From Candidatus Latescibacterota bacterium (lineage in GTDB: Bacteria > Latescibacterota > UBA2968 > GCA-2709665), in contig OZ220733.1 of NCBI GenBank assembly GCA_965116875.1, positions 1,440,001-1,504,000 on the forward strand: a DNA stretch of 64,000 nucleotides, written 5' to 3'. A program made the translations under genes and the position numbers. Shown piece after piece: positions 1-64,000 of the stretch. The first letter of the stretch is position 1. Every line of letters begins with the position of its first letter. The notes below the pieces were generated by a model, which had not been told where the DNA came from, ran no database searches, and worked only from the letters and a program-made list of their open reading frames with translations.

Positions 1-541
1 CCAGACCCAGGTTGTAGAAATTGGTTGCGTCCGTGGGATCGAGCTGGGTTGCATTTTCGTACTCCTCGATCGCCTTCCTGTAGTTCTTTCTGAGCAGGTA
101 CTCCCTGCCCTGCCTTGAATAGGCCCCCTTCAGGAGATTCCGTGCATTGCCATTCTGAAAATTGCCGTCGAGATTCAGCACGGCTTTGAACGCCTCTTGC
201 GCGTCATTGTATCTTCTCAGATTGAAAAAGAGGTTTCCCAGTTCATAATGGGCCTCGACGTAGTCCGCCTTTACCGTGGTGGCCATTCGGAAATTGGCGA
301 TGGCCTTCTCGGAATCCTTGAGCTTCTGGTAGGTTTTGGCCATGCCCCGGTACGCCTGGGCATTGTTCCCATCCAGCTTGACGGCGTCTTCGAACGCCTG
401 GAGGGCCTGCTGATAACGCCTTTTCTCGAAAAGGGCCTGACCGGCGTTGTATTTTTCCGCCGATTCGGGAGCGACTTGAGCCCACGCGGGCTGGCAGAAT
501 GGAAGGCCCAGGAGCAGGAACAGAGACAGTCGACAACGCAT
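1..541 (-). CDS. Secreted TPR-repeat protein (3' end runs off the window)
   Basis: Not in the ORF track. Translated by hand from ATG 541: MRCRLSLFLLLGLPFCQPAWAQ (signal peptide), then TPR-like YNAGQALFEKRRYQQALQAFEDAVKLDGNNAQAYRGMA. Confidence 0.8.
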   Translation of the reverse strand, partial: MRCRLSLFLLLGLPFCQPAWAQVAPESAEKYNAGQALFEKRRYQQALQAFEDAVKLDGNNAQAYRGMAKTYQKLKDSEKAIANFRMATTVKADYVEAHYELGNLFFNLRRYNDAQEAFKAVLNLDGNFQNGNARNLLKGAYSRQGREYLLRKNYRKAIEEYENATQLDPTDATNFYNLGL

Positions 542-701
542 ATCAGGTGATCCTCTCGAGAATACAGGTTGATGGAAACGTGGCTCTACAAGTGATTAAT
601 ATTGGCAGATCCCGGGATAATGTCAAACGCCTCGGACATGCGGAAAGGCCACCACCGGTTGTGTGATGGCCTCCGCCGAGCTTGTGCTGCCCTGACCGGG
701 T

Positions 702-1373
702 TCAATCGTGCAACTTGAAGGCGATACGCTGGGTCATCCAGACATTCACGGGCTTGTCGTTCTGTATGGCCGGCTTGAATACGAACTGTCTGACCGCATC
801 GATGGCCGCCTGCCTGAAGATCTCCTGGCCCTTCAATATCTGTACCTTGTCCGTCCGGCCGTCTCTGCGCACCATGAACTTGACGAAAACATTGCCCTCC
901 AGCCCCGCCTTGCGGGCGATCTCGGGGAATTTGGGCTGGACCCCTTTGATCAGTTCCGGTTTTTCCTCCACGCTCCAGAACTCCATCACTTCTTCTTCCA
1001 TCGGCGCTTCGGTGGCGCCCGGTGGCGGGGGCGGCAGGTCTACGGGAGCCTGATCCAGGTCAAGGTCGGTCGTTTCGATGGTCACGTCGTCGGGTACATC
1101 GTCGCTTTCGGTTTCAACCGGCATGGCGGGCCTTGGGGGCGGAGGCGGCCGCTGAATCTGGCGCGTTTCCGGGATCTCCTCCATCTGGATGATGATCTGG
1201 TCCTTCTTCCCCGCCGAGGCACGAATATCAAACGTGGGAAAAAGGATCGCCATGAACAGGTGCAGGGCACACGAGATACCGACCGACGTCCAGAAGACTT
1301 TCGGATAACGCCGCCTGAGGTCATGTTCAGGGTACTTCCGCCGGACGATATCCTTCCCTCTGATATAGGCCAT
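702..1373 (-). CDS. tonB: Energy transducer TonB
   Basis: N-terminal TM helix with His, Pro-rich linker, TonB_C domain (PKFPEIARKAGLEGNVFVKF...FKPAIQNDKPV). Confidence 0.92.
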   Translation of the reverse strand: MAYIRGKDIVRRKYPEHDLRRRYPKVFWTSVGISCALHLFMAILFPTFDIRASAGKKDQIIIQMEEIPETRQIQRPPPPPRPAMPVETESDDVPDDVTIETTDLDLDQAPVDLPPPPPGATEAPMEEEVMEFWSVEEKPELIKGVQPKFPEIARKAGLEGNVFVKFMVRRDGRTDKVQILKGQEIFRQAAIDAVRQFVFKPAIQNDKPVNVWMTQRIAFKLHD

Positions 1374-1378
1374 ATGCG

Positions 1379-1789
1379 TTACCTCTCTCGATCGGTGGCA
1401 AAGTTGACGCGGAGGGCGTCGGCCTTGCGCAGTTCCTCAATCACCTCGGAAACCAGCCCGTAGGGCGCCCGCGTATCGCACTTGAGTGAGACGATCAGCC
1501 GCGGGTTCTGCACGCGGCGTTCGTAGAAGATGGGCGCAACCTGGTTGACCTGGGCGATCTTGTCGTCTATGTAGACCTTCCGGTCCGCGGAAATCCAGAC
1601 GTAGGAAATATGGCGGCGCGTCTTGATTTCCTCGACCTTTTCAGCCCTGGGCAGTACGATCCCGGTGACCCGGTAGCGGACGAAAACCGTGGTGACCATG
1701 AAAAAGATCAGGAGAAGAAAGGCGATATCCGCCATGGAACCGGTTGGAATGGACGTATGTACCCCTGATTTTTTTGAAAAATCCGCCAT
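1379..1789 (-). CDS. exbD: Biopolymer transporter ExbD
   Basis: SMADIAFLLLIFFMVTT motif; operon context. Confidence 0.92.
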   Translation of the reverse strand: MADFSKKSGVHTSIPTGSMADIAFLLLIFFMVTTVFVRYRVTGIVLPRAEKVEEIKTRRHISYVWISADRKVYIDDKIAQVNQVAPIFYERRVQNPRLIVSLKCDTRAPYGLVSEVIEELRKADALRVNFATDRER

Positions 1790-1816
1790 GCTGAGAACTC
1801 CTGTTGCCGGACGAAC

Positions 1817-2233
1817 CTACTTTTCCGGAGATGCCAGTGAAATCCGCGTTGCACCCGAAAGCTTGATCTCATCCAGAACGTCTATGAATGCGTTATAGGG
1901 CGTCTCCTCGTCCGCCTTGAGGGAAACGATCAGCTTGTCGTTTTCGCTCAGCCGCCGCTCGATTTCGGCGCGCAACTGCCCGAGGGGAACTTCCTGTTCC
2001 AGGTTGATGAGGATGTCACCGGCGGCATTCACCCAGACGTTGCAGATATTCTTCTTCTGGATCTTTTTGTTTTCTCCGGCGGGCGGAAGCTGCATGCCAA
2101 TGCCCTTGTCCTGGTTCATTGTGGTGGTCACCAGGAAAAAAACAATCAGCAGAAAGGCGATGTCCGCCATCGACGAAGTCGGGATTTCGGGATTCGATTT
2201 GTTCCGCCTTGCCAACTGTGGCTTGTTCGCCAT
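1817..2233 (-). CDS. exbD: Biopolymer transporter ExbD (second copy)
   Basis: SMADIAFLLIVFFLVTT motif; operon context. Confidence 0.92.
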   Translation of the reverse strand: MANKPQLARRNKSNPEIPTSSMADIAFLLIVFFLVTTTMNQDKGIGMQLPPAGENKKIQKKNICNVWVNAAGDILINLEQEVPLGQLRAEIERRLSENDKLIVSLKADEETPYNAFIDVLDEIKLSGATRISLASPEK

Positions 2234-2236
2234 GGC

Positions 2237-2863
2237 TTATTCTCCCGCGGGCGTATCGTAGCCGGCCTGGATCAGTTCGTCGATGAACTGAGAGGAACTC
2301 TCCTGCATATCGATGATGATCTTGTCTATCTTGGACACGAAGAGGTTGTGCAACGCCTGGATTGGAATGGCGATGACCAGTCCGGATGCCGTGGTAATGA
2401 GCGCTTCCGAAATACCGGCGGCCACAATACTGGGCTCAACGTCCCCGGCTTTCGCAATGGCGTCGAAGGCGCTGATCATACCGCTCACCGTCCCGAGGAA
2501 CCCGAGCAGCGGGGCGATATTGGCTACGGTGGATAGCCAGACCATGCCTTTTTCCAGGAAGGCCATTTCGATGGCGCCGGATTCTTCTATCGCTTTTTCA
2601 ACGTGTTCGAGCCCCCGGTCCAGGCGGAGAAGGCCAGCATGGAGAACCGAGGCGACCGGCCCCCTGTGACTTGCGCAGACCTCGGCCACGCCTTCAGGCC
2701 CCCGCTGCTTGAGCGCTTCCTGAACCGCGGTGAAAAACTCCCGCGTGTCGATGGAAGACCGCCAGAGCGACCAGAAACGTTCAATACTGACCGCAATACC
2801 GAAAAGCAGCATAAGCAGAAGCGGGTGCATGAAGGGCCCGCCGTTTACATAAAGTTCAACCAT
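2237..2863 (-). CDS. exbB: MotA/TolQ/ExbB proton channel
   Basis: APLLGFLGTVSGMI and GISEALITTASGL motifs. Confidence 0.92.
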   Translation of the reverse strand: MVELYVNGGPFMHPLLLMLLFGIAVSIERFWSLWRSSIDTREFFTAVQEALKQRGPEGVAEVCASHRGPVASVLHAGLLRLDRGLEHVEKAIEESGAIEMAFLEKGMVWLSTVANIAPLLGFLGTVSGMISAFDAIAKAGDVEPSIVAAGISEALITTASGLVIAIPIQALHNLFVSKIDKIIIDMQESSSQFIDELIQAGYDTPAGE

Positions 2864-3052
2864 GCCTCAATCCCCCAGTTGATGTGAATGTTCGCTACGG
2901 ATGTACAGGAAGTTGTATCAAATTACCGGTGAATTCCCGAGCGCGAGCGAAAAAGTGACGGTCAATGCGGGAAAATCCGGCTATGAGAGCCGAGCAAGCG
3001 CAGCCTCGCTCTCGTAAGACGGGTGGATTTGACCAACGCCGACCGGCACGTC

Positions 3053-4255
3053 TCATTTCTTCCCTTCGATATCTACCTCCTCCTCTTTCTTCTTTTTGAA
3101 GAATTCCAGTCTCTTCTTCTCCTCCTCGGACATGGGAGGGTTGATTTCATCGATCATCCGTTTGGCGTTTCCTGCCCAGAGTGGATCCTTGCCGGCCCTC
3201 CTGAACCATTTCAACGCATTGACGGAATCCCGCGCGGCATTGGATTTCTTCCACTTCCTGTAATGGAACTCGCCCTTCATGTAGTTGAATTTCCCGTTTC
3301 CCGGATCCAGTCTGAGCCCTCTATTGACCAGACTCATATCGCCCGTCAGATCGGCCAGTTGCTCGACGACGCTGAGGTTGTCGGGCTGTAGCTTTTCCAT
3401 TTTTCTCAGGATGCGGATTTGAAACCTTCTGGGCTTGTTCAGCTGTTTCCCAAGCGTAAGCAATTGATCCAAGTAAAAAAAATCCGCGGGGCTGTGTGCG
3501 TGGAGTTTCTGATACGCGTCGAACGCCTTCTGGATCATACCCATGCGGACGTACAACCTGGCAAGGTTGTCGAGCGTCGTATAGTCTTCGGGGTTTATCT
3601 CCAGCAGCCGCTCCATCTCCTTGAGGGCTTCGTCTTCGTCACCCATATGCAGGGTGAGCTTTGCGATCGCATCCTGCACGTCGGGATTGTCAGGTTCCAA
3701 CTGGCCCCAGCTGCGGGTATGCTTCAGCGCCGAATCGTAGTCTTCGATTTCAATATACAGCGAGACCAGCTGGTGCAGGTACTGGACCTGCTGTTCCGGT
3801 TTCTTCGCAATGGCGAGAAGCTTTTCGTATACCTCGATGGCCTCCTCGAGCATCCCTTCCTGTACGTAAAGCTGCCCGAGGTAGTAAAGCGCGTTTCGCG
3901 CGTTTGGGCCCGCCGGTTTCAGTTTGATTGTCTTCTTGAACCAGGTAATGGCGTCCTGGGATTTTTCCGTCTCATTGTGCAACTTGCCCAGATAGTACGC
4001 GGTTTGCGCATTCCGCGAATTGAAGTCCCATGACTTCGTCAGCTGGACCTGGGCGTCTTCGTATTGTTTGTTATCCAGATACCGCTTGCCGAAATAAACA
4101 TGCTTCCTTGACATCGCCCCCGAGTCCACGGGGGCCTCGCGCGGCTTGTGCTCATCCTTTTTCGACTTTCTTCTGGCCTCGACCGGCGAAAACAGGCCCA
4201 GGAACAGAAAACCGCAGAGAATGATAACGATGCCGTCCGAAAGCCTGAATATCAT
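3053..4255 (-). CDS. Secreted TPR-repeat protein
   Basis: Hydrophobic N-terminus followed by several TPR-like repeats (AYYLGKLH..., ALYYLGQLY...EEAIEVYEK). Confidence 0.85.
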   Translation of the reverse strand: MIFRLSDGIVIILCGFLFLGLFSPVEARRKSKKDEHKPREAPVDSGAMSRKHVYFGKRYLDNKQYEDAQVQLTKSWDFNSRNAQTAYYLGKLHNETEKSQDAITWFKKTIKLKPAGPNARNALYYLGQLYVQEGMLEEAIEVYEKLLAIAKKPEQQVQYLHQLVSLYIEIEDYDSALKHTRSWGQLEPDNPDVQDAIAKLTLHMGDEDEALKEMERLLEINPEDYTTLDNLARLYVRMGMIQKAFDAYQKLHAHSPADFFYLDQLLTLGKQLNKPRRFQIRILRKMEKLQPDNLSVVEQLADLTGDMSLVNRGLRLDPGNGKFNYMKGEFHYRKWKKSNAARDSVNALKWFRRAGKDPLWAGNAKRMIDEINPPMSEEEKKRLEFFKKKKEEEVDIEGKK

Positions 4256-4489
4256 GACAGCAACTCCTCGACGATACAGCGGCGCAGCACTGTCGATTCA
4301 GCGTAAATTGCTGGTACCAAGACGCATAGACACATCTAACACTTAGAAACATAGAAATCTAACGAATAGGAAATTGGATGTCAAGGCAAAATCCATGCCC
4401 GTTTATTGCGATTCCATTGCGAATTGAAACCGCGGCGAGGCAAAGGACAGGACCGAGACTCCCACCCCGCGATGCCTGCCAGATGCAGG

Positions 4490-4518
4490 TTGACACAACC
4501 CGGGTAATCCCGTATATT
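4490..4518 (+). promoter_or_regulatory. Sigma70-type promoter upstream of guaB
   Basis: TTGACA-N17-TATATT. Confidence 0.6.
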
Positions 4519-4668
4519 GGAGGACTCGTCAGACGGTTGGACTCTTGTTGCAGTCGCACCCGGAGTTTCGCATGCGCAACGGAATACTCGGCGTCATGGA
4601 CAGGTCTTCGCCTCCCGCGATCGCCTGCGCGCGGCTGCTGCGCCCGAACTTGTAACGGGAAGTTGTGC

Positions 4669-4702
4669 AAACCCCTTGACACGTACGTCAAGGGGTTTCT
4701 TG
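4669..4702 (+). terminator. 12-bp hairpin in the guaB leader (possible terminator/attenuator)
   Basis: AAACCCCTTGAC-ACGTAC-GTCAAGGGGTTT followed by CTTG. Confidence 0.45.
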
Positions 4703-4765
4703 TATCCGGATACGATTTGATGACGTAGAGAAGATGCGCCGTTTTATTTCACCAGGGAGACGTCA

Positions 4766-6238
4766 ATGGACAGACCCACGGAAAAAATCGCCAAAGAGGG
4801 ACTGACGTACGACGATGTCCTGCTGATTCCCGGAAAATCCGAAGTCCTGCCGAATCAGGTGGATCTGACCACGCAGCTCACCCGAAGGATCCGGTTGAAT
4901 ATCCCTCTCGTCAGCGCCGCCATGGATACGGTTACCGAAGCCCGTCTCGCGATCGCACTTGCCCAGGAGGGCGGCATCGGGATTGTACACAGGAATCTGT
5001 CTATCGAAGAACAGGCCGAGGAGGTGGCCAAGGTGAAACGGTCGGAAAGCGGAATGATTGTCGATCCGCTGACGCTTTCGCCGGACAACTACATCCGTGA
5101 AGCGCTCGAGATGATGTCCAAGTATCGGATTTCCGGAGTGCCGATCGTTGACGGCGGCAAGAGACTTGTGGGCATCCTGACCAACCGGGACCTGCGGTTC
5201 GAGAAAAACGTGCACAGGAAGGTGTCCGAGGTCATGACGCACAAGGGGCTGGTGACGGCCCGGTTGGGAATCTCCCTGGAGGAAGCACAGGAAATTCTCC
5301 AGGAACATCGCATCGAAAAGCTGCCCGTCGTGGACGACAAGGGTGTGCTCAAGGGTCTGATTACGGTAAAGGATATCGAGAAAAAGATACAGTACCCGCA
5401 TGCATGCAAAGACAGACTCGGAAGGCTCCGGGTGGGCGCGGCGGTTGGGGTGGGGGGCGATCTGGAAGCCCGTGTCGGCATGCTGGTCGACCGGGACGTG
5501 GACGTGATTGTCGTGGATACGGCGCACGGCCATTCCCGGGGTGTTCTCGAAGCCGTGGAACGCATCAAGAATGGCTTTCCGGAAACCGAAGTGATCGCCG
5601 GAAACATCGTAACGGCGGAGGCGGCGCGGGACCTGATTCTGGCCGGAACGGATGCGGTCAAGGTGGGTATGGGGCCATCGGCGAGTTGCACAACCCGGGT
5701 CATCGCCGGAGCCGGCGTACCCCAGATTTCGGCCATCATGGACTGCGCCGACGTCGCGGAAAAGGCGGGCGTCCCCGCCATCGCGGACGGCGGAATCACC
5801 CAGTCTGGAGACGTCACCAAGGCCATCGCGGCCGGCGCGAATTCCGTGATGATCGGATTCCTCTTCGCGGGTACGGACGAGAGTCCGGGAGAGACGGTAA
5901 TCTACCAGGGACGGACCTTCAAGGTCTACAGGGGGATGGGTTCTCTGGGCGCCATGCAGCGCGGAAGCAGGGACAGATACTTCCAGGTAGGCGTCGAAGC
6001 CAACAAGCTGGTTCCTGAGGGAATTGAAGGGCAGGTACCGTACAAGGGATCCATCTCAGGGTTCATATATCAACTTATCGGCGGGTTGAGGGCGGGCATG
6101 GGATATTGCGGAACGAGAACCATTGCGGAACTCCGAAGGAACGGTCGATTCGTGAAAGTCTCGTCGGCCGGTGTCCGGGAGAGCCACGCGCACGACGTAT
6201 CGGTTACGAAAGAGGCGCCCAACTATCGGCTGGAGTAA
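4766..6238 (+). CDS. guaB: IMP dehydrogenase
   Basis: [20 protein letters not shown] pair, catalytic loop [24 protein letters not shown]. Confidence 0.97.
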
Positions 6239-6260
6239 GATTCAGGCGGCGGTCAGGCAC

Positions 6261-6292
6261 ACGGCAGATGGTACGGTACCATCTGCCGTTTC
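6261..6292 (+). terminator. Probable intrinsic terminator after guaB
   Basis: Inverted repeat ACGGCAGATGGTAC-G-GTACCATCTGCCGT followed by TT. Confidence 0.6.
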
Positions 6293-6307
6293 ACATGGGA
6301 ATCCCGC

Positions 6308-7453
6308 GTGGACCGGGGGGCGAGTGTGCAAATCGATATCGAGGAAATCCGGAACGGGTTTCCGGTGACCCGGAACTGGATTTATATGAATCACGCCGGA
6401 ATCGCGCCAATTTCGCAGGGCGTCTACCACGCAATGGACGGAATGCTGCAGGATCTGACCCGCAACGGCATGGCGAATCTGCCCGCGTGGGACGACGTAT
6501 GTTCCCGCACGCGGGAATCGGCCGCGCGTCTGATCGGCGCGGAAGCGTCGGAGATTGCCTTCGTCAAGAACACGTCCGAAGGGATCCTGATGGCGGCCAA
6601 CGGATTGACGTGGCGGCAGGGCGACAACGTCGTCATACCCGATCGCGGATTCCCGGCCAATGTCTATCCGTGGCTGAACCTGCGGTCGCAAGGCGTAGAG
6701 GTCCGGCGTGTTCCCGAGGTCGAGGGCCGTATCCCGCTGAACGACCTGCTGAATGCCGTCGACGACCGGACGCGCGTGCTTTCCGTAAGCTCGGTGGAGT
6801 TCGCAACCGGGTTCCGTCACGACCTCCGGGAAATCGGCCGATTCTGCAGGGCGCGAGGCATCCTTTTCTGCGTGGACGCGATTCAAAGCCTCGGCGTGCT
6901 GCCCCTGGACGTGGCGGACGCCGGAATCGACTTTGTTTCGGCCGACGCTCACAAATGGCTTCTGGGTCCGGAAGGAATCGGCGTCTTCTATTGTTCACAC
7001 CGCGCCCGTCGGCGCCTCCGAGTGGTGAACCTGGGCTGGGCGAACGTGGTGGAGCCAAGGGATTTCCTGTCGTACGACACCACATTGTTGCCCGATGCGC
7101 AGCGATTTGAGTGCGGCACGTTAAATACCGTGGGCATCCACGGGTTGCGTGCCGGTCTCGATCTCCTCCTTCGCATTGGCATCGAAAGCATCGAGTCGCG
7201 GGTATTTTCGTTGACCGATCAACTCTGCGCCGGGCTCGAGGAAAAGGGCTGCCGGGTGGTCAGTTCGAGGGCCCGCGGCGAAAAGTCCGGCATTGTCGTG
7301 TTTCATCACTCCCGGATCGATTCGGAATCGATTTTTCAGAAGCTGTCCGACGCACGGGTCGTTTGTGCGATACGGGGAGGAGGTGTCCGGCTGTCGCCGC
7401 ATTTCTACAACACCGAAGAGGAAATCGATCGTGTTCTGGATGCCATTCCGTAA
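6308..7453 (+). CDS. Class V PLP-dependent aminotransferase (cysteine desulfurase-like fold)
   Basis: YMNHAG, VDAIQSLG, DAHKWLLGP (PLP Lys), RLSPHFYN; no obvious SufS/IscS Cys loop. Confidence 0.85.
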   Translation: MDRGASVQIDIEEIRNGFPVTRNWIYMNHAGIAPISQGVYHAMDGMLQDLTRNGMANLPAWDDVCSRTRESAARLIGAEASEIAFVKNTSEGILMAANGLTWRQGDNVVIPDRGFPANVYPWLNLRSQGVEVRRVPEVEGRIPLNDLLNAVDDRTRVLSVSSVEFATGFRHDLREIGRFCRARGILFCVDAIQSLGVLPLDVADAGIDFVSADAHKWLLGPEGIGVFYCSHRARRRLRVVNLGWANVVEPRDFLSYDTTLLPDAQRFECGTLNTVGIHGLRAGLDLLLRIGIESIESRVFSLTDQLCAGLEEKGCRVVSSRARGEKSGIVVFHHSRIDSESIFQKLSDARVVCAIRGGGVRLSPHFYNTEEEIDRVLDAIP

Positions 7454-7470
7454 TTTAAACGGCGAGAAGC

Positions 7471-7704
7471 AGCTTTCAGCGATCAGCTCTCAGCCGTCAG
7501 CAAAAGGCGAAAACCAAAATCAAAACCCACCTCTCCCCCGGCCCCCTCTCCTGAAGAAAAGGGAGAGACAAGCAAAGCAGGGCGTTGACGCCTTTCAATA
7601 TAGACGCACATAAACGGGAGAACGCCATCTCCGTTCTTTATCAGGGAAAAGACCACGGAAAACCCCGGTTCCCCCTTCCTTCAGGAAGGGGGTCCGGGGG
7701 TAGG
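7471..7704. repeat. Heptamer (..TCAGC) tract plus an inverted REP-like pair
   Basis: ctttcag/cgatcag/ctctcag/ccgtcag at 7473-7500; cctctcccccggccccctctcctgaa (~7530-7555) is an imperfect inverted copy of 7680-7704. Confidence 0.6.
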
Positions 7705-8106
7705 TCCGCCGAGGTCGACAGTCTGTTGGACGCGCTGAAGAATGCTGTAACGCAGGGAAATTCCGCCGCATTGGAAGAAATCCTGGCGGAGGACGTGTGC
7801 GCGTTTTTCTCGGGGGGAGACGCACCGGTACGCGGCAGGGACGCGGTACTGGCGACGTGGTCGAGACACTTCGAACGCTGGTGCGACGTGCGAATCGAGC
7901 GAAGGGATACCGAGTTGAGAACCCGGGGAAACGTGGCATGGGGCCAATTCCTGTGGGATGGCGAAGGCAGCACGGGTTCGCAGCACTACAGGCTGGAAGG
8001 CGAGCGGTGGACCGTCGTCCTGCGACGTGAGAATGGATGCTGGCGATTCGTGCAGATGCATTCGTCCCTGCCATACAGGGATTGGGAGGCGCACCGCACG
8101 GCGTGA
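7585..8106 (+). CDS. NTF2/SnoaL-like (DUF4440-like) protein; true start probably further downstream
   Basis: Typical pattern: LEEILAEDV...PVRGRDAV...GNVAW...RWTVVLRRENGCWRFVQMHSS; the first ~40 codons run through the repeat. Confidence 0.7.
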   Translation: MTPFNIDAHKRENAISVLYQGKDHGKPRFPLPSGRGSGGRSAEVDSLLDALKNAVTQGNSAALEEILAEDVCAFFSGGDAPVRGRDAVLATWSRHFERWCDVRIERRDTELRTRGNVAWGQFLWDGEGSTGSQHYRLEGERWTVVLRRENGCWRFVQMHSSLPYRDWEAHRTA

Positions 8107-8149
8107 AGGTGGTGTCTGTGCCGCCCGGAAGGCCGGGTAAAAGAGGACC

Positions 8150-9271
8150 GTGGTGGAGCCATTGCCCGAGACCATCCTGCAGTTCGGCGGAGGCAGTTTT
8201 CTCCGGGCGTTCGCCGACGTGTTCGTTCACGAGGCGAATGCGGCGGGCGGATGTGTGGGGCGCATCGTTGTCGTGCAGTCCACGGAGGGCAACCGCGCGG
8301 CGCTGCTGAACGCGCAGGGCGGGAAGTACCACGTGGTCTTCAGGGGATTGGCGGACGGGGTGGGGATCGACAGAACGCTCGCGGTCCGGAGCATCAGCCG
8401 GGCGCTGACTGCGAAGTCAGAATGGGCGGAAGTGCTCCGGGTCGCCCGATCGTCTGCCTTGCGCATGGTTATCTCCAATACGACCGAAGCGGGGTACTCG
8501 CTCATTGACGACGATGATCCCGAACTGCCACGATCATTCCCCGCCCGGCTGCTTTGCGTTCTCAAAGCCCGCTACCAGGCCGGCCTGCCGGGTCTGACGG
8601 TGTTGCCCTGTGAACTCGTGGAGCCGAATGGCGAACTGCTTCGGGAACTGGTGCTCAGCCAGGCCGAAGCCTGGCGTCTGGATGCGGGGCTTCAGGACTG
8701 GATTCGCCGGGACGTGCGTTGGGTGAACACGCTGGTGGACCGAATCGTAAGCGGCAGGCCGGAATCCCATCCGCTTCTGACCTCGGACAAGCTGTTGACG
8801 GCGGCGGAGCCGTTTGCCCTCTGGGTGGTCGAGGCGCGGCCCGGAGATCTCTTCGAACACCCCTGCGTCCGGTTCGTTCCCGACGTTCGACCGTATGCGC
8901 TGCGGAAGGTCCGCATCCTGAACGGAGCGCATACGGCGCTGGTGTGCAGGGCGGGGCCATCGGGGCTGCGTACGGTCCGTGAAGCGGTTGGCGACCCGGC
9001 GGTCGGGCGTTGGCTGAGGCGTCTGGTTTTCGATGAAATCGTACCAACGCTCGAGCATGTCGTGGAAGATGCCCGGAGGTTTGCCGAACAGGTCCTGGAG
9101 CGATTCGCCAACCCCTTTCTGGATCACCGGCTCGAGGATATCGCGCTGCACCACGAAGAGAAAGTGAAGGTGCGACTGATGCCCACCTATGAGGCGTTTT
9201 TCGAGGCATTCGGACGACCGCCGGAGTTGCTGGGGGACATCCTCGCCCCGTACATGAACACATGGCGATGA
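8150..9271 (+). CDS. uxaB: Altronate/tagaturonate oxidoreductase (mannitol dehydrogenase family)
   Basis: ILQFGGGSFLRAF, ISNTTEAG, PCEL, NTLVDRIV, KVRILNGAH, RFANPF. Confidence 0.85.
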   Translation: MVEPLPETILQFGGGSFLRAFADVFVHEANAAGGCVGRIVVVQSTEGNRAALLNAQGGKYHVVFRGLADGVGIDRTLAVRSISRALTAKSEWAEVLRVARSSALRMVISNTTEAGYSLIDDDDPELPRSFPARLLCVLKARYQAGLPGLTVLPCELVEPNGELLRELVLSQAEAWRLDAGLQDWIRRDVRWVNTLVDRIVSGRPESHPLLTSDKLLTAAEPFALWVVEARPGDLFEHPCVRFVPDVRPYALRKVRILNGAHTALVCRAGPSGLRTVREAVGDPAVGRWLRRLVFDEIVPTLEHVVEDARRFAEQVLERFANPFLDHRLEDIALHHEEKVKVRLMPTYEAFFEAFGRPPELLGDILAPYMNTWR

Positions 9272-9558
9272 TAGAGAGGAATTTGTATCGCCGGGCCGCA
9301 TCGTTATCCGGGTTTAGCTGACGGCTGACAGCCTGACTTCGGATCAAGTTAACCCTTATTCGAAAAAAACTGCAACCGGGCGTCGTGATTAAACCCACCG
9401 AAACGGGGTGTAAACGTCGTCCGGATGGACATTTTTTCCGTTCACGTACAGTAACCTGGTGTATCCTGGTAATCCGCCGTCTAATCGCCTTTATTAACTT
9501 GCACATATTCGAATTAACGTTCACGAAATATTACGAATCAAGGTTAAAGGAGGTGTTG

Positions 9559-10788
9559 ATGGATAAGGCGGCGCTTCTGGGCGGGACCCCCGTCCGGTCC
9601 GAACCGTTTCCGTCCTGGCCGCAGTCGGACGGGCGCGACCTGGACTATCTGGGCGAGGTCATGGAAACCAGCCTCTGGGGCGGAACAATTCATGGCCCGA
9701 GGGTGACGGCGTTCTGCGACGCATTCGCGAAATTCTCGGATGCGCGGCACGGGGTGGGGATGGGCAGCTGCACGGCAGGTCTGGAGTTGTCCCTCCGGGC
9801 ATTCGGCGTCGGACCGGGAGACGAGGTGATCGTCCCCGCCTACACGTTCATCGCAACGGCGCTGGCGCCCCTTGCGGTTGGAGCGGACGTTGTCTTCGTG
9901 GATATCGATCCCCGGACGTTCTGCGCAACACCGGAGACGATTGAAGGCGCGATATCCTCGCGCACAAAGGCGGTGATTCCCGTTCACTTCGCCGGACACG
10001 CCGCGGACGTGGAAGGCATCCGGTCACTGGCGGACCGGCACGGGTTGAAGGTTGTATGGGACGCGGCCCATGCGCACACGTCCGGGTGGCAGGGAAGGAT
10101 GCTGGGTGGCCTGGGCGACGCGGCGGTCTATAGTTTCAATCACGCCAAGAATCTGACCTGCGGCGAAGGAGGGATCGTAACCACGAATGACGAAGGGTTG
10201 GCGGATTTTCTGAAGTATACGCTTTCCACGTTCGGAAGGAAGAAGGGCCGGCCCTGGTACGAACATCACCATCTGGGGTTCTCCGATCCGTTGACGGAGT
10301 TTCAGGGCGCCATTCTGCAGGCGCAGTTCGAGCGGCTGGACGAACAGAGCCGGAAACGCGAGGAGAATGCCAGGCTGCTGACTCGAGGACTGACGGAGAT
10401 TGGAGGGATCGGTCCTCCGTACGTGTCTCCGGACGTCACGCGCCATGGCTGGCATGTATTCGTCATGACCTACAACGGAGACGCATTCCGCGGGCTGCCC
10501 AAGGAGACGTTCAGAAGGGCGCTCGAAGCTGAAGGAATCCCGAACGGCGGGTATACGTATCCATTATATGTCAATCCGATGTTCAATACGGAAACGGGCG
10601 AGGTCGCCGGAGCGCAGGGCAGGTGCCGCGTGATGCCCTGTCCGGTAAGCGAGTGGGCGTGCCGGGACGGCGTCTTCAATATATCCCAATCCATGTTGCT
10701 GGATGAACCCGACGGGATGAACGATATCGTGACGGCGATCGAGAAGGTGAAAGCCAATGCCTGCGACTTAATGGATTGGAAGGAGTGA
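9559..10788 (+). CDS. DegT/DnrJ/EryC1/StrS sugar aminotransferase (RifK/BtrR-like)
   Basis: GPGDEVIVPAYTFIAT, DAAHAH, SFNHAKNLTCGEGG; AGGAGG RBS before ATG 9559. Confidence 0.9.
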   Translation: MDKAALLGGTPVRSEPFPSWPQSDGRDLDYLGEVMETSLWGGTIHGPRVTAFCDAFAKFSDARHGVGMGSCTAGLELSLRAFGVGPGDEVIVPAYTFIATALAPLAVGADVVFVDIDPRTFCATPETIEGAISSRTKAVIPVHFAGHAADVEGIRSLADRHGLKVVWDAAHAHTSGWQGRMLGGLGDAAVYSFNHAKNLTCGEGGIVTTNDEGLADFLKYTLSTFGRKKGRPWYEHHHLGFSDPLTEFQGAILQAQFERLDEQSRKREENARLLTRGLTEIGGIGPPYVSPDVTRHGWHVFVMTYNGDAFRGLPKETFRRALEAEGIPNGGYTYPLYVNPMFNTETGEVAGAQGRCRVMPCPVSEWACRDGVFNISQSMLLDEPDGMNDIVTAIEKVKANACDLMDWKE

Positions 10789-10791
10789 GCG

Positions 10792-11607
10792 ATGGCCGAG
10801 ACGGCAGCCCTGACGCTGTCCCAGCGGTTTCATTTCGATACGTACGGTTACGTCCTGCTGGAAAACGCGTTGACGCCGGACCAGGTGGAACGCATGAAGG
10901 CGGCGCTCTACCGGCTCAAGGCCAATCCCGCGGCCGCGCCGCGCGTCTATGTTCGTCCGCGGGGCGATCATCATGTGCTATTCGGTAACCTGGTGGAATT
11001 CGATCCCGCCCTTCTGGAATACGCGGTCCATCCGGGTCTGGTTCCGCTCGTGGAAGAGGTGGTGGGAGGCGCGGTGCGGCTGGAGGAGACGGAGGCGATC
11101 ATCAACCGGCGGGATCCGGATGCGGACCTGGATCAACTTCGCAGGCGCCGTACCAATCCAACGGGGTTTCACAGGGGTACAACCGCAACGTGGGGTTGCT
11201 ATACGGAGCAGGAACGGTACCACTGTATCTTCGTGAAAACGCTCGCCTACCTGACGGACGTGGGACCGGACGACGGAGGCACGTGTCTGATTCCGGGCAG
11301 CCACCGGCTCACGTGGCCGCGCGAAGAGATGATTCAGGCGGCCATGGACGACGAGCGGCTGATCCACCAGATCGAGGCCGCGGCCGGTTCGGTACTCCTG
11401 TTCGGCGAGTCGCTGATCCACAGCACCACCGCGATTCGGAGCGACAGAGAGCGGGTGATTCTGGTTGCGGGATATACTCCGCCGATGCTCCGGGAATGGA
11501 TGGGGAATGAAGTAAGTCCCGAATTTGTCGCCACCCTGCCGGAAGCCGTACGACCGCTCATTTCGGGCAGCGACAGCTGGAACTGGCGACGAAATTACAC
11601 GCAATAG
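10792..11607 (+). CDS. Phytanoyl-CoA dioxygenase (PhyH) family protein
   Basis: FDTYGYVLLENAL, YLTDVGPDDGGTCLIPGSH, distal LIH; proximal motif reads FHRG rather than HxD. Confidence 0.85.
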   Translation: MAETAALTLSQRFHFDTYGYVLLENALTPDQVERMKAALYRLKANPAAAPRVYVRPRGDHHVLFGNLVEFDPALLEYAVHPGLVPLVEEVVGGAVRLEETEAIINRRDPDADLDQLRRRRTNPTGFHRGTTATWGCYTEQERYHCIFVKTLAYLTDVGPDDGGTCLIPGSHRLTWPREEMIQAAMDDERLIHQIEAAAGSVLLFGESLIHSTTAIRSDRERVILVAGYTPPMLREWMGNEVSPEFVATLPEAVRPLISGSDSWNWRRNYTQ

Positions 11608-11633
11608 AAACGACCTTTCGAGGAGTTCTCGCA

Positions 11634-12377
11634 ATGACGGACAAGCGCGTATTCGTTGGAGACCTGACCAGGACCGAATTTCGACAGCGCATGGAATCGG
11701 GTGAGATCGAGGCGGCGGTTGTGCCGGTCGGCGCCACCGAGCAGCACAATGAACACCTGGAGATGATTCACGATGCGTTTCACGTGACCCATGTTGCGGA
11801 ACAGGCCGCCAGAAAGCTTCATCCCCGGGTGGTCGTGGCGTCTCCCGTAAGCATTGGCGTATCGGAGCAATGGATGGCGCATATCGGGACCCTGACGGTG
11901 CGGCCCGAGATCTTTTGCGAGTACGTTTACGACGTGTGCGATTCACTCAGGCGGGCGGGTATCGCGAATATCCTGATTCTGAACGGCCATGGAGGGAACG
12001 TGAAACCCCTGATGCGCCGCATCGACGAGTACCGGGAACGGCTGGGTCTGAATCTGCGGTTTCAGTCGTACTGGGACGTGTACGATCCCGAACTGGTCTT
12101 TTCGACCATGGAGGCCAACCGTCTTCCCGGGCACGCCTGCGAATACGAGACGTCGACGATGTTGGCTCTTGCGCCGGAACGGGTGCACGCCGAGTATATG
12201 GTCAATGAAGCTGCCGGGCTGGCGACAAAGGAAAAAGGAGAGCTGTTGCTTGGGCCGGCGGTTGAGGGTGTGGCGGACGTACTGGGCAAATTGATCGCGG
12301 GCGAAGCGTTGGACAAGCCCCCGGTCACGTTCGCGGAGGGAAAACGGATTCATATGGTGACCGGCGACCCGGTTTAG
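11634..12377 (+). CDS. Creatininase-family amidohydrolase
   Basis: PVGATEQHNEHL, NGHGGN, GHACEYETS. Confidence 0.9.
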   Translation: MTDKRVFVGDLTRTEFRQRMESGEIEAAVVPVGATEQHNEHLEMIHDAFHVTHVAEQAARKLHPRVVVASPVSIGVSEQWMAHIGTLTVRPEIFCEYVYDVCDSLRRAGIANILILNGHGGNVKPLMRRIDEYRERLGLNLRFQSYWDVYDPELVFSTMEANRLPGHACEYETSTMLALAPERVHAEYMVNEAAGLATKEKGELLLGPAVEGVADVLGKLIAGEALDKPPVTFAEGKRIHMVTGDPV

Positions 12378-12433
12378 CAGATAGGCAGGTGACAGGACGC
12401 GTTGCGTAGCAGCCTCGAGGTTATCCTGAAAAA

Positions 12434-12508
12434 TGGAGCCGCCCGGGGGGTTCGAACCCCCGACCTACGGATTACAAATCCGTTGCTCTACCGCTGAGCT
12501 AGGGCGGC
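12434..12508 (-). tRNA. tRNA-Thr (anticodon TGT)
   Basis: Reverse complement GCCGCCCTAGCTCAGCGGTAGAGC-A-ACGGA-TTTGTAA-TCCGT-AGGTC-GGGGGTTCGAACCCCC-CGGGCGGC-T-CCA; cloverleaf with encoded CCA. Confidence 0.96.
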
Positions 12509-12585
12509 TCGAATTCACCAACTGCCATTCCGTGTCTGAAAAAGGCAAGGACGCCACATGCGACCCGTACGGCGGTCGCCGTACG

Positions 12586-13998
12586 TCAGGACCGTTTCCA
12601 CACCGTCCCTTCCGGTGTGTCCTCGAGCAGATAACCCAATTCCGCGAACCGGTCCCGAATCTCGTCTGCCCGCGCCCAATTTCTCTCCTTCCTCGCCCGG
12701 TCCCGTTCCGCGATCAATGCCCCGAGTTCGTCCGGAAGTTCCTCAGCGCCGTCGTCCCCAGGCGCCGCATAGAACACCCCAAGCACCTGATCGATCTCAT
12801 CCAGAAAGCCGTCAATGCTGCGGGCGCCGTCCCGGTCCACCCGTCCCTCCCGGATCAGGTCGTCCACGGCGTTTACCATTCCAAAAACGGCGCTCATCGC
12901 ACGGGGCGTGTTCAAATCGTCGTCCATGTGCCTGACGAATCCTTCACGCGCCGTCTCAAGCAAGGGCCCCGGGTCTTCCCCGCCGCCTGACCTCGTGACC
13001 TCGCCCAGCCTGCGCCTGAAATTGTCCAACCTCCGCATGGTACTCCTCGCGGCGTCGAGTACTTCCTTTGAGAAATTGAATGCGGTTCGGTAATGATTGC
13101 TCACCACAAGGTACCGGAAGGCGCGCGCGTCGGCGGGCGAACTCACGATATCGCGGACCGTCAGGAAATTGCCGAGGCTCTTGGACATCTTCTCGTCATC
13201 AACGTTGATGTGCGCGCCGTGCAGCCAGTAATTGACGAAGCGCTTGCCCGTGACCGCCTCGCTTTGCGCGATTTCATTCTGATGGTGCGGGAAAATCAGA
13301 TCCACGGCACCGGCATGGATGTCGATGGTTTCCCCCAGGTATTTGATGGACATGCACGAGCACTCCATGTGCCAGCCCGGCCTTCCCGTCCCCAGATCCG
13401 TTTTCCAGAACACGTCTCCGTCTTCCGGTTTCCACGCCTTCCACAGCACGAAGTCCCTGGCGTCTTCCTTGTCGTATTTGTCCGTATCCACGCCGCTGGC
13501 GCCTGCCTGTAACCCGGAAACATCCAGCTGTGCCAGTTCTCCGTACGACGGAAAGCTCCGTATTGAAAAATAGACGGATCCTTCATGCACGTACGCATGC
13601 CCGTCCTCAATCATCCCCGTGATCATCTCCACCATTTCCGGGATGTGGTCCGTCGCCCGCGGATAGTGATCGGCCGGCAGCAGATTCAACGTCGCCATAT
13701 CTTCGAAAAAGGCTTCCGCATAGCGATCGGTGAGCGCTTTCAGCGTCGTCTTTTCATCACGGACCTTCCCGATGATGTTGTCGTCCACGTCGGTGATGTT
13801 CATCACGTGATCAACCCGATATCCACGATACGTCAGATAGCGTTTTATCAGGTCGAACACGATAAACGTCTTGAAATTACCAATATGGGAATAATCGTGA
13901 ACCGTAGGACCACAACTGTAGAACGTGACCCGGCCCGGTTCAATCTCTTTGAATTCCTCTTTCTTCCGGGTCAGGCTATTGTAGAACCGAATGGACAT
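12586..13998 (-). CDS. cysS: Cysteine--tRNA ligase
   Basis: CGPTVHD, HIGN, GRPGWHMEC, FPHHQNE, KMSKS; start trimmed to MSIRFYNS. Confidence 0.96.
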   Translation of the reverse strand: MSIRFYNSLTRKKEEFKEIEPGRVTFYSCGPTVHDYSHIGNFKTFIVFDLIKRYLTYRGYRVDHVMNITDVDDNIIGKVRDEKTTLKALTDRYAEAFFEDMATLNLLPADHYPRATDHIPEMVEMITGMIEDGHAYVHEGSVYFSIRSFPSYGELAQLDVSGLQAGASGVDTDKYDKEDARDFVLWKAWKPEDGDVFWKTDLGTGRPGWHMECSCMSIKYLGETIDIHAGAVDLIFPHHQNEIAQSEAVTGKRFVNYWLHGAHINVDDEKMSKSLGNFLTVRDIVSSPADARAFRYLVVSNHYRTAFNFSKEVLDAARSTMRRLDNFRRRLGEVTRSGGGEDPGPLLETAREGFVRHMDDDLNTPRAMSAVFGMVNAVDDLIREGRVDRDGARSIDGFLDEIDQVLGVFYAAPGDDGAEELPDELGALIAERDRARKERNWARADEIRDRFAELGYLLEDTPEGTVWKRS

Positions 13999-14042
13999 TG
14001 AGGGCTCCTCGCTGTCGTGTTCCAGCGATCCGATGCGTGCGG

Positions 14043-15146
<1,104 letters not shown>

Positions 15147-15218
15147 CGACGAAACCCCGGATTAGATTTGGCGGGTGTCGCAATACATTTCGTTGACAAA
15201 ACGATGCGCGGCGGGCGG

Positions 15219-15929
15219 TCAGGATGCCTGGGTATCGGGTGGCGTCGATTCCCCGGCATCATCTGGTTTTCCGCGTCTCTTCTTTCGTCGCCACAACAAG
15301 TACCCGATGCCGCCGGCCGCCATCAGTACGAGTATCACCCGGTTATAGGTCCGCAGCGCATCGACCACCAGTCCCCAGTTTTCGCCCACTTTCAAACCGA
15401 AATACACCAGCAGGCTGTTCCAGAGCAGTGTACCCAGGACTACATAGAGGCACATTCGAACCGGGTGGATCCGGCTGATACCGGCAACGATACCGACAAA
15501 GGCGCGCACGGTGGGAAGGAACCGGTTGAAGATGACGATCCGATCGCCGTAGCGCGAAAAACCGGCCTCAACCCGGTCCAGGTTCTCTTCCGAGAAAATC
15601 CGGGACCTGAATCCGAGAAAAAACGCCCGCCCCTTCCAGTACGCCACAGCGTAGACCAGCAGACATCCCATTGCGCTGCCCAACCACATCGCCAGGTACG
15701 CCGGCACCAGGCGGACAATCCCCATCCCGGCCAGATATGCGCCGAATACGATCAGGGTATCGCCGGGAATGGGCGGTATCAGGTTTTCCAGAAAGGCGCC
15801 GAGAAACAAGAAAAAACAGATCCATTCAGGGGGCTGATCGTCCAGCGTCAGCAGAAACTGCTCCCATGCCTGCGACAGGAACGAAAGATCGAACGGAAGT
15901 TCCAACCAGCCCTCCCTTTCCCTTGACAC
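15219..15929 (-). CDS. DedA family membrane protein
   Basis: ENLIPPIPGD and RFLPTVR motifs; several TM helices. Confidence 0.9.
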   Translation of the reverse strand: MSREREGWLELPFDLSFLSQAWEQFLLTLDDQPPEWICFFLFLGAFLENLIPPIPGDTLIVFGAYLAGMGIVRLVPAYLAMWLGSAMGCLLVYAVAYWKGRAFFLGFRSRIFSEENLDRVEAGFSRYGDRIVIFNRFLPTVRAFVGIVAGISRIHPVRMCLYVVLGTLLWNSLLVYFGLKVGENWGLVVDALRTYNRVILVLMAAGGIGYLLWRRKKRRGKPDDAGESTPPDTQAS

Positions 15930-15930
15930 C

Positions 15931-17136
15931 TTACCCCGCGTTTCCTCTTGCCGGATGCGGGGTTTCCGCCCCGAGCGCGACCAGGGCGACGGCCTGAGCG
16001 GCGATCCCCTGTTCCGTTCCCGCGAATCCCAGGCCCTCGGTCGTCGTTGCCTTCACCGATAACCGTTCCGTCGCGATTCCGAGCGCCCCGGCCATTTTTT
16101 CCTGCATATCGGAGATGTACGGCGCAAGCTTCGGACGCTGCGCAATCACCGTAGCGTCCACGTTAACAATCCCGCCCCCGCCATCGCTTGTCAGTTTCGA
16201 TACCCGATCCAGCAGAATCAGGCTTGAAACACCGCTGTACGCAGGATCTGCGTCAGGGAAGTGCGTGCCGATATCGCCCAGACACATCGCACCCAGAACG
16301 GCATCGGCAACCGCGTGGGAAAGCACGTCGGCGTCGGAATGCCCGTGCAGACCCCGGTCGAACGGAACGGCCACCCCGCCCAGGATCAATGGACGGCCGG
16401 CGACCAGCCGGTGCACGTCGTAACCGTGCCCCACGCGCAGATTCGATGGCACGCTCCCGGTTCTGGATCTCAGGATCGATTCCGCCATCGCCAGATCCTC
16501 CGGCGCGGTGATTTTCAGATTATCCTCCCGGCCCGGCACCATGTATACCGGCGCATTCAGTTGTTCAACAAGCGACGTGTCGTCCGTGCCTGAGTTCCCC
16601 GTCCGTGCGGCCTCGCCGTGCGCCTCACGCAAAATCGACGCGCGAAACGCCTGCGGGGTCTGAACCCGCCATGTTCGCGACCGGTCCAGCGTGCGCAGGA
16701 CACGCCCGTCCTGGACCTCCTTGACCGTGTCCGTTATCGGTGTACCAAGTACCGCCGAGCCCTTCTCGTGCGCCAGATCGACGACAGCGTCGATCTGTTC
16801 GGGCAGAATCAACGGACGCGCCCCGTCATGGACCGCAATGACGCGGGCGTGGTCCGGTACCGCCCCAAGTCCTTCCGCGACGGAATCCTGGCGCCTCTCC
16901 CCTCCGGCGACGACCGAGGTCACCTTTTCCATGCCCCATGAGCGGATTTCCTCCCGGCATCGTTCCACGCGGTCCGCCGGCGCGACGAGCACCACGCGGT
17001 CGACCTTTTTCGCGTGTTCGAATGCCGTCAACGCCAGGAAAAGAATCGGACGCCCGGCCAGGCTCATGAATTGCTTGGGCGGACTGCCCCCCATTCTCAG
17101 ACCGCGGCCGGCGGCTAGCACAATGGCGTAAACCAT
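15931..17136 (-). CDS. ispDF: Bifunctional IspD/IspF (MEP pathway)
   Basis: IspD: LAAGRGLRMG, HDGARP, QTPQ. IspF: GHGYDVH, GHSDADV, GDIGTHFP, KATTTE. Start trimmed to MVYAIV. Confidence 0.95.
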   Translation of the reverse strand: MVYAIVLAAGRGLRMGGSPPKQFMSLAGRPILFLALTAFEHAKKVDRVVLVAPADRVERCREEIRSWGMEKVTSVVAGGERRQDSVAEGLGAVPDHARVIAVHDGARPLILPEQIDAVVDLAHEKGSAVLGTPITDTVKEVQDGRVLRTLDRSRTWRVQTPQAFRASILREAHGEAARTGNSGTDDTSLVEQLNAPVYMVPGREDNLKITAPEDLAMAESILRSRTGSVPSNLRVGHGYDVHRLVAGRPLILGGVAVPFDRGLHGHSDADVLSHAVADAVLGAMCLGDIGTHFPDADPAYSGVSSLILLDRVSKLTSDGGGGIVNVDATVIAQRPKLAPYISDMQEKMAGALGIATERLSVKATTTEGLGFAGTEQGIAAQAVALVALGAETPHPARGNAG

Positions 17137-17162
17137 GATGACAGACGATTCCTGAACCCCGC

Positions 17163-18200
17163 CTATTGGATCAACATCGCGTCGCCGTAGCTGTAAAACC
17201 GATACCGCTTCCGCACCGCCTCTTCGTACGCCTTCAGAATGAACGCCCGATCCGCAAACGCGGAAACAAGCATCAGCAACGTTGAACGGGGAAGATGAAA
17301 ATTCGTCACCAGCGCGTCTGTCAGCCTGAACCGGTACGGAGGATAGACAAACAACCGGGTCCATCCCGAACCGGGTTTCAGCGACCAACTGCCGCGCGAC
17401 CGCGAGGCCGACGACTCCAGCGCCCTCACGGTGGTTGTTCCTACAGCGACAACGCGCCTTCCATTTCTCCGGCTTTCGTTTACCTTTTCGGCCGCGGCGG
17501 GGCCAATCTCAAAATACTCCGCGTCCATTTCGTGCCGGCGCGGGTCCGTCACGTCCACGGGTTTGAAGGTCCCCGGGCCCACGTGGAGCAGAACGGGGAC
17601 GATTTCCACACCCGAAACACGGATACGGTCCAGCAGACTCGACGTAAAATGAAGTCCCGCCGTGGGCGCGGCCACGGCCCCGCGGGTTCGCGCGTAGACC
17701 GACTGATATCGTTCCCGATCCGCCGGTTCCTCTTCCCGCCTGATATATGGCGGAAGCGGGATGCGGCCCCGGCTTTCCAGGACCTCCGCAAGCGATGAAC
17801 TGCCCCTGAACCGGACCATGCGTCGTCCCGAGGGCAGGACGCCGGTCACTTCCGCGACCAGATCCACGTCCGGAAAGGCCACCTCCGCGCCCTCCCGAAG
17901 CCTGCGGCCGGGACGCGCGAGTACCTCCCAGCAGTCTCCATCGCAGCGAACCAGCAACAATTCAACGGCTCCGCCCGTGCCGGGACGGAACCCGTTGAGG
18001 CGTGCCGGAAAAACGCGGGTCTCGTTGACGACCAGACAGTCTCCGGGACTGAGAAAATCCGGAAACGACCGGAACACCGTGTGGTCTATCCGCCCTGTCT
18101 TCCGATCCAGAACCATCAGCCGGGAAGCGTCCCGCTCGGATGCCGGGCGCTGGGCGATCAATTCCTCGGGAAGATCATAATCGAAATCGGCGAGGTCCAT
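17163..18200 (-). CDS. queA: tRNA preQ1 S-adenosylmethionine ribosyltransferase-isomerase
   Basis: FDYDLPEELIAQ, PLPPYI, AAPTAGLHF, GTTTVRALES, TNFHLPRST, FYSYGDAM. Confidence 0.97.
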   Translation of the reverse strand: MDLADFDYDLPEELIAQRPASERDASRLMVLDRKTGRIDHTVFRSFPDFLSPGDCLVVNETRVFPARLNGFRPGTGGAVELLLVRCDGDCWEVLARPGRRLREGAEVAFPDVDLVAEVTGVLPSGRRMVRFRGSSSLAEVLESRGRIPLPPYIRREEEPADRERYQSVYARTRGAVAAPTAGLHFTSSLLDRIRVSGVEIVPVLLHVGPGTFKPVDVTDPRRHEMDAEYFEIGPAAAEKVNESRRNGRRVVAVGTTTVRALESSASRSRGSWSLKPGSGWTRLFVYPPYRFRLTDALVTNFHLPRSTLLMLVSAFADRAFILKAYEEAVRKRYRFYSYGDAMLIQ

Positions 18201-18313
18201 TGAACCCGACGTCCGGAATTCGGAATGCACGGAAAGGATTGCCTGGCAGCAGTTTCGTCGCGCATGGCGGGGTTTCGGACGGTGTCCACGGCAGGTGGAC
18301 TCTTCGTTTCACG

Positions 18314-18538
18314 TCATCGCCTTGAAATCAGATTCAGCGCGAGCGTAAGGACGATGCTGACCACGATGCACGTCACAATCGGCAAGTAGAGCCTGAAACT
18401 CTCCCGGCGAACGACGATATCTCCCGGCAACCGTCCCACAAATGGAATCCTGTCTCCGATCCAGAGCACAAGGCCCACTGAAAACAGAAAAATACCAACA
18501 ATCATCAGGACCCTGCCGAAGCCGGAAAACTCGCTCAT
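18314..18538 (-). CDS. DUF2905 family small membrane protein
   Basis: GRLPGDI...YLPIVTCIVVS; two TM helices; usual neighbour of queA. Confidence 0.85.
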   Translation of the reverse strand: MSEFSGFGRVLMIVGIFLFSVGLVLWIGDRIPFVGRLPGDIVVRRESFRLYLPIVTCIVVSIVLTLALNLISRR

Positions 18539-18781
18539 GGCGACGACCCTTCAAAGAAGTGAAAACTTACAGAATTCTCGATCGGACGTCAAGGTATTGC
18601 AGCCCGAGAGGCGGTCTCGAAATCCACCGGGGACCGGCCTGTGCCATTCGATTCCCGCTTTCCGGAAATACCGGATGCCCGATCGGATCCGCTGCTGCTG
18701 CGATCGCAAAAAAAGAACGTGAAACACGCCACACCGCGGCGGCGGGCAGTTTCACGTCCGCTGGATGGCGCCGGGATACAA

Positions 18782-19816
18782 CTACGGCGTGAATACGACC
18801 TTTAACGCCTCCATATTCTCGGCTGCGGCGAACCCTTTCTCCCAATCTCGAAGGGGCAGCCGGTGGGTAATGATCGGATCCACGTCGATCCTGCCATCGG
18901 CAATCATCCAGATGGTCTTGTCCCAACTTGCGTATTCTGTGGACATGTTGAAAAAGAGCGTTACGACCTTGGTCATGGCCGCGTCCCAGTCCAGTTGCAC
19001 GGGTCGCTTGCCGGTAAGGCCGATGCCGCAGATCCGGCCCCACTTGCAAACCAGATCGACCGCCTGGGCGATTGCCGGAGGCGCACCCGAACACTCGATC
19101 ACCAGGTCCGCCCCTTTACCGCCGGTCAGTTCCAGGCAGCGCTCCACCGGGTCCACTTCCGCAAAATTCACTACGTGATCGACACCCAGCCTTCGCGCCG
19201 TCTCCAGGCGCAATTCCTCGTCCGCCGGCGCGCCTACGATCATCACTTCGCGGGCCCCCGCCACCCGGGCGACCTGGGCGGCCAGAAGGCCGATGGGCCC
19301 CGGCCCAAGCACCACGACGAAATCGCCCACCTCGATCGCCTGGCGATCGATGATATCCGTCACCGTATTGGCCGCCGGTTCAACCAGCGCGCCCTGCTCG
19401 AAACTCATATGGTCCGGAATCCGGTGCAACAGATTGGTGGGATATTTCAGATATCTCGTAAATGCGCCATCGATTCCCCACCCGGGAGACCGTTTTTCCA
19501 GACAATTCTGAATATGTCCCTTTCGACAGAGAAAACACTTGCCGCAGTGCAACGTATGCGGCTCGCCAACCACGCGGTCGCCCACCTTCCAATCCGATAC
19601 CGATCTTCCGGCCTCCACGATTTCGCCCGAAAATTCATGACCCAGGATCACAGGCGGCCAGTATGGAAACGTGTCGTGTTTCACGTGAACATCCGTACCG
19701 CAGACGCCTGCCGCCTTGATCTCGATCAGAACCTCGTCGTCCGTAATTTCAGGCTCCGGCACGTCCCGCAATTCCAGAAACCCAACGCCCCGTTTGGTCT
19801 TGACAACAGCCTCCAT
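18782..19816 (-). CDS. Zinc-dependent alcohol/polyol dehydrogenase (MDR)
   Basis: GVCGTD, GHE, CxxCxxC...C, GPGPIG; start trimmed to MEAVVK. Confidence 0.92.
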   Translation of the reverse strand: MEAVVKTKRGVGFLELRDVPEPEITDDEVLIEIKAAGVCGTDVHVKHDTFPYWPPVILGHEFSGEIVEAGRSVSDWKVGDRVVGEPHTLHCGKCFLCRKGHIQNCLEKRSPGWGIDGAFTRYLKYPTNLLHRIPDHMSFEQGALVEPAANTVTDIIDRQAIEVGDFVVVLGPGPIGLLAAQVARVAGAREVMIVGAPADEELRLETARRLGVDHVVNFAEVDPVERCLELTGGKGADLVIECSGAPPAIAQAVDLVCKWGRICGIGLTGKRPVQLDWDAAMTKVVTLFFNMSTEYASWDKTIWMIADGRIDVDPIITHRLPLRDWEKGFAAAENMEALKVVFTP

Positions 19817-19898
19817 AATCCGCTCCTTTTGTATCAGCCCGATTTGGAAAAAAGATAGCCGCTCAATTGACCGCAAAAAGCCTGAATGCGGACCAAAA

Positions 19899-20064
19899 GC
19901 GGTGAGACGGTAGCCGGTAGACGGTAGAGATTACCTGCCTTGTGAGGCTTCTTTTCCTGGCGGAGGCAAGGAGGGATACACTAGCGGGCAAGGAAATCTT
20001 CTCCCGTCTCCCGCCTTCCTTCTGACCAAGTGGTGGGGCAGGGTGTGGTCCGCTACCGTCTCAC
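19899..20064. repeat. Intergenic repeat family B, copy 1
   Basis: Core acggtagagattacctgccttg...ggaggcaag...cgggcaagg recurs inverted at 32952-33083; perfect 13-bp IR gtgagacggtagc (19902) / gctaccgtctcac (20052). Confidence 0.75.
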
Positions 20065-20131
20065 GTCTCCCCTGAAGACGAAAGTGCGGTGAAATCCCGC
20101 AAAGAAGCCGCGGGTATCGCGCGAATTACCC

Positions 20132-20160
20132 TTGAATTTACAGATGGGATCAGGTATAAT
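20132..20160 (+). promoter_or_regulatory. Sigma70-like promoter
   Basis: TTGAAT-N17-TATAAT. Confidence 0.5.
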
Positions 20161-20173
20161 CAAATTCACATCG

Positions 20174-20201
20174 CAGCCGACCGGATTTCACCGGTCGGCT
20201 G
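20174..20201. terminator. 11-bp GC-rich hairpin downstream of the 63-aa gene
   Basis: CAGCCGACCGG-ATTTCA-CCGGTCGGCTG. Confidence 0.55.
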
Positions 20202-20219
20202 ATCCGGTTGTAACGGTTT

Positions 20220-20411
20220 TCAGCCGCAATCCAGACAACGAACTTCGTCGAAAATCCGGTTCTGCTCATCCGGCTCGTCAATCGCAAAATTAATCAGGCA
20301 ACGCACGGCCTTGGAAGCGTCCTCAAGACGGTATCGGACGGCGACCTCGTCCAGAAACGCCTTCTGGTGTGTTTCCAGCGAGATCTCGAAGGTCTGTTTA
20401 TCCTTGAACAT
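20220..20411 (-). CDS. Small protein, ribbon-helix-helix-like, with C-terminal CxxC
   Basis: GGAGG RBS; QTFEISL (strand), helix, DASKAVRCLI (helix); ends RCLDCG. Confidence 0.65.
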   Translation of the reverse strand: MFKDKQTFEISLETHQKAFLDEVAVRYRLEDASKAVRCLINFAIDEPDEQNRIFDEVRCLDCG

Positions 20412-20607
20412 GCCAGCACCTCCCTTTGATGTCCGACTCTACCGTGCAGCCCGAATAATCCCTGCGTTTTCGATCATTCATGATAGGGTTTCAAAGGTGT
20501 ATTGTCAATGGGGATTCATCTTCACGCACCCGTTTTCGCCGGACCGTACGGTCCCCGGCAGTCCCCGGCCACATCAGGCGGAATCCTGATCGCCGGCGTC
20601 CGAAATC

Positions 20608-23466
20608 ATGTCCATACTTGATTCCTTCATCGCTATCGATCTCGAAACATCCGGACTCGCGCCCCCGGAAGCCGAAATCCTGGAAATCGGCGCGGTTCGG
20701 GTGGAAAGCGGCCGGATCGTCGACCGTTTTCAGACGTACGTCAAGCCCGCCGGTCACATTCCGGAAGAGACCGTCCGCCTCACGGGGATAACGCTGGAGA
20801 CCGTCCGGGATGCGCCCCCGATCGACCGCGTCATCGGTCGTTTCCGGAGTTTCGCGGCCGACAGGCCACTCATCGCCCACCACGGCCGCTTCGAGTCCCG
20901 TTTTCTCGACGCTGCCGGCCATTCCACGATTGAGAATTCGGTGCACAGCGTCCGCGAGCTCTCCCGCGCCGCCCTCCCGACCCTCCACGATCATCGCGTT
21001 GAAAGTCTGGCCGGACACTTCTCCGTACATTGCGACACGCCCCATAAAGCGCTGACCGACGCGGAAACCCTGGCGGGGATCTATCTCCATATCGTGGAAC
21101 TGCTACGATCCGTATCCCTGCAATCCAAACAGCAGATGCTTCGGTTGCTGCAGGGCTCCGGATCGGGTCTGCTTCCCGTCCTCGTGGAATTGGCAAGCGA
21201 AGGCGCGCGAAAAGAATTCCTGAGTTCGAAACCGGGCGGGCGGCTGCCGGACGGGACGCTGTTCAATGCCGGCGGCGAGGCGCTCCAGACCCAGGGCGAG
21301 CCATCCGACCAGCCGCTTGACGTAAAGGCGGTCAGCCACATGCTGGAACCCGGCGGCCGCTTCGAGGACGGTATCTCCGGGTACGAATACCGGCCCCAGC
21401 AAGTCGAAATGGCGCGGGCAGTGACCGACGCCATCAACAACGGGCGGCATCTGGCCGTGGAAGCCGGCACGGGCGTGGGAAAATCGATTGCATACCTCGC
21501 GCCGGCCATACTGTATGCCGTACAAAACAATATTCGGTTCATCGTTTCGACGAACACGAAAAACCTCCAGGAACAACTCTTCTTCAATGACCTGCCCGCA
21601 CTCGCGTCCATCCTGGACGTTCAGTTCCGCTACGCCCTGCTCAAAGGCAGGAACAATTACATCTGCCTGAACCGGTGGGAGTCCGTTCTGAACAATCCCG
21701 ACGCCAGCCTCACCCCGAACGAACGCATCGGCGCGCTGCCCCTGGTGCTGTGGGCGGAATCAACCCGATCGGGAGACATCACCGAGAATACCGGATTCAA
21801 CCCGACGCGCCTTGCAAGCCTGTGGGCCAAAATCTGCTCCGATCCGGGTTTCTGCCGCAGCCAGCGTTGCCGCAATAACGGGCGGTGTTTTGCCAACAAC
21901 ATCCGCAGGACCTCGGCGAGAGCGCATCTGGTGGTGATCAACCATTCCCTGCTCTTCTCCGATCTCGTTACCGAGAACGCCATCCTCGGCGAGTACTCGC
22001 ACCTGGTCCTGGACGAAGCGCACAACCTCGAGAAAGTCGCCGCGCACTACCTGGGCAGGGAACTCAGCATCTGGCGGGTCAGGAACATCACCGATCCGTT
22101 GTGCGGACCCGGTTCGTCAGACACGGGCACATTGCCGGCCCTGAGACACTGGGTCGCGGCCGCGGATCCGGATCCGGCAACGGTCAGGGCCTTCGACGCC
22201 GGCATCAAGTCCGCGACGGCTGCGGCTCAGGACCTGTGGCTGCGGGCCAAGACCTTTTTTGAGGAACTTTCGCGGCGCCTCGTACTGAAGGCGGGGAGGC
22301 CGGGAAGCGCGTACAGAGAGAAAATCCGCTATCGACCGGGCGAATCCACGTTCGACGCCCTTACGGAATCGCTCGACCCGTTCCGCCAGGCCCTGGCCGC
22401 CCTCTGCAGCCGTCTCAGGGACCTCTCGGACTGGCTTCGAGGCCTGTCCGGGGACATGTTTGTCAACCAGGACGAAATCTGCAACGAACTCGGCGGTTGC
22501 ATCGAGGCCGCCCAGACCGTACTGGACGACCTGAATGACCTCGTCTCCGCCAGCGATGAGAACTCCGTCTACTGGCTGGAATTGCCAACGACGGACAAAA
22601 GCGCCGACACCCGCCTCTTTTCTGCTCCACTGGATGTTTCGGAGATGTTGAACGGCGGGCTGTACGAGGGCAAGTCTTCTATCGTTTTCACGTCCGCCAC
22701 GTTGGGTATCCGGGGCAAACTGACCTATTTCCTCCGTCGCATGGGCCTGGAATCCATGCCCGAAACCCGCCTTCAGACCCTGTGCCTGGGCTCCCCGTTC
22801 GACTATGGGAAACAGGCGCTCGTGTGCACGCCGCGCTTTATGCCGTCGCCCAAATCACCGGAATATCAGGAGGCCGTCGCCACCCTGCTGCATCAACTGA
22901 TGTTGAGGACCAAACGGGGTACTCTCGCCCTTTTCACGTCCTACGGCATGCTGAACCGCACATACGACGCCATCAAGCCGGACCTGGGGTCCAACGGCGT
23001 ACTCGTACTCGGACAGGGTATTGACGGTTCCAGATCGAATATCACAGACCGGTTCAAACTCGAAGAGTCCGCCATGCTTCTCGGTACCGACAGCTTCTGG
23101 GAAGGCATCGACGTACCCGGCAACGCGCTTCAGGTTCTGGGCATCGTACGCCTGCCTTTCGCCGTGCCGTCCGAACCCCTTGTCGCGGCCCATATCGAGG
23201 AACTGGAGAAGCAGGGTAAAAACCCGTTCCTGAATTATTCCGTACCGGAAGCCATCCTGAAGTTCCGGCAGGGCTTCGGGCGACTCATACGCAACAAGAC
23301 CGACCGGGGCGCGGTTGTCGTGCTGGACAGCAGGGTGCTGAGTACCCGATACGGCCGGGCATTCCTGGAGGCCCTGCCCGTCGGACATCACGCGTTCAAC
23401 TCGCAGGATGAGATGATTGGCGCTATCGCCGACTGGTTTGAAGATACGAACGGGACGAACCATTGA
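20608..23466 (+). CDS. dinG: DnaQ-type exonuclease / DinG helicase fusion
   Basis: IDLETSG and HKALTDA (DEDDh); AGTGVGKS, Cys cluster, DEAH, SFWEGID, QGFGRLIR. Confidence 0.92.
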   Translation: MSILDSFIAIDLETSGLAPPEAEILEIGAVRVESGRIVDRFQTYVKPAGHIPEETVRLTGITLETVRDAPPIDRVIGRFRSFAADRPLIAHHGRFESRFLDAAGHSTIENSVHSVRELSRAALPTLHDHRVESLAGHFSVHCDTPHKALTDAETLAGIYLHIVELLRSVSLQSKQQMLRLLQGSGSGLLPVLVELASEGARKEFLSSKPGGRLPDGTLFNAGGEALQTQGEPSDQPLDVKAVSHMLEPGGRFEDGISGYEYRPQQVEMARAVTDAINNGRHLAVEAGTGVGKSIAYLAPAILYAVQNNIRFIVSTNTKNLQEQLFFNDLPALASILDVQFRYALLKGRNNYICLNRWESVLNNPDASLTPNERIGALPLVLWAESTRSGDITENTGFNPTRLASLWAKICSDPGFCRSQRCRNNGRCFANNIRRTSARAHLVVINHSLLFSDLVTENAILGEYSHLVLDEAHNLEKVAAHYLGRELSIWRVRNITDPLCGPGSSDTGTLPALRHWVAAADPDPATVRAFDAGIKSATAAAQDLWLRAKTFFEELSRRLVLKAGRPGSAYREKIRYRPGESTFDALTESLDPFRQALAALCSRLRDLSDWLRGLSGDMFVNQDEICNELGGCIEAAQTVLDDLNDLVSASDENSVYWLELPTTDKSADTRLFSAPLDVSEMLNGGLYEGKSSIVFTSATLGIRGKLTYFLRRMGLESMPETRLQTLCLGSPFDYGKQALVCTPRFMPSPKSPEYQEAVATLLHQLMLRTKRGTLALFTSYGMLNRTYDAIKPDLGSNGVLVLGQGIDGSRSNITDRFKLEESAMLLGTDSFWEGIDVPGNALQVLGIVRLPFAVPSEPLVAAHIEELEKQGKNPFLNYSVPEAILKFRQGFGRLIRNKTDRGAVVVLDSRVLSTRYGRAFLEALPVGHHAFNSQDEMIGAIADWFEDTNGTNH

Positions 23467-24935
23467 ATCCTCAGGGACTGACATCCATCAAGGAACCCCT
23501 GGCGAAGCTGCTCGCGCAGGTGCCCCAGATAAACCATCCGCTGATCGGGCATGCGTATCACCTCGCCAATGCCAGCCACGAGGGGCAGCACCGGGACGAG
23601 GGCCAGCCGTTCATCACCCATCCCATCGCCGTGGCGCTCATCCTGGCGTCTGAACTCGGTTTCGCAAGAGACACGGACATGATATCCGCCGCCCTGCTCC
23701 ACGACGCGGCGGAAGACTCCGTACTGACTCCCGACGAGGATATCCTTCCCACGTTCGGCGCCCGCGTGACCGAACTGGTGAAAGGCGTAACCAAAGTGGA
23801 CGAACCCGGCACGCGCAGTCGATCCGCCCGCCGGTCCGCAACGCTCCAGCGCCTCTTCACCGCCGCACACCGGGACCCGCGGGTACTCATTCTGAAACTG
23901 GCCGACCGGGTACACAACATGCGCAGCATCTCGGGCATCAAGGATACCAGGCGCCAACACCGGATTGCACAGGAGACCATTGACGTCTACGCGCCGCTCT
24001 CCCGCCTGCTGGGCATGGACCGTATTCGCAGGGAACTGGAGGACCGGAGCTTCGGCTGCCTGCACCCCAGAATTCATCAGCAGCTCGTCAGCCTCATGCG
24101 GGGAGGCCCGCCGCAATCCTATCTGGATTTCCAGACGGAGATACGCAATATTGTCACGGACAACGGTATACGCACACGCGTCCGCCTTCAAACGAAGAGC
24201 CTGAGAAGCATCTACGGCAAGGCCACGGGCGCAGGATCCGGAGCGTCACGCCTCCCGGTGGAAAACGTCCACGACCGGTACACCGTCGTTGTCATCACCT
24301 CCAATCGTTACACGTGTTACAGGACACTGGGTATCATCCATCACAGCTTCACTCCCCTGATGGATGGAATCAAGGACTTTATCGCCCTGCCCAAACGAAA
24401 CGGCTACCAGGCGCTGCAGACGACGGTCATCCACAAAGGACAGCGTTTTGAGATTGCGGTCCAGACGCCATCCATGTACAGAATGGGCGAATTGGGCGTT
24501 GCGACCCTGCGCGGCGGGCAACTCCAGGAAGAGCGGAGGACCCGTTGGCTTCAGGAACTTGCCGAATGGCATGAGCACGGAGGAGCCGGGGTTCACTTCC
24601 TGGACGAAGTCAAACGCATGCTCTTTGTCCATGAAATGGCCGTTTTCACGCCCAACGGCGACCCCATCATCCTGCCCGAGGGCGCCACGCTCACGGATTT
24701 CGCTTTTGCCGTCCATACGGACCTTGGTCTCCGCTGCATCGGCGGGCGCGTCAACGGAAAGCCCGCATCGCGCTTTTCGGTTCTGAACTGGGGCGATACG
24801 ATTGAAATCGATACTGCGCCTCACCAGCAGACGAAACGGGGTTGGCTGCGCTACGTAAAGACCTACCGCGCCCGGCGCCTGATACGGCGTCACATCACCC
24901 GCGCCGAATCGTCCGGCGAACAGATCATCGAATAA
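23463..24935 (+). CDS. RelA/SpoT homologue: HD hydrolase + degenerate synthetase + TGS
   Basis: HEGQHR..PFITHP, LLHDAAED, KLADRVHNMR; TGS FTPNG...DFAFAVHTDLG; no ACT domain. Confidence 0.88.
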   Translation: MNPQGLTSIKEPLAKLLAQVPQINHPLIGHAYHLANASHEGQHRDEGQPFITHPIAVALILASELGFARDTDMISAALLHDAAEDSVLTPDEDILPTFGARVTELVKGVTKVDEPGTRSRSARRSATLQRLFTAAHRDPRVLILKLADRVHNMRSISGIKDTRRQHRIAQETIDVYAPLSRLLGMDRIRRELEDRSFGCLHPRIHQQLVSLMRGGPPQSYLDFQTEIRNIVTDNGIRTRVRLQTKSLRSIYGKATGAGSGASRLPVENVHDRYTVVVITSNRYTCYRTLGIIHHSFTPLMDGIKDFIALPKRNGYQALQTTVIHKGQRFEIAVQTPSMYRMGELGVATLRGGQLQEERRTRWLQELAEWHEHGGAGVHFLDEVKRMLFVHEMAVFTPNGDPIILPEGATLTDFAFAVHTDLGLRCIGGRVNGKPASRFSVLNWGDTIEIDTAPHQQTKRGWLRYVKTYRARRLIRRHITRAESSGEQIIE

Positions 24936-24986
24936 CCGGAAATCCGCATCGGCGCCGCGCGCGCCGTATGCGGGGCGGTTGTTCCC

Positions 24987-25376
24987 GTGGACCCTTTTTC
25001 AATTTCGTTCCCACGGATACCGGGGAGTCAACCATTGAGAACCTGCTTTTTCCTCTTCGCCGCCCTGTTGACCCTCGCGGCCTGCGGCCGGGACACCGAG
25101 CACCTGCAGACTGAAATCGCCGCACAGGAAACGAAAGTCGCCCGGGCGCGGTCGATCTATCAATCCGAACAGAAGCACCTGGAAGCGCTAAGGGACAGCT
25201 TCGAAATCAACATCCGGCACAATATCGCCCTGAATCTGGACTCAACCGCCGCCGCGTCGATTGAAAGCGAACGCGTGGTACTCCAGGGGACCACTGTCGA
25301 AGCGGCGAAACGCAACCTCGACAGCCAGGAGGAACTCCTGGCCCTTCTGAAAAAGCGCCTTCAATCCCTCAGATAA
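24987..25376 (+). CDS. Putative coiled-coil lipoprotein (start uncertain)
   Basis: Hydrophobic stretch ending in lipobox LAAC, then heptad-rich helices. Confidence 0.6.
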   Translation: MDPFSISFPRIPGSQPLRTCFFLFAALLTLAACGRDTEHLQTEIAAQETKVARARSIYQSEQKHLEALRDSFEINIRHNIALNLDSTAAASIESERVVLQGTTVEAAKRNLDSQEELLALLKKRLQSLR

Positions 25377-25426
25377 CGCACAACAGTCCGTCGTTACTCA
25401 CATTGCGCTCCTGAATCGGTTGACAT

Positions 25427-27700
25427 GTGAGGTCCATCGTGAAAACTCCGCCGAAAGAAATCACGGTTGCAAACAGGTTCATATACTATTACGCCAACTT
25501 TATGGAACGATTCTACGGCTACGTCCTGCGCAGGGACGGCCGCAACATCCCCGGCGAACACTACGTGGGTCGAATGAAAAAGCCCGGGGGAGCGGTTCGT
25601 TCCGGTTCCGGCAGGAGGGAGTCCCGTCCCGCTTTCCGGCGCAGACGGCGCGAACTGCGTCATCCGGCGCCGCCGTCAGAAAGGCCGAAGGTCGCTGAAA
25701 TCGTCCGCGGAGAGGTCGTTCTCTTCCTGTATCGCAAGCGCCTGATGCTGGGGTCCTATTCTCATCGGATCTGGGGAAGCCGGATATGTATCGTCTCGGA
25801 GGACGGTAGGCTTCTGAACATTCGAAGGAATTCCCTGGTCTTCCTTACCGGCATCGGCATCAGAGACGACCGCGACTTCCTCCGGACCTATGGAGCTTCG
25901 GTACGCGCGCTGGCGAGTCACATCGATCTCGGGGAAATCTGGCACGCCTTCAAGGGCGAACACCCGGTATTCGAAATCTCGGATATCGGCGCGTTATATT
26001 GGGGAGACGACGCCGACCCCTCGCGCTGGCTTGCCCTCTACCTGCATCTGGACTCCGCCAGCCCGTACTTTGTCCGGACCCGACGGGACGCCTGTCGCGC
26101 GCTCGAACCGCACGAGATGAAAAACCGAATGGACCTCCTTTCCGGAAAGGAGACGCTGACGCACGATCTGGAGGAGTTCCTCTTCTGGATCGGCGAGGAC
26201 AAGGAAGACTACGATCCCTCGACACTCACCGATAGGCAGCGCGGCTGGCTCGAACAGATCAGACAATACGCGCTGTGGGGAGCGGAGTCCGCGGATGCCG
26301 GAAACGCACGAAAGATGCTCCGCCGAATTCCTTTCGCCGGACGCGACCTTCAGCAGTACGCGTTCGAGCTCATGGTCAGGAAACGCATCTGGGACCCTGA
26401 CGAAAACCTGGATCTCCTCCGCTCGGATCTCGCAATCGATTTTCCGACCGACGTCCTGAAAGAGGCCGACGATTTCAACCTCTCGCGAGTACTGAAAGGT
26501 CGTCGAAGACTCCGTCGCGCGTGTTTCGCCCTGCGGACGGGTTGCGACGACCACCCTGAACTGGCTTTCTCCCTCAGACGCCGGTGGCGGGGAGGGTACG
26601 AACTGGGTATCCACGTCCCGGATATTGCCGCCTGCGTACCCGCCGGATCCGCACTGGACAGAAATGCGTCCGACAGGCTCGCAACGCTCCGGCTGCCCGA
26701 CCTGTCGCTGACCATGCTGCCGCCGCGATTCGCAGACGACGTCGGCAGATTCAGCGTACATCGGCATCGACCGGCGCTGAGCCTGCTTTGGAGACTCGAT
26801 CGAAATCTGAATATGGGGGACTTCCGCATCGTCCGCTCGGCGATCAGGCTGCGAGCCCGTCTCTCCTCCGATGAGCTCGAGAGAATCGCTGATGGGCGAC
26901 GTCATTCCCTCGCCGGAGCCGTGCGACTCCTGAGCAGCGTCGCCGACGCCCTCCGTGAAAAACGCAGCCGTAACGGGGCGTTTGAGAATTTCGGCCGCGT
27001 GCGGGTCAGGGCCGGAAGCACGGGGATCGCCGTCCACCACACGGACCCGGCCGACCTCGCAACCGGAATTCACGACGAAATGGCTCTGCTTGCCGCCGTC
27101 GAAACGGGAAAGTGGTGCGTGCGTCACAAGATCCCCGCCGTCTTCATTGTCCAGGACGCCGTCGAGGACCGCCTGGAACTCGAGGAAATCCGACATCCCG
27201 TCGTGCGACGCCACGAAGTGCGCCGCCGGAGCCCTTATCCGGCGTACAGCGCCGAACCCGCCGCGCATTGCGGCCTCGGGATTCACGCACGCTGCGCCGC
27301 CGTCTCGCCCGGAGACCGCTACGTGGACCTGATGATCCAGAGACAGATCGTCCATGTTCTGGAAACCGGCGAACCGCTTTACACCGCTGCTGAACTCGAT
27401 CCCGTCCGGTATCGCGCACACGAGGAAAACGCGCGCCATGCGAAGCTCCGATTCCATCGCGAGCGTTTCATGATGTTGCGCCTGCTCGAAGCATCGGAGG
27501 ACCGGACGTTTTCCGCGGTCGTACTTCATACCGGGCGCAGCGGTACCCTGGTTGAACTCGAGGGGTTTCCCATCAAGACCCGGGTCCATGCGCACGGGCC
27601 CGTGAACGCGGGCGACACGCTTCAACTTCGCCTGACGGGCATCGACCGCTGGCGCGGCAACCCCCGTTTTCACGTATTGCAGGCGTCCCCGGAAACGTGA
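25427..27700 (+). CDS. RNase II/RNB-domain protein with degenerate active site
   Basis: YELGIHVPDIA, TMLP, RPALSL, AHCGLG, RYVDLMIQRQ, C-terminal S1-like domain. Confidence 0.8.
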   Translation: MRSIVKTPPKEITVANRFIYYYANFMERFYGYVLRRDGRNIPGEHYVGRMKKPGGAVRSGSGRRESRPAFRRRRRELRHPAPPSERPKVAEIVRGEVVLFLYRKRLMLGSYSHRIWGSRICIVSEDGRLLNIRRNSLVFLTGIGIRDDRDFLRTYGASVRALASHIDLGEIWHAFKGEHPVFEISDIGALYWGDDADPSRWLALYLHLDSASPYFVRTRRDACRALEPHEMKNRMDLLSGKETLTHDLEEFLFWIGEDKEDYDPSTLTDRQRGWLEQIRQYALWGAESADAGNARKMLRRIPFAGRDLQQYAFELMVRKRIWDPDENLDLLRSDLAIDFPTDVLKEADDFNLSRVLKGRRRLRRACFALRTGCDDHPELAFSLRRRWRGGYELGIHVPDIAACVPAGSALDRNASDRLATLRLPDLSLTMLPPRFADDVGRFSVHRHRPALSLLWRLDRNLNMGDFRIVRSAIRLRARLSSDELERIADGRRHSLAGAVRLLSSVADALREKRSRNGAFENFGRVRVRAGSTGIAVHHTDPADLATGIHDEMALLAAVETGKWCVRHKIPAVFIVQDAVEDRLELEEIRHPVVRRHEVRRRSPYPAYSAEPAAHCGLGIHARCAAVSPGDRYVDLMIQRQIVHVLETGEPLYTAAELDPVRYRAHEENARHAKLRFHRERFMMLRLLEASEDRTFSAVVLHTGRSGTLVELEGFPIKTRVHAHGPVNAGDTLQLRLTGIDRWRGNPRFHVLQASPET

Positions 27701-27737
27701 ACGGGGGCGGACAGACGTATCACCTTGGGAGATCCGA

Positions 27738-29303
27738 ATGAACGACGATTCAGCCTTGATTGCACACTGGAAACTGGACGGCGACTGCCGGGACCACGCG
27801 GGCGTCAGCCACGGCGAGAATCACGGCGTGGCGTTTTCACCCGACGGGGCCCTGTTCGACGGTCGCGGCGCCCATATCCTGGCGCCCTCCGCCCGGCCGC
27901 TCGATTTCGGCGCGGATGACTTCTCCATTTCCGTCCACGTACATACCGACGACGTCCTGGATGACATACCCGGGGATATCCTCAGCAAATACGACCCCGA
28001 CACGCGTACGGGCGTCAACTTCGGACTGGCGAACAACGCCGGCGTGACGGCGGCCCAGGCCAACTACCGCCACCTTCATTTCGGCATCGACAGCGGTCAT
28101 ACCGGCGAATGGATCGACTGCGGCCGCCCCGGAAACAACCTGCGCGTCTACTCTCTTTGCGTGTTCGAGGGCAACCTGTACGCGGGCACGTTCGAGACGG
28201 GCGCCGACGAGTCCGGAGGCGTCTACAGATACGATGGAGACGCGGGATGGATCGACTGCGGGCATCCGGACAGGTGCAATACCATGGCATCGCTGTGCGT
28301 GTTCAACGGCACGCTGTACGCGGGCTCGTCGCGGTACAAGGCCGGAGGTTCCGCCCTACCGGAGTCCGAGAACCAGAACCCGGGCGGCAACATGTTCAGG
28401 TACGAGGGCGGTTCCGACTGGACGCCCATCGGCCGCATGGAAGGCGCCGATTCCTGCGCCGGAATGGCCGTGTACCGGGGCAGGCTCTACGCAATCCCCC
28501 TCTACAGCCAGGGCGTTTTCCGCTACGACGGCGATGACGTCTGGAGTCCCTGCGGCACGCCGGGTCGACGCATGATGTCCCTTGGCGTCTTCAACGGGCA
28601 TCTATACGGCGCGGGAAATGAAGGGAATCAAGCCGGCGGCGTGTTCCAATACGACGGCGGGACCGGTTGGGCGCACGCTGGCGGTCAGGAGGGCGTGACG
28701 CAGGTCTATTCCTTTGCCGCCCACAACGGCAGGCTCCACGTGGGCACCTGGCCGGAGGGCAAGGTCTTCCGGGACGACGGAAAAGATCCATGGACGTGCG
28801 TCGGTCGCCTGGGAGAAGAGATGGAAGTCATGGCGATGGCCGTCTACAACGGCAAACTCTACGCAGGCACATTGCCGCTTGGCCAGGTCTACCGGTACGA
28901 CGGGGGCGACACGTGGACCCTGACCGGCCAACTCGATACAACCCCGGACGTCAGATACCGCCGGGTCTGGTCCATGGCCGTGTACCGGGGAAAACTGTTC
29001 GGAGGCACGCTGCCTTCCGGCCGCGTCTACGCGTTGGAGGCCGGCGCCAACGTGAGTCACGATCACGAACTCGCACCGGGTTGGCGGCATCTCGCGGCGG
29101 TCCGGCGGAACAACCGCCTCCGGCTCTACGTGGACGGCAAGCAGGTTTCCGAATCCACAACCTTCAATCCATCGGAATTCGATCTTACGAACGACAAGCC
29201 CCTGAAGATCGGCGCCGGGGGCGTGGACACCTTCAACGGGCGCCTCAGGGACCTTCGTCTCTACCGCCGCGCACTCACCGCGGAGGAGATCGCGAATTCG
29301 TAG
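27738..29303 (+). CDS. LamG-like jelly-roll protein with inserted beta-propeller repeats
   Basis: IAHWKLDG...DFSIS (N half), WRHLAAVR..LYVDG..FNGRLRDLRLYRRAL (C half); repeated SLxVFNGxLYAG...VYRYDG units between. Confidence 0.8.
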   Translation: MNDDSALIAHWKLDGDCRDHAGVSHGENHGVAFSPDGALFDGRGAHILAPSARPLDFGADDFSISVHVHTDDVLDDIPGDILSKYDPDTRTGVNFGLANNAGVTAAQANYRHLHFGIDSGHTGEWIDCGRPGNNLRVYSLCVFEGNLYAGTFETGADESGGVYRYDGDAGWIDCGHPDRCNTMASLCVFNGTLYAGSSRYKAGGSALPESENQNPGGNMFRYEGGSDWTPIGRMEGADSCAGMAVYRGRLYAIPLYSQGVFRYDGDDVWSPCGTPGRRMMSLGVFNGHLYGAGNEGNQAGGVFQYDGGTGWAHAGGQEGVTQVYSFAAHNGRLHVGTWPEGKVFRDDGKDPWTCVGRLGEEMEVMAMAVYNGKLYAGTLPLGQVYRYDGGDTWTLTGQLDTTPDVRYRRVWSMAVYRGKLFGGTLPSGRVYALEAGANVSHDHELAPGWRHLAAVRRNNRLRLYVDGKQVSESTTFNPSEFDLTNDKPLKIGAGGVDTFNGRLRDLRLYRRALTAEEIANS

Positions 29304-29383
29304 AACCTGCGATCCGAATCGCAGCCGGGACCCGCAGGGGTTATGCAACGAAGCCGGTCGCCGGCTTATTCCGGAGAACAACC

Positions 29384-30565
29384 ATGCTCAAGGCAGGCGC
29401 CTCAAAAGTCAACATCACTCCGTTTCTGGGCGGTCCGATGGCCGGCTATTCGGCGCGCGACCGGGGAAGCGAGAGCATCCACGACGAACTCCACGCGAAG
29501 GCGCTGGTTCTGGATGACGGCGATACCGGCGTCGCGCTGATTACCACCGACCTCATCGGCATCCACCGGGAACTCGCGGCCCACGTCCGCAGGCTTGTCG
29601 AAGCGCGTGTCGGACTTGCGCCGGACCGGGTGTGGATGACCGGGTCCCACACCCATTTCGGTCCCGCCGTCAGAGCCGGCGAAACGGAGGACGACGAAGC
29701 GGACCCCTATGACCGGTCGTACGCGGACGTGCTGGCCGCGAAACTGACCACGGCCGTCAAGCTCGCGCACGACCGGATTCAACCCGCCCGCCTCGGCGCA
29801 GGCGCCATCGGCGCCGAAGGCATCAGCTACAACCGGCGGCTCATCCGGCACGACGGAAAGGTGGAAATGAGCCTCACGCTGCCGCCGCCCTACGAGGGAT
29901 TGAGATTCGGCCCGGTGGATCCCGAAGTCGGCCTCCTGAAGATCGAAGGAGAAGCCGACGGCGACACCATCGCCACGCTTGTCAACTTCGCGTGTCATCC
30001 CGTCTCCAGCACGGACCGCATGTACGAAATCACCGCCGACTATCCGGGATACGCCATGGACCTGGTCGAGTCCGTGGAAGGCGGCATCTGCCTGTTCGCC
30101 CTGGGCTGCGCGGGCAATATCGTACCCATCCAGCGCAAGGGCCGGTCCAAACGCCAGGTGGGCCTGTCGCTTGGCGGCTGTGCGCTCAAGGCGCTGCAGT
30201 GGATTCAGACGTCGGACCGGGTCCGCATCCGTGCGGCAAGCAGGACAATCGACCTGCCCCTGCGCAATGGTCGATCCCAAGGCCGCAAGTCGCGCACCAC
30301 GGAAATCCAGGTATTCTGGCTTGGCGACGTCCCGGCCATCGGGCTGCCGGGGGAAGTCTTCGTCGAACTCGGGCTTCGTATCAAGAAAGCGCTGGATGCC
30401 TCTCCGGCCCTGGTCGTGAGCCTGAGCAACGACAGTGCGGGATACATTCCGGTTCACGGGGCATACCGCGAGGGGGGCTATGAATCCCGCGTGTCACCCT
30501 ACGCCCCCGGCTGTGGCGAACTGCTCGTGAAAGAAGCTCTGGACCTGGCCGAATCGATCCGGTAG
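29384..30565 (+). CDS. Neutral/alkaline ceramidase-like hydrolase
   Basis: LKAGASKVNITP, HDELHAKAL, SHTHFGP, NRR, NFACHP, PGEVF; GGAG RBS before ATG 29384. Confidence 0.85.
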   Translation: MLKAGASKVNITPFLGGPMAGYSARDRGSESIHDELHAKALVLDDGDTGVALITTDLIGIHRELAAHVRRLVEARVGLAPDRVWMTGSHTHFGPAVRAGETEDDEADPYDRSYADVLAAKLTTAVKLAHDRIQPARLGAGAIGAEGISYNRRLIRHDGKVEMSLTLPPPYEGLRFGPVDPEVGLLKIEGEADGDTIATLVNFACHPVSSTDRMYEITADYPGYAMDLVESVEGGICLFALGCAGNIVPIQRKGRSKRQVGLSLGGCALKALQWIQTSDRVRIRAASRTIDLPLRNGRSQGRKSRTTEIQVFWLGDVPAIGLPGEVFVELGLRIKKALDASPALVVSLSNDSAGYIPVHGAYREGGYESRVSPYAPGCGELLVKEALDLAESIR

Positions 30566-30618
30566 CAGTCCGTTGATCATGTGGCTCTGCATACCCGCTT
30601 CGGGAAGAGGCAACGCAT

Positions 30619-31932
30619 ATGTCGATACTTGCGATTCTGCTACTCATTGCCGCGGTGCTGCACGTAACGAGATCGCGTGTCTCAGCCGCCGAAATCGAAC
30701 TTTCGGCCGGCGCGGCCAGGACCGACGTCACGCCCGATCCGGCGATGGTGAACTGGGTGGACGGGAAACCGTACGACGGGGTCCTGGATCCCCTCGCCCT
30801 GCGAGGGCTCGTTCTCTCGGACGGCGATACCGAGTTCGCTCTGATCTGCTGGGATCTCATTGACGCCACGGAGGAATGCGTCATCGACGTGCGGCGGTCC
30901 GTTCGAGGCGCAACGGGTATCCCCGAAACGCACGTCCTCGTGGCCGCTTCCCACACCCACTCCTCGCCCCGGTCCCCGTTTGCCCCGTCCACGTTTCCCG
31001 GCCGCAGGAGCGAACGGCTGAGAGCCTTACTGGACGATCCCGTTTTCGAGGCCTGGAGCCGGCGTCTGCCCGGACAATGCGCGGAGGTGCTGAAACGAGC
31101 GCAGAACCGGCTGCAGCCCGTTACGTTGAACATCGGACGCGCGAACGTCTCGGAATGGCTGTTCAACCGGCGGCCGCTGGATCCACAAGGCAACGTCGTA
31201 ACGATGTTTCGGCCCGGGAATCCGCATGCGCTTCCCAACGGACTGCGTTTCGGATCGCTGGACCCCACCCTGACCGTGCTCACCCTTCAAGGTACGGACA
31301 ACACCAGCGTTGCCACCGTTTACAGCCTGCCGTGCCACTCCGTTTCCATTTACCCCTTCCACCGCGGGGTTTCGGCGGACTGGCCAGGGCCGGCCAATGA
31401 GCGGATTTCCAGGGTCCTGGGCGGCGAAACCTTCTTCCTGCAGGGCTGCGCGGGCGACATCGTCCCGGCCGCGCGAGGAGAGGAGGCGCGCACGAAAATG
31501 GCCCGTTTCTTCGCGGAACGGGCCATCGCTGCGGCTCGGAATTCCCACCGCCTGCCGTCATCACCTCTGAGGATTTCAAGCGGGATTGCCAGCCTGCCAC
31601 TCGTTTCCGACGCGCGAAACCATGCAGGCGCCGACGTCCGGCCGGTCGAAATCCAGGCGGTCGTCTGCGGACCCTTCGGCCTGGCCGTGCTGCCGGGAGA
31701 ACCCCTCAACGGGCTGGCGCGCGAGATTCAGGCGCGTTCACCCCTCCCGCACACGCTGGTCATCGGCTATGCCAATGGCCGCGGGGTGAGTTACATTGGA
31801 CTTCCCGGAGAAAAAGCCAGAGGTGGGTACGAAGCAGGCGCGGGCCAGGGTACCGAAGAAGCCGGCGACGTTATGGTCCGGACGGCCGTTCGGCTTCTGC
31901 AGGAAACGGTTGACGGCGACTCGGCGGGTTGA
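30619..31932 (+). CDS. Neutral/alkaline ceramidase-like hydrolase with signal peptide
   Basis: Signal peptide; GAARTDVTP, SHTHSSP, FNRR, PCH, QGCAGD, PGEP. Confidence 0.82.
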   Translation: MSILAILLLIAAVLHVTRSRVSAAEIELSAGAARTDVTPDPAMVNWVDGKPYDGVLDPLALRGLVLSDGDTEFALICWDLIDATEECVIDVRRSVRGATGIPETHVLVAASHTHSSPRSPFAPSTFPGRRSERLRALLDDPVFEAWSRRLPGQCAEVLKRAQNRLQPVTLNIGRANVSEWLFNRRPLDPQGNVVTMFRPGNPHALPNGLRFGSLDPTLTVLTLQGTDNTSVATVYSLPCHSVSIYPFHRGVSADWPGPANERISRVLGGETFFLQGCAGDIVPAARGEEARTKMARFFAERAIAAARNSHRLPSSPLRISSGIASLPLVSDARNHAGADVRPVEIQAVVCGPFGLAVLPGEPLNGLAREIQARSPLPHTLVIGYANGRGVSYIGLPGEKARGGYEAGAGQGTEEAGDVMVRTAVRLLQETVDGDSAG

Positions 31933-32884
31933 ACGACGAATTCCCCGAGATGGCGTCGATCAGCTCCATCGTCTTCAAAGCGTCGTCCAGACTACAGGCC
32001 GGGAACGGAAGCGCACCCCCATCCCGGACCCATGTCAGGAACGTGCGGTCCTGCTGATAGAATCCCGGCTTGTAGCGGCGATCGATGTCATCCCCTTCCA
32101 CGTTCTCCGGCTCTCCGCCCCTGCGTCTCCATGTTGCGGCCCGCCCAAGATCTGACGTGAAGGTAACCCCACTGCCGCGCACTTCCACGCGGTGCCCTCC
32201 CGGAGCGAACCAGTCCATAGACGCACGCCCGACCGCCCCGCCTGCGAAGGTCAACAGCGCCGAACAGCAGTCCGGCATGGGGCCCTCCACGGTACGGTGC
32301 ATCGTCCGGACACTCGCCACGTCACCCCCGAAGAATCGCAGCAGGTCCAGCGCGTGGATGCCGTTTGCCGCGCTCCAGCGTTTCATGACCTCTTCCGGAA
32401 ATTTCGGGTTTTTCCGGACCCGCCGGATATCCTCGTGGGCGTCCACTGTGACGCTTTGTACCGGACCGGATTCGAGCAGCAGCTCCCTGCCCTTGAGAAG
32501 CGTGGAATAGAACCGCCGATTGACGCCCACCATCGCCGGCGTACCCACCGCTCGCGCCAGATCGGCCAGCGCACGGGTCTGGGACGTATAGAGACCGGGA
32601 GGCTTTTCCAGAAAGGTCGGGATACCGGACCGAATGAAGTCTGCGGCGACCGGGGCGACCTGGAGGACACTCACGAGAACGAAAACCGCGTCCGGCCGGT
32701 CCCCTTCCAGCAGGTCCTCGTGCGAACTCAGGCGTTTCGACACGCCGAACCGCGCACCGGTCTCTTCCAATACGCGGGGGTTGTTGTCCACAAGCGTCGT
32801 CACACGCCCTTCGCGCAGGTCGGTGAGTACTTTCAGGTGTCGCTGTGCGATATTTCCGGCTCCCACGACCGCGATGTTCAGCAT
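31871..32884 (-). CDS. Gfo/Idh/MocA oxidoreductase
   Basis: IAVVGAGNIA, EKPP, GVNRRF, GIHALD. Confidence 0.9.
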   Translation of the reverse strand: MLNIAVVGAGNIAQRHLKVLTDLREGRVTTLVDNNPRVLEETGARFGVSKRLSSHEDLLEGDRPDAVFVLVSVLQVAPVAADFIRSGIPTFLEKPPGLYTSQTRALADLARAVGTPAMVGVNRRFYSTLLKGRELLLESGPVQSVTVDAHEDIRRVRKNPKFPEEVMKRWSAANGIHALDLLRFFGGDVASVRTMHRTVEGPMPDCCSALLTFAGGAVGRASMDWFAPGGHRVEVRGSGVTFTSDLGRAATWRRRGGEPENVEGDDIDRRYKPGFYQQDRTFLTWVRDGGALPFPACSLDDALKTMELIDAISGNSSFNPPSRRQPFPAEAERPSGP

Positions 32885-32951
32885 TTCGTCCTGTTCCGTG
32901 TAAGCGTTGCACACCCTGAAGAATTATCCAAGCGACCGCCGGTCGCTTAAA

Positions 32952-33083
32952 GGCGGTGAGACGGGAGAGGGGAGAGGGGAGAAGAAACCCTTGCCCGATA
33001 TTCTATTCCTTCTTGCCTCCGGCACGAGAAGAAACCTCGCAAGGCAGGTAATCTCTACCGTCTCCCGTCTACCCTCTACCCGC
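32952..33083. repeat. Intergenic repeat family B, copy 2 (inverted)
   Basis: Reverse complement aligns with 19899-20015; heptamer-like ends (ggagagg / ctaccgt). Confidence 0.75.
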
Positions 33084-33085
33084 TC

Positions 33086-33244
33086 TTATTCCTTTCCATC
33101 TTCCATCCGATGCTGGCGATCGATGGATTCGAACAGGGACCTGACGTTGAAAAAACCTCCGATGCCCACGACAACGGTGACCACGGCGAAGATGAGCAGT
33201 CCGAGAAGGAGTACGCCGCCCCAGAAAGGAACCCAGAATGCCAT
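33086..33244 (-). CDS. 52-aa single-TM protein, likely SSS transporter accessory subunit
   Basis: Below the ORF-track cutoff: MAFWVPFWGGVLLLGLLIFAVVTVVVGIGGFFNVRSLFESIDRQHRMEDGKE; AAGGAGG RBS; starts 3 nt after the symporter stop. Confidence 0.75.
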   Translation of the reverse strand: MAFWVPFWGGVLLLGLLIFAVVTVVVGIGGFFNVRSLFESIDRQHRMEDGKE

Positions 33245-33247
33245 GAA

Positions 33248-34795
33248 TCACGCCTCCTTTTCACCCGTCGAACGGTCGGGAAACAGTAGAGAGCCGAGAA
33301 CCATCAGGGCAAGCGCCAGGACGGTCACCCCAAGGCCGATGTGCGCGCCGGTGAGGACGTCCAGGCCCAGGGCCCGTTTTACAGGCGTCAGTCCGGCGAC
33401 GGCAGCGGCGCCGGCCACAAGGGCGAGGTACGCCCCAACCGTGCTGGCGCGCTTCCAGTAAAGGCCGGTGAGGAGCAGGGCGAACGCGCCCGTGAAGTAG
33501 ATGGCGCCGCTCACGAGCATGTAGTCCCAGAGGTCCTGGCCAAGCTCGTACCAGAGCCCCCACACGAGCAGAAAGGCGCCGATGACGAATATGAAGATCC
33601 GGGAGAGGGTCAGGCGCGCGCGGGTGGAAAGGGTATTGCCGGTGGCGGGGGCGACCACGTCATGCGTGAGCACCGAAGACCAGCAGAGCAGGTAGCTGTC
33701 GTGGGTGGACATGAACGCGGCAAGCAGTCCCGCACCTATCAGGCCAATGAGACCCGCGGGAAGGATCTGGCTGAGGAAGACGGGCATGGCCAGAAGGGTC
33801 AGGTCCGCGTTCCCCGTGGGGACCCCTGCGGCGGAAAAAAAGACCGAACGGGTCGCGTCGTTCTGGTAGAGATAGACGAAAGCGCAGATGCCCAGGAACT
33901 GGGGCACCATGAAGCGGACGAGGAAACCGATCGCCGACCAGGCGTAGAGTTTCTTCACCACCGCCGTACTCTCCGCGGCGCAGGCCCGCATCACCGCGGT
34001 CTGCCATACTGCGCAGGAAACGATCCCGGCGGTGAAGATCATCCAGACGACGTACGACGGGCCGAAACCGCCCCCCTCGTGAAGCGGATTGAACCCGGGC
34101 TCGCCGTGAATCGCCGCAACCGTTTCGACGATCGACGACCATCCCAGCCTGTCCACGGCGATGCCGCAGGTTACGAGAACGCCCAAGGAAAGCACGATGA
34201 ACTGGATGTAGTCGGTGAGCACAACCGAAACCATGCCCCCGAGAATGGTATAACACAGAACCAGCAGGAGCATCACGGTCATGATCAGACCGACCGACGT
34301 TGGATTCGTGACTCCCGTCAGCCCGGCGACAAAGATCGCGCCCGCCTTGAGGAACAGACCCATATTGAGGATGCCGGAAAGGGCGAGAAGCAGGCCGCCG
34401 AAGATGCGGACGCCCCGGCTGAACCGTTTTTCGTAGAATTCCGGAATCGTCATCACGCCCAGTTCGCGGAGCGGAACCACGATGAATCCGGTCAGGCCGA
34501 TGATCAGGGTCACGATGCCTGCGATGAGGCCGATGTGAAAGGCGGCAATCCCGCCGGTGAATCCCTTCTGGGCGGAATACATGACCGTCACGAGCCCGAG
34601 TTCGCTGCCGATCATCGTGGCCACGGCGAGATAGGGTTTCAGCGAACGGCCGGCGACGATATAGTCGCTCATGTTGCGGATGTAGCGGTTTGCGTACAGG
34701 CCGATCGCGACGGTGGCGAGCATATACAGGCCGACAATCGCCCAATCGACTGTGCCGAAGTTGGAACCGATGCTGTTCAGGAGATCGGAGGACAT
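33248..34795 (-). CDS. Sodium:solute symporter (SSS family)
   Basis: DYIVAGRSL, TIPEFYEKRF, YTILGGMVSVVLTD, AAFMST; many TM helices. Confidence 0.93.
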   Translation of the reverse strand: MSSDLLNSIGSNFGTVDWAIVGLYMLATVAIGLYANRYIRNMSDYIVAGRSLKPYLAVATMIGSELGLVTVMYSAQKGFTGGIAAFHIGLIAGIVTLIIGLTGFIVVPLRELGVMTIPEFYEKRFSRGVRIFGGLLLALSGILNMGLFLKAGAIFVAGLTGVTNPTSVGLIMTVMLLLVLCYTILGGMVSVVLTDYIQFIVLSLGVLVTCGIAVDRLGWSSIVETVAAIHGEPGFNPLHEGGGFGPSYVVWMIFTAGIVSCAVWQTAVMRACAAESTAVVKKLYAWSAIGFLVRFMVPQFLGICAFVYLYQNDATRSVFFSAAGVPTGNADLTLLAMPVFLSQILPAGLIGLIGAGLLAAFMSTHDSYLLCWSSVLTHDVVAPATGNTLSTRARLTLSRIFIFVIGAFLLVWGLWYELGQDLWDYMLVSGAIYFTGAFALLLTGLYWKRASTVGAYLALVAGAAAVAGLTPVKRALGLDVLTGAHIGLGVTVLALALMVLGSLLFPDRSTGEKEA

Positions 34796-34854
34796 AGGCG
34801 ATACCGAAGAAACCGCGGATCGTTCAAAGCCCCGATGGGGTTTCTTTTAACCTC

Positions 34855-35186
34855 TTAACAGTCCGTTGATAAAGTCGCTCTGCAGGCGAGGCTTGGTGTT
34901 CCGTCCCGGAAATATGTCACCATTCATCCGCCGATTCATCCCGTCTGGCGGCGTTGCCTTCGTTCGGTGACCGTAAGCAGGTCGCCTTGCTCAGGCGCCT
35001 TGCCAGCCGGGCGACTCGGCGGCCGAATTTCGGCAATCTATTTCCGGGGCGGAACACTTGCCATTGTGGCCGAAGACAAGGCGCGCGACCGAGTCCCATC
35101 CTGAGATTCGGCGAGGGAGCGCAACGCAGGTTTTCGACCGCAAGGGCCGGCCGTAGCCCGGATGGGCTTTTTCAACGGGCTGTTAA
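34855..35186. mobile_element. MITE family A, copy 1 (carries a nested element)
   Basis: Ends ttaacagtccgttgataaag / ctttttcaacgggctgttaa (18 of 20 inverted match); homologous to 61215-61306 and 63866-64000. Confidence 0.85.
34896..35057. mobile_element. 162-bp MITE nested inside family A copy 1
   Basis: TIRs gtgttccgtcccggaaata / tatttccggggcggaacac (18 of 19), flanked by a TTG direct repeat; absent from the 63.9-kb copy. Confidence 0.85.
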
Positions 35187-35800
35187 GGCCAGGTGGGGCG
35201 TTCCATCGAGAAAGATTCGTTGACGCAGACGTAGTCCAGGTACCCGAGACGCCCCACCGGTCTCAGGGCCACGGTGTCGACGTGCCCGTCCGTTATGGCC
35301 CAATCGGCAATGTGGATACCGACCACCTGACCGAAGACAACCGTGTTGGGATCGTCCGGATCGTCCGTGGGCAGGTCGACGGTCCGGGTATGGATACACT
35401 CAAGATGGACCGGGCTTTCCGCGACGCGGGGCGGCTTTACAAGTATCGACGGCGCCTGGGTGACGCCAGCGTATTCGAATTCGTTGACGTGTCCCGGGGC
35501 GGGCACGGCAGTGGCGTTCATGTGCGTTCGAAGTTCCCACGTGGCGAGGTTGACCACGAATTCTCCGGTTTCCTGCACGTTCCTTATCGAATCCTTCAGA
35601 CCGCCATGGCTGTGTGTAGTTGTCGCCGCGAATATGACCTGCGGCGGAACGTAGGCCACCGCGTTGAAGAACGAGTACGGCGCCAGGTTGATCGTACCCT
35701 CTGCGTCCATCGATGATATCCATCCTATCGGTCGGGGCACGACAATCGCGTTGAAGGGATCCCGGCGCAGCCCGTGATCTTCCGACGTCCTGTAAAACAT
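35183..35800 (-). CDS. Flavin reductase-like (DIM6/NTAB) protein
   Basis: VPRPIGWISS, NLAPYSFFN, GEFVVN, PRVAESPVHLEC. Confidence 0.92.
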   Translation of the reverse strand: MFYRTSEDHGLRRDPFNAIVVPRPIGWISSMDAEGTINLAPYSFFNAVAYVPPQVIFAATTTHSHGGLKDSIRNVQETGEFVVNLATWELRTHMNATAVPAPGHVNEFEYAGVTQAPSILVKPPRVAESPVHLECIHTRTVDLPTDDPDDPNTVVFGQVVGIHIADWAITDGHVDTVALRPVGRLGYLDYVCVNESFSMERPTWP

Positions 35801-35850
35801 GCTCGCGGCCTCTCATTCCCGAGGTCAGTTTGTTTTTCATGTCGCAGGGA

Positions 35851-36852
35851 CTACTTCCACTTGAACACAACGCCCAGCGCGGCTGCCGGATCATCGGCCA
35901 GCATCGTGTAGATTTCCTGGCACTGTTCCGGGGCGGCGACGTGGGTGATGAGGTCTTCGACGGGCAATCTGCCCTCCCCCATCAGACGCATCACCAGTCT
36001 GCGGTCCCGGTCCTTCGCCCATCGGTAGTAGATGTGATCGGCTTCCGGCGTCTTGGGCTGGTGGGCGCCCAGGATGCTGACTTCCCGCAGATGCACGTCG
36101 GCAAGGAAATCCATGTCGACGGTGCCGCGCGGCGAACCCAGCGCGACCACGCGGCCCGCGGTGCAGGCAAGCCGGACGGCGGTGGGATATACCGCGGGTT
36201 TCCCGGTCGCTTCGATTACGACGTTGGCGCCGTCTTCGACGCAGTATTGCCCCACCGCGTCCCGGACGTCGTCCACCTCTCCGGGATTGATGCAGATATC
36301 CGTACCGCGGCTGCGGGCCATATCCAGGCGAAAGCCGTCCAGGTCGATGGTGATCACCGGGAGGGCGCCGGAGAGCCGGGCCAGGGTCGCCGCCAACTGG
36401 CCGACAATCCCCAGGCCGATGACGACGACAACCTCTCCCAATTCGATACGCGCCACGCGAATTCCGTGGATGGCGATCGCCCCCATGACCATAAAGGCGG
36501 CGGCCCTGGGCGACACGGAGTCCGGAACCTTCACATAGAACGCCCTTCCGCCGTAGAGAATGCTGTGGCTGGCATGGTTTCCCTGGCCGGCGACGCGATC
36601 TCCCGGCCGGATGCCTTCAACGTCTTTGCCGACTTCCAGCACCGTGCCCACGTTGCAATAGCCGGTGGCGCGGGGAAACCGAACCGGGTTTCCGGGTTCT
36701 CCGCCGTGGATCCATCCGTGGATCTCGGTGCCCACGCTGACGGCTGTGTACTCGTTTTCCAGAAGGATCCCGTCATCTGGTACCGTACCCGTTTCGAAGG
36801 ACGCGACTTCCATCCGGCGAATACCGGGGATCTGGAGACGTCTGGCTTTCAT
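35851..36852 (-). CDS. MDR-family dehydrogenase
   Basis: VSVGTE, GYCNVG, GLGIVG, VIEATG. Confidence 0.88.
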   Translation of the reverse strand: MKARRLQIPGIRRMEVASFETGTVPDDGILLENEYTAVSVGTEIHGWIHGGEPGNPVRFPRATGYCNVGTVLEVGKDVEGIRPGDRVAGQGNHASHSILYGGRAFYVKVPDSVSPRAAAFMVMGAIAIHGIRVARIELGEVVVVIGLGIVGQLAATLARLSGALPVITIDLDGFRLDMARSRGTDICINPGEVDDVRDAVGQYCVEDGANVVIEATGKPAVYPTAVRLACTAGRVVALGSPRGTVDMDFLADVHLREVSILGAHQPKTPEADHIYYRWAKDRDRRLVMRLMGEGRLPVEDLITHVAAPEQCQEIYTMLADDPAAALGVVFKWK

Positions 36853-36915
36853 CTGCGAGTCCTTTCGAATTGCCCGCCGACGGATCCGCGCGAGGCAGTG
36901 AGACGGGGGCGTTGT

Positions 36916-37953
36916 TTACGCCTGCCCGCGATCCAGGGTATTGCGGAAGAGTCGAAGGAAGTTCCCTCCCCAGACTTTCCGGATTTCGTCTTCCGAGAGG
37001 CCGCGAGCGAGCATCGCGCGGGTGAGGCGCACAAGGTTCGAGACGTCTCCGAAGACAGGCGTCTTCGAACCCATACCGTCGTAATCGGAGCCGACGCCGA
37101 CGTGGTCGATGCCGACCAGGTCCGCCACGTGACAGATATGGTCGACCATCCGGTCCACGGAAGGATTTTCCGGATCGATAAAGCCCGGGAGAAACGCAAT
37201 ACCCATCACCCCGCCGACCCCGGCCAGCGCCCTGAGCTGATCGTCGGTCAGGCAGCGCCAGTGGTTGCAGACGGAAAAGGCCGCGGTGTGGGTCATCGTT
37301 ACCGGAAGCGATGACTGTTCCAGTACCTGGTAGAAAGCCCTGTCGTTGATATGGGCGAGGTCCGTGACGACGCCCAGCCGGTTGCTTTCCTTCAGCACAG
37401 CTTTGCCGAAGTCCGTCAGCCCGCTGGCGCTCCTGCGTTCCCGTTCACGGTCTTCAGGCGTACACGGCCCGAAAGGACTCCTGCTTCCCTGCAGCAGAAA
37501 GGGGTCGTCCCCGCCTTCGCCGTGGGTGATGCCGATGCAGCGAATGCCCAGGCGGTAGTAAAGACGCAATGTATCCATTTCGCCTTCCAGCCAGCGTCCC
37601 GCGCCTTCGATTGTGAGCAGGATGCCGATCTTGCCGGATTCCTTCGCCCGTTCAACGTCCCGGGACGAGAACACCAACATCAGATCGTCCGGATAAAGCT
37701 CCACAGACGCCAGGGTCTGTTCGAGGGTGACCCTGACGTTGGCGGTGGGACCGTTGCCGACGACGAAAAAGCCGGCGTCGAACCCGCCTTCCCGCATCCG
37801 CGGAATGTCCATGTGATACGCGAGGTCCCGTTTCTTCAGGTCCATCGGGCGATCGCCACGGTGTACATGCTCCACCGGCGTGTCGTTGTGGCCGTCGACG
37901 ATCAGGCAGCGATCGTGGACCGCCTGCGCTTCTTCAAGGGTGATTTCCGGCAT
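36916..37953 (-). CDS. Membrane dipeptidase family (M19)
   Basis: DGHND, IEG, DLAH, TH, HVGVGSDYDG, GGNFLR; start taken at MPEITLEE. Confidence 0.92.
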   Translation of the reverse strand: MPEITLEEAQAVHDRCLIVDGHNDTPVEHVHRGDRPMDLKKRDLAYHMDIPRMREGGFDAGFFVVGNGPTANVRVTLEQTLASVELYPDDLMLVFSSRDVERAKESGKIGILLTIEGAGRWLEGEMDTLRLYYRLGIRCIGITHGEGGDDPFLLQGSRSPFGPCTPEDRERERRSASGLTDFGKAVLKESNRLGVVTDLAHINDRAFYQVLEQSSLPVTMTHTAAFSVCNHWRCLTDDQLRALAGVGGVMGIAFLPGFIDPENPSVDRMVDHICHVADLVGIDHVGVGSDYDGMGSKTPVFGDVSNLVRLTRAMLARGLSEDEIRKVWGGNFLRLFRNTLDRGQA

Positions 37954-38011
37954 GTGGATTGTCCCTGGCTGAGTGGATTTGCGTGATGGATCGGTGCGCT
38001 TTGAGTGCACA

Positions 38012-39334
38012 CTACGGCGGATCGACGGGTACTTTCTGTCTCTTGCTGACCAGCGGGTCGTACGTGAACCCTTCGGAGCGTCTTTCGAACTCCGCGCGCG
38101 CCTTTTTCAATTTCTCCGGGTCCCTGCACAGGTCGACCGCACTACCGGCGAAGACTTTCGCCGTCTGCCGGACCGCGCGATCGGCGAAAGGCAGGGCAGC
38201 CTGCGCGGCCATGTCCCGGTGGTGGCCGGGCGTTCCCTTCGCGTAACAGACCATCTCGAAGCGTCCCAGAGGGGCCAGCCAGGAGACATTGTCCTCGTCC
38301 GTGGATCCCCGTCCCTGCGAGCCGCTGCCTTTGGCGATCTTCGTGTTGAACCCTTTCTTGTAGCCAAGGCCTTCGGCGTGCTTCACGTCGGCTTCCGTCG
38401 GTTTGGGAGGCCCGAAGAGCTTGAGATTCTTTCGGACGATCTCACACATCGCCTTGTTGGGCAGACGCGGGTACACGGCGGTGATTCGCGACCATTTCAT
38501 CTTCGTATCGGTAGCCCTGGCGGCGCCCCGGGCGCAGGCGGTGAGGCGTTCACGCACGTCGTCGACCTGCGCGCGGTCCTTGCCTCGAACGAAGTACCAG
38601 ATCTTGGCATAGGCCGGTACCACGTTGGGTGCGTCCCCTCCATCGCGGATCACGGAATGGATCCTGACGTTCTCGGGGACATGCTCGCGGAGATAGTTGG
38701 CGGCGACGTCCGTAAGCATCACCCCGTCCAGCGCGCTGCGGCCCCGGTGGGCCGACGCGCCGTGGGCGGTGCGGCCGAAGAACTCATAAACGAGGGAGTC
38801 CAACGACGACCCGCCGAAATTGTTGACGCCCGAAGCATCCCCCGGATGCCACGCAAGGCAGACGGCCAGGTCCCGGAAGGCGCCGTCGCGGGCCATGTAG
38901 ACTTTGCCACCCAGGGTTTCCTCCGCCGGACAGCCGTAGTAGACGATTTTGCCCGATACTCCGGTTGATTCAAGGATCTTCGCAGCGGCGACCGCACCCA
39001 CGGCCGGGGCAACGCCCAGGAGGTTATGGCCTCAGCCGTGACCCCATTGACCTTCTTCGGGGCCGCAGTTGGGCAGCGCGTCGTACTCCCCCAGCAGTCC
39101 GACCGCAGGTTCTCCTGCGCCCCGGGTCGCGCGAAACGCCGTGGGAATCTTCTTGAACGGAAATTCAACCTCGAAGCCACGAGAGTCCAGATAGTCCGCG
39201 ATCGCCCGGGAGGACTTGACTTCCCGGAAGGGCCGTTCCGCCCAGGCGTGCACCTTACCCGAAAGTACCCTTGCCCGTTTCGATTCCGCGGCGACGGCGC
39301 GGTTGACGAGACTCTTTTTTTCTTTTTTGGTCAT
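38012..39334 (-). CDS. M20 amidohydrolase (AbgB-like), 440 aa with in-frame TGA at codon 101 (candidate selenocysteine)
   Basis: Two same-frame ORFs joined: GEYDALP...GHG[TGA]GHNLLG...GCPAEE...WHP...GRTAHG...GSTD; GGGAGGG RBS before ATG 39334. Confidence 0.85.
39002..39031 (-). promoter_or_regulatory. Candidate bacterial SECIS element
   Basis: 3' of the UGA: GGCCAUAACCUCCUGGGC-GUU-GCCCCGGCC; apical loop begins with G, 18 nt after the UGA. Confidence 0.5.
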
Positions 39335-39347
39335 GGCACCCTCCCAT

Positions 39348-40442
39348 TCAGGTATCCGGGTTCGCGACGGCATCCGCCACCGCATCGCCCACTTCGTGCG
39401 TCCCGGCGGCGCCTCCGAGATCGGCCGGGTGGTTCTTCGGATCGTCCAGCGCCCGGTCGACGGCGCGGTCGATCGTCTCCGAGGCGGCGATGGCTTCGGT
39501 ATCGTCATGACGTGCGCCCAGCCAGGAAAGCATCATCCCGGCGGAGAGAATCTGCGCCATGGGATTGGCGATACCGCTCCCGGCGATATCCGGTGCGGTT
39601 CCGTGGGACGGCTGGAAGACGCCGTAACGGTCGCCCACGTCGGCCGAGGGCGCCATCCCCATTCCGCCGATGGTTGCGGCGGCCAGGTCCGAGATGATGT
39701 CCCCGAACATATTCTCCGCGACGACAACGTCGTACCAGGCGGGGTTGCGCAACTGGTACACGGTGAATGCGTCCACGTAGGCATAGTCCCGTTCGATGCC
39801 CGGATAGGACTCAGCGACCTCGTCGTAGATCTGCCTGAAAAAGGCCATGCTCTTCAGGATGTTGGCCTTGTCCACTGACGTCACGCGGCGCCTGCCGTCG
39901 GCCGGCGCACCCTTCCGTTGCTTCGCGATTTCAAAGGCATACTTGACGATCCGCTCGGTACCGGCGCGGGTGATCACCATATTGTCCACGGCGAGGCTGT
40001 CTCCCAGCCGGACCCCGGCGCCTCGGGAGGCGTAGAGGCCCTCGGTATTCTCGCGCATGATGACGTAGTCGAGCGGCGGGTTTCCATCCAGAAGCGGAGG
40101 CACGCCCCGGTATTTCTTGATGGGCCGTATGCCGGCGTACAGGTCCAGCTCGAAGCGCAGCGTGAGTTGCGGCGCGATTTCCGTGCCGTCGGGAAAACGA
40201 ACGTCCGGATCGCCGGCGGAGCCGAAGAGTACCGCGTCGGCCTTCCTGCAGGCTTCGAGCGTGGATTCCGGAAGGTCAACCCCGGTCTCGGCGTAGCACG
40301 CGGCGCCAACCCGGTGTTCGGAAAAGGTGAAGCGGAGATCGGGATGCGGTTCCTCGAGCGCCAGTAGCACCTTGAGCGCTTCCGCGACCACTTCCGGCCC
40401 AACGCCGTCTCCGGGGAGTACCGCGATGTTGTACGTTGGCAT
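39348..40442 (-). CDS. Isocitrate/isopropylmalate/tartrate dehydrogenase family
   Basis: LPGDGVGPEV, RENTEGLY, DKAN, NMFGDIISD, HGTAPDIAG, NP. Confidence 0.92.
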   Translation of the reverse strand: MPTYNIAVLPGDGVGPEVVAEALKVLLALEEPHPDLRFTFSEHRVGAACYAETGVDLPESTLEACRKADAVLFGSAGDPDVRFPDGTEIAPQLTLRFELDLYAGIRPIKKYRGVPPLLDGNPPLDYVIMRENTEGLYASRGAGVRLGDSLAVDNMVITRAGTERIVKYAFEIAKQRKGAPADGRRRVTSVDKANILKSMAFFRQIYDEVAESYPGIERDYAYVDAFTVYQLRNPAWYDVVVAENMFGDIISDLAAATIGGMGMAPSADVGDRYGVFQPSHGTAPDIAGSGIANPMAQILSAGMMLSWLGARHDDTEAIAASETIDRAVDRALDDPKNHPADLGGAAGTHEVGDAVADAVANPDT

Positions 40443-40452
40443 GTACGTCCTT

Positions 40453-41631
40453 TCAGGAACTGCCTGTCGTCGAAGGGCGGCGGGGACGCTGGCGATCGTG
40501 CATGCCGATCCGAAATCCGCCCTCTGCGGCCACGCCCCGTTCCAGCGCGTCCGGTTCGATATCGAATCCCGCGCCTGGCGTATCGGGCACGGTCAGCCTG
40601 CCGTTTTCCATCCGCCATCCGTCCAGCGCGATGCCGGGCATATCCGCGGGGGCGGCTTCCAGGAGGCTGTAGTTGGGAATGGAAGCGGCGAAGTGGGCGT
40701 GGGCGTACCGTTCGACGACACTCCCCCAGCAGTGAGGGGCGCACTTCGCACCCCAGGGTTCAATGCGGTCCGCTGTGGCTTTCCACCATGTGAGCCCCTT
40801 GTAACGGAAGTCGTGCTGGACGATATCGATCCATCCATTCTCGACCATGCCAAAGAAGTCCGGCGGAGGCGGCCCGGACTCGCCGTCCGCCACGAGCGTA
40901 TTGTAGCCTCTCCGGTCGATGGCTACCTTAAAGGCCTCGTTGAACGCCCGGTCTTCGGGAAACGGCTCTTCGAACCAATAGATCCCGGCGTCCCTGCAGC
41001 GTTCGAGGACGTCCAGTGCGATATTGAGCGTGGTCCCGTTGTTGGCGTCAATGAGAACCTTCGCATCCGGTCCCGCGGCCTGCCGGACGGCATGGATCAC
41101 AAGCACGTCCCGGTCCGTTCCTTCCCGGACCGGCATCCAGCGCGCGCCCCGCCCGATCTTGATTTTGAAATTGCGGTAGCCGTAATCGTGCCCGGTTCGC
41201 ACTTCCTCTTGGAAGATCCTCCCCGCTTCGTTGTCGGAAACCCCCAGGTCGTCGATATAGATGGAGCCGTCGTAGAGTTCGACGTCCCGCGAACCACGGG
41301 CGCCAAGGAGCCGGTAAAGGGGCGCGCCTTCACATCTGGCGGCCAGATCCCACAGGGGCAGATCGATGGCCGCGCCATCACCGGTTGACCCGCCGGGAAG
41401 CTCAAAAAGATCCGAAGGGCGCACACCGAGCAACGCTTCGGCGCGCTCCCTGTCCAGGGCAGACCAGCCGATGCCCACGGCGCCGCCCGCGGTGGAGATG
41501 CGTATGACCGGGTCGGTAACGGACGGACCGTGTACGCCGATACGTGCGTTCGATCCGATGGTACGCGGTCGCCTGCCGTGCAGGACGACCTTTTCGATTT
41601 GGGCGATTGGGTCGGAAAAAGCGCTACGCAT
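40453..41631 (-). CDS. Mandelate racemase/enolase superfamily enzyme
   Basis: IDLPLWDL, KIKIG, DAN, WFEEP, DGE, H in APHCWG. Confidence 0.88.
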   Translation of the reverse strand: MRSAFSDPIAQIEKVVLHGRRPRTIGSNARIGVHGPSVTDPVIRISTAGGAVGIGWSALDRERAEALLGVRPSDLFELPGGSTGDGAAIDLPLWDLAARCEGAPLYRLLGARGSRDVELYDGSIYIDDLGVSDNEAGRIFQEEVRTGHDYGYRNFKIKIGRGARWMPVREGTDRDVLVIHAVRQAAGPDAKVLIDANNGTTLNIALDVLERCRDAGIYWFEEPFPEDRAFNEAFKVAIDRRGYNTLVADGESGPPPPDFFGMVENGWIDIVQHDFRYKGLTWWKATADRIEPWGAKCAPHCWGSVVERYAHAHFAASIPNYSLLEAAPADMPGIALDGWRMENGRLTVPDTPGAGFDIEPDALERGVAAEGGFRIGMHDRQRPRRPSTTGSS

Positions 41632-42017
41632 AAAGGATTTCCAGGATCAGATGTGAACGTACGATCCGATAAAGTAAGCCAAAAACAGTCGGTTGGAAAT
41701 CAAAAAAGGCGGCGTCGAAGGGCCCCTGAATCGCATACGGGAATTAGGTCTTGACGGCCGCTACAAGATGTAGTACTTTTCTGACACCGCAATGGATTAT
41801 TCCCCAATCTGTTGCGTATTCCTCACCTCCCCTTCTTTCCCCCTTTCGTCGCTATACTCGTTGTTCCAGACCCATAGCGAGCGTCCGGCGCAGTCCGGGT
41901 CATGATACGATGGATCGGCGCGGCTTGCGTTACCTCCCTGCCATTGCGCCAATTCTGACTCGTCCAGCGCATCCATTCTGAAAGTGCGGATGTCTGTGTC
42001 CTTCAGGAGGCGAAACA

Positions 42018-45000
42018 TTGTACCTTTCCAGACTGACGGCATTGGGCTTCAAATCCTTCGTACAACAATTGGATCTCTCGCTGCAGAAAGGCATTACGTG
42101 CGTTGTTGGCCCCAACGGCTGCGGCAAATCCAACGTGGTGGACGCCCTGCGCTGGGCGCTGGGCGAGCAGCGGGTCCGGTCGCTGCGCAGCAACAATATG
42201 GAGGATGTGATTTTTTCCGGAACGCGGAACCGGAAACCGCTGGGCATGGCCGAGGTATCGATCACCATCGACAACGCGGAACGGATTCTGCCGGTCGACT
42301 ATACCGAAGTGACCGTGACCCGCCGGCTGTTCCGGTCCGGGGACAGCGACTATCTGCTCAACAAGGTCCCCTGCAGGCTGAAGGATATTCAGAATCTTCT
42401 GATGGATACCGGGCTGGGCGCCCATGCGTATTCCGTCATCGAGCAGGGGATGATGGATGAAATCATTAGCGACAAACCGGAAGAAAGGCGGCGGCTGTTC
42501 GAGGAGGCGGCGGGCGTAACGCGGTATAAGTTGCAGCGGCGGGCGGCGTGGAACCGACTGGAGTCCGTCCGGCAGGATCTGCAGACTGTGGATGCTGTCA
42601 TGGCGGAGGTCGAGCGCCAGGTGAAATCGCTCGCCAGGCAGGAGAGGAAAGCCCGGCTTTACATTCAGCTCTCGGACCAGATGAAAGACCTCGAAGTCCG
42701 GCTGGGACGACACCTGTTTTTTCAGATGTCCGAAAGGTCCCGTCCGGTCGCGGATGAGACGGCGCTCCTGAAAGAGGACGTCGAGGTGGCCGCCGGAGAC
42801 ATCGCGCGCCTGGAGGCGCGCCTTGAAGACGTCCGTACCGAACTGTCCGAGCGCGATCGGGCGCTCAGAGAGGCGAACGCGGAAGTGAGCCGGCAGAGTC
42901 AACTCGTACACAGGAAAGACACCCATATCCAGGTGGCGCAGGAGAGAATCCGTTCAATTGACGCTTTTCTGGAGCAGGCGGACCGGCAACAGGAAGACAT
43001 GGCGCACCGGCGGGATGCGGCACGGAAGGAAGCGGCTGGCGCGCGGCGGCTGGAAGCGGAGGCGCGCGGGGCATTGCAACACGCGAAAAGCGCATTGGAG
43101 GCCGAGCGCCGAGAACTGGAAGCAACGAACCTGGCGCTTGACGCGCGGAGAACCCGTGCGGACGAACAGAAGTCCCACCTGATACGCGCCCTGGGTGAAC
43201 TCAGTGAAGGAAGCAGCCGGCTGGAACGCGGACGGGCGAGACTGGAGGGAATCAACCAACGCCAGTCCCGACTCGAAGCCGACGCAAAGCAGTCGGCGCT
43301 CCGCAAGGAGGAAGCGGACGCCAAAGGACGCGAAGCGAAACGGGAGATCGATCGCCTGGAACGCGACGTGGCCGACAGGATCCGGCTGAGGGAGATGGAC
43401 GCCGAAAAGTACGGGCGCCTGCTTGAACAGCAGGAGAAAATGACGGAAGAGCGCAGCCGGTTGCGGGCCGGAAGGGAGGCCGACGATGCGAGGATCGGAC
43501 TGCTGAAGAAACTTCGTGAGGGATTCGAGGGGTATTCGAGCGGCGTCCGCGCGCTGGCGGTGGAATCTCCATTTGCCGATCGCGTGCGCGGCGTGGTTGC
43601 AGACCGGATTGACGTGGACGGGCGTTACGCGACAGCCATTGAAGCTGCACTGGGACGTGCGTTGGAATGTCTTCTCGTGGACGAACCGGCAGATGCATTG
43701 AACGCCATCGACTACCTGCAGTCGGGCGACCTCGGATCGGCGGCGTTTCTGCCGATGGACTCCCTTTCGAACGGTAACGGCGCGCCGTGGACGACGCCGG
43801 ATGCGGAAGGCGTGGTGGGAAGGGCGTCGGATCTCCTGCACGGCGAGGAATCTCCGGTACACGCGCTGCTCCACCGGACGCTGGTCGTGAAAACAGCAGA
43901 GAACGCGCTTGCGCTGTTGGAAGAAATGAGGACTCTCGGCGTGGACCTGGTGACCGAGAGCGGCGAGTTGTTCTCGGCTGACGGTACCATATACGGGGGT
44001 AAGACCACCGAGGATGGAACGGGCCTGATCGGGCGCAGGCAGGAGATTGAAACGCTTGAAGCAAGCCTGAGCGCCGCAGGCGAGGCGCTGCAGTCGCTGG
44101 ATACGAGACTCGAAGAGACCTCCGCATCGCTGGTCGAAATGCAAGCCCGTATCAACGAAACCGACGGGATTCTGGCGGACCTGAACAACCGTCTGGCCGC
44201 AAGCCGCAGGGACCTGCAGATTGCCCGGGAGGAAGAGCAGCGACAGTTGCGTGTGGAGGTGGAATTGCGGGATGAAATCGCCGCGGTGACGTCCGACGAA
44301 ACCGGGCTGAGAGAAGCCATCGCTTCCGAGGCGGCGGAATTGAACGTGCTGGAGAAACGACGGGAGCAGCTGGAAGCAGCAACGGGTGAGGCGGACGCGG
44401 CGTTGCGGGAGCAGGAACAGCAGCAGAGGGCCGAACAGGACGCGTTTTCAAGCCGGCAGGTGGAGATCGCATCGCTGACAGCCGGCGTGGACCGCCACGA
44501 ACATGAAGGGCAGAGGTGGACGCAGGACCTGACCGAAACCGACAGAGAGATGAAACGACTGGCCGCCGACTGCGAGGAACGGCGAAAGGAAAGACTCGGC
44601 CTGGAAAAGGCGGCCCGGGATTCCGGGAAGGAACTGGAGACCCTTCATCGCAGGCAGGACGAACTGGAATCGAAGCGGGACACGCAGGCGGAGCGTCAGC
44701 AGGCATTGTTGACGGATACCCGGCAGCTCGAAGAGGAAGTGCGGGACAAGAACCGTCGCGCGAATCAGAACAGGGACCGTCTGGTTCAGCTTCAGGCGGA
44801 GATGGCGGAACTCAGAACCGGCGCCGAGGCTCTGCGGGCGCGAATTCTGGATGAGTACGAGGTGGACGTCAGAGAAGCGGGCGCACTGGACGATCCGGAG
44901 TTCAACGCTGACGTAACGGAGAGGCAAAGAGACGAGCTACGCGAACGAATCCGTCGGATGGGTCCGGTCAATCCGGGCGCCGTGGAAGAGTACGAAGAAC

Positions 45001-45614
45001 AGAAAAATCACTACGAGTTCATGTCGAAACACCGGAGCGACCTGCTCGAGGCGGCCGAAACCCTTCAGCGGACCATTTCCCGGATCGACAGGACGGCCCG
45101 CGGCAGGTTCATGGTTACGTTCGATCAGATCAAGGAGAACTTCCGGAAGACTTTCGAGGCGTTCTTCGATGGAGGCCAGGCGGACCTCCTGATGCCCCCT
45201 GACGAAGACCCTCTGGAAGCCCCGCTGGAGATCATCGCCCGGCCGAGAGGCAAACGGCTCCAGCACATCAACCTGCTGTCGGGCGGAGAGCGGGCGCTCA
45301 CCGCGATCGCGCTCCTGTTCGCGATCTACCTGGTCAAGCCCAGTCCGTTCTGCATCCTGGACGAGGTCGACGCTCCTCTGGACGACGCCAACGTCACGCG
45401 TTTCGTGCGGGTCCTCAAGCGGTTCGCGGCCGACACCCAGTTCATTGTGGTAACCCACAACAAGGTGACGATGGACGCGGCGGACTGCCTGCACGGGATT
45501 ACGATGGAAGAACCGGGGGTATCCAGGCTGGTATCGGTAAGACTGGACCACGAAACCCACGGTGGCAACGGGCAGGCGGAAGCCGTGGCCGCAACCACGG
45601 CCGCCGACGACTGA
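42018..45614 (+). CDS. smc: Chromosome segregation protein SMC
   Basis: GFKSF, GPNGCGKSN, coiled coils, hinge, LSGGE, LDEVDAPLD. Confidence 0.97.
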   Translation: MYLSRLTALGFKSFVQQLDLSLQKGITCVVGPNGCGKSNVVDALRWALGEQRVRSLRSNNMEDVIFSGTRNRKPLGMAEVSITIDNAERILPVDYTEVTVTRRLFRSGDSDYLLNKVPCRLKDIQNLLMDTGLGAHAYSVIEQGMMDEIISDKPEERRRLFEEAAGVTRYKLQRRAAWNRLESVRQDLQTVDAVMAEVERQVKSLARQERKARLYIQLSDQMKDLEVRLGRHLFFQMSERSRPVADETALLKEDVEVAAGDIARLEARLEDVRTELSERDRALREANAEVSRQSQLVHRKDTHIQVAQERIRSIDAFLEQADRQQEDMAHRRDAARKEAAGARRLEAEARGALQHAKSALEAERRELEATNLALDARRTRADEQKSHLIRALGELSEGSSRLERGRARLEGINQRQSRLEADAKQSALRKEEADAKGREAKREIDRLERDVADRIRLREMDAEKYGRLLEQQEKMTEERSRLRAGREADDARIGLLKKLREGFEGYSSGVRALAVESPFADRVRGVVADRIDVDGRYATAIEAALGRALECLLVDEPADALNAIDYLQSGDLGSAAFLPMDSLSNGNGAPWTTPDAEGVVGRASDLLHGEESPVHALLHRTLVVKTAENALALLEEMRTLGVDLVTESGELFSADGTIYGGKTTEDGTGLIGRRQEIETLEASLSAAGEALQSLDTRLEETSASLVEMQARINETDGILADLNNRLAASRRDLQIAREEEQRQLRVEVELRDEIAAVTSDETGLREAIASEAAELNVLEKRREQLEAATGEADAALREQEQQQRAEQDAFSSRQVEIASLTAGVDRHEHEGQRWTQDLTETDREMKRLAADCEERRKERLGLEKAARDSGKELETLHRRQDELESKRDTQAERQQALLTDTRQLEEEVRDKNRRANQNRDRLVQLQAEMAELRTGAEALRARILDEYEVDVREAGALDDPEFNADVTERQRDELRERIRRMGPVNPGAVEEYEEQKNHYEFMSKHRSDLLEAAETLQRTISRIDRTARGRFMVTFDQIKENFRKTFEAFFDGGQADLLMPPDEDPLEAPLEIIARPRGKRLQHINLLSGGERALTAIALLFAIYLVKPSPFCILDEVDAPLDDANVTRFVRVLKRFAADTQFIVVTHNKVTMDAADCLHGITMEEPGVSRLVSVRLDHETHGGNGQAEAVAATTAADD

Positions 45615-45657
45615 ACGCATCGAGCCTGACATCAGGGTTGACGTATATTGGATCTGT

Positions 45658-47733
45658 TCAAACCGAACCCAGGCTCTTCAGGATCTTCGCGACCACGCCA
45701 TCCGTATCGCGTATTCCCAATCCGCCCAGGCGCTCCAGGACCATCCCCTGCGGATCGACCAGGAAATAGGCCGGTATCCCGCGAACATTGTAGTCGACGG
45801 CGGGTCCGGAACCGGAGACCCCGGAGCGCACGTGCACCCCTTCGATCCCGTGTTTTTCGATGGCCTTGCGCCATGCCGCGTCGCTGGAGTCCAGCGAAAG
45901 GTTGACGAAAACCACCGGCTGTCCGGCGGTTTCTTTTTTAATTTTTCGCAGAAAGGGCAAATCGACGATGCACGGCCCGCACCAACTCGCCCAGAAATCC
46001 AGCAGGACCACCTTGCCCCTGAACTGGCTCAGCGATACGGATTGGCCGTCGAGGTCCGTCAACGTAAAATCCGGCGCCGGACGCCCCGGTCGCAACGCCA
46101 TCGCCTTGTCCAGGGCCTCCAGAACCGCCGCGTTGTATTCCGGATAGGGGTTGGTCGCCCGAAAATCCTGCCACTTGCGATTGGCCCACGCAAAACTGTC
46201 GCCACCGCGCTGAAACCCACGAATCAATTCCCCGGCAAGGAACCAATAAAGCACTTTCCCCTTCAATTTCTTCTCGGCCAGTTCGATCCTTTGTGGCAGC
46301 GCCGGTATCGACCGTCTCTTGATCGCATAGATCGAATCGAGCTTTGCCTGCGCCGCCAGCGTCAGTCCCAGCCCGGCGAGATCCAGTTTGTCGGACAGTC
46401 TGAGCGGTCGGCGGTTATCGTAGAGCGAGTCGAGGTGTGCGCCGATCCCGGGCGATCGTTCCAGTGCCGATAGATCCACCATTTCCGATAATTTCAATGT
46501 CTTCCGGTACGACTTCAATCCATCCGGGGACGCTGCGCCGTCCTCATCGGGCAGCCGGAAGACCAGCGCGCCGCCCGTGGTATCAATCTTCGGCTCTTTC
46601 AGGTCCTTTGAGGTGGCAATCCTGTACGATCCATCACTCTTCGCGTAGAAGGAGTCGATCTCTGCCCGGGCCGCTTCCGACAAGCCCATCTTCTCCAGAT
46701 CCAGCATGTCGGATAGCCTGGATTTTCTCCTGTTGTCGTACAGGGAATCCAACCTGGCCCCGGCAGATTGCTGCAGGCCGATCCCTGAAAGATCGATCAT
46801 GTCCGACAGCCTCCGACGCCTGGTGCGGTTTTCGTACAGCGAGTCGAGCCGGGCGACGGTCGATTCCGGCAGATCAAGAGCAGCAAGGTCGTACAATCCC
46901 GATAATCTTGTCGGCCCGGGCCTCTTCATCATTTCCAGATCCATTGTCCGTACAAGGTAGGTTGGATACGTGTCCACACCGATCGCCTTCTCGTCGACAA
47001 GCGGGATCCTTTTGAGGAAGTCATAGAATCCGGGCGGGATATTCTCGTTCTCCCGGCCCGTGGCGCGCCGGTAATTGGTCGGGTATGAAATCTTCAGAAA
47101 TGCATACATGTAGTTGAAAAAACGTTCCGCATGCTCGATGAATCCGGGCGACAACGCGTATCTCGTGCGTCGCCGGTTCAGGAATTCAATCTGGTCCGCG
47201 CGCCATCCGTCCACGAGGCGGGAAAAGTCTCCCGCGTCCGCATCCCTGGCATCCCCGATCTTCCGCTGGAAGTCCCGGAACCGGGGGTACCATTCGGCAA
47301 TGAAGCGGTTGTTGTCCGCGTTCCGGCCGCTGTACCCGTAAGAGGTGTAGAGACGTCCAGGATGGATCCGGATGTGCAGGCTGTCCCCCGGTTCGACAAA
47401 CATCACCAGCGGACCGGGATTGAAAACGTACGACGCGGCCTGCCGGGCCCATTTCCATGGGATGCTTCTGCCCTTGTAGCTTCCGATTACAAGGGTCCCG
47501 CGGACGACGGGAATCTCCAGACTAAATCGGTTCCGGCTGTCCAGGGTCGCTTTTTGCTCCACCTTCCTGCCCAACGCCGTCGGCGTGTCGTACCTGAACG
47601 TGATTTCCCTGGACGTCGGGTCCCGGACTTCACCGGTGACAATCGCGACCGATGGCTCACTGCTTTCTGCGCCCGGACAGGCAGTTGATATCGCGAGAAT
47701 GGAGAGCAGAATGAGACGACATGTGTTCTTCAT
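45658..47733 (-). CDS. Exported TlpA/ResA-type redoxin with long N-terminal region and five internal repeats
   Basis: Signal peptide; C-terminal APDFTL...GKVVLLDFWASWCGPC...GIP; start trimmed to MKNTC. Confidence 0.88.
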   Translation of the reverse strand: MKNTCRLILLSILAISTACPGAESSEPSVAIVTGEVRDPTSREITFRYDTPTALGRKVEQKATLDSRNRFSLEIPVVRGTLVIGSYKGRSIPWKWARQAASYVFNPGPLVMFVEPGDSLHIRIHPGRLYTSYGYSGRNADNNRFIAEWYPRFRDFQRKIGDARDADAGDFSRLVDGWRADQIEFLNRRRTRYALSPGFIEHAERFFNYMYAFLKISYPTNYRRATGRENENIPPGFYDFLKRIPLVDEKAIGVDTYPTYLVRTMDLEMMKRPGPTRLSGLYDLAALDLPESTVARLDSLYENRTRRRRLSDMIDLSGIGLQQSAGARLDSLYDNRRKSRLSDMLDLEKMGLSEAARAEIDSFYAKSDGSYRIATSKDLKEPKIDTTGGALVFRLPDEDGAASPDGLKSYRKTLKLSEMVDLSALERSPGIGAHLDSLYDNRRPLRLSDKLDLAGLGLTLAAQAKLDSIYAIKRRSIPALPQRIELAEKKLKGKVLYWFLAGELIRGFQRGGDSFAWANRKWQDFRATNPYPEYNAAVLEALDKAMALRPGRPAPDFTLTDLDGQSVSLSQFRGKVVLLDFWASWCGPCIVDLPFLRKIKKETAGQPVVFVNLSLDSSDAAWRKAIEKHGIEGVHVRSGVSGSGPAVDYNVRGIPAYFLVDPQGMVLERLGGLGIRDTDGVVAKILKSLGSV

Positions 47734-47788
47734 GAATCGATCCCTCTGAGCGGGTTTCGGGTTATTGCACCCCAAAGTACGAGATTAA

Positions 47789-49636
47789 TCAAACTAAATG
47801 GTCAAGTGTATATTGGAGCAATGGATCTGCTGTTTCCTCGTACTCGGATAGTTCCTCCGCCTTTGGTGAGATATCAGGCAGTGTGCCACGAGTTTCATCG
47901 CCCGCTTCAGGCGTAGCGGCATAATACAACATTGCTGAAACGCGAAACCTGATACCACTCAACGGGAGTAAACCGGTCAAAGCATCGCCAGTGCTTTGCC
48001 TTCTCCCGCCAGTCTCTTCACCTACAAGCTGGCCCAGTCCGTGATCCTTCACGACAGCGGCAAACTCGGCTGCCGCCGAAAAGGTACAAGGACCAATCAG
48101 CACGTAGAGATCGCCCTTAAACAGGTCCTCTCGCCGCTGAGGTTTTACCGGGTCGTCCGACTCCGAAAGAATCAACCCGGCCAGGTCGCCATAACGGGAG
48201 TAATCCGAATGCTGCTCGATCAGCAGGTCCGAAATTTTAATATCGACGCGAGACCACAACTTGAACGGCTTCTCTGTAAGAAACTCAAGCAGAAAAACGA
48301 CAAGATCCGGATTTCCACCACCGTTTTGGCGTATGTCTATGATAAGGCGCTGAGATTTCTTCGCCCTCAATTCACTGAATAGCTCAGCCATATACGTCCT
48401 TCTAACGTCTGTATCAACGAAACTTTCACAATTGAAATAGCACGTATTGTCGTCACGATAGAAGTGATGGAATCCTTCCGACTCCTCTCCTTCAGGTAAG
48501 AGTTCGTCGTATTCGCGCAATGAGGTTAAGTCAATTCGGCGTGTTGAGGTCTCATGTTTTTCCAAAAATCGCATCGTTACGTGACTTTCTGCAAACAACG
48601 CGCACCACGCTCCGTAGAGTCGCTGGTTATCTAAGAATTGCACGAAACGGTGAGTATCAGATTCCCCGGAAATCCTGCACAAGGCTGGCTGCAGAAACTC
48701 CTTAATCGGTCTATCGTCTACGGATACAAGTGATTTCCCTGTCAAATCCTCCAAACCAGGTATGGTATCCTTTACTGCCAAATCATCGAAGCGACGTTTC
48801 AACCGAAATGGAAACATAAGCACATCGGGATTGGCTGCTTCAATGATAGGTACAACAGGCATGATCTCAGTATGCCCATCCTTTAAACAGGCGGCAGCCT
48901 CAGCAAGTATACCTGAGAGATCGGGGTGCGAAATATGGCCGCTCGATGCTTCCAGCCGCTGCAGTCGACAGCGAATGGATTTCTTCAGATCCAGATAGTC
49001 CTGTCCCGCAATATGACGCAAGGGAAAGGGATGTACCCTCTCAAGTGTTGCAAAAAAGAAGTCTGCGTCGACCTGGGCATCAGCAGCAGAGAATACCAGA
49101 GGAGCGAAATTATCGTCCAGATTTCCGCCATTGATGACTTGATCTTCTAATGTGACAATAAACGTATGGTTCAACTTCAGACATCTTTTCATGTCCGCCA
49201 GGACAGTAGGGCTAGGTGCACAAAAGGCCACAATATGACCGTCTCCCAGGGGATTGTGGCCGACGCCAGAGAATCCAATGTCGCCCATCTCGCCTTCGAC
49301 AAGACACTTCTGTTCTTCTTCTGATAGAGCGAATGGCGTTTCATTAAGCGCTGAAAAGACAAGATGGTTGGGTTTCGGATCGAATAAGCCGTAAACCACA
49401 TAATTTCCGTTCTTAAGACTGAGGCGTGGGAGACCTCCGACGTCGTCCGGGGCCAAAAAGCATACGCGCTGTATGGAGTGACGCTCCGACCATGCCCACC
49501 AGTATTCCTTTAAAGCCTGGATCTGTTTCTCCCATCCGGCGCGGTTGAAATCAAACATGACCAAAAGCGTATCGCCTGCTGCTTCCAATACGCGTTCAAT
49601 TGTCAACGCGGACTGCGATACCGATGAAGCATTCAT
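47789..49636 (-). CDS. S41-family peptidase with unknown N-terminal domain
   Basis: HP...DGHT, IIDIRQNGGGN, TFSAA, GEETGG, PD; AGGAG RBS. Confidence 0.82.
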   Translation of the reverse strand: MNASSVSQSALTIERVLEAAGDTLLVMFDFNRAGWEKQIQALKEYWWAWSERHSIQRVCFLAPDDVGGLPRLSLKNGNYVVYGLFDPKPNHLVFSALNETPFALSEEEQKCLVEGEMGDIGFSGVGHNPLGDGHIVAFCAPSPTVLADMKRCLKLNHTFIVTLEDQVINGGNLDDNFAPLVFSAADAQVDADFFFATLERVHPFPLRHIAGQDYLDLKKSIRCRLQRLEASSGHISHPDLSGILAEAAACLKDGHTEIMPVVPIIEAANPDVLMFPFRLKRRFDDLAVKDTIPGLEDLTGKSLVSVDDRPIKEFLQPALCRISGESDTHRFVQFLDNQRLYGAWCALFAESHVTMRFLEKHETSTRRIDLTSLREYDELLPEGEESEGFHHFYRDDNTCYFNCESFVDTDVRRTYMAELFSELRAKKSQRLIIDIRQNGGGNPDLVVFLLEFLTEKPFKLWSRVDIKISDLLIEQHSDYSRYGDLAGLILSESDDPVKPQRREDLFKGDLYVLIGPCTFSAAAEFAAVVKDHGLGQLVGEETGGRRQSTGDALTGLLPLSGIRFRVSAMLYYAATPEAGDETRGTLPDISPKAEELSEYEETADPLLQYTLDHLV

Positions 49637-49804
49637 TGTACTCGTCTCCTGTAAAGTCTATCAACACAGGCGGGTATTTCGCAGCAATTGGTTGCAGCGT
49701 TGCCGCTGACAGTTGAACCGGATTCAACGGAGACATTTCTGTCCGCGTCGGCACCGAAAAGATAGCCAATTTGCTGTTCGGAGGCGAATGGAAACGTCCG
49801 TGAG

Positions 49805-49915
49805 ATGGCATATGCGTATCGGACACCGGGTCGCCTAAAAATTCAGCAGTACCACCTTGCCCCTGAACTGGCTAAGCAATACCGGCTTTCCGACCAGATC
49901 CCTCAGCGCGAAAGC
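49805..49915 (-). pseudogene. Remnant of a TlpA redoxin domain
   Basis: AFALRDLVGKPVLLSQFRGKVVLLNF*ATRCPIR versus intact DFTLTDLDGQSVSLSQFRGKVVLLDFWASWCGPC. Confidence 0.75.
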
Positions 49916-49975
49916 TGATTTTGTGAGACGCAGTAATGCGAAAGCCACGACCAGACTTCACATCGAAAGAGTCGA

Positions 49976-50227
49976 TCATAGCTTGGCAATCTCTGACAGA
50001 CCCAACTCCGACCACTTTTCGGGGATCGGTAAGGGTGAATGTCCCTTGAAGAGCGGCAGAAATGCCTGTTCAACGGCAAGCTGCATATTCGAAGGATCCC
50101 GCACGAAACGAAATATCCACTTCCCGTTTACCTCCAGTACGAGATGCGTCCGGCCCTTATCCACCTGAACGATAGATTCGATTGGATCCTCAAAAACGTC
50201 CCGGACTGTCGAATCACAAGTGTCCAT
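49976..50227 (-). pseudogene. Truncated aminoglycoside-phosphotransferase-like kinase (N-lobe only)
   Basis: G...VLEVNGKWIFRF...E..FLP...PLPIP; no HGD catalytic lobe. Confidence 0.6.
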
Positions 50228-50332
50228 GGGAATTGGTCTTCCCGCCTATCGCGGCGGAAAAGGACTGTTGCTCAAGCTTTTGTGGTCGATCGAATTGTCA
50301 GACCCGGAAATTCGAAAGTCGTGAGGCAGATG

Positions 50333-52453
50333 CTATTGCTCCTCATTGAGGTATAGATTGAACCAGTTGAGTACGCTCTCGTAATAGTCCCTTGTATTCT
50401 TTGCCGACCAGTCGGTGACAAGATGGCTCTCACGCCTATATTCTCGCATTTCCACCCGTTTGCCGAGTTGCCTGAGACCGAGAAACGTCTCCCTTGCACT
50501 CGCCGATGTTAGCACATCCTGGGTCCCCCATATAACCAACGCCGGCGCTTCGACCTGTTCGAAAGCGAAAAGCGGTGAGTTTTCGATATAGGCGTCTCGT
50601 TTCTCCCAGAGACTTCCACCATTTCGAGCCTGCCGGCCCTCGCACCACGCCATTCCATTTACATCTACAAGATAGGTGCTGGCCATGTTGATTCCGGCCG
50701 GCGCATTGGCAACCGCGGCGCGAAAGGCCTGTGTCTGCGTTACCAATGCCATGACACCATAACCACCATAGCTGTGTCCCCAGACACCGATTCGATTCTT
50801 GTCGGCGAAACCCATATCTATGGCGCGATTAACAGCCGGTAGTGTTACACCTACGATCTGATCAATCGGGTTGTCGTCCTCCATGATCGAGTCCGGATAT
50901 AGCGCAGCATAGCCGGCACTGGTGAGTAACTGCGCTTCCGAGTAATACCTGTCGCTCTTTGAAAATTGACCCCCCGGATAGATGGTAACAACCATAGGTA
51001 GTCGATGGCCCACCAGATGGTCTTCGGGCAGAAAAAGGGCTGCCTCCTGTACACGACCGTTCGCGTCCTTGAATTCGATGGCCTTGCGCACCGGTTTTGC
51101 CACACCACGTCGCCAGGGATTGGTATTAAATAACGTCTTTGCCTCTCCACTTTCGAGACTGTACGCATGTACCATCTCGTCAAATTCGACTTTTCCACGC
51201 GCGAAAACGAAACGTCCGGATGCGACCAGTGTGAATTCATCAGGGCTCGAAAGCTGCGCGGGACAAACCCTGCTCGTCTCGCCGGAAACAGAGTGGATGC
51301 GGACGATATAGTCCAGGCTATCGCGTGTGTCAGTCGAATGGGCAAGAATGTCGCCCCGATCATCCGTATGAAGGACTGATTCTCCGTACCGTTGTGCAAT
51401 CGCATTTATTCTTAGGTGATTGCCAGCCAAATCTTGGGAGAGTTGGCCGCTGCTACCGTCCTCGATGGACAGGTGATACAAACTTCCTTTTTGGAGCCAT
51501 ATAACACGTCTGCTATCAGCAGTCCACCACGGTATTTGACGGTTACCCAGGTACGAAGTGAACTTTGTAACCAATGCAGGCTCAGTCGATCCGTCCGCAG
51601 GTGCTAAGTGGAGGCATAGAGGTTCTCCATAGTCTCCACCGGTGACATAGGAAATCGTCTTGCAATCGGGCGACCACGAGAAACGACAAGCATACGTGTT
51701 GACCGGTACGTTCCTGGCGACCGTATAAGGATCGAGACCATCAAACGGGACGACATTCACGTCGGCAATGACATGGGGACGACCCACGGGATTTGAAATG
51801 TTACTGAGAAACGCGACGGCTCGCCCATCAGGAGCCGCGCGCAGGGGCCGAGGCTTGAGTCCCGGTGCAAACTCCGTAACAACACCTGATTCTACGTCTA
51901 AAACGCCGACGCATTTTTCAACTATGTGCTGCTCATAGAATGGCCTATTCTGATCTGAGGCTGACCGTCCCGGAACGTAAGATCTCACAATGATGTCAGT
52001 AGATACAGTAGTGTCACGGGAATTCGGGATCAGCGGAACCACGATGCGGCGACAGTCAGGAGTCCATTGGGGAACTTCAAAATTGGAAATCCACGGGATC
52101 CTGGCGTTTGATACAATAGTCACTTCGTGTGTGTGTTTGTTCCACAATCCTATACAGGCATGAGCATCTTCTGCAACCACGTATGCGGCAAGCGTCTGTC
52201 CATCTGGAGACCATCGCCCTGACCAACTCATTTGCAGATCGGAAAACGGCTCCATGGGCTCGCCTGATTCAACGTCGATCAGGACAATGTGTGCGCCGTT
52301 TTCCTGACCCTTACTGGGATCGCGTGGGACGCGACGCTTCCCCTGACTGAGCGTTACCGCAAGCAATCCGCCGTCAGGCGAGATATCCCAGGGGCAACGG
52401 TTGGTAAACCGGGTGACGTTCAACAAGTCATCGATTGTGAATGGTCGCGACAT
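50333..52453 (-). CDS. S9 prolyl oligopeptidase/acylaminoacyl peptidase
   Basis: PD40-like SPDG/WSPD propeller repeats; GHSYGG nucleophile, GTQD, ESH; AGGAG RBS. Confidence 0.92.
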   Translation of the reverse strand: MSRPFTIDDLLNVTRFTNRCPWDISPDGGLLAVTLSQGKRRVPRDPSKGQENGAHIVLIDVESGEPMEPFSDLQMSWSGRWSPDGQTLAAYVVAEDAHACIGLWNKHTHEVTIVSNARIPWISNFEVPQWTPDCRRIVVPLIPNSRDTTVSTDIIVRSYVPGRSASDQNRPFYEQHIVEKCVGVLDVESGVVTEFAPGLKPRPLRAAPDGRAVAFLSNISNPVGRPHVIADVNVVPFDGLDPYTVARNVPVNTYACRFSWSPDCKTISYVTGGDYGEPLCLHLAPADGSTEPALVTKFTSYLGNRQIPWWTADSRRVIWLQKGSLYHLSIEDGSSGQLSQDLAGNHLRINAIAQRYGESVLHTDDRGDILAHSTDTRDSLDYIVRIHSVSGETSRVCPAQLSSPDEFTLVASGRFVFARGKVEFDEMVHAYSLESGEAKTLFNTNPWRRGVAKPVRKAIEFKDANGRVQEAALFLPEDHLVGHRLPMVVTIYPGGQFSKSDRYYSEAQLLTSAGYAALYPDSIMEDDNPIDQIVGVTLPAVNRAIDMGFADKNRIGVWGHSYGGYGVMALVTQTQAFRAAVANAPAGINMASTYLVDVNGMAWCEGRQARNGGSLWEKRDAYIENSPLFAFEQVEAPALVIWGTQDVLTSASARETFLGLRQLGKRVEMREYRRESHLVTDWSAKNTRDYYESVLNWFNLYLNEEQ

Positions 52454-52740
52454 ATCTGTCTCTCCTGGGGCTTACTGCTGTTGGTACCCGCTCTAGGCGA
52501 CTGAGCGTCTGGGTTCTGATTTGACCCCGTCTGCCACTAAGTTGGTATTCTTCTAAATATCTCCGCCGCGTTGGAGACGACCTCGTGCCACAGCCTGCGT
52601 CCCAATTCAGCATTCGCTTTTGACACATCGCCGATGACGCCATTATCCGAATATTTCGTGAAGCGGACGGACGGATACATTCGAGCCGGACCGTCGCCCT
52701 GCGTTTATACAGGGCGCTCGAGGTAGTGAAACTATCGGCC

Positions 52741-53528
52741 TGTCCGCACCAGGAACGTGCGGCAGTTCCCTACGCCAGTGGCCTCTTCATTTACGAGAGG
52801 GATTTCCTTCAGAAAGTCATAGTACTCTGGAGGAATGCCTTGTTTTCGTATCCGTTAACACGTGAGAACTATGTCGTGTAGGAAATCACAAAACGTCCCC
52901 ACCCGTAGTTGAAGTAAATCGTCGCAAAGTCGATGAACGCAGGCGACAACGCGTATTTCTCGCGTGCTTCACCCAGAAGTTCAAATTGATCCTGCCGCCA
53001 CCCTGCTATTTTCCTGGAAAAGTCCTCCACCTTGAGATCCACGTAGTCCAGTTCCCGTTGGAAGCTGCGAAATCGTGGGATCTACTCGGAAATGAAGCGA
53101 CTGTTGTCAGCATTCTGGCCGCTGAACCAAAGGGAGGATGATAAAAAGCTTGGTTTGATGACAACGTGCAGGCTGTCTCCGGGTTCAACGAAAAAGGCTA
53201 TGGGACTCGGAGGTCCGAAGACGTAGGATACGATTCGTCCCATCCATCTCCACGTCGGTGTTCTGGTTGTATAACGGCAGACAACATAGTTCGCACGTGA
53301 AAGAGGTATGGTGATTGCAAAGCGATTGTGGCTATCGAGAACCACGCGCTGCTCGGAGTTTCTTGCCAGAGCGAGTGGAGACTGGAAGTTGAAAGTTATT
53401 TCCCGCGAGGTCGGATCTCGTACTTCCCCCGTAATGATCGCAATCGATGCCTCGCTGCTTTCCGCGGTCAAAGCGGCAACTGGCAAGACGAGTATGGCAA
53501 CGAGGACATTCGCACATATGTTCTTCAT
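52741..53528 (-). pseudogene. Decayed paralogue of the redoxin at 45658-47733 (N-terminal part)
   Basis: TGEVRDPTSREITF, FVEPGDSLH, NADNSRFISE*IPRFR, YALSP, then a second TAG and a frameshift, then IPPEYYDFLKEIPLV...FLVRT. Confidence 0.85.
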
Positions 53529-53677
53529 GCCACGATCCCCATTGGTTCAGTTTTCGGTTCACGTGGAACTCAAAGACCAACATTACCCTGGAGCGAAGTC
53601 TGCAGCTGGCCGATGTGACGAATCTAACCCGATTGGCTGGTTAGTTCCGCAGCGGCGGTTAATGACACGACCGTGAA

Positions 53678-55708
53678 TTATTCCGCTTTCCTCGGATTTT
53701 CGAAGATGGCCAGGTGGTTGTTCAGAAGGGCGTAAATATGATCGTCGGCGACTATAAACATGTCACTCGCCAAGTGATTCATCAGAGTCTTTCGGTCAAA
53801 TCTATTGAGACCGCGCAAATACGCGCTGTAGACGCCAGTCCCCAGTTGTTGTCCTTCCCGCCTCGAAAAGGTGCCGAAGCGGGTCTTAACGTAGGTCTGG
53901 ATGTCTCCCCCAAGCAGTGCGTATGCGGATTCTCCCGCAATGGTCATTCCTCGAGGAAGATGTGTCCAGGGTATGTAATCGACCTCGACCGGTTTCCGAG
54001 GGTCGCTAATGTCCACGACCGCGATTTCCCGTGGCAAGTGCCTCTCTATATATGCTCTGTTGTGCCCAACGGAAAGGGGTCCCAATCCAGGCGGCGCAGG
54101 AACCACGTATTCCTGTAACTCGTCGGGTTCCAAATGCGTTATATGCTCTCCTGGACCTCCTGGTGACATCTTTCTGCGAAATTCTTCGACCATTTTCTCA
54201 TAATGAACGGCACGTCCAAACCGACGAAGTGAGATTCGACTCAATTCTCTGGATGCTCCAGGATCGGACAGATCAAGGACCACAAAATCGTGTCCGAGCG
54301 TAAGAAACGCATGCGGCCCGACGATCCGCATTTTCCACCCGTTGTTCCATGCATGTTTTGTTACCTCTTCAATAGGCAAGGCTTGAATTCGTTGTGGCGG
54401 ACCGCCTTTTCGAACGTCGAAACAGTGCAACTCCAGAAACTCATTGTGTAGCAAACCGACGTACAGGTAGCCATCCCATACCCCCCACCCCACAAGCCGG
54501 GGAATGCGCCGCAGCCAGGGTGTCGGGCCTTTGGCTATTGGATGAAACAGGCTCGGTGCCTGTAGAAGGGGGCGATCGGGCTGGCTGAGATCAAACACCG
54601 CAACGCCTGCACTGTCCCGGACCTCGCCCCATACATAGGCACGCGGTCCGTACAAGGCCAGGCGCTCGAACCGCCAGTCATTCCTTTCGATCCGGCCTAC
54701 CTCCGAGGGGCCCAGCGGGTCCGTCACATCCACCACGCTCAGGCCACGCTTCAGCAACACAACCGCCAGCCCATCGTCTAACGCCATATCCGCAGTGTTT
54801 GACTTGTATTGCAAGTTACCCACAGGCTTTGTTATTCCACGGGGGGATGTGGCGTCGTCCAGCCCTATGACGGCAATTGCACCAACTATCGCGAGCGCTC
54901 CGACAACCCATTGAAAGCGCCCACTCGCCTGCACTCTGAACACCCTGCAGGCACAGAGTAAAGACCCGCAAGCCAGCAGGATGGTTACTCCGGAACTGGC
55001 AAACAGGAGGGATGTATCTAACGCCAGTCGGACAATTTCCTCGTCTGCCACTATGTCGGGAACGGACAACAGCCTGAAATAGAACACGGCGATATCAGGA
55101 GCCCAAATCCTCCCGACCAGGATTAATACGAATGCAATCCAGACGGACATCAGGCTGGTCAAGGCCGTCTTGAGCGGATGGTCGGTTAGTGTCGAGGCAA
55201 TTGCGGCCCAGCTGTAGGGAACCAGATAGAATGAAAACCACAACAACCACACCCTGATAAAACCAACGTCGGCCAGAATCTCTTGCCATGGGAAATACGT
55301 GCGTGCGCTCAAGTCTATATCCTGAAAATAACCGGTACGCAAAAGGAAGATTCCAGTTTCGGGCATTCCCAGGAATACGCTAAACCAGAACGCTGCGACG
55401 ACTACCGCCAGCCCCGCGGCTCCAACTGTGAATTGCACCACCAGAATCTTCCAAGTATCCAGCGGCCGGCATAGCAGGAAAGGCAGCGTCATCCGGCTCC
55501 GCTCCCGCGAAATGAAGTCCATTCCCATCAGCACAGCGCCGAAAAGTCCTACCAGATGGCTCATAATCTGGACTTCAGTTCCCCCGGAAAGCGTCCCTTC
55601 TGCGCGTGCACACACGAGCCCGACGACAAACGCCAGACCGGCGCCCGCAGCGACTTTGTAGGCGGCCTCGCGTCCTTCTTTCCAGAATAAAGCCAGAGTC
55701 GGGTTCAT
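53678..55708 (-). CDS. ABC-2-type permease fused to LVIVD-repeat beta-propeller
   Basis: LFWKE, ERSRMTLPFLLCRP, TM helices; then LSVVDVTDP, VAVFDLSQP, FVVLDLSDP, IAVVDISDP. Confidence 0.82.
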   Translation of the reverse strand: MNPTLALFWKEGREAAYKVAAGAGLAFVVGLVCARAEGTLSGGTEVQIMSHLVGLFGAVLMGMDFISRERSRMTLPFLLCRPLDTWKILVVQFTVGAAGLAVVVAAFWFSVFLGMPETGIFLLRTGYFQDIDLSARTYFPWQEILADVGFIRVWLLWFSFYLVPYSWAAIASTLTDHPLKTALTSLMSVWIAFVLILVGRIWAPDIAVFYFRLLSVPDIVADEEIVRLALDTSLLFASSGVTILLACGSLLCACRVFRVQASGRFQWVVGALAIVGAIAVIGLDDATSPRGITKPVGNLQYKSNTADMALDDGLAVVLLKRGLSVVDVTDPLGPSEVGRIERNDWRFERLALYGPRAYVWGEVRDSAGVAVFDLSQPDRPLLQAPSLFHPIAKGPTPWLRRIPRLVGWGVWDGYLYVGLLHNEFLELHCFDVRKGGPPQRIQALPIEEVTKHAWNNGWKMRIVGPHAFLTLGHDFVVLDLSDPGASRELSRISLRRFGRAVHYEKMVEEFRRKMSPGGPGEHITHLEPDELQEYVVPAPPGLGPLSVGHNRAYIERHLPREIAVVDISDPRKPVEVDYIPWTHLPRGMTIAGESAYALLGGDIQTYVKTRFGTFSRREGQQLGTGVYSAYLRGLNRFDRKTLMNHLASDMFIVADDHIYALLNNHLAIFENPRKAE

Positions 55709-56604
55709 GGCTGTCCTCCCGTTTCAGGCCGGACGTGGGCGACGAACGCCTCCTCCAGACCCACGTCCATGACGTCCTCGATATGCCCGCCCTGCGCCCG
55801 AATGCGCGCGGCCTGTGCCTCGCCGTACCCCACCACCGTCAACATCCGCCGCGGCCCCTCTCCCTGCACCTGTCGCAGACCCTCGATATCGGACAGTTCA
55901 TCCGCCCCATCCGGCATGCGCGCGACCACCCGCTTGACCGACCCTTTCACCTCGTCCACGGTCCCGTCGGCCACCAGACGGCCATTGTCGATAATGGCCA
56001 CGCGGTCGGCCACGCGCTCCACCTCGTGCACGAGATGCGAGGACAGGAAGACGGTGCGCCCTTCCTCCTGGATGAGACCGATAATGCTCTCCAGGAAATC
56101 GCGCCGCACCACCACGTCCAGCCCGGAGGCCGGCTCGTCCAGGATCAGCAGCCGGGGCTCGTGCCCCAGGGCCAGAGCGAGGGCCAATTGAGCGTTCATC
56201 CCCCGGGACAGATGCTTGACCCTCCGCTCCGGATCCAGATCGAACCGGCTGATAAGGCCGTCCACCCGGGCCTGATTCCAGGTCTCGTAGAACTGCCCGG
56301 TGAACCACACGATTTCACGCACCTTCATCCAGCCGTACATCACACGATTTTCCGCCACGTACCCCACCTGCCGCCTGATGGCCAGGGAGTCCGCGGCCGG
56401 GTTCAGCCCCAGGACCTCGACCGACCCGGCCGTTGGCTGCAGCAGGTTCATGAGAATCTGGATCGTTGTGGTCTTGCCTGCGCCGTTTCGGCCGAGGAAG
56501 CCGCACACGGTACCCGCGGGCACCTCCAGATGCAGGTCGTCCACGGCCGTGAGCTTGCCGAATCGATGGGTAAGACCTTCGGTGGCGATCGCTGTACCGT
56601 TCAT
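55705..56604 (-). CDS. ABC transporter ATP-binding protein (YtrB-like)
   Basis: GRNGAGKTT, LSRGM, LDEP, SSH. Confidence 0.93.
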   Translation of the reverse strand: MNGTAIATEGLTHRFGKLTAVDDLHLEVPAGTVCGFLGRNGAGKTTTIQILMNLLQPTAGSVEVLGLNPAADSLAIRRQVGYVAENRVMYGWMKVREIVWFTGQFYETWNQARVDGLISRFDLDPERRVKHLSRGMNAQLALALALGHEPRLLILDEPASGLDVVVRRDFLESIIGLIQEEGRTVFLSSHLVHEVERVADRVAIIDNGRLVADGTVDEVKGSVKRVVARMPDGADELSDIEGLRQVQGEGPRRMLTVVGYGEAQAARIRAQGGHIEDVMDVGLEEAFVAHVRPETGGQP

Positions 56605-56623
56605 GACGACTCCTTCCTCCCGG

Positions 56624-57013
56624 TCAATCTTCTTTCCGAAACCGGTCGAGGCGTTCCCGGACCACCTGCTCCATCTCTTCCGGGCTCAGTTCCAGTTCCA
56701 CACCCTGAACGAGCGCCCTGTCGAGCAATTCCCTCACGATCTCCAACTTTTCTTCGCGGGATATGGTGACGTCCCGCTCGGAGACGTACGTGCCCAATCC
56801 CCGTTTCTTGTAGATCAGGCCGTCACGCTCCAGCTCCCGATAGGCGCGCGCCACCGTATTCGGGTTGATCAGGTACTGGCCGGCGAGTTCCCGAACCGAG
56901 GGTAACTCTTCATTCGGCTTCAGCACCCCCCGTGCCATCTGGTACCGGATCTGTTCGATCATCTGCAGGTAGATGGGCACCCCATTGGCTGAATCGATGC
57001 GCAAGGGCAGCAT
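56624..57013 (-). CDS. GntR-family regulator, YtrA subfamily
   Basis: PIYLQ, LPSVRELA, INPNTVARAY, GLGTYV; short C-terminal domain. Confidence 0.93.
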   Translation of the reverse strand: MLPLRIDSANGVPIYLQMIEQIRYQMARGVLKPNEELPSVRELAGQYLINPNTVARAYRELERDGLIYKKRGLGTYVSERDVTISREEKLEIVRELLDRALVQGVELELSPEEMEQVVRERLDRFRKED

Positions 57014-57137
57014 GAAGACGCTCCTGATCCTTTCTCAGGCTGTGCAAACGCAATCAGACGCACGCGAGCGGCCGAGTGCACAAAAAAACCGTGAGTTTTC
57101 AGGTCTCGCGCCGCATTGCAAGATGATGCGCCTACAG

Positions 57138-57169
57138 TATTACTGTATCAGTGAACCGATACAGTAATA
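57138..57169. promoter_or_regulatory. Probable YtrA-type operator
   Basis: Perfect IR TATTACTGTATC-N8-GATACAGTAATA directly 3' of a minus-strand TTGCAT-N17-TAGTAT promoter. Confidence 0.75.
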
Positions 57170-57251
57170 TACTAACCAATCGGGTCCCGAAATGCAAGTT
57201 TATTTTAGTCAACCGGTGAAAATGGAGCACATCGACCGTCGCAGGAGGCGT

Positions 57252-57458
57252 GGCGCCCACAAGGGACGCCCCTACAAAGGATGAAGATGCAATCAGTAAA
57301 GTGAATTCGCACAGTATTGTAGCGGGAAATGTCAATTCGCGACACGACGGACGGAGATGTAGCGCGAATTGCCGATTTCCGGCACGGCATTCGCATATGA
57401 TCATTCAGCGGAGACAGGCAATTTCAGCACGACGGGCGCCCACAAGGGACGCCCCTAC
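57252..57458. repeat. Two GTAG-family REP-like elements in direct orientation
   Basis: ggcgcccacaagggacgcccctac at 57252-57275 and 57435-57458 (reverse complement GTAGGGGCGTCCCTTGTGGGCGCC). Confidence 0.8.
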
Positions 57459-57620
57459 ACGGCGAGGGGGAACGTGAAGGAAAGGTGGAGGCGTCGAGGA
57501 AGTGCCTTTGAAGGAGGGGCGGACAATCGTGTGTGCCCTTTACATTAAAGCGCTTCCCATTGACAACCCGCGGCTTTGTTCGTTATTTTGTTCTATTGGC
57601 GCGATAGGGGAGAAACCGGA

Positions 57621-58016
57621 ATGAAGTGGGTGTCCATCTGGAGCGTCAAACAAACTGACAGGATCTTGTTTGGGGTTGTTTCGGTTCTGTTGTTCTTGTA
57701 TGGGGTGCGGGATCTCGTTTCCAGAAAGAATTGGTCCAGCCTTTATTTCTCCGAAGACATTGTCATTTTGGGCGCCTGGTCGGTTACTGTCGCCTACTTC
57801 ACTATAGGGGCAATTGACATCATGGTTATGATTGTTGGGACGATGACAGAATATGTGGCCGAATGGTATAAAAACAGAGTCCTCGAAAATGCGCGGGTAG
57901 AGATCCGGGAACAGGTTCGGGAAGAGATCCGGGAAGAGATCCGGGAACAGGTTCGAAAGGAAGTCCTACAGGAACTACGTGAGGGCGGGCAGGACAATAC
58001 AGATGGGATCAAGTAA
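57621..58016 (+). CDS. Hypothetical membrane protein with C-terminal 4-residue periodic helix
   Basis: GGAG RBS, upstream TTGACA box; TM segments, then RVEIREQVREEIREEIREQVRKEV encoded by 12-bp tandem units. Confidence 0.65.
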   Translation: MKWVSIWSVKQTDRILFGVVSVLLFLYGVRDLVSRKNWSSLYFSEDIVILGAWSVTVAYFTIGAIDIMVMIVGTMTEYVAEWYKNRVLENARVEIREQVREEIREEIREQVRKEVLQELREGGQDNTDGIK

Positions 58017-58383
58017 GCTGAAGATCTCGCGTCGTCGGCTGTCTTCAGACCGATCACAGAAAGAGTCGCTCAATATATGGGCAATGCAATCGGAGTCGTT
58101 CAAGTAAGCAAATAGCTACCAAGAGTCCCATTGTGCCTGGAATTTTGCCCCCCGGAGGATCGTATTCTCCGGCCGACGCTCCTGTCCGCGGCAGGGGCGT
58201 TTCTATATGTACCCAACATGAGGGAGTTCGCGGTTTGAGAGGAGCCAGTTCGAACAGATGCGGCTTGATCGGCGTCGCGATCCGTGTTATATAAACAGGT
58301 CTGCACGCCGTGACGTAGCGAAAGTTGGCGACTCAGTTAACCGATTCTCCCTGCGGAATCGGTTCGAACGGGAGCGGGATGTC

Positions 58384-59061
58384 TTGTTGACCTCTGAAGA
58401 GTGGGCGGTTCTGGCGCTGTCGCTTCGCGTGGGTCTGGTTTGCGTCGTATTGAGCCTGCCGGCGGCGGTGGTTCTGGGATGGGTGCTCGCCCGGCGCGAA
58501 TTCCGGGGCAAGGTGCTGCTGGACGGGCTGTGCCACCTGCCCCTGGTGCTGCCGCCCGTTGTAACCGGCTACGTTCTGCTGTTGCTGTTCAGCCGTCGCG
58601 GCGTCCTGGGTGGATTCTTCGAGGAGGCCCTGGGCATCCAGGTGGCCTTTTCGTGGAAGGGGGCCGCGCTGGCGTCGGCCGTTGTGGGGTTCCCGCTGGC
58701 CTTGCGCGCCGTCCGTCTGGCCATCGAGCACGTGGACCCCCGGCTGGAGCAGGCCGCCCGCACATTGGGCGCGAGCCCCTTCCGGGTCTTTATGACGGTA
58801 ACGATGCGGCTGGCCGCGCCCGGGCTGCTGGTCGGCGCGCTGCTGGCGTTCGCAAGAAGCCTGGGGGAGTTCGGCGCGACGATTACCTTTGCGTCGAATA
58901 TCGCCGGGGAGACACGGACCCTTCCACTCGCCATTTACACGTTCATCAACCGGCCGGGCGGGGACGCCGCGGTGGCGCGCCTGGCGATTCTCTCCGTGAT
59001 CGTGTCATTCGCGGCGCTGGTGGCCAGCGAGGCGGTGGCCCGGAGAATGAGGAGAAACTGA
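58384..59061 (+). CDS. modB: Molybdate ABC transporter permease
   Basis: LPLVLPPVVTGY, LEQAARTLGAS, FARSLGEFGAT, TRTLPLAIY; start approximate (TTG). Confidence 0.93.
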   Translation: MLTSEEWAVLALSLRVGLVCVVLSLPAAVVLGWVLARREFRGKVLLDGLCHLPLVLPPVVTGYVLLLLFSRRGVLGGFFEEALGIQVAFSWKGAALASAVVGFPLALRAVRLAIEHVDPRLEQAARTLGASPFRVFMTVTMRLAAPGLLVGALLAFARSLGEFGATITFASNIAGETRTLPLAIYTFINRPGGDAAVARLAILSVIVSFAALVASEAVARRMRRN

Positions 59062-59062
59062 C

Positions 59063-60142
59063 GTGCTCTCCATCCGCGTGAAGCGGGCGCTTGCGGATTT
59101 CACCCTGGACGTGGCGGTGGATTGTTCCTACCCCGTAACGGCGGTTTTCGGTCCTTCCGGAGCCGGGAAAACCACGCTGCTGAACCTTGTCGCGGGGCTG
59201 CTGCGGCCGGACGCCGGCGAGATCCGCCTGGGCAGCCGCGTGCTTTTTTCGTCCGAATCGGGTATCGATCTGCCGCCCGAACGCCGCCGCGTGGGGTACG
59301 TATTTCAGGAGGACCTGTTGTTTCCCCATCTGTCCGTATTGGAAAACCTGCGGTACGGATACGATCTGCTGTCTCCGGAATCCCGCCGGTTCGAGGTGGA
59401 GCCGATTGGGGACCTGATGGGCTTGACGGGGTTCCTGGACAGGCGTCCCTCGCGTCTTTCCGGCGGCGAGCGGCAGCGGGTGGCCCTTGCGCGGGCGATT
59501 CTGACGTCGCCGGACCTGCTCCTGATGGACGAGCCCCTGGCATCGCTGGATCAGGAGTTGAAAGATCGCATCATCCCGTACCTGCGGCACATCAGGACGG
59601 ACCTGGGCATTCCGATCCTCTACGTGAGCCATTCGGTCGCAGAGATCCTGGAGTTGACGGGTCAGGTGATCGTACTGAAGGCCGGGCGCGTGCTTGCGCA
59701 CGGCGACTTCTTTCACGTCGCCCATCTCCCCGAGGTGCTGCCGCTGGCAGAGGCGCACGGGTTCGAAAACGTCCTGCCGGTTGAAGTGGTGGGGCAGGAC
59801 GGGATCCGAAAGGGCTGCCGCGTGCGTTTTGGAAACCAGCACCTTCGTGTGCCCCCCTGCGACAGGCCGGTGGGAAGCCGGATTTTCATCGGCATCCGCG
59901 CAAACGACATTATCCTGTGCAGAAAACGGCCCGAGGGTCTGAGCATCCGCAATGCGATGCGGGGCCGGATCCTCGACATGCAGGACGTGGACGGAAAGCA
60001 ACTGGTCTACGTGGACGTGGGAAAACGGCTGGCCGTGGAGGTGACGCTGGAGGCGCTGGAAGAGTTGGGCCTCGAGGCGGGAGACGCCGTGATGTGTCTG
60101 GTGAAGGCCCACTCGATCCGGATCGGACCGGACATGGATTGA
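59063..60142 (+). CDS. modC: Molybdate ABC transporter ATPase
   Basis: GPSGAGKTT, LFPHLSV, LSGGERQRVA, DEPLASLD, C-terminal TOBE domain. Confidence 0.93.
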   Translation: MLSIRVKRALADFTLDVAVDCSYPVTAVFGPSGAGKTTLLNLVAGLLRPDAGEIRLGSRVLFSSESGIDLPPERRRVGYVFQEDLLFPHLSVLENLRYGYDLLSPESRRFEVEPIGDLMGLTGFLDRRPSRLSGGERQRVALARAILTSPDLLLMDEPLASLDQELKDRIIPYLRHIRTDLGIPILYVSHSVAEILELTGQVIVLKAGRVLAHGDFFHVAHLPEVLPLAEAHGFENVLPVEVVGQDGIRKGCRVRFGNQHLRVPPCDRPVGSRIFIGIRANDIILCRKRPEGLSIRNAMRGRILDMQDVDGKQLVYVDVGKRLAVEVTLEALEELGLEAGDAVMCLVKAHSIRIGPDMD

Positions 60143-60176
60143 CGGTGGGCGGGCGACCACGCGCGGGCGGCGAACT

Positions 60177-61130
60177 TCATGCTCCCGTTTCCTCATCTTC
60201 ATAGAGCAGTTTGAGGAGCGCAAGGAAGAGCCGGTCCCGCCGGTTTCGAACCTGATCGATGGATTCGGGCGTGTACTGGTGGAAACCGCGTCCGGTTTTT
60301 ACTCCGTAGTGGCCATCCTCAACCAGCTTCCGGATGCTGCCCGGGAGTTCGGTGTCCGACCGGATTTCAGGAACCAGAATCCCGTAGACCAGCGCAGAGA
60401 CGTCGAGACCCCCGAAGTCCCGAACCGAAAGAGGCCCCGTGGCTGCCAGCCGGAATCCGACGCTGGCCCGGACCGCACGGTCGATGTCCTCCGGCTCGGC
60501 CACGCCCCGGTCAAGCAGGTCCCAGACCTCGCGCTGCATGGCGACCTGGATCCGGTTGACCAGAAAGCCCGGGAGTTCCTTCTTGAGGCGGACCGGTACC
60601 TTGCCGATTTTCTTCAGTACGTCTGCCGCGGTCTGTGCGGTACGCTCGGTCGTGCGTTCGCCGGGCACGACTTCCACGAGCGGTACGATGTGAGGGGGAT
60701 TGAACCAGTGGGTCACGACCGCTCGTCCGGGATGCACGAGGTCCCGGGCGATTTCCGTCATGGGAAAAGAGGACGTATTGCTGGCCAGAATCGTCTCCCG
60801 CGAGACAGACGTTTCCACTCTGGCGAAGAGCTCCCGCTTGACGTCCAGGTCCTCTCGAACGGCCTCCGTCACCAGCCCCGCGGGTTCCACGGCTTCACGT
60901 TCGCTGCTGATAACCGCGATGCGACCCAGCGTTTCCCGGGCGGAGTCCGTCGTATCCATTCCGGCCTGAATGCGTTGCCGCAGATTCGACTCGATACGGC
61001 CGGAAAGAGATTCGCGGGCCGCGGAAGATTCGTCATAGCAGCGGACAATATGGCCCGCCGCGGCGAATGCCTGCGCGATGCCATGGCCCATCGTGCCCAG
61101 GCCGATCACGGCAATTGTCTGGAGCGCCAT
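60177..61130 (-). CDS. 3-hydroxyacyl-CoA dehydrogenase family
   Basis: GLGTMGHGIA, EAVRE, SNTSS, HWFNPP, GFLVNR. Confidence 0.92.
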   Translation of the reverse strand: MALQTIAVIGLGTMGHGIAQAFAAAGHIVRCYDESSAARESLSGRIESNLRQRIQAGMDTTDSARETLGRIAVISSEREAVEPAGLVTEAVREDLDVKRELFARVETSVSRETILASNTSSFPMTEIARDLVHPGRAVVTHWFNPPHIVPLVEVVPGERTTERTAQTAADVLKKIGKVPVRLKKELPGFLVNRIQVAMQREVWDLLDRGVAEPEDIDRAVRASVGFRLAATGPLSVRDFGGLDVSALVYGILVPEIRSDTELPGSIRKLVEDGHYGVKTGRGFHQYTPESIDQVRNRRDRLFLALLKLLYEDEETGA

Positions 61131-61214
61131 TTCAGTAGTCCCCGGGGGATGAACAGCGTCCGGCGTTTTCGGGGTATCCCCTGTTCCACTGTCCGAACCT
61201 GCTTGTGGTATGGG

Positions 61215-61306
61215 CTAACAGCCCGTTGAAAAAGCCCATCCGGGCTACCTGACTGCCAAGACTTCACTGGCAGGCCTGCAGAGCGACTATATCAACGGAC
61301 TGTTAA
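61215..61306. mobile_element. MITE family A, short inverted copy
   Basis: ctaacagcccgttgaaaaagcccatccgggctac...gcctgcagagcgactatatcaacggactgttaa. Confidence 0.82.
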
Positions 61307-62043
61307 ATCGTCTTGCCGCCGTCCACAACCAGGACCTGTCCGGTGACCAGTTCGTTCACAATCAGGCCCAGAATCCCGTTGGCGATATCTTCAGGTTCCG
61401 CGACGCGCTGAAGGGGCGTGGCCTCGCGATTCGCACGGATGAATTCGTCCCAGCCTTTTACCCAGCGCGTGTTGACGATACCGGGGGCCACGGCATTCAC
61501 CCGAATACGCGGCGCCTGGCTGATGGCCAGGGATTTGGTGAGGGATATCAGCGCCGCTTTGGAGGCGCAATACGCAATGGAACTTCCCTGCCCGCACGTG
61601 CCTGCGATCGATGCAACGTTGACGATCTGCCCACCGGCTTCGGGCATCCTGGGTATGGCTGCCCGGGCGCAGTAGAAGGCGCCCTTGACGTTGACGTCGA
61701 AGACCGGGTCCCAGGCCTCTTCGGTCAGCGCCTCCAGGTCGGCAAGCGGCACGAAGACGGTGGTACCCGCATTGTTGACCAGGACATCCAGTCGACCCAG
61801 TTCCTCAGCCACGCGGTCCACCATTTCGCGGACGGCGTTTTCGACCGACACGTCCGCGCGGATCGCGAGCGAGCTTCGGCCAAGCGCGCGGATTTCCGCG
61901 GCCGTGGCTTCGGCCTCGGTCATGGATCTCGAATAGTTGACGGCCACGTCGGCCCCTTCCGAGGCGAGGAGCAGGGAGGTCGCCCTGCCGATTCCCGTGC
62001 CGCCGCCGGTCACGAGCGCGACCTTTCCGTCCATACGGCCCAT
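61303..62043 (-). CDS. SDR family oxidoreductase
   Basis: TGGGTGIG, NNAG, YCASK, NAVAPG. Confidence 0.93.
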   Translation of the reverse strand: MGRMDGKVALVTGGGTGIGRATSLLLASEGADVAVNYSRSMTEAEATAAEIRALGRSSLAIRADVSVENAVREMVDRVAEELGRLDVLVNNAGTTVFVPLADLEALTEEAWDPVFDVNVKGAFYCARAAIPRMPEAGGQIVNVASIAGTCGQGSSIAYCASKAALISLTKSLAISQAPRIRVNAVAPGIVNTRWVKGWDEFIRANREATPLQRVAEPEDIANGILGLIVNELVTGQVLVVDGGKTI

Positions 62044-62260
62044 ATTGAGTCCTTTCTAACCTTGATTCGTACGTTTTCGTGGACGTTCATTCGTACTATG
62101 TCCAACTTGACAAAGGCGATTTAACTGCGGATTACCAGGATATACCAGTTCGCTTGACGTGAACGCAAACTTCCCCCGCATTCAGGCTCTTTGTGGCCAA
62201 TTTGACTGTTGTCTCTTTTCGAATTGAGGATGATTGGATGATAGGGGTTGTTCCCAGGCG

Positions 62261-63541
62261 TTACGAATCGCAAAACGGGATGGCCACGACGTCGCGGATG
62301 TGCCTGGCACCGGTAAGCACCATCAGAAGGCGATCGATGCCCAGTGCGATGCCTCCGGCCGGCGGCATACCGGCCTCGAGAGCCCCCAGAAATCGTTCGT
62401 CTATCGGGTACACCGGGCGGCCGCCGTGTTGTCGCTGCGCGGCTTCGTCTTCCAGGCGGGCTCTCTGTTCGGCGGGATCGTTCAGTTCCGTAAAGGCGTT
62501 GGCAAGTTCCACGCCGGACACATAGAGCTCGAACCGTTCCGCGATGCCGGGCGCGTTCTGTTTCAACCTGGCCAGCGCGGCCATTTCCGCGGGATAGTCC
62601 ACGAGAAACGTGGGACGCACCGCACCGAGGTGTTTTTCCACGGCGTCCAGAAACACCTTGAAGAAAGCGACCTCGAAAGGATCGCCCGAGGAGACCGAAC
62701 CGTGGCCCTGTTTCCGGGCTTCGTGAATAAACCCGTCCGGATCCCCGGCGGGATCGGCGCGCACGCCCGCGTACCTGGCAAATGCTTCCCGCACGCTCAG
62801 CCGTTGCCACGGCGGGGTAAAATCGACGGCTCGACCCCTGTACATGACCGACGAACTCCCGGTAATTTCACGCACCAGGCCATGAATCAGATTCTCGGTA
62901 TCTCCCATGATTGTGGTATAATCGGCGTACGCCCGGTACCATTCGAGGAGGGTGAATTCAGGACTGTGCATTGGACCGGGCGCGTCCTGGCGGAAGGACT
63001 TGCAGATCTGGAAGATGCGTTCGTACCCGGACGACAGGAGACGCTTCATCGCATATTCGGGTGAGGTGGGCAGGAAATAGCGCCGGGCGTGTCCGTTTTC
63101 GCTGTAGAGGGTTTCGAACGCGTCCAGATGGGGTTCCATGCCCGGGCTGGGGACGAGCAACGGGGTTTCGACCTCAAGGAATCCGGCGTTCTCGAAAAAG
63201 CGCCTGATAAACGACAGAACCCGGGCTCGCGTACGCAGAATCCGGGGGGCGGGCCCGGCTTCGGGAACGCGCAGCGCCGGCGCCAGCACACGGTGGTGCT
63301 GCACCTGAAATACAGGGGGCCGCCAGATACCCCGCAACTCGACAACGTCTGCAATGTGCAGATCTACCGTGGTCCGGCCGCACGCCAGGCCGACTTCGCC
63401 TGATTCATCAACCAGTCGCGGACCGTCCTCACCCCCGCCGGCGACGATCCGACCGGCCAATACTGCATCGTCGCCGGGCGCAAGTTCGGCGATGCGGTGG
63501 GTTCGTGCGCACCCGGCGGGATATTCTGCGGATTCGGGCAT
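62261..63541 (-). CDS. epmA: EF-P lysine aminoacylase (EpmA/GenX-like) with N-terminal extension
   Basis: FLEVETP, EPHLDAF, LPTSPEYAMKRLL, HSPEFTLLEWYR, ELANAFTEL, GIALGIDRL; start uncertain. Confidence 0.85.
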   Translation of the reverse strand: MPESAEYPAGCARTHRIAELAPGDDAVLAGRIVAGGGEDGPRLVDESGEVGLACGRTTVDLHIADVVELRGIWRPPVFQVQHHRVLAPALRVPEAGPAPRILRTRARVLSFIRRFFENAGFLEVETPLLVPSPGMEPHLDAFETLYSENGHARRYFLPTSPEYAMKRLLSSGYERIFQICKSFRQDAPGPMHSPEFTLLEWYRAYADYTTIMGDTENLIHGLVREITGSSSVMYRGRAVDFTPPWQRLSVREAFARYAGVRADPAGDPDGFIHEARKQGHGSVSSGDPFEVAFFKVFLDAVEKHLGAVRPTFLVDYPAEMAALARLKQNAPGIAERFELYVSGVELANAFTELNDPAEQRARLEDEAAQRQHGGRPVYPIDERFLGALEAGMPPAGGIALGIDRLLMVLTGARHIRDVVAIPFCDS

Positions 63542-63865
63542 AGACGTGGCCAAATGGTACGGGGATTTCCGGAAACAGGTCCAGGTAGCTGATTGATGAT
63601 TCTCAACTCCCCGGAAAGGCGACGTGGAATATAGGATAACCGGTGTCGAGGAGCAACAGGCATCCGTGCGGGACGGGATCTCCGACGGAAAAAAATCTCT
63701 TGCCGCCATTACATTTCTCGCGATATATTTCGTGGAGTGCGAGACCGGACCTACCCCCCATCCTGAAGGAAGAAGGAAGAAGGAAGAAGGAAAAAGTAGC
63801 GGTAACTTTGACGTCTGTCACTTCTGCAATCGGACTCTCGCAAGAATCGATTGGAAGCGGATTGC

Positions 63866-64000
63866 TTAGCAGTCCGTTGAGAAAGTCGCTCTGCAGGCGA
63901 GGCCGAGCCATTGTGGTCGAAGACAAGGCGCGCGACCGAGTCCCATCTTTCGATTCGGCGAGGGAGCGCAACGCAGTATTTCGACCGCAAGGGCCGGCCG
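63866..64000. mobile_element. MITE family A, copy 3 (runs off the window)
   Basis: Aligns closely with 34855-34892 joined to 35061-35153, without the nested insert. Confidence 0.85.

Follow-up and report, generated by a model that had tools for sequence, protein, structure and literature searches.

A putative selenocysteine codon at the metal-binding cysteine position of an M20D amidohydrolase in Candidatus Latescibacterota

A hydrolase gene in a 64,000-nucleotide stretch of Candidatus Latescibacterota DNA (contig OZ220733.1; hereafter, the window) is interrupted by one TGA codon, which raises the question of whether this triplet ends translation or is read as selenocysteine (Sec). A first-pass annotation had proposed a Sec-containing M20 hydrolase. 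This reading is supported by the conservation of the UGA, the presence of Sec machinery, the pairing of Cys with Sec among relatives, and a constraint on the RNA. We infer that UGA-101 of a full-length M20D metallo-amidohydrolase is very probably decoded as Sec, under the direction of a SECIS element and at the position of a metal-binding Cys.

An M20D gene with one in-frame TGA

The first-pass annotation described two same-frame open reading frames parted by one TGA, a 440-amino-acid read-through product that preserves the motifs PAEE, WHP, and GSTD, a good ribosome-binding site, and a hairpin with its loop G 18 nt past the UGA. All four were recovered from the sequence (Table 1). The gene is encoded on the minus strand, an orientation missing from that description. 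With translation table 11, a frame of 158 aa ends at the TGA and a second one of 329 aa occupies 38012..39001. Reading through the TGA, the only one in frame in the whole gene (context, WGHG-TGA-GHNLLG), yields 440 residues, ...EYDALPNCGPEEGQWGHG-U-GHNLLG..., with the three motifs intact.

Table 1. Features of the locus, in coordinates of the window
Feature	Coordinates	Strand	Remarks
Iso_dh family dehydrogenase, isopropylmalate/tartrate dehydrogenase-like	39348..40442	-	Upstream neighbor; ends 13 nt from the ATG
Shine-Dalgarno sequence GGGAGGG	39345-39339	-	4 nt 5' of the ATG; read off the sequence
Candidate M20D selenoprotein CDS	38012..39334	-	440 codons including UGA-101; from sequence and translation
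Start codon ATG	39334-39332	-	
In-frame TGA, putative Sec codon 101	39034..39032	-	Aligns with the Cys of GHxCGH
Candidate SECIS block	38987..39020	-	Index 14-47 from the U of UGA, ~34 nt; lowest synonymous variation of the gene
Hairpin H1 (of the first-pass annotation), CCUGGGC-GUU-GCCCCGG	39004..39020	-	Loop GUU at index 21-23
Hairpin H2, CGGCCGY-RGGU-GCGGUCG	38989..39006	-	7 bp; loop at index 35-38; abuts H1
True stop codon TAG	38014-38012	-	
M19 dipeptidase	36916..38010	-	Downstream neighbor; PF01244, 270.5 bits
Zn-dependent alcohol dehydrogenase family gene	35851..36852	-	Retained in the vicinity in loci of families f1 and f2

The read-through protein scored 182.5 bits against TIGR01891 (cut-off, 153.75) and 28.9 bits against Pfam M20_dimer (cut-off, 21). 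It matched S. aureus HmrA (3RAM) with an E value of 4.5e-41 by sequence and of 2.8e-55 with the family profile. An AF2 model of the protein reached a pLDDT of 87.6 and a pTM of 0.89. The best Foldseek match of this model was again 3RAM (E value of 1.6e-33; TM scores of 0.80 and 0.89), followed by PM20D2, CsAga, 4EWT, 3IO1, YxeP, and ILL2. The predicted structure displays the two-domain fold, a catalytic domain with an inserted dimerization domain, and the model identifies the protein as an HmrA/PM20D2-like member of M20D. Its resemblance to HmrA and PM20D2 makes a dipeptide or an N-acyl amino acid the probable substrate.

The name AbgB, which had also been attached to this gene, could not be upheld beyond a general family likeness. 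AbgB, subunit B of p-aminobenzoyl-glutamate hydrolase, is defined by a paired abgA and by the abgT transporter in its operon, and neither a second M20 gene nor an abgA-like neighbor was found among the genes surrounding the locus. The neighborhood comprises genes for the Iso_dh dehydrogenase, an enolase-superfamily protein, the M19 dipeptidase, the Zn-dependent alcohol dehydrogenase, and an SSF transporter. The Iso_dh gene is retained beside the candidate selenoprotein gene in families f1 and f2. The M19 dipeptidase gene adjoins it in all 13 f1 loci checked (L064-L074, L083, and L084) as well as in L076, and in none of the six remaining f2-type loci (L076 apart). Where relatives are called AbgB, this is an automatic JGI name and nothing else. 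Sequencing runs that bear the labels sponge metagenome and coral-reef metagenome contain nearly identical DNA.

The column of U101 was occupied by the Cys of GHGCGH or GHACGH in all 141 Cys-form rows of the alignment and in all 22 proteins inspected individually, in agreement with the proposal that Sec replaces the Cys of GH(G/A)CGH. Across 22 sequences, C101, H103, E138, E139, H163, and H371 were invariant, position 101 being C or U. These residues would correspond to the putative M20D metal-ligand set, Cys-x-His, Glu, His, and His, together with the catalytic Glu. In YxeP, ILL2, and 4EWT, the Cys of this motif coordinates metal. In CsAga it bridges both catalytic metal ions, according to a review (PMC11511702); carried over to the candidate, this role would make the replaced Cys a metal ligand here too. 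Sec in place of the residue that binds the two catalytic metal ions would therefore yield a hydrolase with a selenolate ligand in its metal center. Such a selenolate may retune the metal preference of the active site, its Lewis acidity, or its tolerance to oxidation.

Matches at E ≤ 1e-60 were obtained in 73 of 168 genomes of the candidate phylum. In 55 of the 168 genomes, counted at species level, the orthologue contained exactly one TGA (identity of 68 to 100%; 18 genomes of family f1, 31 of f2, and 6 of f3), and the other 21 match rows of this search contained none. Cys-form orthologues (P0002-P0121) were equal in length and 56 to 76% identical across the full 440 aa, with the context WGHG-C-GHNLLG and TGY where the candidate selenoprotein has TGA. 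They derive from metagenomes and from MAGs of Planctomycetota, Verrucomicrobiota (Chthoniobacteraceae), Kiritimatiellia, and Phycisphaerae, as named by their sources. Given these Cys forms, which reach 76% identity, neither fold nor function depends on Sec. Cys and Sec forms interleave in the tree, with at least three to four switches between them (quick tree and FastTree; SH-like support only).

Decoding of the UGA

A search of the source genome (G000) for Sec machinery recovered selA (549 bits), selB (373 bits), and the tRNA-Sec gene (selC; 73 bits), which are clustered at G000:184-188 kb, as well as selD, which carries an in-frame TGA of its own. All four were above curated cut-offs. This genome also contains six other genes from known selenoprotein families that have one TGA each: one FdhA-like, three Prx-like, and two SelW-like. 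These were identified by searching known selenoprotein families; genome-wide lists of in-frame TGA candidates based on GC3 or codon-usage scores contained mostly adjacent same-frame genes and noise and were set aside. Among the 55 TGA-form genomes, selB was detected in 53. The remaining two are fragmented MAGs, both with a selD(U) and one also with selA. Just one close Cys orthologue was found in the genomes searched (in G059; 68% identity). It belongs to genus g14, and neither selA, selB, nor an above-cut-off selD was found in the two g14 genomes (86% and 90% complete). Genus g14 is a natural control, with the Cys form present where Sec genes were not found. In the source genome, the system of SelA, SelB, tRNA-Sec, and SelD would decode UGA-101 as Sec.

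Alternatively, the UGA might be read through as a standard amino acid, by near-cognate Trp, Cys, or Arg insertion or by a suppressor tRNA, with the hairpins 3' of it acting as a stimulator. Structured RNA 3' of a stop codon can indeed stimulate read-through, and the case for Sec is built on sequence from an uncultured organism. We nevertheless consider this explanation improbable. TGA closes 1,319 of the 2,344 long frames in the source genome and is its commonest ordinary stop; the genetic code is therefore not reassigned, and general reading of UGA as an amino acid is disfavored as well. The affected position is exactly one at which Cys and Sec pair, and the block 3' of it agrees with bacterial SECIS (bSECIS) constraints. 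The same genome has no fewer than seven further UGAs of the Sec type that are followed by GU-loop hairpins, and the Cys form sits where the Sec genes were not found.

Less probable still is a true stop, with a split enzyme assembled from two polypeptides, the N-terminal 100 aa and a product of 329 aa that is initiated anew at GTG 39001. The GTG-start frame exists and databases carry the corresponding protein, but a restart at codon 112 loses residues 102-111, among them the invariant H103, and the break falls within the metal-binding motif. A split enzyme would also fail to explain why the stop is aligned with Cys across all lineages, why only TGA forms have the frozen block, and why the TGA is associated with Sec genes.

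The first-pass annotation had left room for a single TGY-to-TGA mutation or a sequencing error. TGA is one nucleotide away from TGC and TGT, and public gene calls truncate the gene: pieces of 294 to 351 aa account for 16 of the 120 matches listed, one of them being named merely "peptidase dimerization domain-containing protein." Still, the probability of a pseudogene, a recent mutation, or an error is negligible, and this explanation is already refuted by the following observations. All 37 TGA-bearing genome loci examined, and 22 metagenome contigs as well, have the TGA at the identical codon. Together with these contigs, its recurrence in 55 species-level genomes (lowest identity, 68%) is far beyond chance. 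No second lesion was found in the 37 TGA-bearing loci read, in line with the initial description of a gene that is otherwise undamaged. Median dN/dS (91 pairs from 14 congeners) was 0.127 on the 5' side of the UGA, in codons 1-100, and 0.084 on the 3' side, in codons 102-440; both halves are under purifying selection. A situation in which all close homologues have Cys and this copy has escaped selection thus does not apply, as 55 genomes keep the TGA. The site is also spanned by two other contigs, an independent one of DNA (X3) and one derived from an RNA library (X19), without any difference at 39032-39034; both leave parts of the gene uncovered and are uninformative there.

A constrained RNA block 3' of the UGA

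The lowest synonymous variation of the gene follows closely upon the UGA. The lowest 12-codon windows begin at codons 103-108, with 0.41 to 0.52 bits versus a gene mean of 1.158. When Sec and Cys forms were compared at the same amino acids, the synonymous entropy of codons 107-114 was 0 to 0.65 bits in 43 distinct Sec rows versus 1.39 to 1.94 bits in 63 Cys rows; codons that are frozen in the former are free in the latter. The codons flanking 107-114 displayed no such difference between Sec and Cys rows.

Two adjacent hairpins can be drawn within this block. H1, the one proposed at first, has a 4-bp core (39017-39014 with 39010-39007) and was paired in 96.1% of alignment cells, with the pair at columns 22 and 36 occurring as CG in 23, UG in 12, and UA in 3 rows and unpaired in none. 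In folding, its outer pairs reached a mean pair probability of only 0.01. For H2, the predicted probability exceeded 0.5 in 33 of the 49 distinct rows. In a model that joins H2 to the H1 core (model A), 417 of 418 cells were paired (99.8%), one pair being G-C in 30 rows, G-U in 5, A-U in 2, and other in 1. The 11 pairs of this model form in 42 of the 43 Sec rows, and Cys rows make 1 to 10 of them. A long alternative hairpin was paired in 93.2% of cells, with 0 compensatory changes, and in the source genus, the most stable predicted fold is a longer hairpin that differs from H1 and H2. Covariation was limited to a compensatory change at one pair, the observed score being reached by 32 of 500 shuffles; it is weak because the block barely varies. 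With so little variation, covariation was rejected as proof of any one hairpin, and it singles out none of model A, the long hairpin, and H1.

The constraints described for bSECIS elements (bSECISearch model; Fig. 2 legend of PMC13188914) are a loop of 3 to 9 nt with G in one of its first two positions, a stem of 4 to 16 bp, a distance of 16 to 37 nt from the UGA, and an MFE of ≤ -7.5. H2 agrees with this consensus on four counts of four, with a 4-nt loop that has G within its first two positions, a 7-bp stem, a distance of 32 nt, and an energy of -9.3 kcal/mol. H1 agrees on three, with a 3-nt loop, a 4-bp core, and a distance of 18 nt, its energy being -7.4 kcal/mol versus the limit of -7.5. 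Counted from the UGA, the GU of H1 (index 21-22) is placed exactly like that of selD, and in the seven other SECIS loops of this genome, the GU is found at index 20-26. The H2 loop is 12 to 17 nt farther from the UGA than these. The SECIS of the FdhA-like gene has a GGUCU loop, and in lineage L044/L075 (genome G050), the H1 loop is ACA, not GUU. An Rfam scan of 38850-39150 at E ≤ 10 returned no SECIS family and one chance match to a lncRNA.

The hairpin first put forward as the SECIS element is thus real, with a GU loop at the usual place in this genome. It nevertheless covers no more than the 5' portion of a conserved block of ~34 nt, and folding favors the adjacent second hairpin or the longer one. 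Judged by its sequence, the block fits the published bacterial SECIS model, with H1, H2, or the long alternative as the candidate SelB-binding hairpin. This putative SECIS, inside the coding sequence and 14 to 47 nt after the UGA, would direct decoding. The GU-loop hairpin at the canonical distance may cooperate with the GGU-loop hairpin or may act as a compact spacer for it. Unlike the single-hairpin bSECIS consensus, two adjacent hairpins, or one long alternative, are conserved together here. That the frozen block serves another function, as an antisense gene, a small-RNA site, or an attenuator, is hardly credible: long opposite-strand open frames do exist in this GC-rich region and covariation alone does not prove a structure, but at 60% G+C, chance alone should yield such frames, and the block begins 14 to 18 nt past the UGA, is present in 43 of 43 distinct Sec rows and 0 of 63 Cys rows, and is absent even from 5 Cys rows that encode the same peptide, LLGVAPA[AV]GAV.

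Significance and relation to known systems

The reviews searched present the majority of prokaryotic selenoproteins as redox proteins and regard the occurrence of Sec in non-redox ones as unexplained (PMC9312934). If its UGA is decoded as Sec, the M20D protein would be a rare selenium enzyme without redox chemistry. It belongs to a well-understood hydrolase family with solved structures, and nature provides Cys forms of up to 76% identity for a side-by-side comparison; the benefit of selenium in the absence of a redox step is therefore directly testable. We give about even chances to a broader interpretation, in which a non-redox metalloenzyme family with Sec bridging two metals has been kept by selection in Sec-competent Latescibacterota, with several exchanges for Cys inside a single orthologous group and a two-hairpin SECIS. 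The finding also bears on annotation. Public gene calls fragment the gene, so that an enzyme which 55 of the 168 genomes of the candidate phylum have conserved is recorded as broken.

An M20D selenoprotein is not mentioned in the texts of the selenoprotein papers searched. PMC5658510, the first match in the literature, proved irrelevant: it reports that Campylobacter avium lacks Sec genes and, in another context, names an M20 hippuricase.

In family and fold, the candidate is the same as the Cys-type enzymes HmrA (3RAM), human PM20D2 (7YH4 and 8XZC), and CsAga from Corynebacterium (6SLF), and the same applies to YxeP (1YSJ), ILL2 (1XMB), and 4EWT. It has the motifs GHxCGH, PAEE, (W/I)HP, and GSTD in common with these solved M20D enzymes. 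It differs from them, at 24 to 27% identity, in having UGA, and putatively Sec, at the place of the Cys and a candidate SECIS within the gene. Human PM20D2 is a beta-alanyl-lysine/Xaa-Arg dipeptidase.

Sec is a metal ligand in formate dehydrogenase (Mo/W) and in [NiFeSe] hydrogenase. SaoB, SaoC, and MbdU are proposed to be metal-binding selenoproteins (PMC13188914). As in all of these, the M20D gene combines a UGA and a 3' SECIS-like block with Cys homologues and a predicted Sec at a metal site. Those metal-site selenoproteins are redox proteins or function in metal handling and resistance, whereas the M20D gene encodes a two-metal hydrolase, the known chemistry of which proceeds without a redox step.

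The read-through frame and its protein family

The first-pass annotation described two same-frame ORFs, split by one TGA, which on read-through give a 440-aa protein with a good RBS and intact downstream motifs. All of these elements were found in the sequence. The read-through translation comprises 440 residues, contains GPEEGQWGHG-U-GHNLLGVAPAVG, and carries the PAEE, WHP, and GSTD motifs uninterrupted. The hairpin noticed after the UGA, with a loop G at 18 nt, is likewise present (H1).

Coordinates of the gene, its elements, and other features mentioned in the text
Feature	Position	Strand	Basis or remark
M20D(Sec) gene	ATG 39334-39332 to TAG 38014-38012	minus	window sequence
In-frame TGA	39034-39032	minus	ends upstream ORF under table 11
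Downstream ORF, 329 aa	38012..39001	minus	table 11 ORF calling
Shine-Dalgarno GGGAGGG	4 nt upstream of ATG	minus	window sequence
H1, CCUGGGC-GUU-GCCCCGG	39020-39004	minus	loop G 18 nt past UGA
ORF, 705 aa	45658-47775	minus	last 120 residues redoxin/AhpC-TSA/thioredoxin-like, TGA-free
Three ORFs, 231-396 aa	42003-42926, 42954-44144, 44937-45632	minus	upstream of gene array
Seven other Sec-type UGAs (six genes and selD) in the window's genome, G000	G000:C1 4663279(+), 2538771(+), 4151796(-), 4152825(-), 3214923(-), 711994(-), 1070744(+)		all outside window

The protein scored 182.5 bits against NCBIfam TIGR01891 (M20D amidohydrolases; cutoff, 153.75). Its nearest solved structures were HmrA (3RAM, E 4.5e-41) and human PM20D2 (7YH4, 8XZC), and their GHACGHN aligned with GHG-U-GHN. 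A family profile also matched ILL2, YxeP, CsAga, 4EWT, and 3IO1. In CsAga the Cys of this motif is described as bridging the two catalytic metal ions (PMC11511702); Sec at position 101 would give the metal centre a selenolate ligand. A confident AlphaFold model of the read-through protein (pLDDT 87.6, pTM 0.89) superposed on HmrA with TM values of 0.80/0.89. Position 101 (C/U), H103, E138, E139, H163, and H371 were invariant in 22 sequences. HmrA appears as a Met-X carboxydipeptidase in the reference list of PMC11511702. By likeness to HmrA and PM20D2, our best guess is that the substrate would be a dipeptide or an N-acyl amino acid. The name AbgB used initially found no support beyond general family likeness: it is an automatic assignment only, and no abgA-like gene lies beside this one in the window.

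The gene belongs to a same-strand array in the order SSF transporter, Zn-ADH, M19 dipeptidase, M20D(Sec), Iso_dh-family dehydrogenase, and enolase-superfamily protein. The Iso_dh - M20D - Zn-ADH arrangement is common to two families of the phylum, f1 and f2; the adjacent M19 gene is retained in f1 and mostly missing in f2. Elsewhere in the window, the large N-terminal part of the 705-aa ORF had no Pfam match at E<=1e-5. Neither had the three ORFs upstream of the array; the region is GC-rich, and they may be spurious.

Conservation of the UGA and the Sec machinery

Whole-genome searches used the read-through protein as the query. In the window's own genome plus 60 relatives, 52 of the 61 gave a match at E<=1e-30, and 49 of these matches had exactly one TGA. 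Across 168 genomes of the phylum, 73 matched at E<=1e-60; 55 of the 168 carried a one-TGA orthologue of 68 to 100% identity (18 in f1, window's genome included; 31 in f2; 6 in a third family, f3), and the remaining 21 match rows were stop-free. When 40 loci were read, the TGA stood at codon 101 within WGHG-U-GHNLLG in all 37 TGA-bearing loci, none of which had a second lesion, and the three TGA-less loci all had TGC there. Another 22 TGA forms and 57 Cys forms came from metagenomes, a tally skewed to Cys because one of the two search patterns itself included Cys. Contigs spanning the codon in two public runs, one independent and labelled coral-reef metagenome (X3) and one labelled sponge metatranscriptome (X19), were identical at the TGA; the latter, from an RNA library, is only weak evidence of transcription. 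The possibility raised at first, that the TGA was an error or a lone mutation, is thus countered by its recurrence across genomes, metagenomes, and independent contigs. Median dN/dS over 91 pairs of 14 congeners was 0.127 for codons 1 to 100 and 0.084 for codons 102 to 440, so both parts are translated and under selection.

Near-identical or 95 to 99% similar DNA to window positions 37900-39450 occurs in public runs labelled sponge or coral-reef metagenomes. At least part of this stretch was seen in nine studies; four runs were compared, and the two that contain it in full could be where the assembly came from. Several single-contig genomes of the clade (G007, G009, G017, G038, and others) were scored with 5 to 12% "contamination," which seems to be an artefact of applying the marker set to this lineage rather than true contamination.

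The window's genome, a single contig of 5.45 Mb, contains all of the Sec genes that the first-pass annotation had proposed seeking there. selA (549 bits), selB (373 bits), and tRNA-Sec (73 bits) lie side by side at 184-188 kb, and selD itself has an in-frame TGA. Three family searches, short of the full selenoproteome, yielded a further six genes with one TGA each, all from established selenoprotein families. One is FdhA-like, two are SelW/Rdx-like, and three are peroxiredoxin-like, of which two lie in tandem and share near-identical LGHN-U contexts. TGA also closes 1,319 of the 2,344 long open frames in this genome and is therefore an ordinary stop elsewhere in it. Across the phylum, selB was found in 128 of the 168 genomes, among them 53 of the 55 with the TGA form. 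The remaining two, fragmented MAGs of 84% and 91% completeness, both have selD with TGA, and one also has selA. Only one close Cys orthologue turned up in the genome searches. It is 68% identical, comes from G059 (86% complete), and falls in genus g14, in both genomes of which selA, selB, and above-cutoff selD were not found. Since this is one lineage, the case is an anecdote, yet its direction is as expected.

Protein searches returned many full-length Cys forms, 56 to 76% identical, the named ones from Planctomycetota, Chthoniobacteraceae, Kiritimatiellia, and Phycisphaerae, and Sec forms as fragments of 294 to 351 aa. A tree built with FastTree from 53 Sec and 141 Cys rows (194 in total, every row checked at the codon-101 column) placed all Sec forms in a single terminal clade, whose 72 rows also include 19 Cys forms scattered among them. 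At least four Sec/Cys changes are required on this tree, three of them forced by branches with good SH-like support. f3-type Sec forms (L079-L082) nested within the f2 group in gene trees (support, 97 to 98), and none of the f1/f2 neighbours flanked the gene at f3-type loci, a hint that the Sec gene may have passed from one family to another. The gene's own stop was TAG or TAA in all 37 Sec forms read (window 38012-38014, L024-L063) and TGA, also the commonest stop in the window's genome, in all three Cys forms read. The pattern may simply have been inherited in the clade, or a second UGA may be disfavoured in a Sec gene.

The RNA block downstream of the UGA

We conclude that the block downstream of the UGA contains a SECIS. 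Among 35 gap-free Sec forms, the 12-codon windows that vary least at synonymous sites anywhere in the gene start at codons 103 to 108 (0.41 to 0.52 bits versus a gene mean of 1.158). Codons 107 to 114 (GGC GUU GCC CCG GCC GYR GGU GCG) are near-invariant in Sec forms. For the same amino acids they carried 0 to 0.65 bits in 43 distinct Sec rows versus 1.39 to 1.94 in 63 distinct Cys rows, and the peptide LLGVAPA[AV]GAV is spelled with other codons in five Cys rows. The Cys forms are the decisive control for this constraint. Because the Sec rows represent a narrower clade, flanking codons 102 to 106 and 117 matter as an internal control; there the groups were alike (Sec, 0.82 to 1.90 bits; Cys, 0.66 to 1.81).

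Three folds are possible, with index counted from the U of UGA: H1 (14-30, -7.4 kcal/mol); a second hairpin directly after the H1 core, H2 (CGGCCGY-RGGU-GCGGUCG; 28-45, -9.3 alone, about -15 together with the H1 core); and an alternative long hairpin (18-47, -16.1). In 38 distinct sequences, the H1 core with H2 was paired in 417 of 418 cells, one pair varying (G-C 30, G-U 5, A-U 2, other 1). H1 as first drawn was paired in 96.1%, with one inner pair varying (C-G 23, U-G 12, U-A 3), and the long hairpin in 93.2%, with zero compensatory changes. The score of the best model, H1 core with H2, was reached by 32 of 500 shuffles; variation was too scarce for covariation to decide between the folds. 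Of 49 distinct rows, 33 had predicted pair probabilities favouring H2; in 11, all from f1 and nine of these from the window's own genus, the long hairpin was favoured.

Seven other SECIS hairpins of the window's genome have loops GGUC(U), AGUU, or GUU, with GU at index 20-26. The GU of H1 (21-22) sits as in selD of this genome, whereas that of H2 lies at 37-38. In the G050 lineage the H1 loop reads ACA. The bacterial SECIS consensus, as worded in the Fig. 2 legend of PMC13188914, has a loop of 3 to 9 nt, a stem of 4 to 16 bp, a G among the first two nucleotides of the loop, a distance of 16 to 37 nt from the UGA, and MFE <= -7.5. H2 agrees with all four constraints and H1 with three, just missing the energy limit. 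The SECIS-like hairpin first proposed is real, and its GU lies where the other SECIS loops of this genome have theirs, but it makes up only the 5' part of a conserved block of about 34 nt, and its outer pairs are improbable (mean predicted pair probability, 0.01). One speculative reading is a two-hairpin SECIS in which H1 would be either a partner or a compact spacer for H2.

The UGA at codon 101 is very probably decoded as Sec. Insertion of a standard amino acid there instead is an unlikely reading, with no positive point in its favour. Still less likely is a split enzyme, in which the UGA is a true stop and two polypeptides are made; it would be without the invariant H103 and leaves both the Cys/UGA pairing and the frozen codon block unexplained. 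Conservation of the UGA and selection on both sides of it rule out a pseudogene or sequencing error.

Relation to known selenoproteins

The 2026 prokaryotic selenoproteome review, with a family table in its main text (PMC13188914), mentions no M20, amidohydrolase, or peptidase selenoprotein. Nor do the main texts of deep-Sep, BSepDB, the "eight unexpected families" preprint, PMC8318568, a 2022 review, the GOS paper, and the Olavius symbiont paper, whose supplementary tables may differ. Wider searches of the main texts of selenoprotein papers gave no peptidase-type entry. NCBIfam has no dedicated model for the Sec-containing M20D form, and public annotation presents the Sec forms as fragments. 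This gene uses a standard recoding system and belongs to a well-known enzyme family; what makes it unusual is that Sec would lie at the metal site of a hydrolase.
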